Source: Methanobacteriota archaeon (GTDB lineage Archaea; Thermoplasmatota; Thermoplasmata; SG8-5; JAGLSY01). Taken from it: 64,000 nt of DNA. The position numbers were made by a program, and so were the translations under genes. Below, piece by piece: positions 1-64,000 of the stretch; the stretch's first letter is position 1, and each line of letters begins with the position of its first letter. The stretch covers positions 64,001 to 128,000 of the forward strand of contig JAEHCO010000002.1 of NCBI GenBank assembly GCA_020697715.1. The letters run 5' to 3'. The notes beneath the pieces were generated by a model that was given only the letters and a program-made list of their open reading frames with translations, was not told the origin of the DNA and searched no databases.

Positions 1-897
1 GACCGGGTGTTTTGATGGTTCGGTCGTGTAATCCAGGTAAATGTTATCAACTGTATTGATGAAGAACTGGCTACCTCCTGTGTCCGGTCCTCGATTCGCC
101 ATGGAGATGGTTCCCCTGACATTACTTAGCTCTGGATGGAACTCATCTGGTATCATCCAGCTTGTTTCAATTGTCGAAGTTCCAAGGCCATCATGATATT
201 CCGCGGCATGTCCACCGGTTCCATCCTTATTGGTGAAATCTCCACCCTGGATCATGAAACTCTCGATCACTCTGTGGAAAGGTACATTCCTGTATTTGCC
301 CTGGTTGGCCAGGTCTATGAAGTTCTTGGTCGTGATAGGTGCTCTGGTCGTATACAGTTCTATTTTGATGGTCCTAGTGCCATTGGTGACTGGAGGAGTG
401 TCATCAATATCGTCGTCTCCGTCATCAGTTGTATCATCGGTGTCATCATCTGTGGTATCGTCTGAACTGTCATCGTCTCCGTCGTCACCATCATCATCGG
501 AGTCCACTCTTCCGAGCTCATCTCCATCGATGGTGAGGGTGTCCCCATCCTCAGAAACAGAATATGGAAAATCATCTGATGTTCCATTATCCCATTGGAT
601 CTGGAGCACATTGTCATCCAATATCTCCCATTCGAAATTTTGTTCAAAGTTATCCGTGGTGTCTGTGTCCTCTACGACTCCTGTACCATCATCATTGAAA
701 ATGATCTGCACATCTTGGTTTGGGACTTCCCATGTTCCCACGATCTCATTCTGCTCATTTTGTGCCTGGATTATCATATACACGCCCAATCCGGCTATTA
801 CGATAACTGCAATGACCAGAAGGACGATCATCGTCCCTATGCCCGATGTGTCTGAATTCAACCTTCTTGAATAATTATCCTTTGCTCTTGCTTTCAT
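1..897 (-). CDS. Membrane-anchored cyclophilin-type peptidyl-prolyl isomerase (3' end outside the window)
   Basis: Not in the ORF track because there is no stop in the window. Manual translation from ATG 897: [33 protein letters not shown]..., a small beta domain (IVGTW), an Asp/Thr linker, then [21 protein letters not shown] and [19 protein letters not shown] cyclophilin motifs. Confidence 0.92.
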
Positions 898-1122
898 AGA
901 AATGCCCCGCTTTACTTCATTATTGACATTATATTTGTATCTTTGGGATTTGTTGACATGAAATATATGAATGAATTAGAAGTAAAAATAATAATAAGAA
1001 TGAGGTAGAGCCGGATAAGTTGTCAGGAAGTATGTAAATCAGTGATCCTCTAGCCTTTACCGGCTCCAGTATTATTATACGTGTCTTGTTCATATAATAC
1101 TTTTGGATGAAATATTCAATAA

Positions 1123-1196
1123 CGAGCGAGCAGGCTGAATCTCAGATAAGCTGAGATTTCAGAATCTCGGCAAAGCCGAGCTTCGGCGAGTTTTCC
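1123..1196 (+). repeat. Intergenic hairpin repeat family, copy A
   Basis: CGAGCGAGCAGG + two hairpins + GGCGAGTTTTC; the flanks recur at 19151, 20165 and 47548. Confidence 0.6.
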
Positions 1197-1252
1197 TAAT
1201 CTATCTCTACCATACCTTTTTAAAACACAACAATATTCATCGCCCTGATATC

Positions 1253-2452
1253 ATGAAGCTGGTAACTACCTGGTTTGGCGTGTTCATCCTGGAAGATGAC
1301 AAGATAATCGAGAAGACCCTGTTCCCCAAGGACGCGGAGGAGATCGCCAAGAGGATGAAGACCATCCAGAAAAAGCGAATACTGGCTGAAGAAGAGGAAA
1401 TGGCCGGTGGCAAACAGGTCTTTGTCTTCGATGAAAGGCTTGCCATGATCGGCGAGATGTTATTTGATAATCCACCTTTTGTTTCTCCGGATGATCATGA
1501 TTTTCCAAGCCAGCTATTGAATCAAGCAATGATCATAGTCGGCAAGGACATGGTCAGGGCAAGTGGTTCTCCTGACCAGCAGATCCTCCAGGCCATAAGG
1601 GCGATGGATGACTTTGACAAGACCATTAATTTACTTTCAGAAAGACTGCATGAATGGCATGAGATCAATTTTCCAGAATTATCAAAACTGGTCTCTGAAA
1701 AGGACTATTTCAATTTGATAGCCGAACACGGCGACCGTGAAGGTATACTGGCCAATTCCAAGATCGAAATTCCGGATTCAATGGGCTCGGATATTGGGTC
1801 TGAGGATGCGGATGCCATGAAGATGATGGCCAGTAATATCCTGTCCGCGATGGAAGCCAGAGAGAGCCTTGAAAAATTCGTGCAGAAGCGCATGGAGGCC
1901 TTCGCACCAAATACTGCTCAGATAGCTGGCCCACTTATCGGAGCCAGGCTGATATCCCTTGCTGGGAGCATGGAAAAACTTGCCAAGATACCCACGAGCA
2001 CTGTCCAGATATTGGGAGCGGAGAAGGCGTTCTTCAAGCATGTGAAGGAGAAGGTCAATCCTCCAAAACACGGGATCATCTTCCAAAATCCTCTGGTCCA
2101 TCGCGCACCATACTGGCAGAGAGGGAATGTAGCTCGGGCATTGGCCAGCAAGATATCGATGGCCGCTAAAGTTGATTTCTTCGGAGATAATAAGAACATT
2201 GCCGATGAATTGCAGAAGGACCTGGATCGAAAGGTGGCGGAGATCAAGAAGAAATATCCTGATGCTCCAGCGAAGAAACATTCTCCAACACCAGATCACA
2301 GGGCTGGTCAGAGGCCAGGGCAAGGGGGTCGACCTGGTGGAAATAGGCAGGGCGGACGTGGTGGCCGGGACAACCGAGGCCATGGCGGCGATAGGCGAAA
2401 AGGAAAGTCTGGCCAGGGTCGAAAATATGATTCCAGGCGTGGGAAGCGCTAA
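1253..2452 (+). CDS. nop5: Box C/D sRNP scaffold protein Nop5 (Nop56/58 family)
   Basis: ERLHEWHEINFPEL, APN...GPLIGARLISLAG, STVQILGAEKAFF, PPKHGIIF; R/G-rich C-terminal tail. Confidence 0.95.
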   Translation: MKLVTTWFGVFILEDDKIIEKTLFPKDAEEIAKRMKTIQKKRILAEEEEMAGGKQVFVFDERLAMIGEMLFDNPPFVSPDDHDFPSQLLNQAMIIVGKDMVRASGSPDQQILQAIRAMDDFDKTINLLSERLHEWHEINFPELSKLVSEKDYFNLIAEHGDREGILANSKIEIPDSMGSDIGSEDADAMKMMASNILSAMEARESLEKFVQKRMEAFAPNTAQIAGPLIGARLISLAGSMEKLAKIPTSTVQILGAEKAFFKHVKEKVNPPKHGIIFQNPLVHRAPYWQRGNVARALASKISMAAKVDFFGDNKNIADELQKDLDRKVAEIKKKYPDAPAKKHSPTPDHRAGQRPGQGGRPGGNRQGGRGGRDNRGHGGDRRKGKSGQGRKYDSRRGKR

Positions 2453-2535
2453 GCTTTAAGCTATTCTACTTAAAAAAGCTTAATTACTTCTATCTCCTTA
2501 TCCAGATAGAAATTTAGATAGATTCGGGTGATTTC

Positions 2536-3444
2536 ATGGGGGCATCAAAGAAAAACATGGAGCCAGGTGGAAGGAACAGTATTTTATTCAAACAGAGGTT
2601 GGATTATCCATCCAAGCCTGGGCAGATCACGTATTATCCTCCTGAAGCTTCGTATGATCTTAAAAATCAGGTGAAGAAGGATAAGACCACTGGAATAATA
2701 TTCTATGTCATTGGATTCATTGTCTCGATGATGGGATTGGCAGCCGCCCTTGAAAGTATCGATGATCTGCAGCTATATTCTATATTGATACCCGTATGTT
2801 TGATAATCGGTCTTATAGCCGCATTCTTCTATCTTTATTCTGATAATGTAGCCCTGGCAAAGCTCTCGCGCACCTTGCCCATCATTCTTATGGTGGCTCT
2901 CCTCCTACTTTATATTGGAGGATTGGTCAGTGGTGCTTTGGACATTGCTAGCGACTTGGATGAAGAAGATGCAGGAGTTATCTATGAAATGATCGAAGAA
3001 TACATTTATGTACGACTACTGGCACCTTCCTTCTTTTTCATAACTGCTGGTCTGGTGATCGCAAGATCCGGTGGCACACAGTTATGGGCCGCTACAAGAA
3101 TTGTACATCAATATATGCCTGCCACTATCATTCTGGAGACTCCTGGCAAATCCACGGTTCCTACACGTGCTGTGACCAATCCATGCCGATCATGTGGTCA
3201 ATCTCTATCTTATATAGAGGAATACGATAGATTCTACTGCTATTCCTGTGAGGACTATGCGCCTCTGGCAGAAGATCCCACACCTGTGTCAAAGCCTGTG
3301 GCGACACCAGCAGTGTCAAAACCAGAACCAAAATCATCAAAGCCTGTACCAAAGGTCCCTCGCTGCAAGATCTGTAAAGATGAGCTTGATTTCATAGAGG
3401 AATACGATAGATATTATTGCTATTCCTGTGAAAAATATGGCTAA
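2536..3444 (+). CDS. Membrane protein with two C-terminal zinc ribbons
   Basis: About four hydrophobic helices; two CxxC...IEEYDRxYCYSC units; GGTGA-N4-ATG SD. Confidence 0.8.
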   Translation: MGASKKNMEPGGRNSILFKQRLDYPSKPGQITYYPPEASYDLKNQVKKDKTTGIIFYVIGFIVSMMGLAAALESIDDLQLYSILIPVCLIIGLIAAFFYLYSDNVALAKLSRTLPIILMVALLLLYIGGLVSGALDIASDLDEEDAGVIYEMIEEYIYVRLLAPSFFFITAGLVIARSGGTQLWAATRIVHQYMPATIILETPGKSTVPTRAVTNPCRSCGQSLSYIEEYDRFYCYSCEDYAPLAEDPTPVSKPVATPAVSKPEPKSSKPVPKVPRCKICKDELDFIEEYDRYYCYSCEKYG

Positions 3445-3461
3445 GTTCCATATCAGCCTTC

Positions 3462-4472
3462 TCAACCAAATGGATCGATGATGATATTCAGGTCAGTACC
3501 ACAATTCTTACACTTGCCATTATCATGCACCAGTTTGATGACATGGTATCCAATTCTTTTGATGGCCACCTGCCCACAATCCGGACAGTAAGTGCTTTCC
3601 TCATCTCTCTGTGGCACATTCCCCATATACACGAACTTGACACCCGCATCCTTGGCTATCTTGTATGCCCTTTCAAGGGTCTTGATAGGTGTTCGTCTAA
3701 TGTCCAGTGCCTTGTAATCTGGATGAAATGCTGAAAAGTGAAGAGGCGTGTTATCTCCGAGCTCATCTACCACCCACTTTGTATATCGATCCAGTTCTTC
3801 CGGGCTGTCATTCCTTCCGGGGATGAGCAATGTGACCAGCTCGATATGGATGCCAAGCTCCTTGGCCTGCATACAGGTGTCCAGAACTGGCTGTAACCTG
3901 GCCTTGGAGTATTTCATGTAAAAATCCTCCGAGAAGGCCTTCACATCTATGTTCATCGCATCCAGGTGTGGGGACAATTCCCTCATAGCCTCTTCCGTGA
4001 TGTAGCCATTTGTCACATAGCTGGTTCCAAGGCCAGCCTGATGTGCCTGCTTGCACCCATCCAGCATGAACTCATACCATATTGTGGGCTCATTGTATGT
4101 CCATGAAACACTCTGGCAGTCGAATTTTTCTGCCAGAAGAGGAACATCCACCGGAGTGATCCGCTTAAGTCCCCTTTTGCTGAATTGCTGTGATATCGAG
4201 AAATTTTGGCAGAAGTCACATCTGAAATTACATCCAATACTGCCAAATGAAAATGCTCTGGTGCGGGGCATGAAGTGATTGAGTGGTTTTTTCTCTATAG
4301 GATCTGGGCCCATGGAGGATACCAGGCCGTAAGTGGATGCGATGAGCACGCCTTTCTTATTCTCTCTAACACCGCATATGCCAGCCTTTCCAACTGGTAT
4401 CTTGCATCTGTGAGAGCAAAGGCCACATTCTACCTTTCCGCCTTCCAATGGCTTCCACATTCTTGCCTCCAT
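3462..4472 (-). CDS. AmmeMemoRadiSam-type radical SAM enzyme (PflA-like, COG1180)
   Basis: N-terminal CGLCSHRC...CGVREN, DPIEKKPL, GCNFRCDFCQN, TYNEP, C-terminal CPDCG/CKNCG. Start moved to MEARMW, directly after the thiL stop. Confidence 0.9.
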   Translation of the reverse strand: MEARMWKPLEGGKVECGLCSHRCKIPVGKAGICGVRENKKGVLIASTYGLVSSMGPDPIEKKPLNHFMPRTRAFSFGSIGCNFRCDFCQNFSISQQFSKRGLKRITPVDVPLLAEKFDCQSVSWTYNEPTIWYEFMLDGCKQAHQAGLGTSYVTNGYITEEAMRELSPHLDAMNIDVKAFSEDFYMKYSKARLQPVLDTCMQAKELGIHIELVTLLIPGRNDSPEELDRYTKWVVDELGDNTPLHFSAFHPDYKALDIRRTPIKTLERAYKIAKDAGVKFVYMGNVPQRDEESTYCPDCGQVAIKRIGYHVIKLVHDNGKCKNCGTDLNIIIDPFG

Positions 4473-4473
4473 C

Positions 4474-5409
4474 TCATCGCCCCCTGAAATGCTCATAGCC
4501 CTTGTCTTCCAGAGTGATATGCTGGCTACCTGATGATATATGCACGATATTATCATCCACCACTCTGCCGATGGGGGTCACTTTTGTCCCTGCCAGGCCT
4601 GTTGATGGAATGGATCCCAATTTATTGGGATCCGCGGTGAAAAGAAGTTCGAACTCCCCGCCCAGATGAAGGCATTTTTGTCTATCTTCATCTGATAGGC
4701 CGCCGATGAAGGGTATGCTTTCCATATCCAGTTCGAAGCCAATTTTTCCAGATCTCTTCAGGTGATGGACCGAAGTGCTCAGGCCATCCGATAGATCAAT
4801 GCAGGATGTGACTGCCCCGCTCTGTGCCAGCATCTGTCCTTCTCTGACCCTGGGCTGAACTCTGAGGAGGGATTCGATATCCAATTCGGCCTTGGTCTTG
4901 TACCATCCGAGTTGACTTCCCAATTCCCCTGTGAGGAATACGATGTCACCAGGCTTTGCCCCGCTTCGTTTCATGATGTCATTCTTTCCAACCAGTCCTA
5001 GTGCGGTCCCGGTTATACTGATAGTGTCATTTTCTTTGGTATCGCCGCCGAGAACCCTGGCTCCATGTGCCTTGCAGCAATCGTCGATACCTTTTGATAT
5101 ATCGTCGAGAAAGTCAATATCCATGTCCGATGGTAGCCCCAGCGCGAAGAGCATACCAAGGGGAAAACCACCCATGCTGGCAATATCACTGAGATTGATA
5201 GCGGTGACATACCATCCAATTAACCACCCGCGCGTGCCCTCTGGTATATGTGTTCTCTGATTGATCATATCCGTGGTGGCAAGCAGATACTCCTTGCCAA
5301 GATCCACCATCGCGCAGTCATCGCCGATGAGCATCTGGCCATCTGGATCGAATGTCTCCATTAATTTCAGGATAGCCTGCTTCTCCCCCATATCGCCAAG
5401 GATGGTCAT
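4474..5409 (-). CDS. thiL: Thiamine-monophosphate kinase
   Basis: GDDCA, NLSDIASMGG, GGDT, DLSDGL and GEFELLFT motifs. Confidence 0.93.
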   Translation of the reverse strand: MTILGDMGEKQAILKLMETFDPDGQMLIGDDCAMVDLGKEYLLATTDMINQRTHIPEGTRGWLIGWYVTAINLSDIASMGGFPLGMLFALGLPSDMDIDFLDDISKGIDDCCKAHGARVLGGDTKENDTISITGTALGLVGKNDIMKRSGAKPGDIVFLTGELGSQLGWYKTKAELDIESLLRVQPRVREGQMLAQSGAVTSCIDLSDGLSTSVHHLKRSGKIGFELDMESIPFIGGLSDEDRQKCLHLGGEFELLFTADPNKLGSIPSTGLAGTKVTPIGRVVDDNIVHISSGSQHITLEDKGYEHFRGR

Positions 5410-5498
5410 TGACTGGATAATATGGATGGATGATAAATAATTTGTCAACCTGGCAAACATTTAAATAAAGACAATCTTATAATTGTGTTGGTGATAGT

Positions 5499-6602
5499 AT
5501 GGTCCAGGCGAGGAAGATCAGACCGAAGTTCTTTCGGAAGAGATCCCAGAAGCCCTTCGAGCTAAGGCAGGAAGAGACTGGGTCTCCTCCAGGTACATTA
5601 TTGCCTTCAAAATTCCCCCGAAAGGAAAAGGCCAAGATCACGATAATCGATTATTCACAAGATGAGTACAATGAATCCTCGACCTACGATGTGGAGGATT
5701 GTGCAAAATATAGGGATTCCAAATCTGTTACGTGGATAAATATAGACAGCGTGGATGATGTGGACACTCTCTCCAAACTCGGAGAATATTTTGATGTACA
5801 CCCGCTGGCACTGGAGGATATCCAGGATACGGATCAAAGGCCAAAACTTGAGGAATATGAAGATCTGTATCTCATAGTGACGAAATTGCTGAGATTCAGG
5901 GATATAATCGTCAGTGAACAGGTCAGCATGCTCCTTGGCAAAAAATATGTGATCACTATCCAGATGACGGAAGAGGATTGCTTCGACCCTATCAGAGATC
6001 GTCTAAGAAGCGGGACTGGTAGGATAAGATCAATGGGTCCAGATTATCTCGCATATTCCTTAATGGATGTACTAACAGATGAATATTACCCAATACTTCA
6101 GATATATGGAGATGAGCTTGAAAGGCTTGAGGACACTGTCTTCAAAGATCCTCGACCCCACATGCTTCAGAAGATCCAAAGAGGAAAAAGAGACCTCCTG
6201 CTTATTCGAAGGTCCATCTTGCCAAATCGTGAGGTCCTCGGTAAGCTGATGAGAGATGATGAAACTGGCCTGATAGCCGAGTCCACCAAAAGATATCTCA
6301 GAGACTGCCAGGACAATACCATCCAGATAAGTGATATCATCGAGACATATCGAGATATGAGCTCATCACTTCAAGACCTTTATTTATCCAGCATAAGCCA
6401 TAGGATGAACGAGGTCATGAAAGTCCTTACCATCATTGCCACGATATTCATACCACTTACTTTCATCACCGGACTTTATGGAATGAACTTCGATGCCATG
6501 CCGGAGCTTCACTGGGAATGGGGATATTATTTCTCATTGGCCGCCATGCTCCTGGTATCGCTATCCATGCTGTTATATTTCAAAAAGAAGAGATGGCTTT
6601 AA
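5499..6602 (+). CDS. corA: Magnesium/cobalt transporter CorA
   Basis: HPLALED, QRPKLEEY, MNEVMKVLT and YGMNF signature. Confidence 0.95.
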   Translation: MVQARKIRPKFFRKRSQKPFELRQEETGSPPGTLLPSKFPRKEKAKITIIDYSQDEYNESSTYDVEDCAKYRDSKSVTWINIDSVDDVDTLSKLGEYFDVHPLALEDIQDTDQRPKLEEYEDLYLIVTKLLRFRDIIVSEQVSMLLGKKYVITIQMTEEDCFDPIRDRLRSGTGRIRSMGPDYLAYSLMDVLTDEYYPILQIYGDELERLEDTVFKDPRPHMLQKIQRGKRDLLLIRRSILPNREVLGKLMRDDETGLIAESTKRYLRDCQDNTIQISDIIETYRDMSSSLQDLYLSSISHRMNEVMKVLTIIATIFIPLTFITGLYGMNFDAMPELHWEWGYYFSLAAMLLVSLSMLLYFKKKRWL

Positions 6603-6616
6603 GTTTAAAGTCCATA

Positions 6617-7069
6617 ATGCCTGCGCGAAATGGAGATATCATTGTGAATTCGGATCGATACACGAACTTGATCAGATACAATAGGCTCAAACTGCTTTTT
6701 TCAAGAGTGCTTTTTTTAACTGGAGCATTTCTTTTAGTATTAGATATATATTTCATATTTAATATAAAATATTGGGAATTAAATATATTATGGGCGAATT
6801 TCCTTCTTGGCTGTATGTTCGTCATTCTATCATTTTCCAGCAAGCTCAGGCGTATGTTCTTGTCATTCAGAAAAAAAGAGAATCCGTATATGAGAAAAGG
6901 AGAGTGCAAGGAATGTGGCACTTGCTGTCGCCTTCCTATTCCATGTCTTTTCTTCTATGGCGGACGCTGTCTGATCCATAAAAGAAGACCAAAGCAATGC
7001 AGGGAATTTCCTGATGGCCCAGGTCAGCTGGTCAGCCATAAATGTGGATATTATTTTGAGAAGAAATGA
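6617..7069 (+). CDS. Membrane protein with YkgJ/CxxCxxCC cysteine cluster
   Basis: Two TM helices, then CKECGTCC...C...CLIHKRRPKQCREFP. Start uncertain. Confidence 0.7.
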   Translation: MPARNGDIIVNSDRYTNLIRYNRLKLLFSRVLFLTGAFLLVLDIYFIFNIKYWELNILWANFLLGCMFVILSFSSKLRRMFLSFRKKENPYMRKGECKECGTCCRLPIPCLFFYGGRCLIHKRRPKQCREFPDGPGQLVSHKCGYYFEKK

Positions 7070-7133
7070 GATCAAACAGATCTTCTAATATTCCGCCCAA
7101 ATATTATTAAGCCAAACACCGATTGCCAATGCG

Positions 7134-8936
7134 ATGGTGATGATCCGGGTACTTGACAATGCCACTATTGACAAGATCGCAGCTGGTGAAGTTATAGAGA
7201 GGCCCGCCTCTGCTGTGAAGGAACTGGTAGAGAATTCTTTGGATGCTGGAGCCAGAGAGATCACCATTAAGATAATTGGTTCTGGCAAGAAGCTTATTCA
7301 GATAATCGATGATGGGCAGGGGATGATGCCCAGTGACGCGGAACTTGCATTTCAAAGGCATGCGACATCGAAATTGTCAAGCATCGAAGACCTTGACACT
7401 ATTTCCACCATGGGCTTCAGGGGAGAAGCTCTTTCCAGTATCGCATCTGTTTCCGAGGTGACCATATCCACCCGGCATGAGAGCCAGGAGGTTGGAACGT
7501 GTCTCACGTTCCAAGGTGGCAAGATCGTGGAAAAAGGAGAGCTGGGTATGGGCTCCGGGACCAATATCCAGATCAAAGACCTCTTTTCAAATGTTCCGGC
7601 CAGGTTGAAATTTCTTAAGGGCGACAGGGTGGAGATGTCGCATATTATACGAATTGTCACTGAAAGAGCACTGGCCAACCCCAATGTGTCCTTCACTTTA
7701 CTGAATGACGATGTGGAGGTCATCAATTGCAGGGCCAGCCAGCATCTTGAGGATAGATTCCTGGACATATTCGGAAGAAAAGCAGCAAAGGCCAGCGTGA
7801 AGATAGACGCTGGGCATACGGATATTTTAGTTCATGGCATCCTGGCCAAGCCCGAAATAAGCAAGCCATCCAGGGACGATCTGCACATATTTGTCAATCT
7901 GCGCCCGATCTCCAATCGCATGCTGGCTGCAGCTGTTGCTGATGGTTATGCCGGTATGCTGATGAAGAACCGGCATCCTGTAGGCGTGATATTCATCCAG
8001 ATCCCTGCGGACAAGGTGGATATCAATGTGCATCCTTCAAAAAAGGATGCAAAATTCTCGGATCCAAAACCGATAGCTAATCTTTTAAAAGAGGCTGTCG
8101 CGGAGGCTCTGGGTAACACCGACCTGATAAGAGAGGTCGGTGGTGATTTCCAGCGTACATTGGAGTCAAGAGCGTATGTGGGCCAGCCGCCAGCTCGGAG
8201 GATCGACAGAGATATGTCTGACTCTGCTGGTGTTCGGCCTGCCATATCACGTACTTCCACTCACTGGCCGCCCAAGCCCCGATCCACACCTTCACAGACT
8301 CATCTTTTCAAGGAGGATGCCGAAACCTGTGAAGATCATGAGGTTCCGGGATCCGGCCCCATGCCTTCGATGGTTCCGATCGGCCAGATAATAAACACTT
8401 ACATCCTGGCACAGAGCGGGAAGGATCTTCTCATCATCGACCAGCACGCGGCGCATGAGCGCGTGATGCTGGAAAGGCTTCGAAATGCGGATACAAAGAT
8501 AACCCAGCAGAAGCTCATCACCCCCATAACACTGGAACTCGGCCCCCGCGAAAGAGAATTGGTGGATCATTATCGCCCCATCCTGGAAGATGCGGGCTTC
8601 ACCATCGAGCCCTTTGGTCGAACTACCTATCTGGTCAGAGCCGTCCCGGTCTTCAGCGGAAGCCTGGAAGAGGCGGAGAATATCCTGGCCATGGTGCAGG
8701 AACTCGCAGAAATAGGAAAGGCCAGGTCAATAGAAACAAAACGCGATGAGATACTGCAACTCATCGCCTGCCACTCGTCCATTCGCGCCGGGGAGAAGCT
8801 GAGCATGGGTCGGATGAAACGACTCATAAGCGAAATGCATGAGCTGGACAATCCTTTTAATTGCGCTCATGGAAGGCCGACGATAATCAAGATGACCGAT
8901 AGAGATCTTGAGAAGATGTTCAAGCGAATTGTGTGA
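7134..8936 (+). CDS. mutL: DNA mismatch repair endonuclease MutL
   Basis: IAAGEVIERPAS, GFRGEAL, DQHAAHER, ACH and CAHGRP motifs. Confidence 0.97.
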   Translation: MVMIRVLDNATIDKIAAGEVIERPASAVKELVENSLDAGAREITIKIIGSGKKLIQIIDDGQGMMPSDAELAFQRHATSKLSSIEDLDTISTMGFRGEALSSIASVSEVTISTRHESQEVGTCLTFQGGKIVEKGELGMGSGTNIQIKDLFSNVPARLKFLKGDRVEMSHIIRIVTERALANPNVSFTLLNDDVEVINCRASQHLEDRFLDIFGRKAAKASVKIDAGHTDILVHGILAKPEISKPSRDDLHIFVNLRPISNRMLAAAVADGYAGMLMKNRHPVGVIFIQIPADKVDINVHPSKKDAKFSDPKPIANLLKEAVAEALGNTDLIREVGGDFQRTLESRAYVGQPPARRIDRDMSDSAGVRPAISRTSTHWPPKPRSTPSQTHLFKEDAETCEDHEVPGSGPMPSMVPIGQIINTYILAQSGKDLLIIDQHAAHERVMLERLRNADTKITQQKLITPITLELGPRERELVDHYRPILEDAGFTIEPFGRTTYLVRAVPVFSGSLEEAENILAMVQELAEIGKARSIETKRDEILQLIACHSSIRAGEKLSMGRMKRLISEMHELDNPFNCAHGRPTIIKMTDRDLEKMFKRIV

Positions 8937-8983
8937 ACTATAACTGGAAATAGATCATATCTAGCTCATGGATGGCTATCTTT

Positions 8984-11782
8984 TTACCAATCAACCGTCC
9001 ATATAGTATCAATTTGAGTATACACCCAGTATCCTTCACCCGGCACCATTATGTAATTTGGCTCCACTACAATTTGATTGTAGGGTGCTGTGGTATTACA
9101 GACCTCCACGATGCTCACGCCAGTTCCCCAGAATGCATCGGCTACAGATACCCCATTGTTCAATGTCGGATAGCTCACAAGGTTCCATCCGGCATACAAT
9201 TGGATATCTGTCGATGGAGCTAGATTGCCATAGACCATCAGTTCCACATCTGGCTCTATGATATTTATCCAGAATCCCATCTTATGGTCTATGAAAAATA
9301 GATCATCCAATGTATCTGGCCTTAAGATAATATTACTCGCCCAATGGTTAGTATCAGCCGCATCATATGCCATCACCATGTCCCATTTACCATCAATGCT
9401 CTGAAGCACATAACTCAAGGACTGGCTCGATGGAGCCATAGGCAAGGATATGAGATTCCATCCTACTGAAAGAGGTATGATGAAACTATCGCCCGTGGAA
9501 TTATCGACCCCGAACTCCTCATATGAATGATTCACCGCGGTAGGAAAGTCTGTATCATATATCTCGACCCTGAGGTCCCAGCTGTCTAGATCATTCAGAG
9601 CCTGCATTGGATCATGTATGTCATTGGCCGCACCATTTACAAATTCCTGGCCGTCCGCGGCATATACCTCAGATCCAAATGTCACATTTATGTAAAGATA
9701 ATAATGATCCCAGGGTACTCCTTCAATATACCAGCTATCCAGCATGAAGCCTTCTGCTGACCCTAAAGGATAGGTCATCATTGCGTAGTCATTGCCCATG
9801 CCTACGCCTTCTGACCATTCGATCGAGAATTGTTTGGTCCATTTCTCTTCTCCCGCCCCTGGGTCAGGGAATGGTATGCCAATACCATCATCATACCAGC
9901 CAGTGATATTGACTACGGTATTGTCCATGCCATCAAAGATTTGATCCACGCCACCTATTGAATAATTCACTTCTGTTCGGAAGGTGTAAGTGTTACTGAC
10001 TGGCACCACGGTGTTCAGGGTCGAAGTATGTGTAGGGTCGGACTGCTCCCACATATCCACATCAAAGATATGTGGCATCTCCACTATCACGGAAAGCGTC
10101 GTGCTGGAATCCATGACCACAGATCCTCCATAAGTGCCCAGTGTGTAGGTTATAGTGGCTTCATACATACCTTCGACTGTAGCAGCAGGAACATCCACCC
10201 ACCAGGCAATATCTGTGGAGCTCCGCCCATTGTAGTCCGAGCCCCAGGGTCCCTCTGCAATGGTTCCGTTACCTGGTGCCGGGACCATCCAGTTAGCAAA
10301 TGACTGGCTGGTATTCCCCCACACACCAAGTGGTATATCGGCTCCAGGGAAAGCCGTGCCAGCGGCCCAAGATAAATTGATCTGGGTATTCGAATTATCT
10401 GCCAGTGGGCTCATAGAGGCCACATGCACATTGCTTGCCAAGATAGTACCAAAGCCACTGGTTCTCTGAAGGTCTGTAATTGACACATTCAGATAATAAT
10501 CTTGATTTGAAGATAAGGATACCTGGCTATTTGGCATGGCAAAGTTCTGAATCGACCCAGGGGGTGCGATAACCATTGGATCAAATGCGGCATTGATGTC
10601 CTTATTGGGTAAAATTCCGAACTCCTCGTAGGCATTGGCCTCTGTACTGGGCTGGTTTGCATCACATATTCTGATATTGAAATTCCAGGAATTTAGATCG
10701 TTAAATGAGGTCACAGCATTATTGATATCTGCAGATGCCCCATTGCCGAATCCATTACCGTCAGCAACACGGGTCTGAGGTCCAAATGTTATGTTCATAT
10801 ATACATAATAATGGTCTCCGGGACCTGGTTCCAGCCACCAACTGTCTATTTGAAATTCATCAGTGCCTGGGCTTCCGATCGGATTGATCAATCCAATAGT
10901 GTCTGCTCCCGGAACAATACCCTCAGACCATAATGCCGAGAAGGCTCTTGTCCTATCATGGTCATCGGTCACTGGCATAGAACTTGATTCAATACCTTCG
11001 TCATACCAGGCAGTTAGTAATATCCATACATCATCTTCTCCATCTGCATAGAATTGATCGACACCATCTACGGTGTAATTCACTTCAGCAAAGAAGGTGT
11101 AGGTGTTATCAGCTTCAACTTCCATGTTCAGAAGGGACGGGGCAGCTATGCCAAATGATTGGTCCCACATATCTATGTCGAAACATGAAATAGAAGATTC
11201 TGCAGCTATGCCAGGTATCTGAACATCGATATCGAAATTTCCACCATTTGGAGAGTGAAATATCTGATCAGCTGGCGCGTAAGTTCCATCTGCTTGAGGT
11301 ATTGCACCTTTGAAAGCACAATACCCGTTCGATGAGCCACCAGGCACATTAAAGGAGGCCCCATTCACCCAGATCTTGAAGTCCTTATCGAAGAATGCAT
11401 CATCATTTGAATCAACGGAGTATGAAAGCGACGCATATCCAAAATCAATGAAGGAATCATCGATGTTTGCCTCTTGCAAGCCCACTCCTGGTGAGAAACC
11501 TTCATCATAGTAACAATGCCATTCATCCTCTCCATCTTCCGGCCAGTATTTTCCGTCATAATCTACATCAACACATAATATTATCTCGAAGTTTGCACTT
11601 GTTTCTGTTGTCAACTGAGTAATACTATCTGTCTCCCAGAACCACATAGATAGAGATGAGACAACAGGAAAGCCATAAGAATTATCTTCAGGTACTGGTG
11701 ACCCGGCAATATAAAGAGTAGATGGCACGATCATACATATAAAAATTATCAAAGCCCCGATTATTCTGACCCTTTCCCACAT
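8984..11782 (-). CDS. Secreted acidic surface protein with an internal domain duplication and a GWNL C-terminal domain
   Basis: Signal peptide; two ~190-aa copies (FDxDMWxQS...YEEFG); C-terminal GWNLISLP / GWNLVSYP / PGEGYWV. Confidence 0.85.
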   Translation of the reverse strand: MWERVRIIGALIIFICMIVPSTLYIAGSPVPEDNSYGFPVVSSLSMWFWETDSITQLTTETSANFEIILCVDVDYDGKYWPEDGEDEWHCYYDEGFSPGVGLQEANIDDSFIDFGYASLSYSVDSNDDAFFDKDFKIWVNGASFNVPGGSSNGYCAFKGAIPQADGTYAPADQIFHSPNGGNFDIDVQIPGIAAESSISCFDIDMWDQSFGIAAPSLLNMEVEADNTYTFFAEVNYTVDGVDQFYADGEDDVWILLTAWYDEGIESSSMPVTDDHDRTRAFSALWSEGIVPGADTIGLINPIGSPGTDEFQIDSWWLEPGPGDHYYVYMNITFGPQTRVADGNGFGNGASADINNAVTSFNDLNSWNFNIRICDANQPSTEANAYEEFGILPNKDINAAFDPMVIAPPGSIQNFAMPNSQVSLSSNQDYYLNVSITDLQRTSGFGTILASNVHVASMSPLADNSNTQINLSWAAGTAFPGADIPLGVWGNTSQSFANWMVPAPGNGTIAEGPWGSDYNGRSSTDIAWWVDVPAATVEGMYEATITYTLGTYGGSVVMDSSTTLSVIVEMPHIFDVDMWEQSDPTHTSTLNTVVPVSNTYTFRTEVNYSIGGVDQIFDGMDNTVVNITGWYDDGIGIPFPDPGAGEEKWTKQFSIEWSEGVGMGNDYAMMTYPLGSAEGFMLDSWYIEGVPWDHYYLYINVTFGSEVYAADGQEFVNGAANDIHDPMQALNDLDSWDLRVEIYDTDFPTAVNHSYEEFGVDNSTGDSFIIPLSVGWNLISLPMAPSSQSLSYVLQSIDGKWDMVMAYDAADTNHWASNIILRPDTLDDLFFIDHKMGFWINIIEPDVELMVYGNLAPSTDIQLYAGWNLVSYPTLNNGVSVADAFWGTGVSIVEVCNTTAPYNQIVVEPNYIMVPGEGYWVYTQIDTIWTVDW

Positions 11783-11886
11783 ATTCTATGGTATTGATTA
11801 TAAAGTATAAAGATTTATTTAATATTAGATAAAATTAACGAAAGTTTTAATATCCACCGCATTATTTATCCGATTGGAAATGCCCA

Positions 11887-12561
11887 ATGCCTGACGACGA
11901 TGATACCGATAAACGGAGCCAGAACAATAATAATGACAAGCCTAAAGAAGATTTTTCAGATAAGCTTGAGCGCTGGGACATGTATTGCGAGATATCGGAC
12001 GTAGGGTCGATATCCAGACGTTATTTCGTGATGAATGCATTTGATGGTGCATTGACCATGCTTGGAGTTGTAATTGGTGCCAGCATGGCTCCCGAAGCCG
12101 TGGATCCGCTTTTCATAATATTAGCTGGTCTTTCCGGAGCCTTCGCCATGTGCATATCCGGAATAAGCGGCGCGTACATGACCGAGAGCGCGGAGCGTGA
12201 AAGAGAGCTTAAATCCCTGGAGCGAGCATTGCTTTGCAAGCTGGATGACACAGTGCATAAGGAAGCGTCGAAGTTCGCGACCATACTGACATCTCTTGTG
12301 GATGGCTTCAGCCCCGCACTGGCTGCCCTTATTGTGATCAGTCCATTCTTCTTGGTCAATGCAGGCTACATGACGATGGATATGGCCTTTCCAGTTTCCA
12401 TATCCCTGACCATGCTTGTGCTTCTTATCCTTGGATTGTACTTGGCAAAGATATCCGATCAGAGCCTGGCCAAATATGGATTGAGAATGTTGATAGTTGG
12501 TCTGGTGACCGCCCTGATGTGTGCCGTGGTGGCAATAGCCCTTGGTGCGCCGGCAGTTTAG
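11887..12561 (+). CDS. VIT1/CCC1 family metal transporter
   Basis: RRYFVMNAFDGALT, GISGAYMTESAE; about five TM helices. Confidence 0.85.
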   Translation: MPDDDDTDKRSQNNNNDKPKEDFSDKLERWDMYCEISDVGSISRRYFVMNAFDGALTMLGVVIGASMAPEAVDPLFIILAGLSGAFAMCISGISGAYMTESAERERELKSLERALLCKLDDTVHKEASKFATILTSLVDGFSPALAALIVISPFFLVNAGYMTMDMAFPVSISLTMLVLLILGLYLAKISDQSLAKYGLRMLIVGLVTALMCAVVAIALGAPAV

Positions 12562-12718
12562 GGAAAGCGGATAAGGATTTATTGAAGTTTATTTAATAAA
12601 CATAATACGACTTAATTAGAATATCAGGATTAATTCATTTACCCTGTTTTAATTAGGCCAGGTAATTCAAAATAATGTTGGATGTGCACATATTAACATT
12701 CGTTAAACGCTGTTACAT

Positions 12719-12749
12719 TGTTCGAAGATTGTACCAAACCGTATATAAA
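12719..12749 (+). promoter_or_regulatory. Putative operator + BRE/TATA shared with the promoter at 58955-58985
   Basis: TGTTCGAAGATTGTACCAAACCGTATATAAA versus TGTTCAACACTTGTATCAAAACACCTATAAA on the minus strand at 58985-58955. Confidence 0.6.
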
Positions 12750-12770
12750 CACCGGGTATCATATAGTTGA

Positions 12771-12856
12771 TTAGAGGCTTTTATCTATTATTCTGCCCAC
12801 ATAATAGAGCCCCTTCGCGGGGTAGCCTCCTCCATTCTCCCTTTATTAGAGGTTTT
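12771..12856 (+). promoter_or_regulatory. Structured 5' leader (three-way junction) with alternative SD pairing
   Basis: GAGGCT/AGCCTC closes CTATTA/TAATAG and GCCCC/GGGGT stems; the SD region GAGGTT can also pair with AGCCTC. Confidence 0.45.
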
Positions 12857-12858
12857 CT

Positions 12859-13905
12859 ATGAAGAAAATGGTAACATTCGGAATAGTAAGTGCCCTTGTT
12901 ATATCCAGCTTATTGCTTCTTTTTAGTTCTGGCATCATTGGCCAGGAAGAATATATGCCTCGTACGAACGATTATTCATATTATGAAGTGGCGGTGGATC
13001 CGCCTGATGGCCAGATATATTATCCGATCATCAATTATTCTGTTTCCAGAAATTCAGATTTCGTCTCTCTCTTCGATGAGATAGGCCTTGAGAATTTCGG
13101 TACTACTCCAGATTATCTGGAGAACTTCACCACATATTCGCACGATGACGAATATGGTTCCCTTGTCATCCACGAATCCCCGACCACGGCTATTGAATTC
13201 GATTCCGAGTCAGAGAACAGCCTGGAGTTCACCCTGTCCAGAGAAACTGGGGCACTGAAAAGTGGAAACTCGATAATAGTTGGGAATGAGGACGTGAGCG
13301 GCACCTTCATAATGCAAGGAGATGCGAGAGCCAATATCCTTGGAAGGACGATCACCTTCACCCTGGGAGATGGTGGCAGGGTGATATTCAGAGCCAGTCC
13401 AGATGGGGAAGCTGTCATAGGCGAGGCAATATCTGATGGAAAGATCGGCGGGGAGATATTCATATCCTCGGAAAATGGATATCTGCTGGAGGACATCGTG
13501 ACCTTCGAAGATCTCAAGATGCAGACTATCGCCGCAGACCCCGAGGTGGACCTTAAAGTATCCGGAGATCTGGATGCTGGCAGTGTTATTGTCATCCATG
13601 TCGACAAAGATATCCTTGGATTCGATTCAATAGAAGATATGGGTGTCCAGGTGGACGGTGAATATATCTCGCAAGGAAATGGCCTCAGCGAGACCCTTTA
13701 CGAAGGGGGAGATGGCCATGTTTACTTCATCACGGAAAATGAATATGGATACGATGTGGTGATATATCTTTCACATTTCTCAGATCACATGATAACAATA
13801 GGAAGTGCGGAGCAAAGCATTGGAATAGATGGATATGCAACCTTTTTATCGGCGCTTGCGATGGTGGGCATCGCCGCCGTGGCCTTGATCTACAACAGGG
13901 ATTGA
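12859..13905 (+). CDS. Secreted, C-terminally anchored acidic protein (HFSDH motif); paralog of 57361-58938
   Basis: Signal peptide, acidic body, YLSHFSDHMITI, C-terminal TM helix. Confidence 0.85.
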   Translation: MKKMVTFGIVSALVISSLLLLFSSGIIGQEEYMPRTNDYSYYEVAVDPPDGQIYYPIINYSVSRNSDFVSLFDEIGLENFGTTPDYLENFTTYSHDDEYGSLVIHESPTTAIEFDSESENSLEFTLSRETGALKSGNSIIVGNEDVSGTFIMQGDARANILGRTITFTLGDGGRVIFRASPDGEAVIGEAISDGKIGGEIFISSENGYLLEDIVTFEDLKMQTIAADPEVDLKVSGDLDAGSVIVIHVDKDILGFDSIEDMGVQVDGEYISQGNGLSETLYEGGDGHVYFITENEYGYDVVIYLSHFSDHMITIGSAEQSIGIDGYATFLSALAMVGIAAVALIYNRD

Positions 13906-14520
13906 GGCATCCTCCAGATCCTTTTTATTGGGTCTGCCATGCTTGCAATACAGCCGTACTACGTCCCTAGCTAGAGCCATAGCTCCAGGTCTGAAGAGCA
14001 TGTGGGATGTTGTCTTTATTCTGTAAATATATAATTTGTACTTGCCGATCTCGATATCTCCATAGACTCTGAACTCATCATCCGGGTCGGTCATGAAGGC
14101 TTCTGCTTGGGTCGTGCGCCCGAGATTGATCGATACCTTTACAACAATTTCATTGAAGTATCTCGTCCAGATGGTGTCGATATCATCAACAATGGCTTTG
14201 TTCAGTCTCTTATTACCGACCTCGATGCTCATGACCTGGATGCAAGTGTCGCCGACCATGATCTCATCGCCCACCCTCAGCTCATGACCTGTTGGAAGCT
14301 CCACCCTGGTCCTTGTGGATTCTTCCAATTGGCTGATGATGGTCCTTATGGATATTAATTTTGGAATTTCCATCTCCATATCAAAGCCTTTCTCGCATTT
14401 TGAACATTTGAGAACTGCCTTTATTTTGTACTTGCCAGACATCCTGCTCTTGATAACTCTACAGATGGATTCCTCATTGCAGAAAGTGCATTTCGCGTAC
14501 AGGGATGATGGTATCTCCAT
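13846..14520 (-). CDS. Archaeal zinc-finger protein (HVO_0476/COG1326-like)
   Basis: CTFC...CSKC, ELRVGDEI, IDTIWTR, ARDVVRLY. Overlaps the convergent gene by 60 nt. Confidence 0.8.
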   Translation of the reverse strand: MEIPSSLYAKCTFCNEESICRVIKSRMSGKYKIKAVLKCSKCEKGFDMEMEIPKLISIRTIISQLEESTRTRVELPTGHELRVGDEIMVGDTCIQVMSIEVGNKRLNKAIVDDIDTIWTRYFNEIVVKVSINLGRTTQAEAFMTDPDDEFRVYGDIEIGKYKLYIYRIKTTSHMLFRPGAMALARDVVRLYCKHGRPNKKDLEDASIPVVDQGHGGDAHHRKRR

Positions 14521-14558
14521 GTACCCGGTGATTCGCAAGGGGTTTAAAATGACTTCTA

Positions 14559-15200
14559 TCACTCAAGGCTTTTCAGTATCTCCTGAGCCGCGGCCTTCGG
14601 ATCCTCCGAATTGTAGATACTCCTTCCTACAATTATGAAATCCGCTCCTGCGTCGATAGTTGCCTTGGCAGATCCGCCCTGAGCCCCAACTCCCGGGCTC
14701 AGTATTAGAAGGTCTTCCACGATAACTCGTAACTGGCTGATCCTTTCTGGCCTGGTGGCTGGTGCTATTATGCCTGTAGCTCCAACATCGAAGGCTCGCC
14801 TTGCCAGAACGTCCGCCACTGGCTTTATGAACCATTTCGCGCCAGGATGGCTCATCTCGGCCACCACATAGACATCGATCCCATCAGCGGCTTTGATACA
14901 GGCTTCCATTGAATCCATGCCAACAAATGCATGGATTATAATTCCGCTGGCACCTGCCTTGACCGCCTGCTCGACTATCAGGCGGCTGGTATTGTCTATA
15001 TCAGCCACTTTGAAGTCGCAGATGACCGGGCCAAACTTGGAGAGCTCGGTCACAATGCCCAGGCCCTGGCTCAGTACAAGTGGGTAATTCACCTTGAAGG
15101 CATCGACCACTCCCTTCAAGTCTTCGGCAACTTGCAGGGCTTTTTCTCTATCCAGCATATCCATGGCGACTATCAGTCTTGTGCGAGGTGTCAGGGTCAT
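14559..15200 (-). CDS. pyrF: Orotidine-5'-phosphate decarboxylase
   Basis: DFKVADIDNT, EMSHPG, SPGVGAQGG, IVGRSIY. Confidence 0.97.
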   Translation of the reverse strand: MTLTPRTRLIVAMDMLDREKALQVAEDLKGVVDAFKVNYPLVLSQGLGIVTELSKFGPVICDFKVADIDNTSRLIVEQAVKAGASGIIIHAFVGMDSMEACIKAADGIDVYVVAEMSHPGAKWFIKPVADVLARRAFDVGATGIIAPATRPERISQLRVIVEDLLILSPGVGAQGGSAKATIDAGADFIIVGRSIYNSEDPKAAAQEILKSLE

Positions 15201-15297
15201 GGCTGGGCATAATATGAGAGAGATATAAAGATTTACGGTTTACCTTGGTAACACTCAGGCAAAAAGTTTTTTATCCCGCCCTGTATTGACCGCCTTG

Positions 15298-16572
15298 ATG
15301 ACCATAATGGCAGAGGCTAAATCCGGTATCACCGATCTTATCAGGCAGGTGGCCGCGGACGAGAAGATGGACCCAGAGAAATTACGCAGGGCGGTAGCTG
15401 CTGGCCACATTGTGATTCCCAATAATCCCATACATTCTCCTATACCAAAAGGGATCGGAGAGGGTTGTAGTATCAAGGTGAATGTGAACCTTGGCACATC
15501 CGAGGATTGTATGGATGTGGAAGAAGAATTGGAGAAAGCTCGAGTCGCGATGAAGTTCGGAGCAGATGCCATCATGGATCTGAGCACTGGTGGAGATGTG
15601 GATGCGATCCGCGCCCGCATCATGAAGGAAGTCAATATTCCGATCGGAACGGTTCCGATTTACCAGGCGGGATTGGAGATGGCCAGGAAATGCTCTGTCG
15701 TGGATATGACAGAGGATATGATCTTCAATGGCATCGAGAAGCATGCGAAGGACGGCGTGGACTTCATGACCGTCCACACTGGCATAACCAAGGAAAGCAT
15801 AGGTCGATTGAAGAAATGCGGCCGACTTACTGACATAGTCAGCCGCGGTGGCTCCTTCCTGACAGCGTGGATACTGGCCAATGACATGGAGAATCCCCTT
15901 TACGAGAATTTCGATTACCTGTTGGAACTGGCTCAAAAATACGAGTTCACCCTCAGCCTGGGAGATGGGCTGAGGCCAGGCAGTATTGCCGATGCCACCG
16001 ACGGTCCTCAACTTCAGGAACTTATCATCCTGGGCGAATGCGTCCAGCGTGCCCGTGAGGCAAATGTACAGACCATGGTGGAAGGCCCTGGCCATGTTCC
16101 ACTCAATCAGATAGAAGCGAATATGATAATTGAGAAGACCATCTGCAAGAACGCGCCCTTCTATGTCCTGGGCCCGTTGGTCACGGATATCGCACCCGGA
16201 TATGACCACATTGTGGGAGCCATCGGTGGCGCACTGGCTGCCTATCATGGCGCGGATTTCCTGTGCTATGTGACCCCGGCTGAACATCTATGTCTTCCGG
16301 ATGTGGAGGATGTGAAGATTGGCACGATAACCAGCAAGATAGCGGCTCACGCGGCCGATGTGGCGAAAGGCCGCGGTATGGAGCGTGACAATGCAATATC
16401 TCAGGGCAGGAAGGATCTTGACTGGGATGTGATCTACAAGAATTCCATTGATCCAGAACATGCCCGCAAGAGGCGTGGAGACCGAGAGCCAGGGGAAGAG
16501 GATGTGTGCTCGATGTGTGGGGAATACTGCGCTATCAAGCTGATCAAAGAGCATATGGATAAGGAAGATTAG
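15298..16572 (+). CDS. thiC: Phosphomethylpyrimidine synthase (ThiC/Bza family)
   Basis: KVNVNLGTS, MDLSTGG, VSRGGS, EGPGH, PGYDH and C-terminal CSMCGEYC. A Bza-type paralog is not excluded. Confidence 0.9.
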   Translation: MTIMAEAKSGITDLIRQVAADEKMDPEKLRRAVAAGHIVIPNNPIHSPIPKGIGEGCSIKVNVNLGTSEDCMDVEEELEKARVAMKFGADAIMDLSTGGDVDAIRARIMKEVNIPIGTVPIYQAGLEMARKCSVVDMTEDMIFNGIEKHAKDGVDFMTVHTGITKESIGRLKKCGRLTDIVSRGGSFLTAWILANDMENPLYENFDYLLELAQKYEFTLSLGDGLRPGSIADATDGPQLQELIILGECVQRAREANVQTMVEGPGHVPLNQIEANMIIEKTICKNAPFYVLGPLVTDIAPGYDHIVGAIGGALAAYHGADFLCYVTPAEHLCLPDVEDVKIGTITSKIAAHAADVAKGRGMERDNAISQGRKDLDWDVIYKNSIDPEHARKRRGDREPGEEDVCSMCGEYCAIKLIKEHMDKED

Positions 16573-16698
16573 TTATCTTCTGGCAGAATCATTCGGCAGT
16601 AATTATGCAGGCGTAATAATATTAATCTAATTATATTATTATTTGCATAAATATAACATATATTGCATAGAAATATCAAAAATGTATCAAAAATAAGA

Positions 16699-17730
16699 TC
16701 ATCCAGTGATGATCTTCTGATAATCGCCTTCCTTCATCATCTCTGTCCCATCGACTGTTATCGAGCATTTCAACATCAGCAGATCGATATGATGGTGGCA
16801 TGACCATGTGGCGCCTGTTTTCTCGTGATATGGATCTCCAAAGGCCACATGTATCGTTGGAAGTTTCTCATCCTGAAGGATATTGCCAACTATCTTCTCA
16901 AGGAATATATTGGTGCCTATGCCAAGCTCTCCAACCCTGGATGCGCATGGCTCGCTGTTAATGTATTTTGTGAAATCCTCAAGAAGCTCCTTGTTCTCAC
17001 ACTCGCAATAGGCGACATAGGATCCGCCATTCCTGGTCTCGACATCGATTATCAATGGGGTCTCGGAGAAATCAACGATCTCATTGTATTTCTCGCCAAG
17101 CCAGTCACCAACTGTACCATCGACCACGAGTCTACCCTCAAGGGTAAGTGGTGCTGTGAATACTTCACCGGATGGGAGATTGTCCCATTCTCCGGTCTTG
17201 GTGACCACGCCAGAGCATGGTATCCATTTCATTGAAGAATCCATCCTCGCGATAAAATCTGTGCCAGCTGGTGATGTGACACGTATCTCTTCCGCATCCT
17301 TCACCATCCTGTAGACATTCTCGGTGATCTTCTGGACAATATCATAATCAACACACATGCCAGATTCCATTATCTCATTGGAAACACCGACCATGTGTGC
17401 ATGTCGTGCTTTGGCCTTTATAAGTTTCAGGAAAGGTTCCCTGAGTGTTGCCAATTCCCCTTCACGGGCACCAGCAACGAAAAAAGTGACGGTTGCTTTC
17501 AATATGGCCTCTCTAAGCCCGTCCGGCATCTGTTTGAGAGGACGTCCTCCATAAGATGGTAGGTCAACATTGAAAAATCTGACATGGTTGGTTATCTCGA
17601 GAGATGCCTTTCTGAGCGCGATGCCGATGTCTTTACTATCTTCATCAGCAACTATGAGGACATAATCCTCTGGCTTTACGACCATGCACTTTTCGACAGC
17701 GATCTTCGCACCTTGCTCAATTGGAACCAT
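16699..17730 (-). CDS. Aminopeptidase, M29 (AmpS/AmpT) family
   Basis: NLPSGEVFTAP, GELGIGTN, QDEK...HVAFGDP, HIDL. Confidence 0.88.
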   Translation of the reverse strand: MVPIEQGAKIAVEKCMVVKPEDYVLIVADEDSKDIGIALRKASLEITNHVRFFNVDLPSYGGRPLKQMPDGLREAILKATVTFFVAGAREGELATLREPFLKLIKAKARHAHMVGVSNEIMESGMCVDYDIVQKITENVYRMVKDAEEIRVTSPAGTDFIARMDSSMKWIPCSGVVTKTGEWDNLPSGEVFTAPLTLEGRLVVDGTVGDWLGEKYNEIVDFSETPLIIDVETRNGGSYVAYCECENKELLEDFTKYINSEPCASRVGELGIGTNIFLEKIVGNILQDEKLPTIHVAFGDPYHEKTGATWSCHHHIDLLMLKCSITVDGTEMMKEGDYQKIITG

Positions 17731-17869
17731 CAGTCTTCCGTAAAATGGAACTAATATATAACACTTCCACCAAACAATTTTATAGTTACCAGGCATAAAT
17801 AATAATATTAACATTATTAAGGAATATGGGATAATTTTAAATCATTTTTCGAGATACGCTATCGTTAAT

Positions 17870-18241
17870 ATGCCTCCACTTGGAATAATGACCTATGGTT
17901 ATGATGAGAATACCGCACGAAATGTCCAGAGTATGCTGGAGGTCATGATGGGGTCCGATATAGTGGTCATCGGAGCATCAGATAAGGATGATGTGCTTGT
18001 TAGCCAGATATTGGAAAGTGGCCCGGATTCTTCCACTTTCGCAGACCATCAGAACAAGATGCTCATGCTACTTGGTTTCGATGATGATCAGGTCAAGGTA
18101 CTTTTGCAGAACTTCCCAAAGAAAGAGCGCCCGATATTTTGCGGACTGACAGAAGAGAACATCAAATGGGACATGAAATATTTGATGGAACATCTCCTCG
18201 AAGAAAAGAAATACTGGGAATCGAAGGGAAAGCGCAATTGA
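17870..18241 (+). CDS. DUF3783-like conserved protein
   Basis: C-terminal PIFCGLTEENIKW...LMEHLLEE pattern. Confidence 0.65.
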   Translation: MPPLGIMTYGYDENTARNVQSMLEVMMGSDIVVIGASDKDDVLVSQILESGPDSSTFADHQNKMLMLLGFDDDQVKVLLQNFPKKERPIFCGLTEENIKWDMKYLMEHLLEEKKYWESKGKRN

Positions 18242-18256
18242 TACATCATTCTAAAT

Positions 18257-19105
18257 CTATAGCTCGGAAGGCAATGTCTCATCAGGTTCCACAGGCGTAC
18301 CAGCCGCCTGTGTTTGCGGTTTTTCATCCTGCACTGGTGTTTGTGGCTGAGTGGGTTGTGGGGGTTGAGCTGGCTGAGGATATCCCTGCCTCTGATATGC
18401 AGTTGTTTGATAAACTGGCTGGAAACTCATTGGCTGAAGTTGTTGTGGTTGTCGCTTATCCTTCTTCTTGCGCTCACCATATATTGCGAGCACGACGATA
18501 CTGACCAATATAAGAAGTCCAATGCCTCCTACCAGGATCAATCCTCCTATGATATCTGTGAAAGGATCATCCGTCCATGAGGAGGAGTACTCGTATTCTA
18601 GTGCCATTTCTAATGACACAACACCTTCTGTATCTGCATCATTCGAGGTGATATTGCAATTGCGATTGTCTATTATTATGAATATCTCATCATCTGAGTA
18701 ATCGTAATAATAGTCTCCACCGCCTTCCTCGAACTCATAATGTATATTGGCCACAGCCACATCTTCCACTGATTCTGTTTTGTGTGAAATGGCTCTTGGC
18801 TCGGTCGCGTCATCTGATGATGAATAATCTCCATAATAGTATGTGGAATAAGGATAGGCATTATCCACCTGGGTGTAGGTCATGACATAGACATCTATAT
18901 TTCCACCAGAGGTGACCGTGATATTGACCCATATCTCGCTGTAGGTCCAGGCATCATATGGCCCCGATATGTAGAAGTTTCCTTCTCCTATGTGGATGAT
19001 ATCTGACTCAATATCCTGAGCTTTAGAATTATCAGTAATTATGAATGTCAATGAAGCAGTGATCAATATCGCAAGCACGATGCAACTGAAAGCCCTTCCC
19101 TTCAT
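18257..19105 (-). CDS. Single-pass membrane protein: extracellular beta domain, Q/P-rich cytoplasmic tail
   Basis: Signal peptide, NIDVYVM...IIDN segment, TM helix, QPQ-rich tail. Confidence 0.8.
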   Translation of the reverse strand: MKGRAFSCIVLAILITASLTFIITDNSKAQDIESDIIHIGEGNFYISGPYDAWTYSEIWVNITVTSGGNIDVYVMTYTQVDNAYPYSTYYYGDYSSSDDATEPRAISHKTESVEDVAVANIHYEFEEGGGDYYYDYSDDEIFIIIDNRNCNITSNDADTEGVVSLEMALEYEYSSSWTDDPFTDIIGGLILVGGIGLLILVSIVVLAIYGERKKKDKRQPQQLQPMSFQPVYQTTAYQRQGYPQPAQPPQPTQPQTPVQDEKPQTQAAGTPVEPDETLPSEL

Positions 19106-19150
19106 GGATGAATATCACATTATTGAGATATAAGACTTTGGAATATGTGA

Positions 19151-19255
19151 GAAAACTCGCCTACGTCTTGTGTGCCACAAGGCTAGTTCGCAATCAATAG
19201 ATTGCTCACCTCACCTGCTCTTAGTTCGGATCGTTATGCTTCTCGGCTCAATTGC
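19151..19255 (-). repeat. Intergenic hairpin repeat family, copy C
   Basis: Minus strand reads GCAATT..CCGAG-[insert]-GAGCAGG, hairpins GCAATC/GATTGC and CTTGTG/CACAAG, then GGCGAGTTTTC. Confidence 0.55.
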
Positions 19256-20089
19256 TTAAAACTTCTTGGATATCTCGTCCAAAACCGATTCGAATATAGC
19301 TCTTCCATCTCCAAGCCCTGTAGGGAATGCTCTCGTCCAATCTGGATGCATCTCACGATCCATCACCCTCTCTGGATGTGGCATCATGCCAAACACATTA
19401 CCCTGTGGATTACAGATGCCAGCCACATTCTTTTCGGAGCCATTTGGATTCCAGGGATAACCAGCATAGATCCCGTCTGGATCGACATAGCTGAACACCA
19501 GCATGTCTTTCTCAGCCAGCTTCTTGTAAGCTATATCTACTTCCGCTGAAGGGAAAATGAGCTTTCCTTCAGCGTGAGCGGATGGGCACATGAGGACCTC
19601 ATCCTTCGGTATCTTGGATGTGAACATGCAGTTGCCTTTATTCTCGTGCTTGAGAAGTGTTGGTCGGCATTCGAACCTGGAGGAATCATTGGTGGTCAGG
19701 ACCGCCTTAGGAATATCCGACATGATCTCATCGAAGCCAGGCAGTAGACCAAGTTCGACCAATACCTGAAAACCATTGCATACTCCAAGAACAGCCTTTC
19801 CTTCATTCACAAAGGCTTTTAGATCATCCTTAAGGCCGGCTTTCATACGAGCCGCCCATATCGCGCCAGCGCGGACATAATCACCTGAGGAAAACCCACC
19901 GGGGATCATGAGTATCTGGTAATCGGCCAGACTTCTTTTTTCGGCATCCGTGACATCCTGGCCTAAAAGCTGTTTCAGGTGCACGATCTCGGGCTGTGCG
20001 CCCAGTCTCTTGAATGCCTGGTAAGACTCTTGCTCGCAATTGGTTCCCTCTATCCTGAGAACGCAGACCTTGATATCCTGGATGTTCAT
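19256..20089 (-). CDS. purQ: Phosphoribosylformylglycinamidine synthase, glutaminase subunit
   Basis: GTNCE, PGGFSSGD, GVCNGFQ, AHAEG, NPNGS, MMPHPER; GGAGG SD. Confidence 0.96.
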   Translation of the reverse strand: MNIQDIKVCVLRIEGTNCEQESYQAFKRLGAQPEIVHLKQLLGQDVTDAEKRSLADYQILMIPGGFSSGDYVRAGAIWAARMKAGLKDDLKAFVNEGKAVLGVCNGFQVLVELGLLPGFDEIMSDIPKAVLTTNDSSRFECRPTLLKHENKGNCMFTSKIPKDEVLMCPSAHAEGKLIFPSAEVDIAYKKLAEKDMLVFSYVDPDGIYAGYPWNPNGSEKNVAGICNPQGNVFGMMPHPERVMDREMHPDWTRAFPTGLGDGRAIFESVLDEISKKF

Positions 20090-20164
20090 CTTTGATCCTC
20101 CTATGTCAATGGGCATAGTTCCATAGAATTTATGCTTTATGATTTAACAGAACTTAACAACATA

Positions 20165-20178
20165 CCGAGCGAGCAGGG
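20165..20178 (+). repeat. Intergenic repeat family, half copy D
   Basis: CCGAGCGAGCAGGG, identical to the 5' arm of copy B. Confidence 0.45.
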
Positions 20179-20194
20179 TTGAATACTTTATGAT

Positions 20195-21760
20195 TTATTT
20201 TCGCCTTCTTGAAAATGTGATCAAAGTAAAAGCTATGATAGTGGCAACTAATATTGTCATTAATTCGAAGCCAGGGGCTTCTTCACTGCTTTCATCATCA
20301 TTATCACCTTCATCATCTGCCACATCATCGTCGTCATCATCGGCCGGGAAATCATCCGGATCTGTTGGGTCCGTATTTGCTTCAAATTCTTCAAGATTAT
20401 CAAAGGTGTCATTATCAAAATCATCACTGCCAGTCTGAGATGTATCATCGAAATACTCCTCTTCCCAGGCATCATCCATATCGTCATCGTCTACATCATC
20501 GAAATCATCAGTGGTATCATCAACGGTATCGTCTGTGGTATCATCCGTTGTGGATATTCGAACGACCATGGAGGTGTTGAAGAACCCTACGATTTGAGTA
20601 TCATCAGTCTCTGCCTTATAGTGCACATAGGCCATCATGGATACTTGGTTTTCTGATGGGGACTCAGAACATTCAATGGTAACTAATAGATGTGTCTCAA
20701 CATCCTCGGAAAAAGAGACATAGACTGGTCGTTCAAGAGTCTCCACATCGTTCTTGAATATTTTGATCAAGGTGAGATCAGTGGTGCTTACGGATAGGTG
20801 GCTGTCATTGGTTCCAGTTACATAAAGGTCAAGATCCACTTCATCATTGTGTTCTGCCATGACCATGCTCTTGTACTGAACTACAAGGCCATCCATTTGG
20901 AATATTTCAAAGTCTGGTCTTGCAACCTTTAGTATGATATTGAATGATGCCGTAGGCGACAGGATATATGCCGTGGTTTCAGGTGTCACCAGCATATTCG
21001 GCTCTCCAGTTATTATGCCCTTAATAGTGAATTCTCTCGGGCTCCAAGCCTGTGCCTGTAGGTCTATGTAATGCCTGCTCTGTTCACCCAAATGGCGTAT
21101 GCCAGTTGAGTTACTTGTTGAAAGCAAGTTATCATAGATATCATATGTGAACTCGAATTCCATTGGTATATTCCCTGTATTGGAAGTCGTGAAATATGAT
21201 GATCCACTGGAATCTGCTGGATCGTAAGTGCTCAAAGAAATCGATTGGTAAGGCTCAATATCGAAATAGAAAGACGGCCCGGAGAATGATATACCGGCCC
21301 GTGGCATTTCTACCAGAACGATGCTCGAATGCTCCTCGACCCCATTTGAGAATATCTCCAATGTCCAGCTCCCCTCGACAGCGGTCGCGTGAAGGCCTAT
21401 GTAGAATGAATAGAGGGAGCCCAATAGCGCGCAGTTGGTTGGGGAGATATAGTCTGAATACTCCAGATCCTCCCAGGTCGAGCCATCATAATGGAATTGG
21501 TAGAAGTTGGTCTCATTCTTCACGGTCGGCAGAGCACTGCCCTCATAGAGGAACACCGTAACATTATTTGATGTGCTGGGCAATGAGAAGTCAAGGTTAT
21601 GCCATATCCCTGCCACGATGATCGGATACCCACCTGAAAATCTTGGATCCTCACCTGCAAGTGATATCTCAAAATTGTCTATCGCTCCATGGGCTGGCTT
21701 GACTGGCAGTCCACCAATTATCATCATGGCCAGTATAATTACAATGATCGTCTTCCTCAT
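20195..21760 (-). CDS. Surface glycoprotein with an acidic Ca-binding-like segment and a PGF-CTERM-like sorting signal
   Basis: Signal peptide; DDMDDAWEE...DNLEEF..TDPTDP; C-terminal APGF + TM + RRRK. Confidence 0.85.
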   Translation of the reverse strand: MRKTIIVIILAMMIIGGLPVKPAHGAIDNFEISLAGEDPRFSGGYPIIVAGIWHNLDFSLPSTSNNVTVFLYEGSALPTVKNETNFYQFHYDGSTWEDLEYSDYISPTNCALLGSLYSFYIGLHATAVEGSWTLEIFSNGVEEHSSIVLVEMPRAGISFSGPSFYFDIEPYQSISLSTYDPADSSGSSYFTTSNTGNIPMEFEFTYDIYDNLLSTSNSTGIRHLGEQSRHYIDLQAQAWSPREFTIKGIITGEPNMLVTPETTAYILSPTASFNIILKVARPDFEIFQMDGLVVQYKSMVMAEHNDEVDLDLYVTGTNDSHLSVSTTDLTLIKIFKNDVETLERPVYVSFSEDVETHLLVTIECSESPSENQVSMMAYVHYKAETDDTQIVGFFNTSMVVRISTTDDTTDDTVDDTTDDFDDVDDDDMDDAWEEEYFDDTSQTGSDDFDNDTFDNLEEFEANTDPTDPDDFPADDDDDDVADDEGDNDDESSEEAPGFELMTILVATIIAFTLITFSRRRK

Positions 21761-21820
21761 ATCTTCCACCTCAGATACCTTATACTATTTTGATTAATAT
21801 TACTTGAGGTCATATTCTGT

Positions 21821-21860
21821 TTGTATAATATTGTCTGATATTGTCTAATATTATCTAATT
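21821..21860. repeat. Four 10-bp phased direct repeats
   Basis: TTGTATAATA / TTGTCTGATA / TTGTCTAATA / TTATCTAATT. Confidence 0.7.
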
Positions 21861-21864
21861 GTCA

Positions 21865-22620
21865 TTACTTATCTTCAGATCTAGATCCCGAATTATCCGC
21901 GGCTATCTGAAGGAAATTCTCCAGGTGGCTTGCCAGATATGCATTGTCCGTGAAGCCGCAGGTCTCCAGGTCTGGTGAGGCTATGAGCGCGCTATGGCTG
22001 TCAATTATGATGTCAGTGGCTATCAATCCATTCTTCCGTGTAACATTAACGCCGGGAAACACCTTCTGGCCATGAGGTGTGAGTATGGTGATCTCCACGC
22101 CTCGCTTCAGTGCGGATGCCACTTTTTTATCCAGTTTCTGCCTGAACTCCGACATGTTCGGGGTGGACATCATGAACGTTTCAGTGGCTTTATCCAGCAT
22201 CTCACTGATCCTGTCTACGACCTTTGCCTTTCCAGTTATTGTGTAAATGAGCTGGGGCATGCCCTGCTCTTTCAGGATCTCTCGTATGGACTCCAGCTTG
22301 CTAAAGGTGTCCTCGAGGCGGGTGATTATCTGCCCGCCTATCTTCCTCGGTTCTTCTGGCCGATATAATCGAGGTCTGCCTTCACCTGCATGGGCAAAGC
22401 CCTTATCTTCAAGAGTGTCGAGAACTTTATAAGCCGAAGTTCTCGGTATCTGTGCGGTTGTCGCGATGGTGTCCGCATCCGAAACTCCATGTGCGACCAA
22501 TGCGATATATGCTCGGGCTTCATAATCTGACAGACCCAGCAATGCCAGATCTGTAGATATCAGCCTGTACTCCTCCATGAGGGTTTCATTGCTCTGGCTT
22601 ATTATATCCACGATATCCAT
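21865..22620 (-). CDS. TrmB family transcriptional regulator
   Basis: GLSDYEARAYIAL, IPRTSAYKVL..L..KG, GRPRLY; C-terminal PLD-like effector domain. Confidence 0.92.
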   Translation of the reverse strand: MDIVDIISQSNETLMEEYRLISTDLALLGLSDYEARAYIALVAHGVSDADTIATTAQIPRTSAYKVLDTLEDKGFAHAGEGRPRLYRPEEPRKIGGQIITRLEDTFSKLESIREILKEQGMPQLIYTITGKAKVVDRISEMLDKATETFMMSTPNMSEFRQKLDKKVASALKRGVEITILTPHGQKVFPGVNVTRKNGLIATDIIIDSHSALIASPDLETCGFTDNAYLASHLENFLQIAADNSGSRSEDK

Positions 22621-22692
22621 AATATTACCTTTGTCGCAGTTATCGCTACAAAACACTTAAGTCTTTTCCTCATATATATGTTATTGATTCTT

Positions 22693-24243
22693 ATGATTAT
22701 AAAAGAGAGTACTTTGAAGACAGGATTGCCTAAGAAGACACCCTCACTTTGTCCGGAATGCAAGAAGGTCATTACGGCAGATATCTTTGAGAGGGATGGG
22801 AAAGTTATGATATCCAAGACATGCGAGGAGCATGGTTTTTACGAGGATATCTATTGGTCAGATGTTGAGCTTTACAATAAGGCTCAAACCTGGGCCTATG
22901 ATGGTATCGGTGTGGAGAATCCCGCCTTACCAGTCAAGGATGGATGTCCCTTTGACTGCGGCCTTTGCCCCACGCATACCAGCCACACATCTCTGGCCAA
23001 TCTCGATCTTACAAATAGATGCAATTTGAAATGCCCGATATGTTTTGCGAACGCTAATGATGCGGGCTATGTCTATGAGCCGACCTTCGATGAGGTAGTT
23101 TCCATGATGGAGACCCTCAGAGCGGAGAAGCCAGTGCCTTGTAATGCCATTCAGTTCGCTGGTGGAGAGCCAACCATATACCCCCAGCTCTTCGAGGTCA
23201 TATCGAAGGCAAGGGACCTGGGTTTCGCCCAGATACAGATAGCCACCAATGGTCTGAAGATGGCAAGAGAGCCAGGCTTCACAAAGAAGATGCAGGATGC
23301 TGGCATGCATACGATCTATCTCCAATTCGATGGTCTTCGCGAGGAGAACTACATCGCTGCGAGGGGTGTGCCTCTTCTCAAGGACAAGCTGGCTGCCATA
23401 GAGAGCTGCAGGATCGGCGACGAGAACATGTCCATTGTTCTTGTTCCAACGATAATCAATGGAATTAACGATGATCAGGTTGGCGAGATCGTCAAGTTTG
23501 CCATCGAGAACCGTGATGTCGTTAGATCGGTCAATTTCCAACCAGTGGCTTTCACAGGTCGTATCGATCAGGATGAGAGGCTTGCAGGTAGATTCACACT
23601 TCCCGACCTGGTTGACAGGATGGGAGCACAGACTGGCATAACCAATAAGGACGATTGGTTTCCAGTTCCTGTTGTTACTCCAATATCTGAATTAATGTCC
23701 GTCCTGGCCGGAGAGCCAAAGGTAGCCTTCACTCCACATCCAAACTGTGGACTGGCCACTTATATCTTTATAGATAAGGAGGGTAACTCAACACCTATCA
23801 CCCGCTTTGTGGATGTCGAAGGTCTGATGAGGGAGATATATGATCTATCTCAGAAGAGCCAGGGAAAGAAGATGATGCTTCCTGTGAAGCTGAAGGCATT
23901 TGACATAATCAAGAAGCATTTCCATGTAGAGAAAGCACCAGAGGGACTCAATGTCACGAAGTTCCTCAAGCTATTGCAGGCGGCCATGTCAACAGATTCG
24001 AAAGAAACACTGGCTGACTTCGCCTGGGACATGATGATGATCGGTGGAATGCATTTCCAGGATGATTACAATTATGATATCGAAAGGGTGAAGAGATGTG
24101 TAATTCACTATGTCACACCAGATAATCTCATCATACCATTCTGCGCCTATAATGGCGGGCCAACCTACAGGACTGAAGTTGAAAAGAAACACTCCATACC
24201 AAACGACGAATGGAGGGCCAGACACGGCGGTGAAGGATTATGA
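22693..24243 (+). CDS. tes: Tetraether synthase / GDGT-MAS (MJ0619-type radical SAM)
   Basis: SLCPEC..KTCEEHG, CPFDCGLC..H, TNRCNLKCPICF, FQPVAFTGR, MHFQD.YN, RCVIHY...PFCAYN. Confidence 0.9.
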   Translation: MIIKESTLKTGLPKKTPSLCPECKKVITADIFERDGKVMISKTCEEHGFYEDIYWSDVELYNKAQTWAYDGIGVENPALPVKDGCPFDCGLCPTHTSHTSLANLDLTNRCNLKCPICFANANDAGYVYEPTFDEVVSMMETLRAEKPVPCNAIQFAGGEPTIYPQLFEVISKARDLGFAQIQIATNGLKMAREPGFTKKMQDAGMHTIYLQFDGLREENYIAARGVPLLKDKLAAIESCRIGDENMSIVLVPTIINGINDDQVGEIVKFAIENRDVVRSVNFQPVAFTGRIDQDERLAGRFTLPDLVDRMGAQTGITNKDDWFPVPVVTPISELMSVLAGEPKVAFTPHPNCGLATYIFIDKEGNSTPITRFVDVEGLMREIYDLSQKSQGKKMMLPVKLKAFDIIKKHFHVEKAPEGLNVTKFLKLLQAAMSTDSKETLADFAWDMMMIGGMHFQDDYNYDIERVKRCVIHYVTPDNLIIPFCAYNGGPTYRTEVEKKHSIPNDEWRARHGGEGL

Positions 24244-24410
24244 TCGTGGTAGATCCACGACTATGTCTGCATTGTGCGCAATGTGTTGGAACATGCCCTC
24301 ATATGGCACTCGAATTGAATGACATGCACATTGAAGTGAATGAGAACTGCAAGTCCTGCAAATGGTGTGTTATCTCTTGCCCTGTTGGCGCACTCACACT
24401 GGAGGCCTGA
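24240..24410 (+). CDS. 2[4Fe-4S] ferredoxin (56 aa, not in the ORF track)
   Basis: MIVVDPRLCLHCAQCVGTCP...CKSCKWCVISCPVGAL; ATGA overlap with the tes stop. Confidence 0.92.
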   Translation: MIVVDPRLCLHCAQCVGTCPHMALELNDMHIEVNENCKSCKWCVISCPVGALTLEA

Positions 24411-24412
24411 AT

Positions 24413-25606
24413 ATGGAAGCTGAATACGATGCGATAATTGTTGGAGCCGGCCCCGCTGGCTCCCACACAGCGAGGTTCGCGGCCGAGGGTGGAGCCAAGG
24501 TACTTATTATCGAAAAAAGGCAGGAAGTTGGCAGTCCGGTAAGGTGTGCTGAAGGAGCTGCAAGGCGGTCCCTTCAGGAAGCCGAGGTCATCATAAATCC
24601 AAAATGGGTGTCTGGTGAAATGGACGGAGCCATGATCATCGCCCCGAATGGGAATTACCTGGAAGTGGACGAATCCAATGCAGGTGATGAGGTCGGCTAT
24701 GTTATCGAAAGGGATCTTTTCGATCAGGACCTGGCAAAGGTCGCTGTGCAGAGAGGAGCGGAACTTGTTCTGAAATGCGCATGCACTGGCCTTTTGAAGG
24801 ATGAGAATGGAAAGATATGTGGTGTCAAGGTCAATCACATGGGCGAGGAGAAGGAAATAAGATCCAAGCTCGTCATAGGAGCGGACGGCCATGAGTCCCT
24901 TGTTGGACGATGGGCTGGCCTCTCCCCGAAGCTCGAAAAGAATGACATCATAAGTGGATTGCAATACCGCATGACGAACTTGGATATCAATCACAAGTTC
25001 GTTCAGTTCTTCCTGACAAAGGAATTCGCGCCAGGCGGATATATCTGGATATTCCCCAAAGACGAGACAACGGCCAATGTGGGAATTGGAATAATTCTAA
25101 GCGAGATCAAGCACAAAGGTCATTTGAAAGAATTACTGGATGGCTGGATCGCAGCCAATCCAAAGATCGCACAGGGCAAGATAATCGATATTGTCGCAGG
25201 TGGAATACCTGTTGGATTGCCACTGGATGCCAATGTCATGGACGGGCTCATGCTCGTGGGTGATGCGGGCAGACAGACCGACCCCATTACCGGTGGAGGT
25301 ATCGGTAATGGTTGCAAAGCTGGCCGCCAATGTGGATTGACCATCGCGGCAGCAGTGAAGGCCAATGATTTCAGTGCCGAGTTCCTTCAGATGTACGAGA
25401 AGGGATGGCGCGATCTGCTGGAAGAAAGGCTTTACCGCAACTGGATGGCGAAAGAGGCTTGTATCGCACTGGATGATGATGTGTTCAATAAGATCGTGAC
25501 CACATTGTCCGAGGTCGGCATCGATGAAGTGAATGTCTTTAATTTACTGAAAGTTATAAACGAAAAACATCCGGAACTTGTCGAGGCTTTCAGCGACCTG
25601 ATATAA
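24413..25606 (+). CDS. Digeranylgeranylglycerophospholipid reductase (GGR)
   Basis: GAGPAG, PVRCAEG, APGGYIWIFPK, GDAGRQTDPITGGGI. Confidence 0.92.
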   Translation: MEAEYDAIIVGAGPAGSHTARFAAEGGAKVLIIEKRQEVGSPVRCAEGAARRSLQEAEVIINPKWVSGEMDGAMIIAPNGNYLEVDESNAGDEVGYVIERDLFDQDLAKVAVQRGAELVLKCACTGLLKDENGKICGVKVNHMGEEKEIRSKLVIGADGHESLVGRWAGLSPKLEKNDIISGLQYRMTNLDINHKFVQFFLTKEFAPGGYIWIFPKDETTANVGIGIILSEIKHKGHLKELLDGWIAANPKIAQGKIIDIVAGGIPVGLPLDANVMDGLMLVGDAGRQTDPITGGGIGNGCKAGRQCGLTIAAAVKANDFSAEFLQMYEKGWRDLLEERLYRNWMAKEACIALDDDVFNKIVTTLSEVGIDEVNVFNLLKVINEKHPELVEAFSDLI

Positions 25607-25632
25607 CTGAGCGAGAAAGCAGAACAAAAATA

Positions 25633-25680
25633 CCAGCCAGTAAAACAAAACCTGGCTGGCTACTTTTCATTTTCTTTTAT
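25633..25680 (+). terminator. Stem-loop plus T-rich tract after the tes-fdx-ggr operon
   Basis: CCAGCCAG/CTGGCTGG followed by T runs. Confidence 0.55.
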
Positions 25681-25713
25681 TATCTTGGGTTTTCCCAGGA
25701 TAGATTAATTAAG

Positions 25714-26346
25714 ATGATTAATGATATATTTATGGATGGAATGGGGAAGAAAATAATGAAAAATATAAGTTTGAAAGGAAGGAAAGAGAAGCTCAAGAGG
25801 ATGCTCAGCTTGCATCCTGCGGTATGTCCGAAGTGTAATCAAGGTGTACAGGTTGGCTTCGTGTGGGGTCCTTATCTCAAATGGGTATCCAAAAGTCACA
25901 AGAGACCACCAAAAGATCCTCTTTTTTGTCTTATGGATGAATTTTTGCCAGCGTATTTATGTGAGCACTGTGACCTGGTCTTTGGAATTAGCAGACCTTT
26001 AGAGAGGAAACAGATCAAAGTTACTGGCATGGAAGGAAAGCCATTGACTTTCTGCACCTACTGTGGAAATAATAAATTAGAAACCGGTCATATATACTCC
26101 CCTAGGTACATATCCTGGTCTAAAGATAGAGGCCTCCTCGCAGCTCGTGGTAAATTAGTCCATTTGGTAGCCGTCACGGGCTTCCATAATAGAAGGCTGT
26201 CTACCAGAAGATGTCGGAACTGTGGCATGTTTTATTCTAAATTCCACCCCAAGAAGGTTAACAGGTCAAACATAAAATGGCTGATTTTATTGCTGGCTAT
26301 TGTCGCTTACCTTTTATTGGGACTCATCTTTATTTTGATCAAATAG
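25714..26346 (+). CDS. Double zinc-ribbon protein with C-terminal TM (DUF6487-like)
   Basis: CPKC...G...CEHC and CTYC...G...CRNC units; hydrophobic C-terminus. Start uncertain. Confidence 0.65.
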   Translation: MINDIFMDGMGKKIMKNISLKGRKEKLKRMLSLHPAVCPKCNQGVQVGFVWGPYLKWVSKSHKRPPKDPLFCLMDEFLPAYLCEHCDLVFGISRPLERKQIKVTGMEGKPLTFCTYCGNNKLETGHIYSPRYISWSKDRGLLAARGKLVHLVAVTGFHNRRLSTRRCRNCGMFYSKFHPKKVNRSNIKWLILLLAIVAYLLLGLIFILIK

Positions 26347-26369
26347 AACTATTATAGAAAAAATAGAAA

Positions 26370-26399
26370 AATGAAAGTGCTCATCTGAGCACTTTCATT
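26370..26399. terminator. Perfect hairpin between convergent genes
   Basis: AATGAAAGTGCTCA-TC-TGAGCACTTTCATT. Confidence 0.6.
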
Positions 26400-26404
26400 C
26401 GACT

Positions 26405-27076
26405 TTATGGTCTTGGCTCCATGAAGCCCTCACCATTTCCGGGCATTCCTTGGCTATGGTCTCCCATTCCTGGGCCACCCATGCCGGGGCCACCGGGTCT
26501 ACGTCCCATGCCGCCGTCCATTCCTGGCCTTCCGCCTTTCATGTCGCCTGGCTCTCCGAAACCGGGACCTGGCTGTATGCCTTCTTTGTGTCCCATCAGT
26601 CTGGGAGGAAGCACGATGTCATATTCATCCAGTTTTTCCTTGACCAGTTCCCTAAGAGCCTGTATCTCGGTTACCTGGGTCTCGACCTCGCTTCGGATCT
26701 CGTCTCTTGAAAGACCTTCATCTCTAAGCTCGCGGATGGTCTCACGAACTTCTTTTTCCAGTTCGTGTATGGCGTCCATGTTCTCTTCAAGTTCAAGGAT
26801 CTCCTCATCCGTCATGCCGTATTCAACGAGGTTCTCTCTTATCTGTTCCCTTATCATATTGCGGGTCTCATTACGGATCTCGCCCATCTGATCTTGGGTT
26901 ATCAGGTAATTGGCATCCTCGTCAGCTACCTCGTCATAAATAGCATCGAACTCACTCATTGGTTCTTCCAATGCAGGATCTTGCACCATGGCATCATCCT
27001 GTGCCAGCACGACTCCGAAGGCCGCGATCATTATCACGGTAGCCACCAGGCCGGCTATTATCATATTTTTCTTCAT
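26405..27076 (-). CDS. Secreted helical acidic protein with a G/P/M-rich tail
   Basis: Signal peptide, amphipathic E/R helices, PGMGG repeats; GGTGA-N4-ATG. Confidence 0.85.
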   Translation of the reverse strand: MKKNMIIAGLVATVIMIAAFGVVLAQDDAMVQDPALEEPMSEFDAIYDEVADEDANYLITQDQMGEIRNETRNMIREQIRENLVEYGMTDEEILELEENMDAIHELEKEVRETIRELRDEGLSRDEIRSEVETQVTEIQALRELVKEKLDEYDIVLPPRLMGHKEGIQPGPGFGEPGDMKGGRPGMDGGMGRRPGGPGMGGPGMGDHSQGMPGNGEGFMEPRP

Positions 27077-27147
27077 ATTATCACCTTTTCCTGTTGATCC
27101 TGATCAACCAAGTTGACGTCCTATCAACATTATTGCTATTGACGAGA

Positions 27148-27204
27148 TATATAAATATCAATTTTCCAGAATTGATACCTAAAGGATTCCAATTCTGACC
27201 CAAA
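27148..27204 (-). promoter_or_regulatory. Tandem putative operators + TATA for the 27076 gene
   Basis: TTTGGGTCAGAATTGG and TTTAGGTATCAATT, 21 bp apart, then TTTATATA. Confidence 0.5.
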
Positions 27205-27210
27205 TTGTGC

Positions 27211-27714
27211 CTATTTCTGCGAGAGATATAGCAGGGTGAACAAAGCCACGAGGGCGAACATGTCCGGGATCATGGAGAAAAGACCGAAGCTGATGGGCTT
27301 GAGCCCCATCAGTCTTGGGATGATCGGGTTTGCGGTCAGGGCATATACAAAGAATGAAGCCATTACTACCATGAGCCCCAAGGTGAATTGGGACTTTGTC
27401 TGTTTATATATTTTATAATAAATAAAAATGAGCATCAGGGAAATGGTCATGTTGGCGAAGGTGATGGCGGTCTTTAGCTTCAAGTGTCTCTCCAAGAGTT
27501 CTGGATCATCACGTTCCTGGTCAAATCGGTAATCCTTTGGTCTATCCAGGGCTTCATCCTCTGGAGGTGGTAGCTTTATGTCTATAAGCATGCCTGCGAT
27601 TATAATGCTTAGGAGCGAGACTATTACCACTATCAATGCCAGTATCATGAAGTTCTTGTTCAGGCCCTTGCCTTCCCTGCTTTTAGGCTTTTCCTCAATA
27701 TTGTCATCGCTCAT
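27211..27714 (-). CDS. Small membrane protein partnered with the ArsR-like regulator
   Basis: N-terminal TM plus three TM helices with YYKIYKQTKSQFTLGL; starts 1 nt after the regulator stop. Confidence 0.85.
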   Translation of the reverse strand: MSDDNIEEKPKSREGKGLNKNFMILALIVVIVSLLSIIIAGMLIDIKLPPPEDEALDRPKDYRFDQERDDPELLERHLKLKTAITFANMTISLMLIFIYYKIYKQTKSQFTLGLMVVMASFFVYALTANPIIPRLMGLKPISFGLFSMIPDMFALVALFTLLYLSQK

Positions 27715-27715
27715 G

Positions 27716-28036
27716 CTATCTCTCCTTATGTTCTTGCTTATTTAATTGATTTTTACCAATTTTCACCCAAATCTCCTCGAATATCTCATAATCCTCTTCA
27801 AGCAGTTCGGACACAAAATACATACGACCATATTTCTGGCCATGATATGTTATAAGATTGTTCTTCATGAGGACGTCCAGGTGATGCCTGATCGTTTTAT
27901 AATCTAGTTCCAGGCGCTCGGCCAGTTGATTGGCATTGGCTGGTTCGTCATTGAGTGAGTGGATTATCCGGGCTCTATTGACCCCGCCCTCACTACCTGC
28001 TATCAGCCACCATAGCAGCTGTTTTATCGCCCTCAT
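27716..28036 (-). CDS. ArsR-like winged-HTH regulator
   Basis: LLWWLIAGSEGGVNRARII, NANQLA, LDYKTIRHHLDVL, YGRMYF. Confidence 0.92.
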   Translation of the reverse strand: MRAIKQLLWWLIAGSEGGVNRARIIHSLNDEPANANQLAERLELDYKTIRHHLDVLMKNNLITYHGQKYGRMYFVSELLEEDYEIFEEIWVKIGKNQLNKQEHKER

Positions 28037-28163
28037 TGAATTACCGTATCTCGTGGTTGGTATTTTAGATTTGGTGTCATTGCGATTATCATTATCATTA
28101 TAATTAACATGATTACGATCATTATAATTGATATAAATGGGTCATGAAAATATTTGATGATGC

Positions 28164-28844
28164 CTATTCTTCTGAGTCATCAGATATTTCATCTTCTTCT
28201 TCGACCAGATCTTCCTTGTCAAGTCCTTTGTACCCCAGTGCGATAATGTATATCTCCGAGCTGGAGCTTCTTGAGGCAATTGGAGAATGGCGTTTCGCCA
28301 TTCTAAATCTCGTTCTGATCTCCTTGTGGAAGAAATCATGTGTCATGTCTCCATCAAAGACCTTGACAACATAGCCACCACCGGGTCTGAGATATTCCTC
28401 TGCAAAGGATAATGACAGCTCTGCCAGGCCTACAGAAACTGCGTGATCCATGTGATAGTTACCGCTTATCTTCGGGGACATATCCGATATAACGACATTG
28501 ACCTTGATATTCTTCTCTCTTTCTTTCTCCAGTATCTCGTTTATGGCCCTCTTCACGCGTTCGGATTTGGCATTCCCCTTTATGAGATGGACACCTTTTA
28601 TCGGCTCTATTGGCTTCAGATCCACGCCTATGACAAGACCTTCCTCGCCGACAAGTTCCTTTGCCACCTGACACCATCCACCTGGATTGGCCCCCAGATC
28701 GATTATGATATCGCCTTCTTTAATTATGCGATATCTCTCGCACATCTGCTGGAGTTTGAAGGCCGCGCGGCTCCTGAAGTTCTGAGCCTTCGCCTTCTTG
28801 TAGAAGTGGTCCTTTCTTCTATTCGCCTGCCAGTTCTTTGCCAT
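28164..28844 (-). CDS. rlmE: 23S rRNA Um2552 methyltransferase (RlmE/FtsJ)
   Basis: FRSRAAFKL, DLGANPGGW, SDMSP, VKVF, ASRSSSSEIY. Confidence 0.95.
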   Translation of the reverse strand: MAKNWQANRRKDHFYKKAKAQNFRSRAAFKLQQMCERYRIIKEGDIIIDLGANPGGWCQVAKELVGEEGLVIGVDLKPIEPIKGVHLIKGNAKSERVKRAINEILEKEREKNIKVNVVISDMSPKISGNYHMDHAVSVGLAELSLSFAEEYLRPGGGYVVKVFDGDMTHDFFHKEIRTRFRMAKRHSPIASRSSSSEIYIIALGYKGLDKEDLVEEEDEISDDSEE

Positions 28845-28942
28845 ATTCGATTCCTCCATTATATTCTGGAATCTTGAATGCAATCGCTTTGCTCTCGCAT
28901 TCAAAACTTCTCCATTCCGCATCTCTCACTTTGTTCTCGCAA

Positions 28943-29530
28943 TTAAACACCCAATTTGGTCTGCTTAGTATCTATCACTAGGTTACTGGCAGAGAACTTA
29001 TTGATTATAAAATGTAGTATCATCTCATTCAATTCATCATCATATGGTTTTACTGATCTGTAAGCGGGATCATTATATCTTGTTTTGATGCCGCGTTTGT
29101 TCAACACTTTCTTGATCTCGGTTCTTTCTTCACTGGAAATCTTCTTCACATTATTACCTAGATTTGGTCCGATGCCAGACCTTTCAAGTTCTTCCAGGAA
29201 TACTGGCCTTCTGAATAGCTTCTGGAAGCTGTAGACCATGAATGCTGCCTTATCATCATTTATCATATCAAGATCCGCACAGTAAGAACCAATGGTCTCG
29301 TAGATGTCCATGTCCGTTGTCGTGGGTGCGGAGTACACCTTTGAAGGTGGGATATCCTTGGCCTTGACAACATTCAGATCTTCCATCGCTCTTAGATATC
29401 CGGTTAAGATGAGGCGATGTATGTCATACCCTTCTTCTTTGAGAAGCCGGTGTAAGCTTGAAATGGATCTATCTTCATTTTTCAAAGAATCTAGTATTAT
29501 TTCTTTGAATGTTTTGTCTGGTATGAACAT
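28943..29530 (-). CDS. Conserved winged-HTH protein divergent from nrdD
   Basis: SISSLHRLL...HRLILTGYLRAM...PPSKVY looks like a wHTH. Start moved to MFIPD. Confidence 0.7.
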   Translation of the reverse strand: MFIPDKTFKEIILDSLKNEDRSISSLHRLLKEEGYDIHRLILTGYLRAMEDLNVVKAKDIPPSKVYSAPTTTDMDIYETIGSYCADLDMINDDKAAFMVYSFQKLFRRPVFLEELERSGIGPNLGNNVKKISSEERTEIKKVLNKRGIKTRYNDPAYRSVKPYDDELNEMILHFIINKFSASNLVIDTKQTKLGV

Positions 29531-29543
29531 CTGATAACCAACC

Positions 29544-29595
29544 TGGTAACAGATTTGGTAATAAATAAAACCTTCGGCCTTAAATCCTGTTACCA
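29544..29595. promoter_or_regulatory. Inverted repeat in the divergent promoter
   Basis: TGGTAACAGATTT ... AAATCCTGTTACCA. Confidence 0.5.
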
Positions 29596-29781
29596 AATAT
29601 AGTTCAAAAATCTCTTTAAACCATAGATGATATGATAGGGTTCCACATCAGATGAAACAATGTGTATGGTGTATGCGTGGCACACGTATATCGTGTATAC
29701 CCAGTGTTTCGACAAACTGAGGAAGGCATGGAGGAGGCCTGATACAGCAAATGATGATGTATCAGGTAGAGGGTGTTCGTT

Positions 29782-31896
29782 ATGAAACCAGCACAGACCA
29801 AGGAAGGAAGTAGATCCCCAATGGGGATGGGAATTGGAGATCCTGAATCGACAGAATTATCTCTGTTCGTCAGGACATCGGATGAGGATATCAAGGGATG
29901 GGACAGAGCGAAGATCCATGATGCCCTCATTAAGGAAACAAGTATCAGTGAGGACGCGGCATCCATCGTGGCAAGAGAGGTTGAGAAGCTTATAATCAAC
30001 CTCGAATTGGATTATATCACAGCACCCTTGATAAGGGAGTTGACAAATGCCAAGCTAGTGGAATACGGCTTGGCCACGATAAGAAAACAACACACGAGAC
30101 TCGGAGTTCCGTTATATGATGCGAGACAGATAATCATAAACCCGAACAAAGAGAATGCCAATGTCCCACATGGTCCAGAGGCGACGAACCTCACCCTCGC
30201 GGAGAACATAAAGAAGGAATTCGCCCTGATCGAGATATTCGATCCGTCGATCGCAGATGCCCACATGAAGGGCGAGATACACCTTCATGATCTGGGAATG
30301 ATAGACAGGCCGTATTGTAGCGGCCAGTCCATCGAATATGTGAAGAAGTTCGGATTGAATCTACCCGGGGCGATGTCCATAGCGAAGCCAGCCAAACATC
30401 CCGACGTTCTGATAGAACATGTCGTGAAGTTCTCGGCCGCTTTGCAGGGGCATTTTGCCGGAGCGATCGGATGGGATGCCTTCAACCTCTTCCTAGCGCC
30501 TTACCTCGAGAATGTAGATGATGTGCAAATGAAACAGCTTGCCCAAATTTTGGTGTACGAGTTCGCACAGCAAGCTGTCGCAAGGGGCGGTCAGTCAATA
30601 TTCAGTGATCTGAACCTGTATTGGGAAGTTCCCAAGCACTTTGAGAATGTGGAGGCAATAGGCCCAGGAGGAGTTAACCTGGGACATTCCTATGCTGAAT
30701 ACCTTCCCGAAGCGCAGAGATTTGTCAATGCATTGTTCGATGTTTACCTGGAGGGAGATGCTCTGGGACGCCCCTTCTTTTTCCCCAAGCCCAATGTCCA
30801 CATGACCGAGAAGTTCTTCAATAGTGATGGGCATGAAGAATTCCTCAATAAGATATGCACTGTGGCTTCTGAGAAAGGGAACACGTATTTTGTATTTGAC
30901 AGGGGAGACACAGCGAAGATCAGCGAATGTTGCCGTCTTACATTCAAGCTCGAGCAGGGTGATCTGGATGACGCCAAGACACCCTGGAAGATGAGATACT
31001 CCGCCATTCAGAATGTTACTATCAATTTGCCAAGAATTGCCTATGAGGCGAATATGGATGATGATAGGCTGTTCGAACTGATAACAAATAGGATCGAACT
31101 GGTCGCCAGGGCGCACGTTGCTAAGAAAGACTTCATTGTCAAGCTTCTTGGACTTGGCAAGTACGGGCCGCTCTCATTATTAGCGATGGAATTGGATGGA
31201 GAACCATATTACAGAATGCACAGAGCGACATTCCTCGTTGGAATGCTGGGTCTTAATGAGATGGTGCAATTCCACACAGGAGACCAGATGCATGAGAACA
31301 AGGATGCTCTGATGTTCGGCCTTAAGATAATCGCTTACATGAACAAGGAAGCGCAAAGGATCGGGGAAAAGTACGGTATAAAGATGCCACTGGAACAGAC
31401 CCCGGCAGAGTCAACCGCTTACAGGATGGCACGCCTTGACATGAAGTATTATCCACTTCAGGCTCCCACGATCATCAGGGGGGACAAGAGCACTGGAGAG
31501 ATATACTACACGAATTCCACTTACATGAATGTGGGTATCGAGCAAAATCCGATCGACAAGGTGAAGAAAGAGGGTTTATTCCACCCTCTGATAGAAGCAG
31601 GGGCACTTACCCATGTGTGGCTTGGAGAATCCAAGCCCAACCCTGATAGTCTTGCCAATTTTGTGAAGAAGACGATGTGGAACACCCAGAATACGCAGAT
31701 AGCTTTCAGTCCAGAGTTCACATCTTGCCTGGACTGTGGAAGGACAATGAGAGGATTGTCAGAGGCATGTCCCAAATGCTCTTCATTGAATGTGGAGGGC
31801 ATAACCCGGGTGACAGGTTTCTTCTCCAAAGTGGGATCATGGAACAAGGGCAAGACAGGGGAGCTGAACGACAGGTTCAAAGTAGATATTCATTAG
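29782..31896 (+). CDS. nrdD: Anaerobic (class III) ribonucleoside-triphosphate reductase
   Basis: ATP cone, NKENAN, IHLHDL..RPYC, SECCRL, EQTPAES, YYTNS, CxxC...CxxC and RVTGF glycyl-radical loop. Confidence 0.96.
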   Translation: MKPAQTKEGSRSPMGMGIGDPESTELSLFVRTSDEDIKGWDRAKIHDALIKETSISEDAASIVAREVEKLIINLELDYITAPLIRELTNAKLVEYGLATIRKQHTRLGVPLYDARQIIINPNKENANVPHGPEATNLTLAENIKKEFALIEIFDPSIADAHMKGEIHLHDLGMIDRPYCSGQSIEYVKKFGLNLPGAMSIAKPAKHPDVLIEHVVKFSAALQGHFAGAIGWDAFNLFLAPYLENVDDVQMKQLAQILVYEFAQQAVARGGQSIFSDLNLYWEVPKHFENVEAIGPGGVNLGHSYAEYLPEAQRFVNALFDVYLEGDALGRPFFFPKPNVHMTEKFFNSDGHEEFLNKICTVASEKGNTYFVFDRGDTAKISECCRLTFKLEQGDLDDAKTPWKMRYSAIQNVTINLPRIAYEANMDDDRLFELITNRIELVARAHVAKKDFIVKLLGLGKYGPLSLLAMELDGEPYYRMHRATFLVGMLGLNEMVQFHTGDQMHENKDALMFGLKIIAYMNKEAQRIGEKYGIKMPLEQTPAESTAYRMARLDMKYYPLQAPTIIRGDKSTGEIYYTNSTYMNVGIEQNPIDKVKKEGLFHPLIEAGALTHVWLGESKPNPDSLANFVKKTMWNTQNTQIAFSPEFTSCLDCGRTMRGLSEACPKCSSLNVEGITRVTGFFSKVGSWNKGKTGELNDRFKVDIH

Positions 31897-31925
31897 ATAG
31901 TAGATCATACATCACACATCATGAT

Positions 31926-32425
31926 TAACTCCCCCTTTTTTTTTGTATCTTTTTAAAGTAATTTAGAATGAAGTATGTTGATAGACAAAAAAGTGGGACG
32001 CCTTGAAGATATAGTAAGCATATGTAACGCTTCAAGGCTAACTCGCAAAAATGCTAACACATCGAACGGGTATTATTTTGCTCGTAACTCCCCCTTTTTT
32101 TTGTAAACTGATAGCGCGAGCTCGCGCTCTAGTTTACAAAAAAACATAAGATTGAACATCCCTGCCTATCGTTAGACTCCTGGCAGGGTTTTCAAATATC
32201 AGAGCACTATGTAATTGTGACTTATGCGGGAATGCACAAGCGCATTCCCTGAATTGAGAAAACATCTCCCTGCTCCTGCATTTTTCGGGATTTCTACGCC
32301 CTTTGAATATAATTGAATGGCTTCGCAACCCTTGACCAGCAGGCTGGTCCCGGGTGGGGCATCAACCCCAGTTAAATTGATTTGCATTGAAGCAGAGCGA
32401 CGATCCCGAATGAAACGGGATCGGT
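31926..32425. repeat. Cluster of palindromes and hairpins, including an IS200/IS605 right-end-like stem
   Basis: Duplicated TAACTCCCCC(C)T8GTA; ~49-bp palindrome at 32096-32144; CCCTGCC/GGCAGGG followed by GATGTTCAA on the minus strand; several further stems. Confidence 0.55.
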
Positions 32426-32444
32426 TGGATGTTGATATACCGAA

Positions 32445-32672
32445 TCAGTTAACAGTGGCGAACTGAAGTAGAACGTTCTTTCCCTTCAGTTTCTTCTGGA
32501 CCTTGTCCACGAAGTCAATGACCTGGGAGGGAGTTATGTCCTTTCCCTTCCAATCGTACACGAAATCATGGCTTCCAAGGGTTGTATTGAAGCCCATGTC
32601 TATCAGAGTCTCTGTGACTTCCGAGGCAAGTCCGCCGTCGCTATTCAAGGTTACAGTTACGAAAGTTTTCAT
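32445..32672 (-). CDS. Small conserved hypothetical protein
   Basis: 75-aa ORF with purine-rich SD; last gene of the aglB run. Confidence 0.8.
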   Translation of the reverse strand: MKTFVTVTLNSDGGLASEVTETLIDMGFNTTLGSHDFVYDWKGKDITPSQVIDFVDKVQKKLKGKNVLLQFATVN

Positions 32673-32684
32673 ATTCTATCTCTC

Positions 32685-33461
32685 CTACTTTCTTTTTCCA
32701 GCCAGCTTTTTATTGATGAGGATCATTCCTATCAACAGTGCTGAAATTCCGATCAATATGAACAAAGTAGCGGACACATTACTACCTTCGACAAAGAAAT
32801 CCTCAGAGACTTTGATATCTCCCATGATGGGGTCTATTATCCCATCATCGTTGACATCGACGATGATTGTGGATGTGTGCCATCCATCATCTATATCTTC
32901 GGATACCCAATTGGATGTCAGGGTAGTAGATTCTCCAGCTCCCAGGTAAGATAATGTATCGGTGGATATCAGTACGTCATCAACATAGAATTCGACACTT
33001 GCATTTTTTATATTGACCTCTCCTGAATTGAGGATCTTGGTAGAGATGACAACTGGTTCTATCACATTTATATCGAACTCCCTTGTCTGCCACAGAGTGC
33101 CTGTTGGGGATGATACATTGACTATCATGATCATTTCACCAAGATTCGTCATGGCCGTGATGTCGGCAGAGAATGTGTCATTCCCTGCAGTCAAATTCCC
33201 TGTGATCGGTTCTATCTCCAAAGGCGAGGCCCCTGTGATGTTTCTCGCATCTATGTGTACGCTGTATGCCCAGTTACGATCCTGTGGGTCTATCAGAGTT
33301 ATATCATAATGACCTTGACTATTGTGTGCTAGAACATCGGGTCCACTAACATGCAATAATACATCATCCGCATTGCCCTCAGCAGATACCATTGAACCTA
33401 TGAAGGCCATGGAAATAAAGGCCAATGCGATCACTATCGGAATATACTTGCCACGGTTCAT
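32685..33461 (-). CDS. CARDB/Ig-like membrane-anchored protein
   Basis: Signal peptide, ILNSG...VEFYVD...GES...W...G.H, C-terminal TM; start overlaps the aglB stop. Confidence 0.82.
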   Translation of the reverse strand: MNRGKYIPIVIALAFISMAFIGSMVSAEGNADDVLLHVSGPDVLAHNSQGHYDITLIDPQDRNWAYSVHIDARNITGASPLEIEPITGNLTAGNDTFSADITAMTNLGEMIMIVNVSSPTGTLWQTREFDINVIEPVVISTKILNSGEVNIKNASVEFYVDDVLISTDTLSYLGAGESTTLTSNWVSEDIDDGWHTSTIIVDVNDDGIIDPIMGDIKVSEDFFVEGSNVSATLFILIGISALLIGMILINKKLAGKRK

Positions 33462-36400
33462 CTTAACCACCTCTTTTTCTTCATGACATAGAACATTATC
33501 AGACCAAAGGTCACTGATATCACGGTTATGACCCCTCCGATTATCGGGTTCTCTGTTGACACATCATGGATGGAATCACCTGTTATTGTGATATCCCCCT
33601 TGTTCATGTCTATGTCTGGATATGATACAAGTAGGCTTTCAGAGTCATACACCGAGGTATCATCCTGAGAAGTGGTTCCTATCATCAGAGAAACAGTTCT
33701 ATATGGATTATCACTTATTTGCTCCAGAGTGATTGGTAGAACAGCATTGCCATTCGCGAGTATCGAGACATTGAATACCTCGGTACCATCTGCTGACAGA
33801 TCTCCGCTAGTGAACTTCACATCCCAACCATTGGTCTCCAGTTCTTCTTGATTGACAATATAGACCCTTACATTATCATCAATATTACCGTTATTGTTGA
33901 TGTTAACGTTCCAGTTCAGTGTTTGTCCATCCATGGTGATAGGTATTGGTGATCCCATCACATTTAATTCATAGACATGCTCGATGGAGATGTCCAATGT
34001 CGTGGTCTTTTGAAGTCCCGCACTCTTCATCGAAGCAACTGTGACGACAACGGGGTCGTGTTTGACAAGGGAGCCTTCAGTTACTGTGAACTGTGCAGTG
34101 ATCGTGCGCTTCGCTCCAAAGTCAAGATCTATCCTTGACTCGGAAACAGTAGGTGACCAATCTGCTCCTCCTCCATTTATTATGATATCATAGGTGTCCG
34201 GGGCATTTCCCAGGTTCTCTATTATGATCTCGTATTCAACGACTGTTGTGGGTGATATTACACCAGTGAACAATGGAGTTGAGGATACAGCAATATCAAA
34301 GCTCTCTATTTTTGTCAGAGGTAAGTTTTTTCGCAGATCATCGATAACCTCTATCTGAGTGTCGAGAGTGTATACGACATCAATGTTATTCTCAACATTG
34401 GTGAGATCCCCACTCACATCATAGGTATCGTCTGGAAGCCAGATATTGTAATGTCCATCAGAGTCTGTTGTGATGTTTATGCTTCCAGATGTTGTTCGGA
34501 AGTCAAGCATTGTTTCCTTGTGCTGGTTGAGATTGAAATACACTTCGCCAGATACCCCATATCCCTTATCCAGGGTCATGTTCATTATGATCTTATCATA
34601 AACATACAGGTCGACCGAGTCAAGGTAGACATCGTTTGATGCAGGGTCATGGGCATATATATCATATGGCCCTGGTTGGATCATGAATTCATAATGTCCG
34701 TCCATGTCGGAGGTCACGCGATATGTTTCTCTGCTGGATCTGAAGACGATCTCTGTATTGGCTCCACTATCTCCATTATCGAGTGTGATATTTCCTGAAA
34801 TATCAATTAAGAACTCTTTGCGTTGCAAGTCAAGGTCTTTCATAACAGAAGTACCGACCATTGTCGATATGGTCACATTGTCGGTGCTATCCTCTTCATT
34901 AAGATAGTACTTGTAGGTTGTAGTGAGGCCACTATCTTCAGATTGGCTTAGGAATCCTATATCAATTCTGTAGTTCTTGCCACTTACAAGGTATACGGAA
35001 TAATCCGAATTCTCATCTGTCACGGCATAGATCACATCATCATTGCTAAGATCTGTAAAGACGATCTCATGCCCCTCGAAGGTGTCTATCCCATAGGTAA
35101 CTTGGCCAGATAGTTCGAAGGCAGGTTTGAGTGATACCGATATCTCGGCCATGGCCGAGACATTGAACACATCACATTCCATGAATATGTTCTCCCCTTC
35201 TGCGAAATGAGCCTGTACGATATAATCACCAGGGACAAGGTAAAGATCCATTCCTCCCGACTCAATATCTGCCGACATGTACTCTGGTCCTATGAAGGAA
35301 ACATTTCCTGCGGTTGGGGCGCCTTCTAACAGTAGTTCCATATTGAATTTGATCCTCTTCTGGACGGTCAAGTTCATCTCAATATCAGAACCTGTGTATA
35401 ATCCAGTGAACATAACGAATTCTTCTTCTATCTGTAAGATCTCCGTGTCATTGTCCAATGTGGTATTCTTCTCTATATTGACCACGTATAGACCCGGAAC
35501 AAGCTCTGTTGTAAAGGTACCATCAGTTTCCATCTGGACCGAATTATCCACTCCCCCATCTTCTATGGCGGAAGTGAATTGGATGAATGCATTCTCATTT
35601 AGAAGTAGCTCATCATCATAATAGACAGTTCCAGTCACAGGAATGATCTCTGGGATCAATTCCTCTATGAATGCAGTTTCCATCATGGTCGAGTGAGACA
35701 TGCGTCCCAGGTCAAGAGTGTGGTATCCTTCCTTGACCACTTCTATTGTGTAGTATATGTTTGTATAAAGTGATCTATTAGCAATTCCATTGATGTCCGA
35801 AACAGAGGTTATTACTTGGCCATTATCCAGTTTGTAGTATATGGTCGCACCTTCTATTCCTTCACCAGCTTGGATCTCACCATCTCCATTGATGTCTCTG
35901 AATATGGCCATGGTGTTCTTGAAAGCCTCTTCCAGTGATATAGTGATCTCATCATTGTTCGCATTGAATGTTTGACGGGATGCATGCACGTACTCTTCAG
36001 AAGCATAGATGTCTGAGGAATATATGTCATAGACTCCTGGAGGTATGTTGATACTGAAGGATCCTTCTTCATTGCTGATAGCGGTAATGAGGAAATCATC
36101 ATCAACGGATTTCATGTATATTGCCTGGTTGGCTATTGGAAGATCAACATTCGTTCTTACTACATCTCCTTTGACCTTCACCCCTTCCAATAATATGATG
36201 TCTGCGGTTGCATCACTGAACAGATCCATTCGTGAAGCATACACATATTCCTTATCGTCAACAGGATAGCTACAATAGATCATGCTGATCCCCACATCAA
36301 GGTTTGCTTCGAAGACTCCATCCTCATCTGATATCAAGAGTATGTCTGATTCCTGACCATCATCGAGGAAGGTCACTCTGATATTGGCTTGAGGTGCAGG

Positions 36401-39400
36401 ATTTCCTGATGGCATCGATATTGTTCCTTGGAGCATTATTGAATCTGCTAATGTCAGAGTTATTGAATTGTTCTCAAGGTGCTTGATCTCTATCGAGGTC
36501 AATGAACTTGCCTGACCCTCATATGTGGCCTGGATCTGATAATCTCCATAAAGAAGGTTATCGAATGCAAAGGATCCATTATCGCCTGTTGTTGTGATCT
36601 TTGCATCTTCATTTCGTATCCATATCTCGACCTCGGCTCCAATAACAGGCTCTCCTTCTGGTCCATTGACCGACCCGGTCAATGGCGTTGGTTCAAGACC
36701 CCACAGGCCTTCTGTGGATTGTCCAGAGATATATGTCTGGGCGACCGTCGTGATAGGTCTTCCTGCATATGATATGTCAACTGTAGCTGGTCCAGGTACG
36801 AAATTGTCTATCACAAGTTTTCCATCTTCGTCTGTAACACCTGTGATGGAATATTCTAGATTATCACTTGTTATAGTTACGTCCGCGCCTGCCAGGACTT
36901 CATCATCGACCTCATAGTAGATGCCGTCCCCGTTAATGTCCCAGTAGACCCATCCATCAATAGAAGCACTTGGTATGACAACATCATGCTTGATCATATA
37001 ATCATAGATGCCGTCCCCATTCTTGTCCACTTCTTCTCTCATGGCCTGATAGTCCTCGATGAACATCTCTGTGGAATTCAATTCAGAACCAATGAGTGTC
37101 AATGGGTTGAGTTCTCCGTAGGACACTGTTACAGTTATATCATCGTATGGAACAATAAGTGAGTACTCACCTTTTGCATCAGTGGTCACTGTGTGATGTG
37201 GTATATCGAAATTGTCATGAACTGTTACAGAAGCTCCTTCTACAGGGGTCCCATCATCCAGTGTCACTGCACCGCTTACTATAGCTCCATCATAGTATTT
37301 CAGGATCATAACGCCCTGATACATGCTGGACCTGTCACTGAGATCGGATATTCCATTTCCAGATGTCTGTTTTTCATACGCATCCCAATATTCGGTCGCG
37401 CGCCAGGCATCTGTGTGGTTCTGTATATTGCTCATGTCATAAGGATTCCAATAAGCGGTCCTATGCTCCAGTTTGAAGTGGGTCATATTCCATGCAGGCA
37501 TGATCGGTGTTTCGGTCATGCTTGCGCTGACAGCAGGTATGCCGCCATCATCATTGCTCATCCCTACATCTTCGCCACTGTAACCAACAAAGGCTTTGTA
37601 AAGCATTGAATTGTAGAACATATCCTGATAAACGATCTTGTATGGGTTGTTCGGGTCAAGGTTCACATCGGCTGGGATCTCTCCCAGATCGTATTCGCCT
37701 CCGAATTCTCCAACTGCCTTGATCTGCCAGAAATCATATGGCTGATTTCCTTCATCTCCACTTGATATTCTGTGATCAGAAAGCTTTGCAGGCGCATAGA
37801 AAATACCTGTGTTCTGAGCACTGAATGGGAATAATCTGCTGTCTATGGCGAAGTATCTTATGGAATCACCAGAAAGGTCTCTTATATCATTATATAGAGA
37901 TACTATCTGTTCCAGATTTAGATTCTCTGATATCTCTCCACGAACTGCAAGGTATTTTGCATTTTCTGGCTGTAAGATCTCATCCCTTGGACTATAAATA
38001 TCTGGATTATCCCATATCAATTCTTTGTATTCATCAGGGTTGATCAGCATATTCGCGATCCTATCGGTATCTAGACCATATGAATCAAGTAGAACTATCA
38101 TCTCAGGGCTCATCTCATAGGCGACATCATACATAGGTCCACGCCAATCTGCCTCGATTATCCTTGTGATAAGAAGAGCTATAGCATCGGCCTCGCCTTG
38201 AGCCATTATGAAGTTACCTGCCAACTGGTGACCACCAAGGAAATTATCGGCCACTGTCGGGTGTTGACCTTCATTTACAGCTTCGAAACCATAATCCCAC
38301 CAACTTAGATATGCTGGTCTATCTTCAGGTGGATAAATATCCTGATCCTGAGTGGCCAGCCAATCATAGGCCGCAGGGTAATATTTGCTATTCTGAGGTA
38401 GTGAGTAACCAAAGGCTCCGAAGAACCAATTGGTACCATTTATCGCATCATAGGATTCTGGTTGTAGGAACAGTGGCATTGTGTCGTATACTTGTTTGTC
38501 ATATGTCAATTTTGTTTCATACGGTATACCTGCATCGATGCCAGTCCATACATTTGGAAGAACTATGGCGAATGCAAGGAATAGAATTCCAACTACAAAG
38601 GAGATCTTGCTTTTCCTTATGATCATAAGAAGTATGATATCCATAAAAAGCAAAGCACCAAGAATGAAAGCATGGGTCGCAGATGTAAGCTCCCAATTTC
38701 CGATGACAAATCCATACATGTAAATTATTGCTCCAGTTATTGGGATCAATAGAGCCAACAGGTAGTATGTCCTGTTCGGGTTCAATTCCGCTATGGTGTT
38801 CATAAGCAATACGGACACAAGTGCCAGTATGCCGATCACCAAAACTGCCATGGCAATGCCGATATCCGTGGATAGGCCAGCCACTACGGCCAGTAATACC
38901 GCACCAGATACCAACAGACCGATCTTGAAACTCTTTGGGATCGGAGCGCTTACGAGACGTTTCTGCGTATCAATGAACTCTCTGAAATTAAGCTTCTCGA
39001 TAATCAAAGCTATTACCCATGCCGCTGTAATTGCGAAAACAGGAGCGGCATTGAACATGAAACGAGCTGCGTTTATGGCCATGTAGATAGATGTGGCAGT
39101 CCATACAAGCACGAAAATATAATCGAACTTCATGCGCTTTGGCAATTGGTAAGCTGCCCAAGCAATACCTATGAAGGAAAGCCAGAAGGTCATGACACCA
39201 AATGATAGGGCTAGATTACTGAATGGAGGTGCCTGCGCTTCTGCAATGGTTTGATACTGTTTGTTCTGAACAAAGTATCCTGCACCGCTTGCGACCGCAT
39301 TTGTTATGGTATCATATGTTTCTGGTATTGCTAGCTTCATGACGAACACTGCAATTATTGCGAGAATCAAAGAACCAACAATGACAAGAAGCCATGGAAG

Positions 39401-40579
39401 CTTCCTGGTGACCACCAATACCGCACCTATGGCCAGAGCGGCCAGGAACATGTAAGTAGGTGTGTCGAACCAGCTTCCAATCTGATATGATTGATAATAA
39501 TATGGATATACCAATAAGAGTGCAAGGCCAACTGTAATGAAATATGACATGAGAACACCGAGAGAATCCGTGTTCCTGAACCTATCCATAAGCAACTGGA
39601 TAAGAAGGTATACTGTCAATATCACAATAACATAGGCGTAACCCTTCCAGGTCAAAGCAACAGCGGCCAATGAGATAGCGGCCAACATCGAGTATAAGAT
39701 GGTATCCTTATTGCTACGTATAAGGTCCGGGATACCTTCCTTAATTGAATCAATTTTGAGCCAATCTTTGACCCATGTCTTTTCTTTCAGACCTTTCAAG
39801 GACTTCAAGAAGAAGTAGAAAGTTAATACAATAAAGAATAGAGCAAATGCATCGTGATCAGCATTTGTAAGAACACTACGTTGTATATGGCCAGGCATGA
39901 TAGCCAGCAGGAAGGCGGCAATATAACCGGTCTTCTTGCCAAAGGCTTCTTTTGCCAAGAAATAGGTAGGTACTATGGTCAAAGCTCCCCAGAAGGCTGT
40001 TGAGAATATGAAGACATACCAAGTGGCTTCAAAATTATCTCCTCCGAACATAGGGGTTAGAGCTATACCTCCAAGGTAGACGGACCAGTCATAAAGTGGA
40101 GGACGTGGGTTCCTTGTACCCAATGGGTAGTTGAGCATGTCATCCCAAAAGTGAAGTTCACCAGTGTCCTGAGCATGTGAAATCACAAAGTGGTGATAGT
40201 AAGAATCAGAACCCCCAGACAGCAAAAAGCCATCTTCGGTGGCAGGTTCTAGACCAAAATACGCTCTCATGAATAATCCAAGAGAGAATAATACCATCAA
40301 TATCATTATCGTTTTCCAGTTCTTATCGAGCCAGGAACCTTTCCACCTAAGGTCGATACCCATAGGTGCTTTTGCGGTTTCCTTTTTAGCAGGTTTAGAA
40401 TGCCCCTCTTCGTAATGCTTGTTCTTAAGCTTCTTCACTCCTCTGGGGAGATCTGGCTCTGGGCTGGATTCTTGGACCTTGGAATCAACACTAATATCCT
40501 CGGTCTGCTCAGGTATCTCTGCAATATCCGACGATACGGGATCTTCAGATATTTCTTCGTTTTTCTTTTTAGTAGACAT
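33458..40579 (-). CDS. aglB: Giant oligosaccharyltransferase AglB/STT3 with multiple C-terminal beta-sandwich domains (~2370 aa)
   Basis: DSYYH, DHD, TIAE, SWWDYG and VADN motifs; repeated carboxypeptidase-regulatory-like segments; C-terminal TM + KKKR; GGTGA-N4-ATG at 40579. Confidence 0.93.
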   Translation of the reverse strand: MSTKKKNEEISEDPVSSDIAEIPEQTEDISVDSKVQESSPEPDLPRGVKKLKNKHYEEGHSKPAKKETAKAPMGIDLRWKGSWLDKNWKTIMILMVLFSLGLFMRAYFGLEPATEDGFLLSGGSDSYYHHFVISHAQDTGELHFWDDMLNYPLGTRNPRPPLYDWSVYLGGIALTPMFGGDNFEATWYVFIFSTAFWGALTIVPTYFLAKEAFGKKTGYIAAFLLAIMPGHIQRSVLTNADHDAFALFFIVLTFYFFLKSLKGLKEKTWVKDWLKIDSIKEGIPDLIRSNKDTILYSMLAAISLAAVALTWKGYAYVIVILTVYLLIQLLMDRFRNTDSLGVLMSYFITVGLALLLVYPYYYQSYQIGSWFDTPTYMFLAALAIGAVLVVTRKLPWLLVIVGSLILAIIAVFVMKLAIPETYDTITNAVASGAGYFVQNKQYQTIAEAQAPPFSNLALSFGVMTFWLSFIGIAWAAYQLPKRMKFDYIFVLVWTATSIYMAINAARFMFNAAPVFAITAAWVIALIIEKLNFREFIDTQKRLVSAPIPKSFKIGLLVSGAVLLAVVAGLSTDIGIAMAVLVIGILALVSVLLMNTIAELNPNRTYYLLALLIPITGAIIYMYGFVIGNWELTSATHAFILGALLFMDIILLMIIRKSKISFVVGILFLAFAIVLPNVWTGIDAGIPYETKLTYDKQVYDTMPLFLQPESYDAINGTNWFFGAFGYSLPQNSKYYPAAYDWLATQDQDIYPPEDRPAYLSWWDYGFEAVNEGQHPTVADNFLGGHQLAGNFIMAQGEADAIALLITRIIEADWRGPMYDVAYEMSPEMIVLLDSYGLDTDRIANMLINPDEYKELIWDNPDIYSPRDEILQPENAKYLAVRGEISENLNLEQIVSLYNDIRDLSGDSIRYFAIDSRLFPFSAQNTGIFYAPAKLSDHRISSGDEGNQPYDFWQIKAVGEFGGEYDLGEIPADVNLDPNNPYKIVYQDMFYNSMLYKAFVGYSGEDVGMSNDDGGIPAVSASMTETPIMPAWNMTHFKLEHRTAYWNPYDMSNIQNHTDAWRATEYWDAYEKQTSGNGISDLSDRSSMYQGVMILKYYDGAIVSGAVTLDDGTPVEGASVTVHDNFDIPHHTVTTDAKGEYSLIVPYDDITVTVSYGELNPLTLIGSELNSTEMFIEDYQAMREEVDKNGDGIYDYMIKHDVVIPSASIDGWVYWDINGDGIYYEVDDEVLAGADVTITSDNLEYSITGVTDEDGKLVIDNFVPGPATVDISYAGRPITTVAQTYISGQSTEGLWGLEPTPLTGSVNGPEGEPVIGAEVEIWIRNEDAKITTTGDNGSFAFDNLLYGDYQIQATYEGQASSLTSIEIKHLENNSITLTLADSIMLQGTISMPSGNPAPQANIRVTFLDDGQESDILLISDEDGVFEANLDVGISMIYCSYPVDDKEYVYASRMDLFSDATADIILLEGVKVKGDVVRTNVDLPIANQAIYMKSVDDDFLITAISNEEGSFSINIPPGVYDIYSSDIYASEEYVHASRQTFNANNDEITISLEEAFKNTMAIFRDINGDGEIQAGEGIEGATIYYKLDNGQVITSVSDINGIANRSLYTNIYYTIEVVKEGYHTLDLGRMSHSTMMETAFIEELIPEIIPVTGTVYYDDELLLNENAFIQFTSAIEDGGVDNSVQMETDGTFTTELVPGLYVVNIEKNTTLDNDTEILQIEEEFVMFTGLYTGSDIEMNLTVQKRIKFNMELLLEGAPTAGNVSFIGPEYMSADIESGGMDLYLVPGDYIVQAHFAEGENIFMECDVFNVSAMAEISVSLKPAFELSGQVTYGIDTFEGHEIVFTDLSNDDVIYAVTDENSDYSVYLVSGKNYRIDIGFLSQSEDSGLTTTYKYYLNEEDSTDNVTISTMVGTSVMKDLDLQRKEFLIDISGNITLDNGDSGANTEIVFRSSRETYRVTSDMDGHYEFMIQPGPYDIYAHDPASNDVYLDSVDLYVYDKIIMNMTLDKGYGVSGEVYFNLNQHKETMLDFRTTSGSINITTDSDGHYNIWLPDDTYDVSGDLTNVENNIDVVYTLDTQIEVIDDLRKNLPLTKIESFDIAVSSTPLFTGVISPTTVVEYEIIIENLGNAPDTYDIIINGGGADWSPTVSESRIDLDFGAKRTITAQFTVTEGSLVKHDPVVVTVASMKSAGLQKTTTLDISIEHVYELNVMGSPIPITMDGQTLNWNVNINNNGNIDDNVRVYIVNQEELETNGWDVKFTSGDLSADGTEVFNVSILANGNAVLPITLEQISDNPYRTVSLMIGTTSQDDTSVYDSESLLVSYPDIDMNKGDITITGDSIHDVSTENPIIGGVITVISVTFGLIMFYVMKKKRWLR

Positions 40580-40717
40580 AGTCTCACCGAAATTCGACGG
40601 AATTGTCCTTCTTCCGTTGTTCGAATGAATATATTTAGTTATTATTGGGTTATCGTCGCTGAAATATGCGCCTTTATAAATACTTATGTATGAATTATAA
40701 GGATATATCCACATAAT

Positions 40718-41416
40718 CTATAGTTTCTTGGATATAATATTAACATAGGCAGCCCATTTTCTGCTTTTTTGGGAGGATGAGAGCAGCCGATTATCCATTC
40801 TGAAGGCCACGCGTGATAATGCCCTTGTGATCCCTTTCAAAGGCCCGGGCATTCTGGGAACTATATGCGGCATTAGATAGAAGGTTATGAAATGATGATC
40901 GATCCTCTCAGTCTTGAAATATCGTTCAACAACTGCTTCCAGATCCTTGAAGGGAAGTGGTCTTTCACCTTCATCATGATGGGTGGTCGTTATCCTTTTC
41001 CTGACCATATTGGCAAAAGGGTTCTTATCCAGGGGTTCTTGAATTATCAAAAAACCACCAGGTCTTAACACTCGATATACTTCCTTCATGGCTTTATCCA
41101 GCTCATTGGGAACATGATGTAGCATGGCGTGAACTGTTATCAGGTCTGCGGATGAATCCTTGAATGGAAGGTCCAGTCCACTGCCTTCGATATGCTCTAC
41201 TCCATTATCCACCACTCTTGGTTCGAGGTCTATGCATATGACCCTGGCTTTTGGATGGCTAGACCTTGCTAAATTGCCAAAACCACCACTTCCCCCACCA
41301 ATATCGATGATCAGATCACACTTCTCCGATCTGGCAGATACTTCGCCTGGCACATCGTTAAGTGCCTTCCAACCCAAGCGGTTGAGTTCAGGATCGACCT
41401 TCCAATCAACTTCCAT
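40718..41416 (-). CDS. Class I SAM-dependent methyltransferase
   Basis: IDIGGGSG, LPFKDSSAD, LHH, RVLRPGG. Confidence 0.88.
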   Translation of the reverse strand: MEVDWKVDPELNRLGWKALNDVPGEVSARSEKCDLIIDIGGGSGGFGNLARSSHPKARVICIDLEPRVVDNGVEHIEGSGLDLPFKDSSADLITVHAMLHHVPNELDKAMKEVYRVLRPGGFLIIQEPLDKNPFANMVRKRITTTHHDEGERPLPFKDLEAVVERYFKTERIDHHFITFYLMPHIVPRMPGPLKGITRALSRVAFRMDNRLLSSSQKSRKWAAYVNIISKKL

Positions 41417-41610
41417 TTTGTCTCCAGCACAACAAAGGAGATGTTTGATATTTATATCTATCTAACTAATAATAATTGATCATGCACAATGAACATACAT
41501 ATTCGGTATGCGGATATGTATGCGAGGATGCATGTGAATTGGTTTGTCGTGATGCTGTGATTCTACAATAGGTATTTATCCCTCCTGTATGATGAGGGTA
41601 TGGTGTTTAT

Positions 41611-42315
41611 TTGTCGAGTAAGCCAAGAATAAAAACATACATTCAGGGATTGGATGAGCAATTGAACGGTGGAGTGCCGGTAGGACATGTTTGCCTTGTA
41701 TCTGGGATGCCAGGAACAATGAAATCATCTGTAACTTACAGTATCTTACACAATAATGCGAAGCATGAGGGGAAGAAAGGACTTTACATTTCATTAGAGC
41801 AAGGCCGTGACTCTTTGATCGAGCATATGGATGGTCTTGGCATGCCTATTGAAGAAGTAGAGAGCCTGGTGAATATCGTTGATATCGGATATCTGAGATT
41901 GAACATGGACACCTCATCGGAACAACAGAGCTGGATGCGTATCTTCAAGATGTACGCGGAGAACCTCCATGTTAGCAATGAATATGAGATATTGATATGC
42001 GATTCATTGCCTGTTTTGGAATTACTGGCAGATGTTGACAATCGCAGAGCGGAACTGTTCCATTTCTTCGGCTGGCTCAGAGAATTGGGTGTCACCACCT
42101 TCCTTATTGCCGAGGCTTCGGATCAGGCCAATGTCGTGCATGACGAGGACTTCCTGGCAGATGGTATTATCCGACTAAGAAAGGAACAGATGGGATACGA
42201 TGTCAGCAGGCAGATAGTCATTGACAAGATGAGGACGACCAAGCACAATACTGGCTACTTCAGTCTGATGCTCGATGGGGAGCCCTTCTCGATAACTCGG
42301 GTTATTGGAGATTAG
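41611..42315 (+). CDS. KaiC/RAD55-like single-domain ATPase
   Basis: GLDEQLNGGVP, GMPGTMKS, YISLE, FLADGII, KMRTT; TTG start after GGTGT-N4. Confidence 0.9.
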   Translation: MSSKPRIKTYIQGLDEQLNGGVPVGHVCLVSGMPGTMKSSVTYSILHNNAKHEGKKGLYISLEQGRDSLIEHMDGLGMPIEEVESLVNIVDIGYLRLNMDTSSEQQSWMRIFKMYAENLHVSNEYEILICDSLPVLELLADVDNRRAELFHFFGWLRELGVTTFLIAEASDQANVVHDEDFLADGIIRLRKEQMGYDVSRQIVIDKMRTTKHNTGYFSLMLDGEPFSITRVIGD

Positions 42316-42368
42316 GCCACCCTGTCAAAAATTGTTAGAAATAAAGATAAAGAATAGCGAGAGCTCTA

Positions 42369-45257
42369 TTATTCAACATAAATAGCTGGCTTGAATGGGA
42401 ATGCCCCGCCTTTCTTGTTCTGCGGGTCATAGATATCATCGCTGTCAGCCTGGAAGGCCATTATCTCGCATTTGAACTCGCGAGATAGGAAGCCAGATGC
42501 TGAGCACAGCACGGCCGACTCATCAAATCCCTCTGTTATCTTCTTCTTATCGCTATCACTGAACTTGCTGGCATCCTTCATTATTCGTCCAGCAAAGGCA
42601 CTCGCTTCTTTTGACCTCTGTTTCATATCAGGGTCAGCCATGGCGCTTTTCATCAACTGGCCCATGTCTATTCTACCATTCTGGAGGATGTCAAGGCCCA
42701 TTTTGAAGAGGGACTTTTTCCATGTCGGGGCGGTGTATAGGCATATACGGTTTGGTGTCATGCCAGTCATTTTCAAAATGCCAGATATATCAGATTGCAG
42801 GGCGCGAACATAATCCTCGCCCATCAGTACTCCTTCATCCATCTCGAACTCACTCTCATTAGGGAAGCTGGCTATCGACACAAGGTCGTTGTTTCCAAGC
42901 ATCTCCCACAGCTCCTCGCCCATATGTGGTGTGAAAGGTGCCATGAGGCGTGTCCAGGCTCCCAGAACTTTCCTTATCAGTTCTGGATTATTTCCTCCAC
43001 GCCTCGTGTACCATTTCATATCAGCCATGATCTCGAAGAATATACGATTGGATGCTTCTCTCAGCTCGAACTTGTCAAGTGCGGTTCTCGCATAATTGAT
43101 ATTGCTGGCCATTCGCGAGCTCAGCCAGGAGTCGAGGTATTCATCAGGTTCGCCCTCGACACCCATCAGCTCATTGGCCAGGTTCCAGACGCGGTCCATC
43201 CTCTGCCTGCTATTGTGGACATTTGCCTCGTCCCACTCCACATCGACAAAAGGATTGGCGATATGCGAATAGTAAAGCCGCATTCCATCCACCGTGAACT
43301 TGCTGGCTGCATCCGGGATCGGCTCGGCCCCTCCCTTAGACTTGCTCATCTTCCCACTCTTGCCGGATATCCACCAGTTGACGAGAATTCCCTGTGGCCA
43401 GTGTTTTTCCGGCATGATGGCCGCATGGTTCATCAGGAATAATGGGAAGTGCACGGTCATGTGCTCCTTGCCGCCCAGATTGAAGTCCAGGGGATACCAG
43501 TATTCGAAATCACCGCGCACCCTGTTCAGGGTCTCGATTGATATGCCAGTGTCATTTGACACACTGGCATCTTCTCCTTTTCCAAGGAAAACGAAATTGA
43601 AGAAAGTGTCATCCAGCTGATCTTCTTTAATTTGGCCATTATTAATATAAGGCGTTATTATATAAAAAGCAGAATATAATGTAGAATCTGATATTGGCTC
43701 GATTATCCAGCGGTCGTCCATTGGCAGGCGTGTACCCAGCCAATTTCCAAGTCTGGCGCATGCCCTTTCCTTGAACCAATCAAGAGCGCCAGGCATATTG
43801 TCCTTGTATTCCTGGGGCATGATGTTCATCTTGGGGACAAAAGCCTTCGCGGCCTCTGTGACTTCTTCATTGCCATAATCGATGAACCACTGGTCTGGTA
43901 TCTTCTTCATGATCACCTTCTCACCGCACCGGCAGATGACTGGCTCAGAAAGATCGTGCATGATATCGGCAACGCCGATGTCCAACATCATTTCTTTAAC
44001 TTGATCCTTGGCAACACTGACCGTCAAGCCAGCGTATTCTCCGCAGATCTCGCGCATGATGCCAGTGTGGAATCCTGCTTTGTAGATCTCTTTGGTCGCT
44101 TCCTCAAGTCTAGGATCGTTCTGGTCTGTTATCCCCATCTTTTCCACTATCTCAACACCTGGATTGTCGCCGTAACCCTTGGACTTGATTATCGGAATAG
44201 GTTCGATGGCCTTGACCATGGCATTGTCGATCCCGAACTTCTTGCAAGTATCTGGATCATTCTTCAGGTCCACCAGGGCGATCCAATCATAAGGCGCGTC
44301 CGAAGGCACGCTCGTTACAAGGCCAGTCCCATAATCCGGGTCTGTGAATGAAGATGGAAGAATAGGAATATCACGCTCGATAACTGGAGCCGTCACTATC
44401 TTGCCGATGATCTCGGATGCTGGAACCTTGCAAATTATCTCGACATCATCCTTCTGGAAGCTCAGCTTCTCCGCTCCCTGCGGGCTGACGATCCAGGTTT
44501 CCCCATCCACCCTGGCCTTGACATATTCAACATCTGGGTTGGCCCAGAAGTTGGTCTGGCCGTAAACTGTTTCCGGCCTGAGTGTGGCAGCCACCACGAA
44601 CTCATCCCCCATCTTGAACTTCAGAAGCGTCCATTCCTGCTTCTCAGCACCGCCTCCTTGTGAGATATCTGTCTCGGAAGCATCGACCGCAACGGGTCCG
44701 CAATTCAAACATGCGGAGCCGAAATATGGCTTCTGGATAAGCATGCCAGCCTTGTCCAGTTTCCTGAACTGCCATTGGATGAATTTCTGGTATCCAGGGT
44801 CGATGGTCGTAGTAAAACAATCATAAGTCGCGAGGAATCCGAACTTCTTCCAGTAATCGTCAATGTATATCTGGCTGAAGAATTTGACCACCTCGAGAGG
44901 GTCTTTCAATCTCTCGATGTCGTCGTCATTGCATCCATTGTCCTTCAGCATCTCGATATGCCCCGGGATCTGCCTTTCGATCTTTCTGGAAAAGGCTGGT
45001 GCGATATTACCACTGGGGTGGGCGCCAACTGGAAAGAGCACATTGTAGCCGTCCATGCGCTTGTACCTGGTTATCACATCCGAGTAGGTGTAGCCACGCA
45101 TATGGCCCACATGCAGGTATCCGGACATTCCAGGGTATGCGAACATCAGGAAGAACTTCTTCTGATCTGGCTTTGGCTGGGGGTGGCATATGTCTGAATC
45201 AAACCACTTCTTCTGCCATTTTGCCTCCACTTCGGAAGCAATGTATTCTCTTTCCAT
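42369..45257 (-). CDS. leuS: Leucine--tRNA ligase (archaeal type)
   Basis: HVGH and KMSKS; ATLRPET and GTGLVTSVPSDAP editing domain; KPAIYVE. Confidence 0.97.
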   Translation of the reverse strand: MEREYIASEVEAKWQKKWFDSDICHPQPKPDQKKFFLMFAYPGMSGYLHVGHMRGYTYSDVITRYKRMDGYNVLFPVGAHPSGNIAPAFSRKIERQIPGHIEMLKDNGCNDDDIERLKDPLEVVKFFSQIYIDDYWKKFGFLATYDCFTTTIDPGYQKFIQWQFRKLDKAGMLIQKPYFGSACLNCGPVAVDASETDISQGGGAEKQEWTLLKFKMGDEFVVAATLRPETVYGQTNFWANPDVEYVKARVDGETWIVSPQGAEKLSFQKDDVEIICKVPASEIIGKIVTAPVIERDIPILPSSFTDPDYGTGLVTSVPSDAPYDWIALVDLKNDPDTCKKFGIDNAMVKAIEPIPIIKSKGYGDNPGVEIVEKMGITDQNDPRLEEATKEIYKAGFHTGIMREICGEYAGLTVSVAKDQVKEMMLDIGVADIMHDLSEPVICRCGEKVIMKKIPDQWFIDYGNEEVTEAAKAFVPKMNIMPQEYKDNMPGALDWFKERACARLGNWLGTRLPMDDRWIIEPISDSTLYSAFYIITPYINNGQIKEDQLDDTFFNFVFLGKGEDASVSNDTGISIETLNRVRGDFEYWYPLDFNLGGKEHMTVHFPLFLMNHAAIMPEKHWPQGILVNWWISGKSGKMSKSKGGAEPIPDAASKFTVDGMRLYYSHIANPFVDVEWDEANVHNSRQRMDRVWNLANELMGVEGEPDEYLDSWLSSRMASNINYARTALDKFELREASNRIFFEIMADMKWYTRRGGNNPELIRKVLGAWTRLMAPFTPHMGEELWEMLGNNDLVSIASFPNESEFEMDEGVLMGEDYVRALQSDISGILKMTGMTPNRICLYTAPTWKKSLFKMGLDILQNGRIDMGQLMKSAMADPDMKQRSKEASAFAGRIMKDASKFSDSDKKKITEGFDESAVLCSASGFLSREFKCEIMAFQADSDDIYDPQNKKGGAFPFKPAIYVE

Positions 45258-45341
45258 CAGAACAGGAGAAATGGAAGTTGCTAAAAAAAGGTTGCTATCG
45301 TAAGATTATTAAGGATAGTTGACAATATTGTATATGATAAT

Positions 45342-45650
45342 ATGGCGAAAAAAGAAGACACCCAGCAGGAATTGATAGTTCTGAAAAACGATGCGGAGTT
45401 CATCCTCTCATGCCTCGAACCCTTTAAAGAAGGCTTCGTATCTGGCTACTCCTGGGGCAGGCTCCCACGCGAGAATATGAAGAAGATCGTCATGCTCTAC
45501 AATGACATACTGGTCAAGGCGCAGAAATTACTGAAATCCGAGAAGACCATACAGGGTTTGGAAAAGGTTGACATCGAGGATTTCAATGAATTTGATCTGT
45601 TGATAAATGTGGCCATACTCCATAACCATATTTTCATCATTGATCCATAG
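45342..45650 (+). CDS. Hypothetical protein
   Basis: 102-aa ORF divergent from leuS; no recognisable motif. Confidence 0.65.
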   Translation: MAKKEDTQQELIVLKNDAEFILSCLEPFKEGFVSGYSWGRLPRENMKKIVMLYNDILVKAQKLLKSEKTIQGLEKVDIEDFNEFDLLINVAILHNHIFIIDP

Positions 45651-45668
45651 GGTACAAGAGCATTTTAC

Positions 45669-45809
45669 ATTCAAGCATGCCCCGTCTGAATGACAGCATC
45701 CTGTCATCTGGAGGGCGGGGTACTCTCAGTATTTTCCCAGTGAGTGACAGTTGCGATGTGCCAGTAGGAAGATAAACTCCTCGCTTTCAAAGGCGAGGAG
45801 TCAATTCAA
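45669..45809 (+). mobile_element. Putative non-autonomous IS200/IS605-family miniature element (PATE-like)
   Basis: TTAC at 45665-45668, hairpin GCCCCGTC...GGCGGGGT, second hairpin ACTCCTCGC/GCGAGGAGT, ending in TCAA; no ORF. Confidence 0.45.
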
Positions 45810-45928
45810 ACCCCGGTTGGAGTCTTTATTTGCGTAAATTTCGCAAATAATTAGTTCGAGACGCAAAGCGATTCGAACTAAGAACGATGGCCGGGGTCCT
45901 TATCCACACCCAGCTTAATAGCCCAATT

Positions 45929-47470
45929 CTATTTCTTCACCTGGTAGATAACATCAATAACAGTGCCATCCCTGTACGCGATAATGGCAACAACCCGATC
46001 AGTGTAATTTGGCTCGGGTGCTTTTCCTCCGGCTTTCTGCTCCGCTATCTTGGCCAGGTCCTGAATGTCGATAACATTCAGGTTTGCTTCCTTCGCCATC
46101 TCGATCATGTCATCCCGTAGAGGATTTATCGCGATGCCAGCTTCCGTAACTATTGCATCGATCGTTTCTCCGGGAGTTGTCACATTGGTAACTCGCTCCA
46201 TCACTATCGGGTTGGTCTTTCGATGGGTTGGGCAGGTTATGATCGTCATCTTGGAGCCAGCGGCGACGTCCTGGTGGCCGCCAATTCCATGCAGCAGATA
46301 TCCGTCTGAATGGGTGTTCACATTGACATTGAAGTCGATGTCAACTTCTGTCGCGCCCAAGAAAGCCAAGTCCACCATATTGACGAGCTGGCCTCGATTG
46401 AAGGGGTTGGCATAAAAGTCAGGCTCAATTTCATGATGTTTTGGATTGCTGTTCAATGACTGGATACTGGGTATGTCAAAGCTCTGTGTGTCCAGTATCT
46501 TCTCGATGAGCCCCTCTTCCAGCATCTTGACGATGTGACCGGTTATTCCGCCGTGGGCGAAACCGGCCTTGATATTCTTCTTCTTCATCTTTTCTCTGAT
46601 AAAATCTAGGGCGGCCAGTGATATTCCTCCGGCTCCTGCCTGGAATGAAAAACCATTCTTGATAACACCGCAAGCGTCCGCGAGTTCCACGGTCTGGCGT
46701 GCGATATCCAGACGCATTGGATCTGTTGTCGGTTGCATGGTGCCAGTGGCGATACCCGCTGGATCTCCAATGGAATCAACTTTAACAACCCAATCAACAT
46801 AAACTTGAGAAATCACCGGGGGCATGACCGGATATGGCTGAATATTATCCGTGACGACAACTGTATTCTTCGCGTATCGGGAGTCGGCCAGTGCATAGCC
46901 CAAAGGCCCACAAGCGGACTTTCCTTCGCGACCATTCGCATTGCCGTATGCATCGGCAATGGGAGCCCCGACGAAGGCCGTGTCTATCTTCAGCGCGCCT
47001 ATGTGGATGGCGCGGACACGACTGCCATGTGATCGGAGAACCGCGAGGTCGTGCATCTTTCCTTCGGAGACCGTCCTGCCCACCGGGCCGTTCATACTGC
47101 CCTCGATGGACGATATGGTGCCGTTCTCTATCATCTTCACTATGGGTTCATGTACGGAGAATAACGCGCTCTGTGCCAGTTTAAGGCCCTTTAAACCGCG
47201 TTTTTGGGCTACATCCATCACCATGTTGATGACATGGTCGCCGTTCCTCAGGTGATGGTGGAAGGATAAGCATGCGCCGTGGGTGATGCCGCATTTGTCA
47301 AATGAATCGTCTATGCTGGCTACCATTTTATCCGGTGCATAGCTGGTGGGTTTCAAAGGCAGGGGGACCTTCCAGCCCCTGGCGTGTCTCTCAAAAGCCC
47401 CTTTGTAAGGTACAAGATGTCTTCCTCCGACTATCGATGGTATCTCCCGGCCTACTGCATTGACTGGCAT
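45929..47470 (-). CDS. citF: Citrate lyase alpha-subunit-like CoA-transferase, paralog 2
   Basis: NAVGREIP, SFHHHLRNGD, RSHG.R, GPLGYA, FQAGAGG, GATEVD.DFNVNV.THSDG...GIGGHQD, YRDGTVID. Confidence 0.92.
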   Translation of the reverse strand: MPVNAVGREIPSIVGGRHLVPYKGAFERHARGWKVPLPLKPTSYAPDKMVASIDDSFDKCGITHGACLSFHHHLRNGDHVINMVMDVAQKRGLKGLKLAQSALFSVHEPIVKMIENGTISSIEGSMNGPVGRTVSEGKMHDLAVLRSHGSRVRAIHIGALKIDTAFVGAPIADAYGNANGREGKSACGPLGYALADSRYAKNTVVVTDNIQPYPVMPPVISQVYVDWVVKVDSIGDPAGIATGTMQPTTDPMRLDIARQTVELADACGVIKNGFSFQAGAGGISLAALDFIREKMKKKNIKAGFAHGGITGHIVKMLEEGLIEKILDTQSFDIPSIQSLNSNPKHHEIEPDFYANPFNRGQLVNMVDLAFLGATEVDIDFNVNVNTHSDGYLLHGIGGHQDVAAGSKMTIITCPTHRKTNPIVMERVTNVTTPGETIDAIVTEAGIAINPLRDDMIEMAKEANLNVIDIQDLAKIAEQKAGGKAPEPNYTDRVVAIIAYRDGTVIDVIYQVKK

Positions 47471-47547
47471 TCTTTTTTCACCCCCACTTTTTTCTTTACC
47501 CTCGCTGTGCTGGGCCGGGCTCCAAAGAAAAAAGACGGACAAAATAA

Positions 47548-47582
47548 GAAACTCGCCCGACCCTGCTCGCTCGGGAATTGCC
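47548..47582 (-). repeat. Intergenic repeat family, minimal copy B
   Basis: GGCAATTCCCGAGCGAGCAGG-GTCG-GGCGAGTTTC on the minus strand. Confidence 0.6.
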
Positions 47583-47678
47583 AATTGTCAATCGCCCTAA
47601 CATGGAGAGCCCGTTCGCTTCCTTCATTGGATGAAATTGATGTGTTACTTGAGATATAGGTCATGTCATTGCCTCTGG

Positions 47679-48476
47679 TTACCTATATTCTTCTGGCAGA
47701 TCGCGCTCATCTGGCCCATCATATTCATGCTCTGACGAGTACATCTTGCGCATGGCTCTTTCCCTCGTCATCTCCTCATATGCCTGTGCGACCAAGCCAG
47801 CAGTTCTTCCCATCAGGAAAAAAGCCTTGCCAAGACGGTGATCGAAGCCCATATCGGACATCACCGCGGCAATTGCCCCGTCCACATTTATGGGAAGATG
47901 CTTGCCAGTTTGCTCCTTCAGCTCCTTCTCGATGCACCTGGACAGTTCAACATGCTGTCCAGCTATGCCCGTTTCGTCGGCAAGCGCGAACAGCTTTCCG
48001 GTCCTTGGATCCGCCGTGTGCACCCTGTGTCCGAAGCCTGGCAACCTTTTCTTCTTCTCGCGGGATTCGGCGACGATAAGCCTGGCCACTTCTGGTACGG
48101 CCAGGTCCTCTCCCTTCGCCCTGATGACGCCTTCCTGAAGAAGGAGCGCGCCTTTCTCGATAGCTCCACCGTGAACATCGCCAACTGCCATGATTCCAGC
48201 TGCCACAGCTGTTGGAAGCGGAACACCAGATGAGGCGACAGTTCGCGCCGCCCTTGCTGAAGGCGGCGTTATCCCGTGATCGATGGATGATGTGAGTATG
48301 GCATCCATCATCTTTCCCTCATTGATGGTGGGCATCCTGCCACTCAATATCAGAAATACATTGTGGGAAAAGGGCACATTGCCGATAAGGTCCTCCTGGC
48401 GGTATCCTCGGGTCACCAGACTATTTGGCTCTGCTTTAGTTATGCCAGTCTTCCAAACAGGAGCATCCTCGGACAT
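47679..48476 (-). CDS. ccl: Citryl-CoA lyase (citrate synthase-like fold)
   Basis: WKTGIT, RGY, DHGITPPS, HGGAIE, PGFGHRVH.DPR, NVDG, GRTAGL. Confidence 0.9.
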   Translation of the reverse strand: MSEDAPVWKTGITKAEPNSLVTRGYRQEDLIGNVPFSHNVFLILSGRMPTINEGKMMDAILTSSIDHGITPPSARAARTVASSGVPLPTAVAAGIMAVGDVHGGAIEKGALLLQEGVIRAKGEDLAVPEVARLIVAESREKKKRLPGFGHRVHTADPRTGKLFALADETGIAGQHVELSRCIEKELKEQTGKHLPINVDGAIAAVMSDMGFDHRLGKAFFLMGRTAGLVAQAYEEMTRERAMRKMYSSEHEYDGPDERDLPEEYR

Positions 48477-48481
48477 TGGGC

Positions 48482-50023
48482 TCAGCCCTCCCTCTTGACC
48501 TCTCGGACAACGTCGGTCACGGTCCCGTCCCTGAACTTGATCACGCCAACGAACTTATCAGTATATTCCAGTGGCTCCGGCGCTCCAGTGATATCATAGG
48601 CCATGTCCCGCAATGCCTCAATAGGCTTTGGATCGAACTCTGCCAGGAGCTTCCAAAGGTCCTGCCTTTTCGGATTTATCGTAATTCCCTGGTCAGTGGC
48701 TATCACATCCACGCATTCGCCAGGTGTCGTTACAGTTGTCACCGAATCCCTCACAATGGGATTCGTCTTCCTGGTTATCGGGGTTGTTATGAAAGTGACT
48801 TTGGAACCTGCGGCGGCGTCTGGGTGGCCGCCACTTCCATGAAGAAGCAGTCCATCCGAGTGCGTATTCACATTCACATTGAAGTCCACATCCACCTCGG
48901 TGGCTCCCAGGAAACAAGCGTCCTGCTGATGGGTGATGCAACCCCTGGAATGTGGATTTCCAAAGTGATAATGCGATACCTCGACATGATCTGGATCATT
49001 GAGAAGTGAATCAATGGCCGGGATATCAAATGCCTGGGCATCCAGTATCTTTCTGAGCGTGCCTTCGTGAAGCATATCCACCACCTGGCCGGTTATCCCG
49101 CCCATGGCGAAACTGCCCACGACACCCTTCTCCAACATCCTCTCATGCAGGAATTTGACGACTGCCAGTGACATCCCACCGGCTCCCGCCTGGAAGGAGA
49201 AACCATCTTCCAGCTGGCCGATGGCGTCCATGGCATCCACCACTTGCTGTGCGATCCTCAATCGCACCGGATCTTCTGTGATCTTCATCGTGCCAGTGGC
49301 GATCCCCTTTGGGTCTCCGATATTGTCCACATTGACCACATAATTCACCCTGTGCTCGGGTATGCTTATCGGAGTGCATGGGTATGGTTGAAGGTTATCC
49401 GTGATTATCACAACGCGCTCGGCGAACCAGGAGTCCGCTATTGCGAATCCCATTGGGCCGAACTTCGATTCACCCAGCACACCATTGCAGTTACCTGAAT
49501 CATCAGATGCGGAGGCTGCGAGGAAGGCGACGTCAATGTGCATATTGCCTCTTTCCAGATCAAGAGTTCTTGCACCATGTGTCCGGATAACAACTGGTTC
49601 CTTGCAAGGATTTTCTGAAATATATTTTCCGAGGGGGCCGTTCAGATTCCCCTCAAAGCTGGTGACCACACCATTCTTGATGTGCTCGATCAGTGCCTCT
49701 GTGTGAATTGCAAAAACAGATGAATGGCGCATTCCAATATCCTTGATGCCCTTCTTGGCGATCTCATCCAGCACCATGGCGACGACATAGTCCCCATTCC
49801 TCAGGTGATGGTGGAATGAAATGTTCATACCGCTCTTCAGGCCAGACTTGTCAATTGCTTCCGATATGGATGACAGGAGCTTTTTCTTGCCTGGATTGTG
49901 AGACCATATATTCTTGGATATGGTATTGCCTCTTGGTGGAGTGGCGAATGCCCCTCTGAAAGGCTCTAATTCAATACTGGCTATCTTCTCAGGGATCTCC
50001 CTGCCAACTGCATTCATTACCAT
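48482..50023 (-). CDS. citF: Citrate lyase alpha-subunit-like CoA-transferase, paralog 1
   Basis: Same CitF motifs (SFHHHLRNGD, FQAGAGG, NTHSDG...GSGGHPD, FRDGTVTD). Confidence 0.92.
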   Translation of the reverse strand: MVMNAVGREIPEKIASIELEPFRGAFATPPRGNTISKNIWSHNPGKKKLLSSISEAIDKSGLKSGMNISFHHHLRNGDYVVAMVLDEIAKKGIKDIGMRHSSVFAIHTEALIEHIKNGVVTSFEGNLNGPLGKYISENPCKEPVVIRTHGARTLDLERGNMHIDVAFLAASASDDSGNCNGVLGESKFGPMGFAIADSWFAERVVIITDNLQPYPCTPISIPEHRVNYVVNVDNIGDPKGIATGTMKITEDPVRLRIAQQVVDAMDAIGQLEDGFSFQAGAGGMSLAVVKFLHERMLEKGVVGSFAMGGITGQVVDMLHEGTLRKILDAQAFDIPAIDSLLNDPDHVEVSHYHFGNPHSRGCITHQQDACFLGATEVDVDFNVNVNTHSDGLLLHGSGGHPDAAAGSKVTFITTPITRKTNPIVRDSVTTVTTPGECVDVIATDQGITINPKRQDLWKLLAEFDPKPIEALRDMAYDITGAPEPLEYTDKFVGVIKFRDGTVTDVVREVKREG

Positions 50024-50170
50024 TTTTCGACACCTCGATCAATCCGCTTACTCATACTACGTATGCGGGCTGAAGAAGGCTAATGTTGAATCATATAATT
50101 AAAGGTAGTGTAGAATCATAATTGGGGAATCATTAAATAACCCACGAGTGGATTCAGTGCTGGTGATCTG

Positions 50171-51388
50171 ATAAGCGACCTATCCTCTCTGGTAGTTGCC
50201 GCCATTCTGGCATTCGCCGCACCTCTTATTTGTGAAAGGCTGAAAATACCCATTGTAGTTGGGGAGATAATCTTCGGTCTGGCAGTAGGCCTTATAGCAT
50301 TCGCCGCCCTGGAATTCTACGATGTCAGTATTCTGGAATCTTCAGCTTCTCTCGAATTCCTGGCTCTTATCGGTTTCATATTCTTGATGTTCCTGGCCGG
50401 CCTGGAGATCGACTTCGAGATCCTTCAGGAACAGGGAATAAAATCCTTGATATACGCGATCGCGATATTCGGCGTCACTCTGGCCATATCTTATTTCATA
50501 GTCAGTGCCTTGAGCATATCCGAGGATCCCTTCTTCATGTCCCTGGTTCTCAGTACGACCTCCGTAGGCGTGGTATTGCCCACTCTGAGAGAAACCGGCC
50601 TTAGCAAGACGAAGGCCGGCCAGACAATAATTCTCTCGGCCATTGTGGCTGATTTCGCCACGATGATACTCCTGACATATTATGCGATCGGCATGACCAT
50701 CGATGTATCTGGCGCAGGAGCCATGATGCCTCTTATCTTCATCTTTTTCATCGTATCACTTTTCTTCTCCATCCACTTGGCTGGCAGGCTGGCCATATGG
50801 CACTTCCCCAATACCCTGGTCAAGTTCTTCTCGCAGGATGATGCCACCGAGATGGGTGTTCGGGCTTCCATTGCCATTCTTTTTATCTTCGTGGCCATGT
50901 CCCAGACCATTGGAGGAGAAGCATCCACCAGCATAGCGATCCTGGGAGCTTTCATGGCCGGCGCGGTGATATCATTCACCTTTACGAAACAGGCCATACT
51001 TGAAAAGAAATTATTCGGATTGGGCTTCGGATTCCTCATACCCTTTTTCTTCATCCATCTTGGTATCTCATTTGACTTCCACAGCATACTGGAAGGCACA
51101 GACCTGCTTGGACTGATGCTCGTGTTCCTGGCAATTGCCTTTGCAGTGAAGCTTATACCAGCTTTATTTTTACTACCCACCTTCAAGGCCCGCAATACAC
51201 TGGCTATCGGATTCCTGCTGGCATCCAGGCTCAGCTTGATAATAGCCGCAGCGGAGATAGGTCGTGAATTGGGCATAATTGACGAATCCATGAGAAGTGC
51301 TCTGATACTCGTGGGTATTACGACCAGTATCGTCTGCCCCATGTTGTTCAGGCGCATATACAAAACAGATCCGGAGGTGGTTTCCTGA
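50171..51388 (+). CDS. Cation:proton antiporter (CPA2/Kef family), probable ATA start
   Basis: The frame extends 71 codons upstream of the track start (RLKIPIVVGEIIFG, LMFLAGLEID); TTSVGVV and FLIPFFF motifs. Confidence 0.88.
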   Translation: MSDLSSLVVAAILAFAAPLICERLKIPIVVGEIIFGLAVGLIAFAALEFYDVSILESSASLEFLALIGFIFLMFLAGLEIDFEILQEQGIKSLIYAIAIFGVTLAISYFIVSALSISEDPFFMSLVLSTTSVGVVLPTLRETGLSKTKAGQTIILSAIVADFATMILLTYYAIGMTIDVSGAGAMMPLIFIFFIVSLFFSIHLAGRLAIWHFPNTLVKFFSQDDATEMGVRASIAILFIFVAMSQTIGGEASTSIAILGAFMAGAVISFTFTKQAILEKKLFGLGFGFLIPFFFIHLGISFDFHSILEGTDLLGLMLVFLAIAFAVKLIPALFLLPTFKARNTLAIGFLLASRLSLIIAAAEIGRELGIIDESMRSALILVGITTSIVCPMLFRRIYKTDPEVVS

Positions 51389-51437
51389 GATTAGACAAGG
51401 GGATGATCTCCATTAGTTCACTACGGGGGGTGAACTA

Positions 51438-52802
51438 ATGAACAAGGTGATAATCGTCGGAGCTGGAGATACTGGCCAAGCAGTGAAGCACAGAATTAGG
51501 AACTCCGTGCTTGTTGACGCAGACCCTGGCAAGGTCATCATGCTTAGCAGGGAGCATCCAGACTGGGAGATAATCGGTGGAGATGCCTCCGATCCCAATG
51601 TGCTGATAACTGCTGGCATAGAGGATGCGGAGTATCTATTGATAAGCACGAACAAGGATTATTTTGCCGTGAAGATCGCCATGACCGCGAAGAAGCTGGC
51701 TGATGAGATCAAGATAATATCCGTGCTTCATGACATAAAGAATTTCACAGACCTCCGAGAGGCTGGCATCGAACATCTCATATCTCCGATAAGTGAGACA
51801 ATAGATGCCATACTTGGGAAATTGATACCAGTGGGCGAGAATATCACCGAGATCGCTATAACACAACATTCCATCGCACTGGGCAAGAGCATTCTGGAGG
51901 TCAAGCTTCCACAGGACACGATCATAGGGGCTGTATTGAGAGGCCATCATCTTATCAGGCCGGAATCCACCACCATCCTCCAAAAGGGTGATGTGATATC
52001 CCTGGTAAGCTTGGGCCAGCTGGAAGCCGATGTGATAGATGCCATAAGTGGTGATCACAAAACAGTGGTGCCATTGGACAATTTCCTATGCCTTTTGAAG
52101 GATGAAGGTGACCTTATGATACTAGATGAGGTTCTACATCTGGCCTCTCGAAGTGTGGCCAAATGCAGGATCATTTTCCCGGATTCTCTTATTGGATCCA
52201 GAGAGGCCATCGAAAAGAAGGCCCAGGAACATGGCATAGATGTAGTTTGCGAATCCTATATGGGGAATATACTGGAAAAGTTCTCCAAGCTCGCACGTGA
52301 AATGGACCCTGCCTCAAATCCATTGATAATACTCCCTCAGAGAAAATTAAGTCTTCTAAAATACCACTTGCCAGCAAAATATATCGAGAACCTTGTGACG
52401 GAGGTCCCCTTCCCCTTCTACATTCCAAAATCCCGGCAGTATAAGAAGTTCGAACGTGTGCTTCATTTCATAACCGACAAGCATCATGATGGTCTGTGCG
52501 CGAGTTGTGCAGTTGGGATGGCCAGGGTCAATGATGTGCCAATAAAATCACTTGTCCTTCACAATCCGGAGAACACGTATGCGGAAGAGATCCTCATCCA
52601 CACAAAGAGGATAGCCAAGGTGTATGGCATCGAGGTGGAGGAAGAGGTCATCGAAGGAAATCCAACATTGGAATTCATCCAGGATGTTCGAAGCACTGCA
52701 AACCAATTGGTGATAATCAATTGGGAATGCACCATCATGAGACGGGACATCATGCGGAAGATCATGAATGAGGCCAATGCCAGTGTGCTGTTGATGAAGT
52801 AA
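51438..52802 (+). CDS. TrkA/RCK regulatory protein with C-terminal USP-like domains
   Basis: IIVGAGDTG, GDASDP..L..AGIEDA, RCK_C (GKSI.E..LP...IGAVLR), EGNP...ASVLL. Confidence 0.85.
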   Translation: MNKVIIVGAGDTGQAVKHRIRNSVLVDADPGKVIMLSREHPDWEIIGGDASDPNVLITAGIEDAEYLLISTNKDYFAVKIAMTAKKLADEIKIISVLHDIKNFTDLREAGIEHLISPISETIDAILGKLIPVGENITEIAITQHSIALGKSILEVKLPQDTIIGAVLRGHHLIRPESTTILQKGDVISLVSLGQLEADVIDAISGDHKTVVPLDNFLCLLKDEGDLMILDEVLHLASRSVAKCRIIFPDSLIGSREAIEKKAQEHGIDVVCESYMGNILEKFSKLAREMDPASNPLIILPQRKLSLLKYHLPAKYIENLVTEVPFPFYIPKSRQYKKFERVLHFITDKHHDGLCASCAVGMARVNDVPIKSLVLHNPENTYAEEILIHTKRIAKVYGIEVEEEVIEGNPTLEFIQDVRSTANQLVIINWECTIMRRDIMRKIMNEANASVLLMK

Positions 52803-52910
52803 ACAATCGGAGTAAAATCAGTTAAATGATCTAACTAATATTAATTAATTTAACGAATTTAACTCATAAAAACTTTTTATAGCTTATTGACCTATATATG
52901 TTCGATAAAC

Positions 52911-53591
52911 ATGACATCATCCTATCTCGATGACGACGATCAGGTCTTTTACGGTGGAGAGAGGTCCAGCGATACCTCAAGCACAGAGACAAGCAAGCCG
53001 GCAACTGGTTCCAGTTCTAACACTGACTCGAATTCCGGTTCTAGCTCAACCTCAGACAATCTGCTTGATCCTGATAAGAAAAGCGGCCCATCCGAGCAGG
53101 AATTGGAGAAGCAGATACAGGATTCCAGGCTTGAAAAAAGAAAGGTCGAGAGTGTTCACGACATTACCATTCTGAGACAAAGGGGCGCGGAGCAGAGCCA
53201 GCAGGCTGCCAAATACTACAAGAAATACCGAATTGAGGAAGCCGCCCAGGTCAAGCACGAGCAGATGGTCTTCAGGAACCGCAGGAAGTCCGAGAAATAC
53301 CTGGAGAAGGTGAAGGATGTGGAGGTCAAGATCGCGGACAAGGAAGCGGCCACTGCCTATCTCGAGGGTGCGAAGAAGGAAAGGGCTCACATCAAGGTCG
53401 CCAAGCTGAGAGGCAAGATAGCCAAACTGAAGGCAAAGAGCAGTAATGCGGATGCGATCGCGGCCAAGCACAGACAAAAAGCAGTTGCTAGGCAGAGAAA
53501 AGCTACGGAGCTTCTGGAAAAGAGCAAGATCCACGAAGCAGAAGCAAAGTCTTACAGCAACCGTGCGGACAAGCTTGAGAAGATCAGTTAA
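52911..53591 (+). CDS. Hypothetical coiled-coil protein
   Basis: S/T-rich N-terminus, K/A/E-rich helices. Confidence 0.75.
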   Translation: MTSSYLDDDDQVFYGGERSSDTSSTETSKPATGSSSNTDSNSGSSSTSDNLLDPDKKSGPSEQELEKQIQDSRLEKRKVESVHDITILRQRGAEQSQQAAKYYKKYRIEEAAQVKHEQMVFRNRRKSEKYLEKVKDVEVKIADKEAATAYLEGAKKERAHIKVAKLRGKIAKLKAKSSNADAIAAKHRQKAVARQRKATELLEKSKIHEAEAKSYSNRADKLEKIS

Positions 53592-53620
53592 TTATTATAA
53601 AGATTATCTGTGAAGATAAC

Positions 53621-53645
53621 TCTGGCCGTCTTTATCTCGGCCAGA
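53621..53645. terminator. Hairpin between convergent genes
   Basis: TCTGGCCG/CGGCCAGA. Confidence 0.4.
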
Positions 53646-53690
53646 TCCATATTATTATGTCTTATATTATATAATTAATATAGAATAAAC

Positions 53691-56309
53691 TCATTTCTTA
53701 CTTTTCTTCTTAGCCTTGTCTTTAGCCTTCTTCGCCTTATCCAGCTTGTCCTTTTCCTTGGAATAATATCTGGCTTCCAAGGTTTCCTTTATGCCCTGGG
53801 CGATGCCTTTTCCAATTCCTTTCACTTCCTGGAGGTCCTTGGCATCGGCGTCCATGATCGCCTGGGCACTTCCAAAGTGTGATAGAAGTCGCTGAGCGAG
53901 GATCGCGGATATATTGGGCAATCCTTCAATTATGAACTGCTGGCGTTCCTGAAGAAGCATGGTTCCCTTGTCGGATCGGAGGGCGGGTATCCGGCCTTCG
54001 GCATGCTCGCGCTTGGCGATCGTCCCAACAAGTTCCGCTGTCTCGGCCGCATCCTTCACGGTCATCACCGTTACTCCGAAATCCACGGTGATGGAGGCTA
54101 TCGCTCCCATGATCGCTTGCTTACCCAGTCCGCTTCGGGAATAGAGGTTCTCGCCCTCGATTATCATCAATGGGCTTGGGAAGGTGCGCTTGAGTGCGCG
54201 GATCTGCTGGAAAAGGCGGCCGTCCTTCATGGAATGTATGAGATCGTCCACTTCTTTTCTCTCGATCCCGACACGATCCGAAACAATGTAATCTCCAACA
54301 TCCAGTGTCTTGGAATCCACGATGAAGCCCGCCATGGAAAGTTGGCGAACGACGGATGAATTGAATTCTCTTGTATCGACGATGATCCTCACTTGCTCAT
54401 CGTCGTCTGATGGTTCGTAAATATCAATGGAAATTGGCTTTTTCTCGTCCACTATATCGGGAGTAGCTGGCTTCTCGTGATGGATGGCCAGTTCTTCGTC
54501 GGGAGCCGGGATTCCCGAGGCCTTTACATCGGCCTCGGTCTTGTTCTTTTTCTCGGCCTTTTTTTCTTCCTTAACTACTGGCTCAGCTTTCGGGTCAGGC
54601 TTGGTTTGGGGTTTAGCTATGGGTTTGGCTTTGACTTGAGACTTGCCAGCTCCCTCAAAGTCCATAAGCGACCTTTGAGGTTTGCCATTTCCCAATTCCT
54701 CCTCGGCCTCATATCGCCCATGACCTGAAGTCCCTGGGCTTTCAAAATTATCAATGCGGGATTCTCCCACCCACAATACGCCCTTCAATTCCCTTCTGAG
54801 CTTGTCCAGTTCCTTCTGCATTCTCGATTCCTTGTGCTTGCTGGACCAGAAATATGACTCATCTCTCGTTCCTTTGTAGATGAGGATGAAGACCTTGCCC
54901 GATCTCTGACGACCTGTTCTTCCACGCCGCTGGATAGTTCGGATCTCTGAAGGTACTGGCTCATAGAATATGACCAGGTCAGTAGCCGGAATATCAAGCC
55001 CTTCCTCGGCGACCGATGTCGCCACCAGGACATTTATCTCCCCCTCCTTGAACCTGTCAATAAGTTCCACCTGTTTCTTCTGATTAAGCCCCTTGTCCTC
55101 GCCTTTGCTGGCCTGCCCAACGAACCTGGCAGGTCTTATGCCATCCAATTTTTCCAGCATCTCGACAACCTGCTCAGAGGTCTCTCTATAATGGGTGAAT
55201 ACGATGATCTTGGAATGTTTGTGAGCTCTCAATTGCTGCTGGACTATCTCCGAAACCTTATCGAGCTTGGGATTGACCATCTTGTCCTCTTCGATCATCT
55301 TGGACTCGTGCATGGCCAGCTGGAATTTTGGAAGGCTGATCGTGGTCTTCGAGGCCTTTGACGACCCCTTGGAGCGCGCCTCCGATGTTAATTTTTCAAA
55401 GTATGATCTAACTGCCCCAAGACCCTGGGTCTCCGCCATCTCCTGGGCGTGGTTCAGCTTCATGATGACAGCGACCTTGCTGGATGCCTCGAACATGCCT
55501 GGATCCTCCGAGCCTCTGTTTATTGCGGCTCGGACCTCCCGGTTGGTTGCCAGCAGATCCTTGGTGGATGCGTACTTGCTGTCCTTCATATAACCCAATT
55601 TCTGAAGGTCAGCCAGTTGTTCTTTTTTCGCCTCCTTCAGGAAATCAAGTATCTTCTTCATCTCCTTTGGAACTTTAACCTCTTTCCAGAATATCTTCAC
55701 GTCATGGACGTACTTTACAACATCTGGATCATAATCATGACGTATCTCCACGCCTTCGATGCCCAGGTTGTCGCAGACCTCCAGTATCTTTTCTTTACTG
55801 GATCCTGGTGACGCGGTCATGCCGAGAATATGCCTATCTTTCACCCTGGCATATTTCTCCGCAATGAAGACATAGGCATAGTCTCCTGTGGCGCGATGGG
55901 CCTCGTCGAAGATTATAAGAGAAACATCATTGAGATCTATCTGGCCAGATATCAGATCATTGGATATCACCTGAGGGGTGGCGCATATTATCTGGCTACT
56001 GCCCCAGAGCTTCTTTCTTTTGGCTGGTGGCATCTCGCCCGTCAGCACGATCGGCTCATCGGATACAAGGAATTTCTTGATAGAGCTGGCATGTTGTTCG
56101 ACCAGCGGCTTCGTTGGAGCCAGAAAAAGAATATTGCCCTTCTTGGTTCGAAGAGTTTCAGCCATGAGCATCAGGGCGATGATGGTCTTACCAACACCTG
56201 TAGGCAGTACCACCAGTGTCGAACGCTGGATAGCGGAGGCTGATATCACCTCCTGGTATAACCTACGCTCGATGGTATCTTCAACTATCATCTGATGCTT
56301 GACGTACAC
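53691..56309 (-). CDS. hef: Hef helicase-nuclease (FANCM/XPF family)
   Basis: LPTGVGKT, DEAH, TASPG, QRRGRTGR, DTRE...GDY...ERK, (HhH)2; GTG start about 25 nt after TTTATATA. Confidence 0.95.
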   Translation of the reverse strand: MYVKHQMIVEDTIERRLYQEVISASAIQRSTLVVLPTGVGKTIIALMLMAETLRTKKGNILFLAPTKPLVEQHASSIKKFLVSDEPIVLTGEMPPAKRKKLWGSSQIICATPQVISNDLISGQIDLNDVSLIIFDEAHRATGDYAYVFIAEKYARVKDRHILGMTASPGSSKEKILEVCDNLGIEGVEIRHDYDPDVVKYVHDVKIFWKEVKVPKEMKKILDFLKEAKKEQLADLQKLGYMKDSKYASTKDLLATNREVRAAINRGSEDPGMFEASSKVAVIMKLNHAQEMAETQGLGAVRSYFEKLTSEARSKGSSKASKTTISLPKFQLAMHESKMIEEDKMVNPKLDKVSEIVQQQLRAHKHSKIIVFTHYRETSEQVVEMLEKLDGIRPARFVGQASKGEDKGLNQKKQVELIDRFKEGEINVLVATSVAEEGLDIPATDLVIFYEPVPSEIRTIQRRGRTGRQRSGKVFILIYKGTRDESYFWSSKHKESRMQKELDKLRRELKGVLWVGESRIDNFESPGTSGHGRYEAEEELGNGKPQRSLMDFEGAGKSQVKAKPIAKPQTKPDPKAEPVVKEEKKAEKKNKTEADVKASGIPAPDEELAIHHEKPATPDIVDEKKPISIDIYEPSDDDEQVRIIVDTREFNSSVVRQLSMAGFIVDSKTLDVGDYIVSDRVGIERKEVDDLIHSMKDGRLFQQIRALKRTFPSPLMIIEGENLYSRSGLGKQAIMGAIASITVDFGVTVMTVKDAAETAELVGTIAKREHAEGRIPALRSDKGTMLLQERQQFIIEGLPNISAILAQRLLSHFGSAQAIMDADAKDLQEVKGIGKGIAQGIKETLEARYYSKEKDKLDKAKKAKDKAKKKSKK

Positions 56310-56409
56310 GAATGTAAATCCGCCTGGGCATATATAAAGCATATAGGGGGGTGGGCGAAGGTACTCGCCACCAGTCTAATCAAACCGTGAGTATTCCATA
56401 GGGTGGTCA

Positions 56410-56934
56410 TCATCCGATCTTCGTCCAGGTGTCTATAAGATTATCAAGAGTCTCATCCGCTATACCGGACCTATAGGTCATAAGCACCTGGCTCATGCGT
56501 TCTTCATCAACTATTCTGAAAATGCTCTCCCTTTCCCTCTTTGCCTTCTGGATTATCGACGACTTCAGAAGTCTCTTCAGGTGGAATGAGAGCGCGCCCT
56601 TTGTAAAATTGAACTGGGCCAGTATCTCCTTGAAACTGGAATCCGGATTGAGCATTAGGAAAATGATAATTCGTCTCGGGGTCTTCAATCGCACGATGGA
56701 AATTATCTCCCTGTCAATAAGTTGTACCTGCTCAGTAGCGAAATAATTCTTCCTGTGGCCGTCATCATGCGTGGTGATAAGCCCGCCTTTTTCCAGCTGG
56801 CCAAGATGATATTGGAGGTCTCCGATGGAAAGCTCTAATGCACTTTCCATCTCCCTGATATACGTACCGGGAATGTCGCGAATATGCTCGTATATCAGTC
56901 TTCTTCGGGATAAAGCCAGCAGGTCTTCTTCCAT
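56410..56934 (-). CDS. Double winged-HTH transcriptional regulator (COG3398-like)
   Basis: RRLIYEHI...PG...RE...LQYHL and a second ALSFHLKRL HTH. Confidence 0.9.
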   Translation of the reverse strand: MEEDLLALSRRRLIYEHIRDIPGTYIREMESALELSIGDLQYHLGQLEKGGLITTHDDGHRKNYFATEQVQLIDREIISIVRLKTPRRIIIFLMLNPDSSFKEILAQFNFTKGALSFHLKRLLKSSIIQKAKRERESIFRIVDEERMSQVLMTYRSGIADETLDNLIDTWTKIG

Positions 56935-56942
56935 CTATCCAC

Positions 56943-57209
56943 CTATCTCTTGATTATCGAAAGGTATAGAAAAATCATGGCTACAAAGTTCATGCCCACA
57001 AGGAATGCGATGTTTACCATTCCTTCAATATCATCAGAGAATACACCTACTGCCAGTATCAAGCCTTCGACCATGAATATGCCGAAGCCGATGGCCGCAA
57101 AAGATATCTTCATCTCCCTGGTCTTTATCATGGAACCAAGGGTCAATACGAACATTATCGCCCCCAGTCCAAGGAATGCCAGTCTTAGAAATACTTCCAG
57201 TTCATTCAT
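56943..57209 (-). CDS. Small 3-TM membrane protein partnered with the regulator
   Basis: 88 aa, three hydrophobic helices, 8 nt before the regulator start. Confidence 0.8.
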   Translation of the reverse strand: MNELEVFLRLAFLGLGAIMFVLTLGSMIKTREMKISFAAIGFGIFMVEGLILAVGVFSDDIEGMVNIAFLVGMNFVAMIFLYLSIIKR

Positions 57210-57360
57210 TCTTTCCCTCTCTAATGCATATAGGATTTCGACTATTTGAATTGTATATAAAGATAAAGGGTCCGCATGTGCGATCATCACATGCGGAATT
57301 CATGTCCACCCCAATGGTGTTGTATGGTGTGGTGGTATGTGATGGGATGTGTAGGCAGGA

Positions 57361-58938
57361 TCAGAACTCTTCCTTGCCCTTCTTATTGCGCATCACGACA
57401 AGCATCACTGCTAGAGTGATGAAGGTGATCGCCAATATGCCTGGCATCAATATGCTTGGACTTGACAATTCAGATGCGATGCTCTGAACAGATATCGTGT
57501 GTGTGGAGAAATGCGGCACATAGACGAATATTATGCTCTGATCTTCTCCAGATAGTAGGAAATAACCTGCTTCAGTTCCACCGACCAGTTCGGCCAGGTC
57601 TTCGATCGAATCATAGGCCTCTATCTCGTCATCATAATCCAATAGTACCTGGATATCCTCCGATGTGGCATCGTCCAGTACGTCATTGTCCAGATTTATG
57701 GATACTATACGACCCTCTTCTATCTTTGATTCCACCTCTACTACGAAGCTACCATCATCAATATCGATGAAGTCCATTCTAAATGAAGGATCATTGTAGG
57801 TATTGGTATCTGTGAATTCCTCTCCCATTTCATCAACAAATAGGGAGCCAACAGCAGCCAGCAACCCTTCCTCTATCATGGAATCCATATCGATGTCCAA
57901 ATCATCATAATAAAGGCCATCATCCATCCCCCAGTCGTACATTGGGTCATAATAGTATGGCTCCTCTATCATTGCGGATATGCCCACACTGCCACCTTCT
58001 GTTATTTCCAGGGTTATGGTATTGCCGTCAATGGTTGCCTCACCATTCTCTATCCAGATGGAGCAGGTCACATCATCATTCGTTATATAGACCTCGTCCC
58101 ACTGCCACATACTCATGTAGGGGTCGTAGTACATGTCATCAGTAGAAACACTCACATCATCGCTTGGATAATAATCCGTACTGGCATCAGAATTTGCATA
58201 ATCTTCATCCACTGCCCATGTAGGAGCGATTGGATCCTCTATGCCCATTTCGCCTTCTGTATATTCTTCCTCTACGATCTCCCAGTATTCCATATCATCC
58301 AGCTCGTACATATCATACCAGTACGGCTGTTCGCTTATCTCGAAGCCATCGGCCACATTCAGAACAATGGTCTGATTGTCTTCCCCGACCATGAATGATG
58401 TCATTGACCATTCATAGTCCATGAAGGTCATTATGACATTCTCGCCCAGGAAAGTGAGGGTGTCTCCAAAAGTAGCAGGGTGTCCATTCGGTACGAAGTC
58501 CTCGAATTCCATGGAATCAAAGAATTTGACCACAAACTCCTCTGGCTCTGGCATAACAGGATAATCTTCACCCGGGAATATGATATCATCTTCCTCATCC
58601 TCGTATTTGAGATCGTATTCGTATACCGGATAGTAATAGTCATATCTGACCATCGTCACGGTGTAATCTGTTACCGTGCCAGTGGTCTCATCCAGCTCGA
58701 GATCCACATGGGTTCCATCGGCAGTTCCATTGGAATAATCAAAGCCATAATCCGGCCACCAGTAGGCCATATCTACCCATGGTTCGGGTATTGGTTCAAC
58801 AGCCACTCCCACATCTCCTCCAGATGAATCAGAGGTTGCGGTATCCTGGGCATATACGCCAATAGGAACTGCGGTCAACATTACAAGCACGATCATAAAT
58901 GAGATCAATTGTTTTATTTTCATATTATCACTGTTCAT
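57361..58938 (-). CDS. Secreted, very acidic C-terminally anchored protein (HFSTH motif)
   Basis: Signal peptide, D/E/Y/M-rich body, YVPHFSTHTISV, TM + basic tail. The start may be 58923. Confidence 0.87.
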   Translation of the reverse strand: MNSDNMKIKQLISFMIVLVMLTAVPIGVYAQDTATSDSSGGDVGVAVEPIPEPWVDMAYWWPDYGFDYSNGTADGTHVDLELDETTGTVTDYTVTMVRYDYYYPVYEYDLKYEDEEDDIIFPGEDYPVMPEPEEFVVKFFDSMEFEDFVPNGHPATFGDTLTFLGENVIMTFMDYEWSMTSFMVGEDNQTIVLNVADGFEISEQPYWYDMYELDDMEYWEIVEEEYTEGEMGIEDPIAPTWAVDEDYANSDASTDYYPSDDVSVSTDDMYYDPYMSMWQWDEVYITNDDVTCSIWIENGEATIDGNTITLEITEGGSVGISAMIEEPYYYDPMYDWGMDDGLYYDDLDIDMDSMIEEGLLAAVGSLFVDEMGEEFTDTNTYNDPSFRMDFIDIDDGSFVVEVESKIEEGRIVSINLDNDVLDDATSEDIQVLLDYDDEIEAYDSIEDLAELVGGTEAGYFLLSGEDQSIIFVYVPHFSTHTISVQSIASELSSPSILMPGILAITFITLAVMLVVMRNKKGKEEF

Positions 58939-58954
58939 ATCATTCCCCTCGCTA

Positions 58955-59006
58955 TTTATAGGTGTTTTGATACAAGTGTTGAACAGACTCATACAAACGT
59001 TGAACT
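58955..59006 (-). promoter_or_regulatory. Tandem GTTCAA-N3-TTGTA operators + TATA
   Basis: Two copies 21 bp apart, followed by CAAAAC and TATAAA. Confidence 0.65.
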
Positions 59007-59061
59007 AATAATATGATATATTGAATTGATCTATAAATGAATGGTCTATCAGCTGGCCAAA

Positions 59062-60096
59062 CTACATGGCCTGGAAGGGCAGGTCACCCAGTGCCATCAA
59101 TACACCGATGATTATCACCAGGGTGTAGAAAAAGAAGGCGAATAGAGCAGACTGGCCATGCAATGCCAGTGTCCTTCTCTTGATATAGCCTGTTGCGAAC
59201 ACGACACCGAACACTATCATCATTATCAAGGACAATAGTCCATGTATCGAATAGAAGATGTCACCACGATCTATCCAGGTCGTGTATGCCCAATAAATGA
59301 AGGTGAAGATCAGCACCACTTTGAAGAACATGGATAGTATCTTGTGGAATCTCCAATTGACAAAGTCTGGAAGCCCATCCCACGCATCGCTCTTGCCTTC
59401 TATTTTGTAGCCAGATACCACCATCAATCCGCATAGCATGTATCCGATAGAAAGTAGATATGCGTGGATGGTCCATTCACCCAGAGGAGTGATACGCGCA
59501 TCATCACTCCATCCCCTGCTCTCCCAGTATCCTTCATAATCATAGCCAATGATCTCTATCTCGGTTATCCATTTCACCCATTTGTAACCATAATGACCAG
59601 GCACGACGATCTTGAGAGGAAAGCCCTGGTTCGGCGGCAGGGGTTCGCCATTCATTTCGTAGCAGAGTAGCACATCATCCGCTCTGGCTTCCGTCATGTT
59701 CAATGAGGATGAATAACCATCTGCGGCCCAAAAGATTATATCTTGGGCATTTTCATTTGCTCCGGCCAGATCAAGGATATGGCTTAAAGAAACACCTTTC
59801 CAGGCCGCACGATCCGATGGGCCAGATACGCATTTCAGAGTTGAATCCAATGAAATGCTTGGCATCGCGATTATCTCATCATACTCCAGTTCCAGAGGGT
59901 GAGTGACCAGTCCATCCACCTTGAGCTTGTAATTATCCATGTCGAAGATGGGGGTGTCGCCTATCTGCATGACGAAAAATTCGTCATTGGGTGTTATCTT
60001 ATTATCATTCACCGTGACAGAAAAAACTGAGGCTAATGGCAAGCTCAAAACTAGTACCACCACTATCAGAAGCATCAGGGATCTGTCCAATCTCAT
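59062..60096 (-). CDS. Sulfite oxidase-family molybdopterin oxidoreductase fused to a 4-TM His-containing domain
   Basis: TPNDEFF, LKC, WKGV, DGYSSS, YEMNGEPL...GFP, GYKWVKW, GYWESRGW; four TM helices, each with a His. Confidence 0.87.
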   Translation of the reverse strand: MRLDRSLMLLIVVVLVLSLPLASVFSVTVNDNKITPNDEFFVMQIGDTPIFDMDNYKLKVDGLVTHPLELEYDEIIAMPSISLDSTLKCVSGPSDRAAWKGVSLSHILDLAGANENAQDIIFWAADGYSSSLNMTEARADDVLLCYEMNGEPLPPNQGFPLKIVVPGHYGYKWVKWITEIEIIGYDYEGYWESRGWSDDARITPLGEWTIHAYLLSIGYMLCGLMVVSGYKIEGKSDAWDGLPDFVNWRFHKILSMFFKVVLIFTFIYWAYTTWIDRGDIFYSIHGLLSLIMMIVFGVVFATGYIKRRTLALHGQSALFAFFFYTLVIIIGVLMALGDLPFQAM

Positions 60097-60138
60097 ATAT
60101 TGACTATAGAATTATCCGATATTAAATAATTATAACCT

Positions 60139-60168
60139 ATTTCGATATATTTTGATATATTTCGATAA
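60139..60168. repeat. Three 10-bp phased repeats in a divergent promoter
   Basis: ATTTCGATAT / ATTTTGATAT / ATTTCGATAA. Confidence 0.6.
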
Positions 60169-60204
60169 GATTAATATTAAATCCTTGTTAACTTACCCCT
60201 GCAT

Positions 60205-62166
60205 ATGGAATTTCACGGGCTAACTCTGGATAAGTTCCAGATGGACGCATGCGATCACATCTCGAAAGGAGAGTCAGTGGTCGTCTCCGCATCTACTGGA
60301 ACTGGCAAGACCCTTATTGCGGAGTATGCTATCGAGTTCTACACGAATTGGGGCCAGCGCTCGATCTACACATCGCCCATCAAGGCACTTTCCAATCAGA
60401 AGTACAAGGATTTCGTGGAGCAGTTCGGTTCTGAAAAGGTGGGAATACTGACCGGGGATGTCTCCATAAACCCCTTCGCCCAGATACTGGTCATGACCAC
60501 CGAAGTTTACAGGAACATGGCCATAACCGACCCGGATAGTGTTCTGGATGTCGGCATCTTGATCATGGATGAAGTGCATTTCATGAACGACCCAGAGCGT
60601 GGAACCGTCTGGGAAGAATCCATCATTTTCTCACCGGACAATGTCCGTTTTCTGGCTCTCTCGGCCACCATACCAAATGCGCACGAGTTCGCGGACTGGA
60701 TATCCAAGATTCACAAGCACAATGTGAAGGTGATCCAGCATTTGGAAAGGGCTGTGCCGCTTCATCATAATTTCTATCTGGGTAGCGGAAAGATGGTCTC
60801 AAGGAACAAATTAAAGGAGCAGGCTTATTTCCTGGAGGATAAAAAACACCAGTCAAAGGCCCAATCCAAAAGACATCGCGGAAGAGGCGGTAAAAGTGGC
60901 TCCAAGCCAAAAAGACCAAAGGGCAGCCAGCCACCCGGACATCTGGAACTTGTGAAGTACATGAGAAAGAATGATCATCTGCCTTGTTTATTCTTCAGTT
61001 TTTCCCGAAAGAAATGCGAGACTCAAGCGATCGAAACAGCCTTCAATATGAATTTTTATGAGGAGCCTCCCGAGGAGATATTCAATATAATCGATAAACA
61101 TCTTTCAGATCCCGAAATAGAGGATATGGATTCCATCAAGAGCCTGAGGCAGTCCCTGATAAAAGGCGTGGCCTTCCATCATGCGGGGATGCTGCCTGCT
61201 GGTAAACAGGCAGTCGAAGAAGCCTTCGCTCTCAATCTCGTGAAGGTCCTGTATGCGACAGAAACTTTCGCGGTCGGCATAAACTATCCTGCGAGAACGG
61301 TCGCATTCGATGGGCTGAAAAAATATGATGGCACGCATTTCCGATATGTGGACTCCAAAGAATACTTCCAGATGGCTGGTAGAGCTGGTCGAAGGGGTAT
61401 GGACGAGAGCGGGACGGTCATCACCATCGTGGACAAGTGGAGCGATGATATGATCGACATCGCCAGGCTGACCAAGGAGGATAAGATACCTATATTCTCC
61501 CAGTTCAAATTATCCTATAACACTGTGCTGAATCTGATAGACAAGCATTCGAAGAATGAGATAAAGCAGATATTGGAGCGCAGTTTCGAATCATACAGGA
61601 AGAAGAGATCGGGTATCCGGGTCAATGTCTGGACATCCTGGTACAATCGAGTCCGGACACTTGAAAAGCTTGGATTCGTCGATGGCATACATCTAACTTC
61701 GAAGGGCAGGTTCGGAACCCGCATTTACACTGAAGAACTGGTCACGACCGAGGTATTCCATGATGATAGATGGAGAAAATGGGATGACATCGATATCGCC
61801 TGTATGGGCGCGGCCATAACATATGAGATCAGGCACCGTAGAGGTGGCAGAAGGCCAGAAAAAGGAAATAGGTTCTTCAGATTGGTGGACAGTTTTTCGA
61901 ACAACAACTACCTCATGCGCAATCTGAGCCTGAATGGACTGGCACTTCGAATTCCTGTTATCGAATATTGGGCGCATGGCTGGACCTTCCAGGAATTAGT
62001 GGAAGAGTTCGAAATGGCTGAAGGAGACCTGATCAGAATATTCAGACAGACCATCGACGTGCTGGAGCAGGTGAAAAGAGCCACAGAACATCATGAGCTG
62101 AAGGACAAGATATCCGAGGCCGTGACGATGCTGGACAAGGAAGTTGTCAGTGTTACTTTTGAGTAG
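60205..62166 (+). CDS. Ski2/HelY-like DExH RNA helicase
   Basis: TGTGKT, SPIKALSNQK, DEVH, SATIPN, HHAG, QMAGRAGRRG, C-terminal EGDLIR (DSHCT-like). Confidence 0.92.
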   Translation: MEFHGLTLDKFQMDACDHISKGESVVVSASTGTGKTLIAEYAIEFYTNWGQRSIYTSPIKALSNQKYKDFVEQFGSEKVGILTGDVSINPFAQILVMTTEVYRNMAITDPDSVLDVGILIMDEVHFMNDPERGTVWEESIIFSPDNVRFLALSATIPNAHEFADWISKIHKHNVKVIQHLERAVPLHHNFYLGSGKMVSRNKLKEQAYFLEDKKHQSKAQSKRHRGRGGKSGSKPKRPKGSQPPGHLELVKYMRKNDHLPCLFFSFSRKKCETQAIETAFNMNFYEEPPEEIFNIIDKHLSDPEIEDMDSIKSLRQSLIKGVAFHHAGMLPAGKQAVEEAFALNLVKVLYATETFAVGINYPARTVAFDGLKKYDGTHFRYVDSKEYFQMAGRAGRRGMDESGTVITIVDKWSDDMIDIARLTKEDKIPIFSQFKLSYNTVLNLIDKHSKNEIKQILERSFESYRKKRSGIRVNVWTSWYNRVRTLEKLGFVDGIHLTSKGRFGTRIYTEELVTTEVFHDDRWRKWDDIDIACMGAAITYEIRHRRGGRRPEKGNRFFRLVDSFSNNNYLMRNLSLNGLALRIPVIEYWAHGWTFQELVEEFEMAEGDLIRIFRQTIDVLEQVKRATEHHELKDKISEAVTMLDKEVVSVTFE

Positions 62167-62254
62167 TTCATTATACTTTCACTCACCCTGACGCAAACCA
62201 TAAAAGTAGGTTTGCGTATATTGTTAAAAGAACGATACAAAGGAGATCTATAAT

Positions 62255-62767
62255 ATGGCCAGCACTTACAAATACACGATATTTCCAAGCAGAGTGGGAG
62301 ACATCTTCATAGCCAGCACACCCAAGGGTATTTTCAAACTTCATTTTCCGGCCAGTGATATCAAACTGGCCGATATTGAAGCTTACTACGATTGCAAGCT
62401 GAAGAAAGATGACGCTGCCTTTTCAAGTGTGAAAAAGCAGATGCTGGCTTACTTGGATGGCGACCTCGAGGAATTCGATGTGGATATCGATTTTATCCGT
62501 GGAACTGAATTCCAGAAGCAGGTATGGAACAAGCTTCTGGAGATCCCTTATGGCGAGGTGCATTCGTATCAGTGGATGGCCGAGGAAGTGCACAGGCCGA
62601 TGGCCTTCCGGGCTGTCGGAGGCGCGAACCACAATAATCCCATTCCGATAATCGTGCCCTGTCACAGAGTTATTGGCAAGAATGGAAAGATGGTCGGCTA
62701 TGGTGGCCCGAGCATCAAGGGCCAGGAATTGAAAAGAAGCTTGCTGGAAATGGAAGGCGCATTGTGA
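62255..62767 (+). CDS. ogt: Methylated-DNA--protein-cysteine methyltransferase
   Basis: GTEFQ..VW, IPYG, RAVG, PCHRV. Confidence 0.96.
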   Translation: MASTYKYTIFPSRVGDIFIASTPKGIFKLHFPASDIKLADIEAYYDCKLKKDDAAFSSVKKQMLAYLDGDLEEFDVDIDFIRGTEFQKQVWNKLLEIPYGEVHSYQWMAEEVHRPMAFRAVGGANHNNPIPIIVPCHRVIGKNGKMVGYGGPSIKGQELKRSLLEMEGAL

Positions 62768-62891
62768 ATGATATTACTAAGTAATGTTTAAGTATTCATA
62801 GAATATTCTGAGTAAATAAGACATATTTGGCAAGCTTGGGAAACATAGTCCCAATATTGCCCTTCAAAGAAATTCAAGGTGGTAGTAATAC

Positions 62892-63386
62892 ATGCAGAAA
62901 AATGAACATCATATGGATGGTGGGTCGCCGGATCTCATTATAGAAGATGTATTCCTGATATACAATGATGGGAGATTGATAAACCATCAGACCCGGCAAT
63001 TGAAGCCGGGTGTGGACAATGAGATACTGAGCAGTATGTTCACAGCAGTCCAGAGCTTTATCAAGGATTCCTTTGGAAGTGGCGGAAGGACCAAAGTCCT
63101 TGAAAGACTTGACTTTGGTGACAACTCGGTCTTCATCGAGCATGGGGAAAAATGCTATCTGGCTATTGCCGCGATGGATATTGGAGAAGAGGAGATCCAG
63201 GAGCAGCTCAAATGTGCCAGTAGGGATATATCCAATGCCTATTCAGAGCCTTTGAAGAACTGGAACGGTGACTTTGATGAGTTCGCTGGCGTGGAGATAT
63301 ACATCAAAAAGCTTTTGGCAGGCGAGTACAAAAAAGGGTGTATGTTGATAAATACTCCAGAGACTGGATCATCCATTGGCAGATGA
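62892..63386 (+). CDS. Stand-alone longin/roadblock-like domain protein
   Basis: IEDVFLIYNDGRLI...ILSSMFTAVQSFIKDSF...WNGD pattern. Confidence 0.7.
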   Translation: MQKNEHHMDGGSPDLIIEDVFLIYNDGRLINHQTRQLKPGVDNEILSSMFTAVQSFIKDSFGSGGRTKVLERLDFGDNSVFIEHGEKCYLAIAAMDIGEEEIQEQLKCASRDISNAYSEPLKNWNGDFDEFAGVEIYIKKLLAGEYKKGCMLINTPETGSSIGR

Positions 63387-63402
63387 TGTATTCTCCTGAG
63401 GT

Positions 63403-63738
63403 GTGATAATTATAGAAGAAGTTACTGATCTGGCTGAAGCTGGGAATGGGCCAATTAAGGATGATGCGAAATTATCTTTGATATTCGGAATAATGTCATT
63501 GTTACTGAATCCCTTGTTCATAATGTTCCCTCTGTCTAAGATCGTGGGAACTCACTTGCTCGGAATATTCATCAGCACGCCATTCGCTTTGCTGGCCATA
63601 TTATTGTCATATCATTATTGGAGAAAAGATAAGGAGAGTTACAGGTCGATCATCGGATTCACATTTGCATTGACCACGCTCATGTTCATTGTCATATTGT
63701 TCTCCATCCTCCTGTATTCGGGATTCCAGGTGTTTTGA
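63403..63738 (+). CDS. Small 3-TM membrane protein
   Basis: Hydrophobic helices; the start may be ATT at 63409. Confidence 0.65.
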   Translation: MIIIEEVTDLAEAGNGPIKDDAKLSLIFGIMSLLLNPLFIMFPLSKIVGTHLLGIFISTPFALLAILLSYHYWRKDKESYRSIIGFTFALTTLMFIVILFSILLYSGFQVF

Positions 63739-63782
63739 GCCATATCGGAAATAATAAAGACATTGAAGTTCATCCTCCTTCA

Positions 63783-64000
63783 ATGGAGCTGGAGACAAAC
63801 ATCATACTCGGATACCTCGCTTTCGTCAATCTGATGGCCCTCATGATGTTCGGTATCGATAAATCAAAGGCCAGGCGGGGTGGCAGGAGGATATCGGAGG
63901 CTGGCCTTTTCATGATATCATTCGTGGGCGGGGCTGTCGGCGGTCTGCTCGGTATGCTGCTTTTCAGACACAAGACTCAGAAACTGGGCTTCAAGGCCAT
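63783..64000 (+). CDS. DUF1294 (YsdA-like) membrane protein, 3' end outside the window
   Basis: Manual translation: FGIDKSKARRGGRRISE...GGAVG...FRHKTQK. Confidence 0.88.
   Translation, partial: MELETNIILGYLAFVNLMALMMFGIDKSKARRGGRRISEAGLFMISFVGGAVGGLLGMLLFRHKTQKLGFKA

What the first reader, a model, noticed from the sequence alone, without database searches (positions are those of the whole stretch)
45929..50023. citF-ccl-citF: hybrid, apparently ACP-free tricarboxylate cleavage system
Seen: two diverged CitF paralogs flank a citrate-synthase-fold citryl-CoA lyase, and no citD, citE, citC, citG or citX is in the window. Known: CitF normally works with CitD/CitE but can use CoA thioesters; Ccl normally pairs with citryl-CoA synthetase in the rTCA cycle. 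Inference: ATP-independent cleavage via free citryl-CoA, or the two transferases serve different substrates (citrate versus citramalate or methylcitrate) or form a heteromer.
Basis: partly seen in the sequence, partly recalled or inferred. Interest (0 to 1): 0.7.

Follow-up and report, generated by a model that had tools for sequence, protein, structure and literature searches.

The report
Carrier-free citrate lyase with two transferases
An uncultured Thermoplasmata archaeon has an operon that sandwiches a citryl-CoA lyase between two different copies of the citrate lyase CoA-transferase, in a genome with none of the usual carrier-protein genes, so it most likely splits citrate through free CoA esters without ATP, a route found in no paper I could search.

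Summary
The paralogs are 49% identical. The 94%-complete genome has no citD, citE, citC, citG or citX. It has no second citryl-CoA synthetase, only an ordinary ATP-citrate lyase in a Krebs-cycle cluster, and no classical citrate synthase.

Across 401 genomes of the phylum, all 42 with a stand-alone Ccl also have CitF, usually next to it, and none has CitD. The 62 genomes with CitD have no stand-alone Ccl. In metagenomes closely related Ccl genes sit beside either CitF (37 of 80) or citryl-CoA synthetase (20 of 80), and the partner has switched several times.

CitF therefore most likely replaces the ATP-dependent synthetase and feeds free citryl-CoA to Ccl. The direction of flux is inferred, not shown.

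The two-CitF form is new within this scan and occurs in six related genomes. The downstream CitF is the lineage's core partner. The upstream one descends from carrier-dependent CitFs. Both are under strong purifying selection.

The scan has noted the CitF+Ccl pair before on other DNA. Seven literature searches found no description of it. No enzyme has been assayed.

The parts
48482..50023 (-). CitF_up: citrate lyase alpha-type CoA-transferase, 513 aa. It is the add-on paralog, whose nearest relatives come from CitD/CitE genomes.
   Evidence: - PF04223 E 2.8e-147; TIGR01584 564 bits, above the 501 cut-off.
- Best PDB relatives are 2hj0_A (E 5e-140) and 1xr4_A.
- Its clade (100 SH-aLRT) sits with f45/f12/f44/f35 CitFs at 94 SH-aLRT.
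- dN/dS is 0.043 against L008.
47679..48476 (-). Ccl: short citrate-synthase-fold citryl-CoA lyase, 265 aa.
   Evidence: - NF004866 309.7 bits, above the 245 cut-off; PF00285 covers only profile positions 166-355.
- 6hxp_A 'Citryl-CoA lyase' E 1.6e-67.
- H102, H150, R158, D199 and R224 are invariant in 34 Ccl sequences, including CCS-linked ones.
- dN/dS is 0.106.
47471..47678 (.). 208-nt spacer between ccl and citF_dn. About 100 nt of it (roughly 47475-47580) is a copy of a dispersed repeat.
   Evidence: - Same-genus genomes (L008, G403) have a 50-nt spacer with no similarity beyond the ccl stop.
- blastn finds at least 15 further copies of the ~100-nt segment on 8 contigs, at 72-93% identity.
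- The RNA fold is not exceptional, z = -0.59.
45929..47470 (-). CitF_dn: citrate lyase alpha-type CoA-transferase, 513 aa. It is the core partner of Ccl in this order of archaea.
   Evidence: - TIGR01584 563 bits, above the 501 cut-off.
- The start was corrected to M39 of the TTG ORF.
- Its clade includes G405 and G406, which have only Ccl-HD-CitF.
- dN/dS is 0.030.
50024..50383 (.). Intergenic region upstream of citF_up, divergent from a Na+/H+ exchanger gene. It is presumed to hold the operon's promoter; this was not tested.
   Evidence: ORF map. The neighbour 50384-51388 is PF00999 Na_H_Exchanger. The position of the promoter is inference only.

Best explanation
The operon encodes a carrier-protein-free, ATP-independent citrate lyase that works through free CoA thioesters.

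1. A CitF transfers CoA from acetyl-CoA (possibly also from another acyl-CoA such as succinyl-CoA) to citrate, giving free (3S)-citryl-CoA.
2. The citrate-synthase-fold Ccl splits citryl-CoA into oxaloacetate and acetyl-CoA.
3. With acetyl-CoA as the recycled donor, the net reaction is citrate -> acetate + oxaloacetate.

CitF thus occupies the place that the ATP-dependent citryl-CoA synthetase (CcsAB) holds in the known two-step route. Ccl occupies the place that CitE plus the CitD carrier hold in classical citrate lyase.

- **Shown:** gene content, the absences, the co-occurrence and the partner swapping.
- **Inferred:** the chemistry, the donor and the direction.

The downstream CitF is the ancestral partner of Ccl in this lineage. 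The upstream CitF was added later from a carrier-dependent lineage. It is either a second subunit of a mixed dimer or a transferase with another CoA donor or acceptor. I lean slightly to different donors/acceptors (about 45%) over a heteromer (about 35%) and plain isoenzymes (about 20%).
For: **Identity of the parts.** Both CitFs exceed the citF equivalog cut-off and Ccl exceeds the citryl-CoA lyase cut-off. Ccl is closest to solved CCL 6hxp.

**No carrier system.** There are no citD/E/G/X/C matches in G000. CitD was found in 0 of 19 genomes searched in the same order and 0 of 3 in family f56, but in 5 of 6 genomes of class-level relatives whose CitF lies next to CitE.

**Co-occurrence in one 401-genome phylum sample.**
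- CitF is over its cut-off in 112 genomes, stand-alone Ccl in 42 and CitD in 62.
- 42 of 42 Ccl genomes have CitF, and 0 of 42 have CitD.
- Ccl and CitF coordinates abut, for example G232:C1, G130:C178 and G183:C1.
- HpcH/CitE was found in 21 of 21 CitD control genomes, but in only 5 of 41 Ccl genomes, where it is weaker and unlinked.

**Interchangeable activation module.**
- Of 80 metagenome Ccl loci, 33 have CitF upstream on the same strand, 4 have it divergent, 20 have CcsAB, 10 have neither and 13 are too short to tell.
- On the Ccl tree the CitF label needs 5 changes, at least 3 of them forced by well-supported branches.
- In family f23, genomes without CitF carry a 715-aa AclA-type protein. 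It was examined in two genomes; in G175 (L052) it lies in front of the same B12/radical-SAM gene that follows Ccl in L064.

**Same cassette as classical citrate lyase.** HD-CitD-CitE-CitF-dehydratase and HD-CitF-Ccl-dehydratase occur in sister lineages.

**Both CitFs look functional.** dN/dS is 0.043 and 0.030. Both keep all 60 columns that are invariant in 40 CitFs. They keep 116 and 123 of the 130 columns that are at least 95% conserved in other CitFs.

**Substrate.** The conserved His/His/Asp/Arg columns of Ccl are invariant across CitF-linked and CCS-linked members. This argues for citryl-CoA rather than another acyl-CoA.

**From established knowledge (recalled, not from a call).** Isolated citrate lyase alpha subunit accepts acetyl-CoA in place of acetyl-ACP (Dimroth, Buckel and co-workers; Heider 2001). 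The citrate lyase equilibrium favours cleavage at millimolar concentrations.
Against: - No enzyme of this kind has been assayed, so everything here is comparative genomics.
- The genome already has a complete ATP-citrate lyase beside aconitase and isocitrate dehydrogenase, so a second cleavage system is not obviously needed.
- G000 and all 53 f23 genomes lack a full-length citrate synthase. This would fit the opposite direction, citrate synthesis.
- No specific citrate transporter was found. There is no 2HCT match, and the CitMHS match is to a family that also hits 13 of 14 control genomes.
- The conserved HD protein has no place in this mechanism.
- No residue signature separates Ccl-linked from CitD-linked CitFs.
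- The genome is 93.8% complete, and citD is a small gene.
Confidence: 0.6

Rival explanations
1. The same two enzymes run in reverse, as an energy-conserving citrate synthase in archaea that lack citrate synthase. Ccl condenses acetyl-CoA with oxaloacetate to citryl-CoA. A CitF then passes the CoA to acetate or succinate instead of hydrolysing it, so the thioester is kept and can yield ATP through succinyl-CoA synthetase or ADP-forming acetyl-CoA synthetase. The two CitFs would serve two acceptors.
For: - PF00285 finds only Ccl and AclA in G000.
- 0 of 53 f23 genomes has a match better than E 1e-43, while other families of the phylum have full-length citrate synthases at about 1e-76 to 1e-148.
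- The cassette is linked to aconitase-family dehydratases, and in L078 to an isocitrate/isopropylmalate dehydrogenase, which are the next steps toward 2-oxoglutarate.
- An earlier unchecked scan note (e1-6431160) reads a multi-haem cytochrome block in G000 as a respiratory electron-export system, so a respiratory, oxidative cycle is conceivable.
- There is a precedent for citrate formation by a reversed cleavage enzyme: Desulfobacter postgatei ATP-citrate lyase (Moller et al. 1987, seen only as a title in the reference list of PMC9768450).
Against: - With acetate as acceptor the net reaction is acetate + oxaloacetate -> citrate. By my own recalled estimate of the citrate lyase equilibrium (K around 0.5 M), this would hold citrate in the sub-micromolar range at physiological substrate levels.
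- The homologous classical citrate lyases in the same operon context are known as cleaving enzymes.
- The ATP-citrate lyase in the genome could already serve as a reversible enzyme.
Confidence: 0.17
2. The module acts on a citrate analogue (2-methylcitrate, citramalate or homocitrate-type acids) rather than citrate. Alternatively the two CitFs divide the work, one for citrate and one for an analogue.
For: - Citramalate lyase has a CitF-like alpha subunit (recalled).
- The linked dehydratases score best with isopropylmalate/homoaconitase-type models, not with true aconitase.
- One locus (L071) has a PEP-mutase/isocitrate-lyase-family gene after Ccl, as in the methylcitrate cycle.
- The CitF_up clade changes 14 of 130 conserved columns, including the SHGGRA stretch.
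Against: - Ccl keeps the same invariant columns as Ccl genes that sit beside citryl-CoA synthetase.
- Ccl is close to the solved citryl-CoA lyase 6hxp.
- Both CitFs pass the citF equivalog cut-off.
- Citrate-synthase-fold enzymes are known only with oxaloacetate as the keto acid (recalled).
Confidence: 0.1
3. The CitFs still depend on a carrier or a special cofactor that was not recognised. This could be a divergent carrier protein, or a small-molecule dephospho-CoA derivative made with the help of the conserved HD phosphohydrolase.
For: - The HD protein accompanies CitF in every arrangement, often with overlapping stop and start codons.
- CitF_up comes from a lineage whose relatives live in CitD genomes.
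- The natural substrate of CitF is a 3'-dephospho-CoA derivative (recalled).
Against: - The HD protein also accompanies CcsAB-Ccl cassettes that have no CitF at all, so it is not specific to CitF.
- In G000 it has moved next to a dehydratase gene pair.
- No CitG or CitX, which build the prosthetic group, is present.
- No unexplained small ORF is conserved inside the operon.
Confidence: 0.07

Closest known systems
Bacterial citrate (pro-3S)-lyase CitDEF with CitC, CitG and CitX (EC 4.1.3.6; partial reactions EC 2.8.3.10 and 4.1.3.34)
   Same: - The transferase step uses the same enzyme family. Both CitFs pass the citF equivalog cut-off and match the solved alpha subunits 2hj0 and 1xr4.
- The expected net reaction is the same and needs no ATP.
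- The operon context in this phylum is the same, with the HD protein and an aconitase-family dehydratase.
   Different: - There is no CitD carrier, no CitE lyase and no CitC/CitG/CitX in the genome.
- The lyase step is done by an unrelated fold, the citrate synthase fold.
- The thioester must sit on free CoA.
- Two different transferase genes are present.
Citryl-CoA synthetase plus citryl-CoA lyase (CcsAB/Ccl) of Hydrogenobacter thermophilus (Aoshima et al. 2004, seen as citations; CCL structure 6hxp)
   Same: - The lyase is the same: NF004866 over its cut-off and 6hxp E 1.6e-67.
- Free citryl-CoA is the intermediate.
- Closely related Ccl genes in metagenomes sit beside CcsAB in the same cassette with the HD protein and the dehydratase.
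   Different: - Citryl-CoA would be made by CoA transfer, not by ATP-dependent ligation.
- With acetyl-CoA as donor there is no net gain of acetyl-CoA, so the role in carbon fixation differs.
ATP-citrate lyase AclBA
   Same: It catalyses the same overall cleavage through enzyme-bound citryl-CoA, and its C-terminal module is homologous to Ccl. In family f23, the genomes without CitF carry an AclA-type protein instead.
   Different: It is ATP-dependent and fused. G000 has its own copy elsewhere, at C11:890556-893754, so the window's operon is an addition, not a replacement.
CoA-transferase variants of the Krebs cycle (succinyl-CoA:acetate CoA-transferase; PMC9768450, passages read)
   Same: The principle is the same: an ATP-coupled step of the cycle is replaced by a CoA transfer that conserves the thioester.
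   Different: The transferase family is different (Cat1/OXCT1, not CitF) and so is the step (succinyl-CoA, not citryl-CoA).

Membership tests
Classical citrate lyase complex CitDEF | Alpha subunit CitF (citrate CoA-transferase) | tested here: met
   TIGR01584 scores 564 and 563 bits against a cut-off of 501; two copies are present.
Classical citrate lyase complex CitDEF | Gamma subunit CitD (acyl carrier protein, PF06857) | tested here: not met
   No match in G000. 0 of 19 genomes searched in the same order have it, and 0 of 42 Ccl genomes in the phylum sample. The control rang in E. coli.
Classical citrate lyase complex CitDEF | Beta subunit CitE (citryl-ACP lyase, HpcH/HpaI fold) | tested here: not met
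   TIGR01588 has no match at E <= 0.001 in G000. PF03328 was found in 5 of 41 other Ccl genomes, unlinked, against 21 of 21 CitD genomes.
Classical citrate lyase complex CitDEF | Prosthetic-group and activation genes CitG, CitX and CitC | tested here: not met
   No match for PF01874, PF03802 or PF08218 in G000.
CcsAB/Ccl two-step citrate cleavage | Stand-alone short citryl-CoA lyase of the citrate synthase fold | tested here: met
   NF004866 scores 309.7 bits against a cut-off of 245. PF00285 matches only profile positions 166-355. 6hxp_A E 1.6e-67.
CcsAB/Ccl two-step citrate cleavage | Citryl-CoA synthetase subunits (ATP-grasp plus citrate-binding; CoA-binding plus CoA-ligase) with the lyase | tested here: not met
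   None lies in the operon. The genome's only such pair is a true AclB/AclA, where AclA is fused to its own lyase module.
Citrate synthase | Full-length citrate synthase domain (about 357 profile positions) | tested here: not met
   Ccl covers only profile positions 166-355. No full-length match exists anywhere in G000.
CitF-type CoA-transferase acting on free CoA esters | Transferase activity with acetyl-CoA or another free acyl-CoA and citrate | not testable with these tools
   This needs an enzyme assay. That the classical alpha subunit accepts acetyl-CoA is recalled from the literature, not taken from a call.

The most novel reading that the evidence does not exclude
In these citrate-synthase-less archaea the CitF/Ccl pair is the citrate synthase. 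Ccl makes citryl-CoA, and the two CitFs hand the CoA on to two different acids (for example acetate and succinate). The thioester energy that ordinary citrate synthase throws away is thereby kept and turned into ATP. The conserved HD protein would tune the CoA-type cofactor. This would be a split, energy-conserving entry into the Krebs cycle, and a living analogue of the proposed ancestor of citrate synthase.
Probability: 0.15. Interest if true: 0.9.

Novelty: new variant of a known kind. Interest (0 to 1): 0.62.

Why it matters
Current accounts list three ways to split citrate in reversed Krebs cycles: ATP-citrate lyase, citryl-CoA synthetase plus lyase, and reversed citrate synthase (PMC9768450, passage read). 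Apart from these there is the carrier-protein citrate lyase of fermenting bacteria.

A CoA-transferase feeding a citryl-CoA lyase would be a further route. It is built from halves of two known systems and needs neither ATP nor a carrier protein.

The pair is not rare:
- it is the only citrate-synthase-family equipment besides ATP-citrate lyase in most genomes of a large family of this phylum (40 of 53 sampled);
- it makes up 37 of the 80 best metagenome matches.

Pathway-prediction tools that score citF as 'citrate lyase, incomplete' and ccl as 'reductive cycle, incomplete' will therefore misread the carbon metabolism of abundant sediment archaea.

The two-transferase form seen here is a natural experiment on donor specificity or on heteromer formation. 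The idea is directly testable with three recombinant proteins and a standard coupled assay.

Tried and rejected
Nothing was folded, so binding of CitF to Ccl, or of the two CitFs to each other, was not examined.
- **Public sequencing runs** for 45929-50023: none was listed and no RNA holder was listed.
- **Spacer as a remnant of the HD gene:** tblastn with six HD proteins hit only C28 and a weak site on C11, not the window. The spacer instead carries a dispersed ~100-nt repeat.
- **Spacer as a structured RNA:** z-score -0.59; dropped.
- **Recent tandem duplication of citF:** rejected. The paralogs are 49% identical and fall in separate, well-supported clades.
- **One paralog as a dead enzyme:** rejected on conservation and dN/dS.
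- **A residue signature common to all Ccl-linked CitFs:** none found.
- **CitF-Ccl fusion proteins:** none among the best 120 of 8000 scored relatives of CitF_dn, all of which carry only CitF-type Pfam domains. Longer forms were not searched.
- **Function of the HD protein:** Pfam/NCBIfam, the Atlas and AF2 plus Foldseek gave only 'generic HD phosphohydrolase'.
- **Citrate transporter:** no 2HCT match. The CitMHS match is to an unspecific family.
- **Literature:** seven searches and passages in PMC1403158, PMC3362086, PMC13147460, PMC8322695, PMC11964587, PMC12806544, PMC7164622, PMC9768450 and bioRxiv 2022.10.25.513756. None describes a CitF plus Ccl pair. An eighth search was used to find the last two papers read. 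Subscription journals and supplements were not seen.
- **** failed on wrong coordinates and was repeated correctly after fetching L016.

Full report
**What is in the window**

Three co-directional genes lie on the minus strand between 45929 and 50023.
- The first, 48482-50023 (513 aa, here CitF_up), matches Pfam CitF at E 2.8e-147. It scores 564 bits on the NCBIfam equivalog citF, cut-off 501.
- The second starts five bases after the first ends: 47679-48476, 265 aa. It matches only the C-terminal half of the citrate synthase domain (profile positions 166-355 of 357) and passes the citryl-CoA lyase model NF004866 with 309.7 bits, cut-off 245. Its best solved relative is 6hxp_A, deposited as citryl-CoA lyase, at E 1.6e-67. 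Citrate synthases and the lyase module of ATP-citrate lyase follow at 1e-17 and weaker.
- The third gene (CitF_dn) scores 563 bits on citF. Relatives align only from residue 38/39, and an ATG there opens 'MPVNAVGREIP', which parallels the start of CitF_up. The gene is therefore 45929-47470, again 513 aa.

The two CitFs are 49% identical. The neighbours are unrelated to citrate metabolism: leucyl-tRNA synthetase, a Na+/H+ exchanger with TrkA, and Hef nuclease. They show that this is an archaeon.

**The rest of the genome**

The window is part of a 2.12-Mb assembly in 34 contigs, 93.8% complete.
- No match was found for CitD, CitE, CitG, CitX or CitC. The control genomes rang as expected.
- The citrate synthase domain occurs only twice, in Ccl and in a 620-aa protein on contig 11.
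- That protein and its 444-aa upstream neighbour are a regular ATP-citrate lyase. AclB has Citrate_synth_N at 309 bits and Citrate_bind at 285 bits. AclA has CoA-binding, CoA-ligase and lyase modules.
- The pair lies in a cluster with fumarase, succinyl-CoA synthetase, aconitase and monomeric isocitrate dehydrogenase.

There is thus no separate citryl-CoA synthetase and no classical citrate synthase.

**Conservation of the arrangement**

Public relatives (Thermoplasmata/Thermoplasmatota MAGs) keep citF-ccl-citF (L008, L012).

Among 61 relatives searched, all four other members of the family have two CitFs, as does one genome of a sister family, G409.
- Contiguity is visible in G000, G403, G404 and G409.
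- In G401 and G402 the contigs break.
- In G404 and G409 a 174-aa HD-domain gene lies between ccl and citF_dn.
- Two further genomes of the order (G405, G406) have only ccl-HD-citF_dn, and a single CitF in the whole genome.

None of the 19 genomes searched in the order has CitD.

**Co-occurrence across the phylum**

Four searches used the same 401-genome sample.
- CitF is over its cut-off in 112 genomes, stand-alone Ccl in 42 and CitD in 62.
- All 42 Ccl genomes have CitF and none has CitD. 40 of the 42 belong to one family (f23, 53 genomes sampled).
- In the rows shown, Ccl lies within a few tens of bases of CitF.
- Of the 62 CitD genomes, 60 have a strong CitF match, one a weak match and one none.
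- The CitE fold (PF03328) was found in 21 of 21 CitD genomes tested, mostly beside CitD and CitF. It was found in only 5 of 41 Ccl genomes, with weaker scores and unlinked.

CitF therefore has two mutually exclusive sets of partners: CitD plus CitE, or Ccl.

**CitF and citryl-CoA synthetase are interchangeable next to Ccl**

A metagenome scan with the Ccl alignment kept the best 80 of 479 confirmed loci. The neighbours were:

| Neighbour of Ccl | Loci (of 80) |
|---|---|
| CitF directly upstream, same strand | 33 |
| CitF divergent | 4 |
| CcsA/CcsB-type genes | 20 |
| Neither, with at least 3 kb of upstream sequence visible | 10 |
| Too short to tell | 13 |

None has two CitFs.

On a tree of 101 Ccl proteins the CitF label needs five changes, at least three of them forced by well-supported branches. 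A CcsAB-linked clade is nested among CitF-linked ones, and the reverse also occurs. Only hits aligned over at least 230 residues were used; the number dropped was not printed.

Bacterial Ccl relatives L014 and L015 also sit beside CcsAB-type genes.

In f23, the genomes without CitF have a 715-aa AclA-type protein instead. In G175 (L052) it lies next to a B12/radical-SAM gene like the one that follows Ccl in L064. This repeated swapping is the strongest argument that CitF does the job of the synthetase, which is to make (or consume) free citryl-CoA.

**A wider cassette**

In f23 and in metagenomes the usual order is HD protein (about 173 aa) - CitF - Ccl - a fused isopropylmalate-isomerase/aconitase-family dehydratase.

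The same HD protein and dehydratase accompany:
- classical CitD-CitE-CitF (L037, L042);
- CitD-CitE-CitF-HD-CitF (L088);
- CcsAB-Ccl (ten metagenome loci).

In G000 the HD gene has left the operon. It sits on contig 28 directly in front of a large/small dehydratase subunit pair.

The HD protein keeps the usual metal ligands and folds confidently, pLDDT 90. It resembles only generic HD phosphohydrolases: best match YhaM, E 4e-5, TM 0.60; the Atlas gave the same picture. Its role is unexplained.

**The two CitFs**

On a tree of 82 CitFs, CitF_dn falls in a clade (100) made up of the order's Ccl/HD-linked CitFs, including those of the single-CitF genomes G405 and G406. Five rows that duplicate genomes already present were left out: L092, L105, L106, L107 and L109.

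CitF_up falls in a separate clade (100) found only in the two-CitF genomes. That clade groups at 94 SH-aLRT with CitFs from genomes that have CitD and CitE (f45, f12, f44, f35). The deeper backbone is weak, and the method was the quick one. A first tree of 58 rows gave the same placement of CitF_up.

The pair is therefore not a recent duplication. The lineage's own Ccl-linked transferase was joined by a second one of carrier-dependent ancestry, in genomes that have no carrier.

Both look functional:
- dN/dS against the same-genus genome is 0.043 (up) and 0.030 (dn) at dS 0.64;
- both keep all 60 columns that are invariant in a 40-sequence CitF alignment;
- of 130 columns at least 95% conserved in 31 other CitFs, the CitF_dn clade differs at 7 and the CitF_up clade at 14, including SHGGRA -> THGARTLD.

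I found no signature shared by all Ccl-linked CitFs.

**How it most likely works**

- **Shown:** the gene content, the absences, the exclusive partnerships and the module swapping.
- **Inferred from the known chemistry of the two families:** CitF transfers CoA from acetyl-CoA to citrate, and Ccl cleaves citryl-CoA to oxaloacetate and acetyl-CoA. The net reaction is citrate -> acetate + oxaloacetate, without ATP or a carrier. That the isolated alpha subunit of citrate lyase accepts acetyl-CoA is recalled from the older enzymology, not taken from a call.

I favour cleavage for three reasons:
1. The classical citrate lyases that occupy the same cassette are cleaving enzymes.
2. The equilibrium, as I recall it, favours cleavage at physiological concentrations.
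3. If another acyl-CoA such as succinyl-CoA is the donor, the pair would yield net acetyl-CoA, as ATP-citrate lyase does. That would fit the positional exchange with AclA-type genes and would give a reason for two transferases.

**Points against, and the bold alternative**

The genome already has ATP-citrate lyase. It lacks citrate synthase, as do all 53 f23 genomes: their best PF00285 E-values run from 1e-16 to 1e-43, against 1e-76 to 1e-148 for full-length enzymes in other families.

The cassette is tied to the enzymes that lead on to 2-oxoglutarate. The pair could therefore run backwards as a thioester-conserving citrate synthase. This would be comparable in spirit to citrate formation by ATP-citrate lyase in Desulfobacter postgatei (title of Moller et al. 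1987 in the reference list of PMC9768450). I give this about 0.15-0.17.

A role with citrate analogues (about 0.1) is weakened by the invariant substrate-side columns of Ccl. A hidden carrier or cofactor (about 0.07) is weakened by the HD protein also travelling with CcsAB-Ccl cassettes.

**Relation to what is known**

The system works like citrate lyase, but it fails three of the four defining features of CitDEF. It has the lyase of the CcsAB/Ccl route but not the synthetase.

Seven full-text searches and passages in nine papers gave no description of a CitF-Ccl pair. A 2022 paper lists only ATP-citrate lyase, CcsAB/Ccl and reversed citrate synthase for the reversed cycle. Subscription literature and supplements were not seen.

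Within this scan the pair has been noted before, on other DNA. Twelve findings in at least 11 genomes hold the search words; the eight shown cover sediment Thermoplasmatota, an Asgard archaeon and an acidobacterium. Those are unchecked AI notes. What I re-tested here agrees with them. The citF-ccl-citF form, and the different ancestry of the two transferases, were not among the notes shown.

**Verdict**

The biochemistry is untested. This is a new variant built from two known systems. It is widespread, and testable with three proteins.

Noticed in passing
window 47475-47580 (within the ccl/citF_dn spacer 47471-47678): A ~100-nt dispersed repeat sits inside the operon. blastn finds at least 15 further copies on 8 contigs of the genome at 72-93% identity. 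The same-genus genomes L008 and G403 have a 50-nt spacer without it. It probably belongs to the small folded mobile elements that earlier scan notes describe in this genome.
   Followed up: partly
G000 contig 28, 150325-150861 (L083:6284-6862, minus strand) with L083:5005-6267 and 4524-5039: The HD-domain gene that lies inside the citrate cassette in relatives has moved here. It sits directly upstream of an isopropylmalate-isomerase/homoaconitase-type large and small subunit pair. Its function is unknown (pLDDT 90; only generic HD phosphohydrolase matches).
   Followed up: partly
G000 contig 11, 880001-897000 (L016): A Krebs-cycle gene cluster holds a LarA-like racemase, fumarase alpha/beta, succinyl-CoA synthetase beta/alpha, an AsnC-type protein, aconitase, AclB, AclA, monomeric isocitrate dehydrogenase and a transporter. 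No citrate synthase lies anywhere in the genome.
   Followed up: partly
L088 (G430:C39) and L087 (G437:C84): A class-level relative has CitD-CitE-CitF-HD-CitF. This is a classical citrate lyase followed by the HD gene and a second CitF, so double transferases also occur in carrier-containing systems.
   Followed up: no
Metagenome loci L151, L152, L155, L159, L166, L170, L173, L178, L179, L185: CcsA-CcsB-Ccl cassettes carry the same small HD protein and aconitase-family dehydratase genes as the CitF-Ccl cassettes. The HD protein is thus tied to Ccl and citrate handling in general, not to CitF.
   Followed up: partly
L094, L097-L104, L112 (family f54), L077, L078: In a sister family the gene after CitF is a 346-360-aa protein covering nearly the whole citrate synthase domain (PF00285 positions 9-353, in the two members scanned, L077 and L078). 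It is only about 40% identical to Ccl and far below normal citrate synthase scores. It looks like an intermediate form between Ccl and citrate synthase.
   Followed up: no
Family f12 loci L020, L022-L031: CitF is followed by an aconitase-family dehydratase, while a fused CitD-CitE gene (374-383 aa) lies on another contig in most of these genomes. The classical citrate lyase genes are therefore split up in this family.
   Followed up: no
window 33458-40714 (minus strand) and 41611-42315: A 2418-aa ORF lies next to a methyltransferase and a single-domain KaiC-type ATPase. An earlier scan note appears to treat this module already.
   Followed up: no
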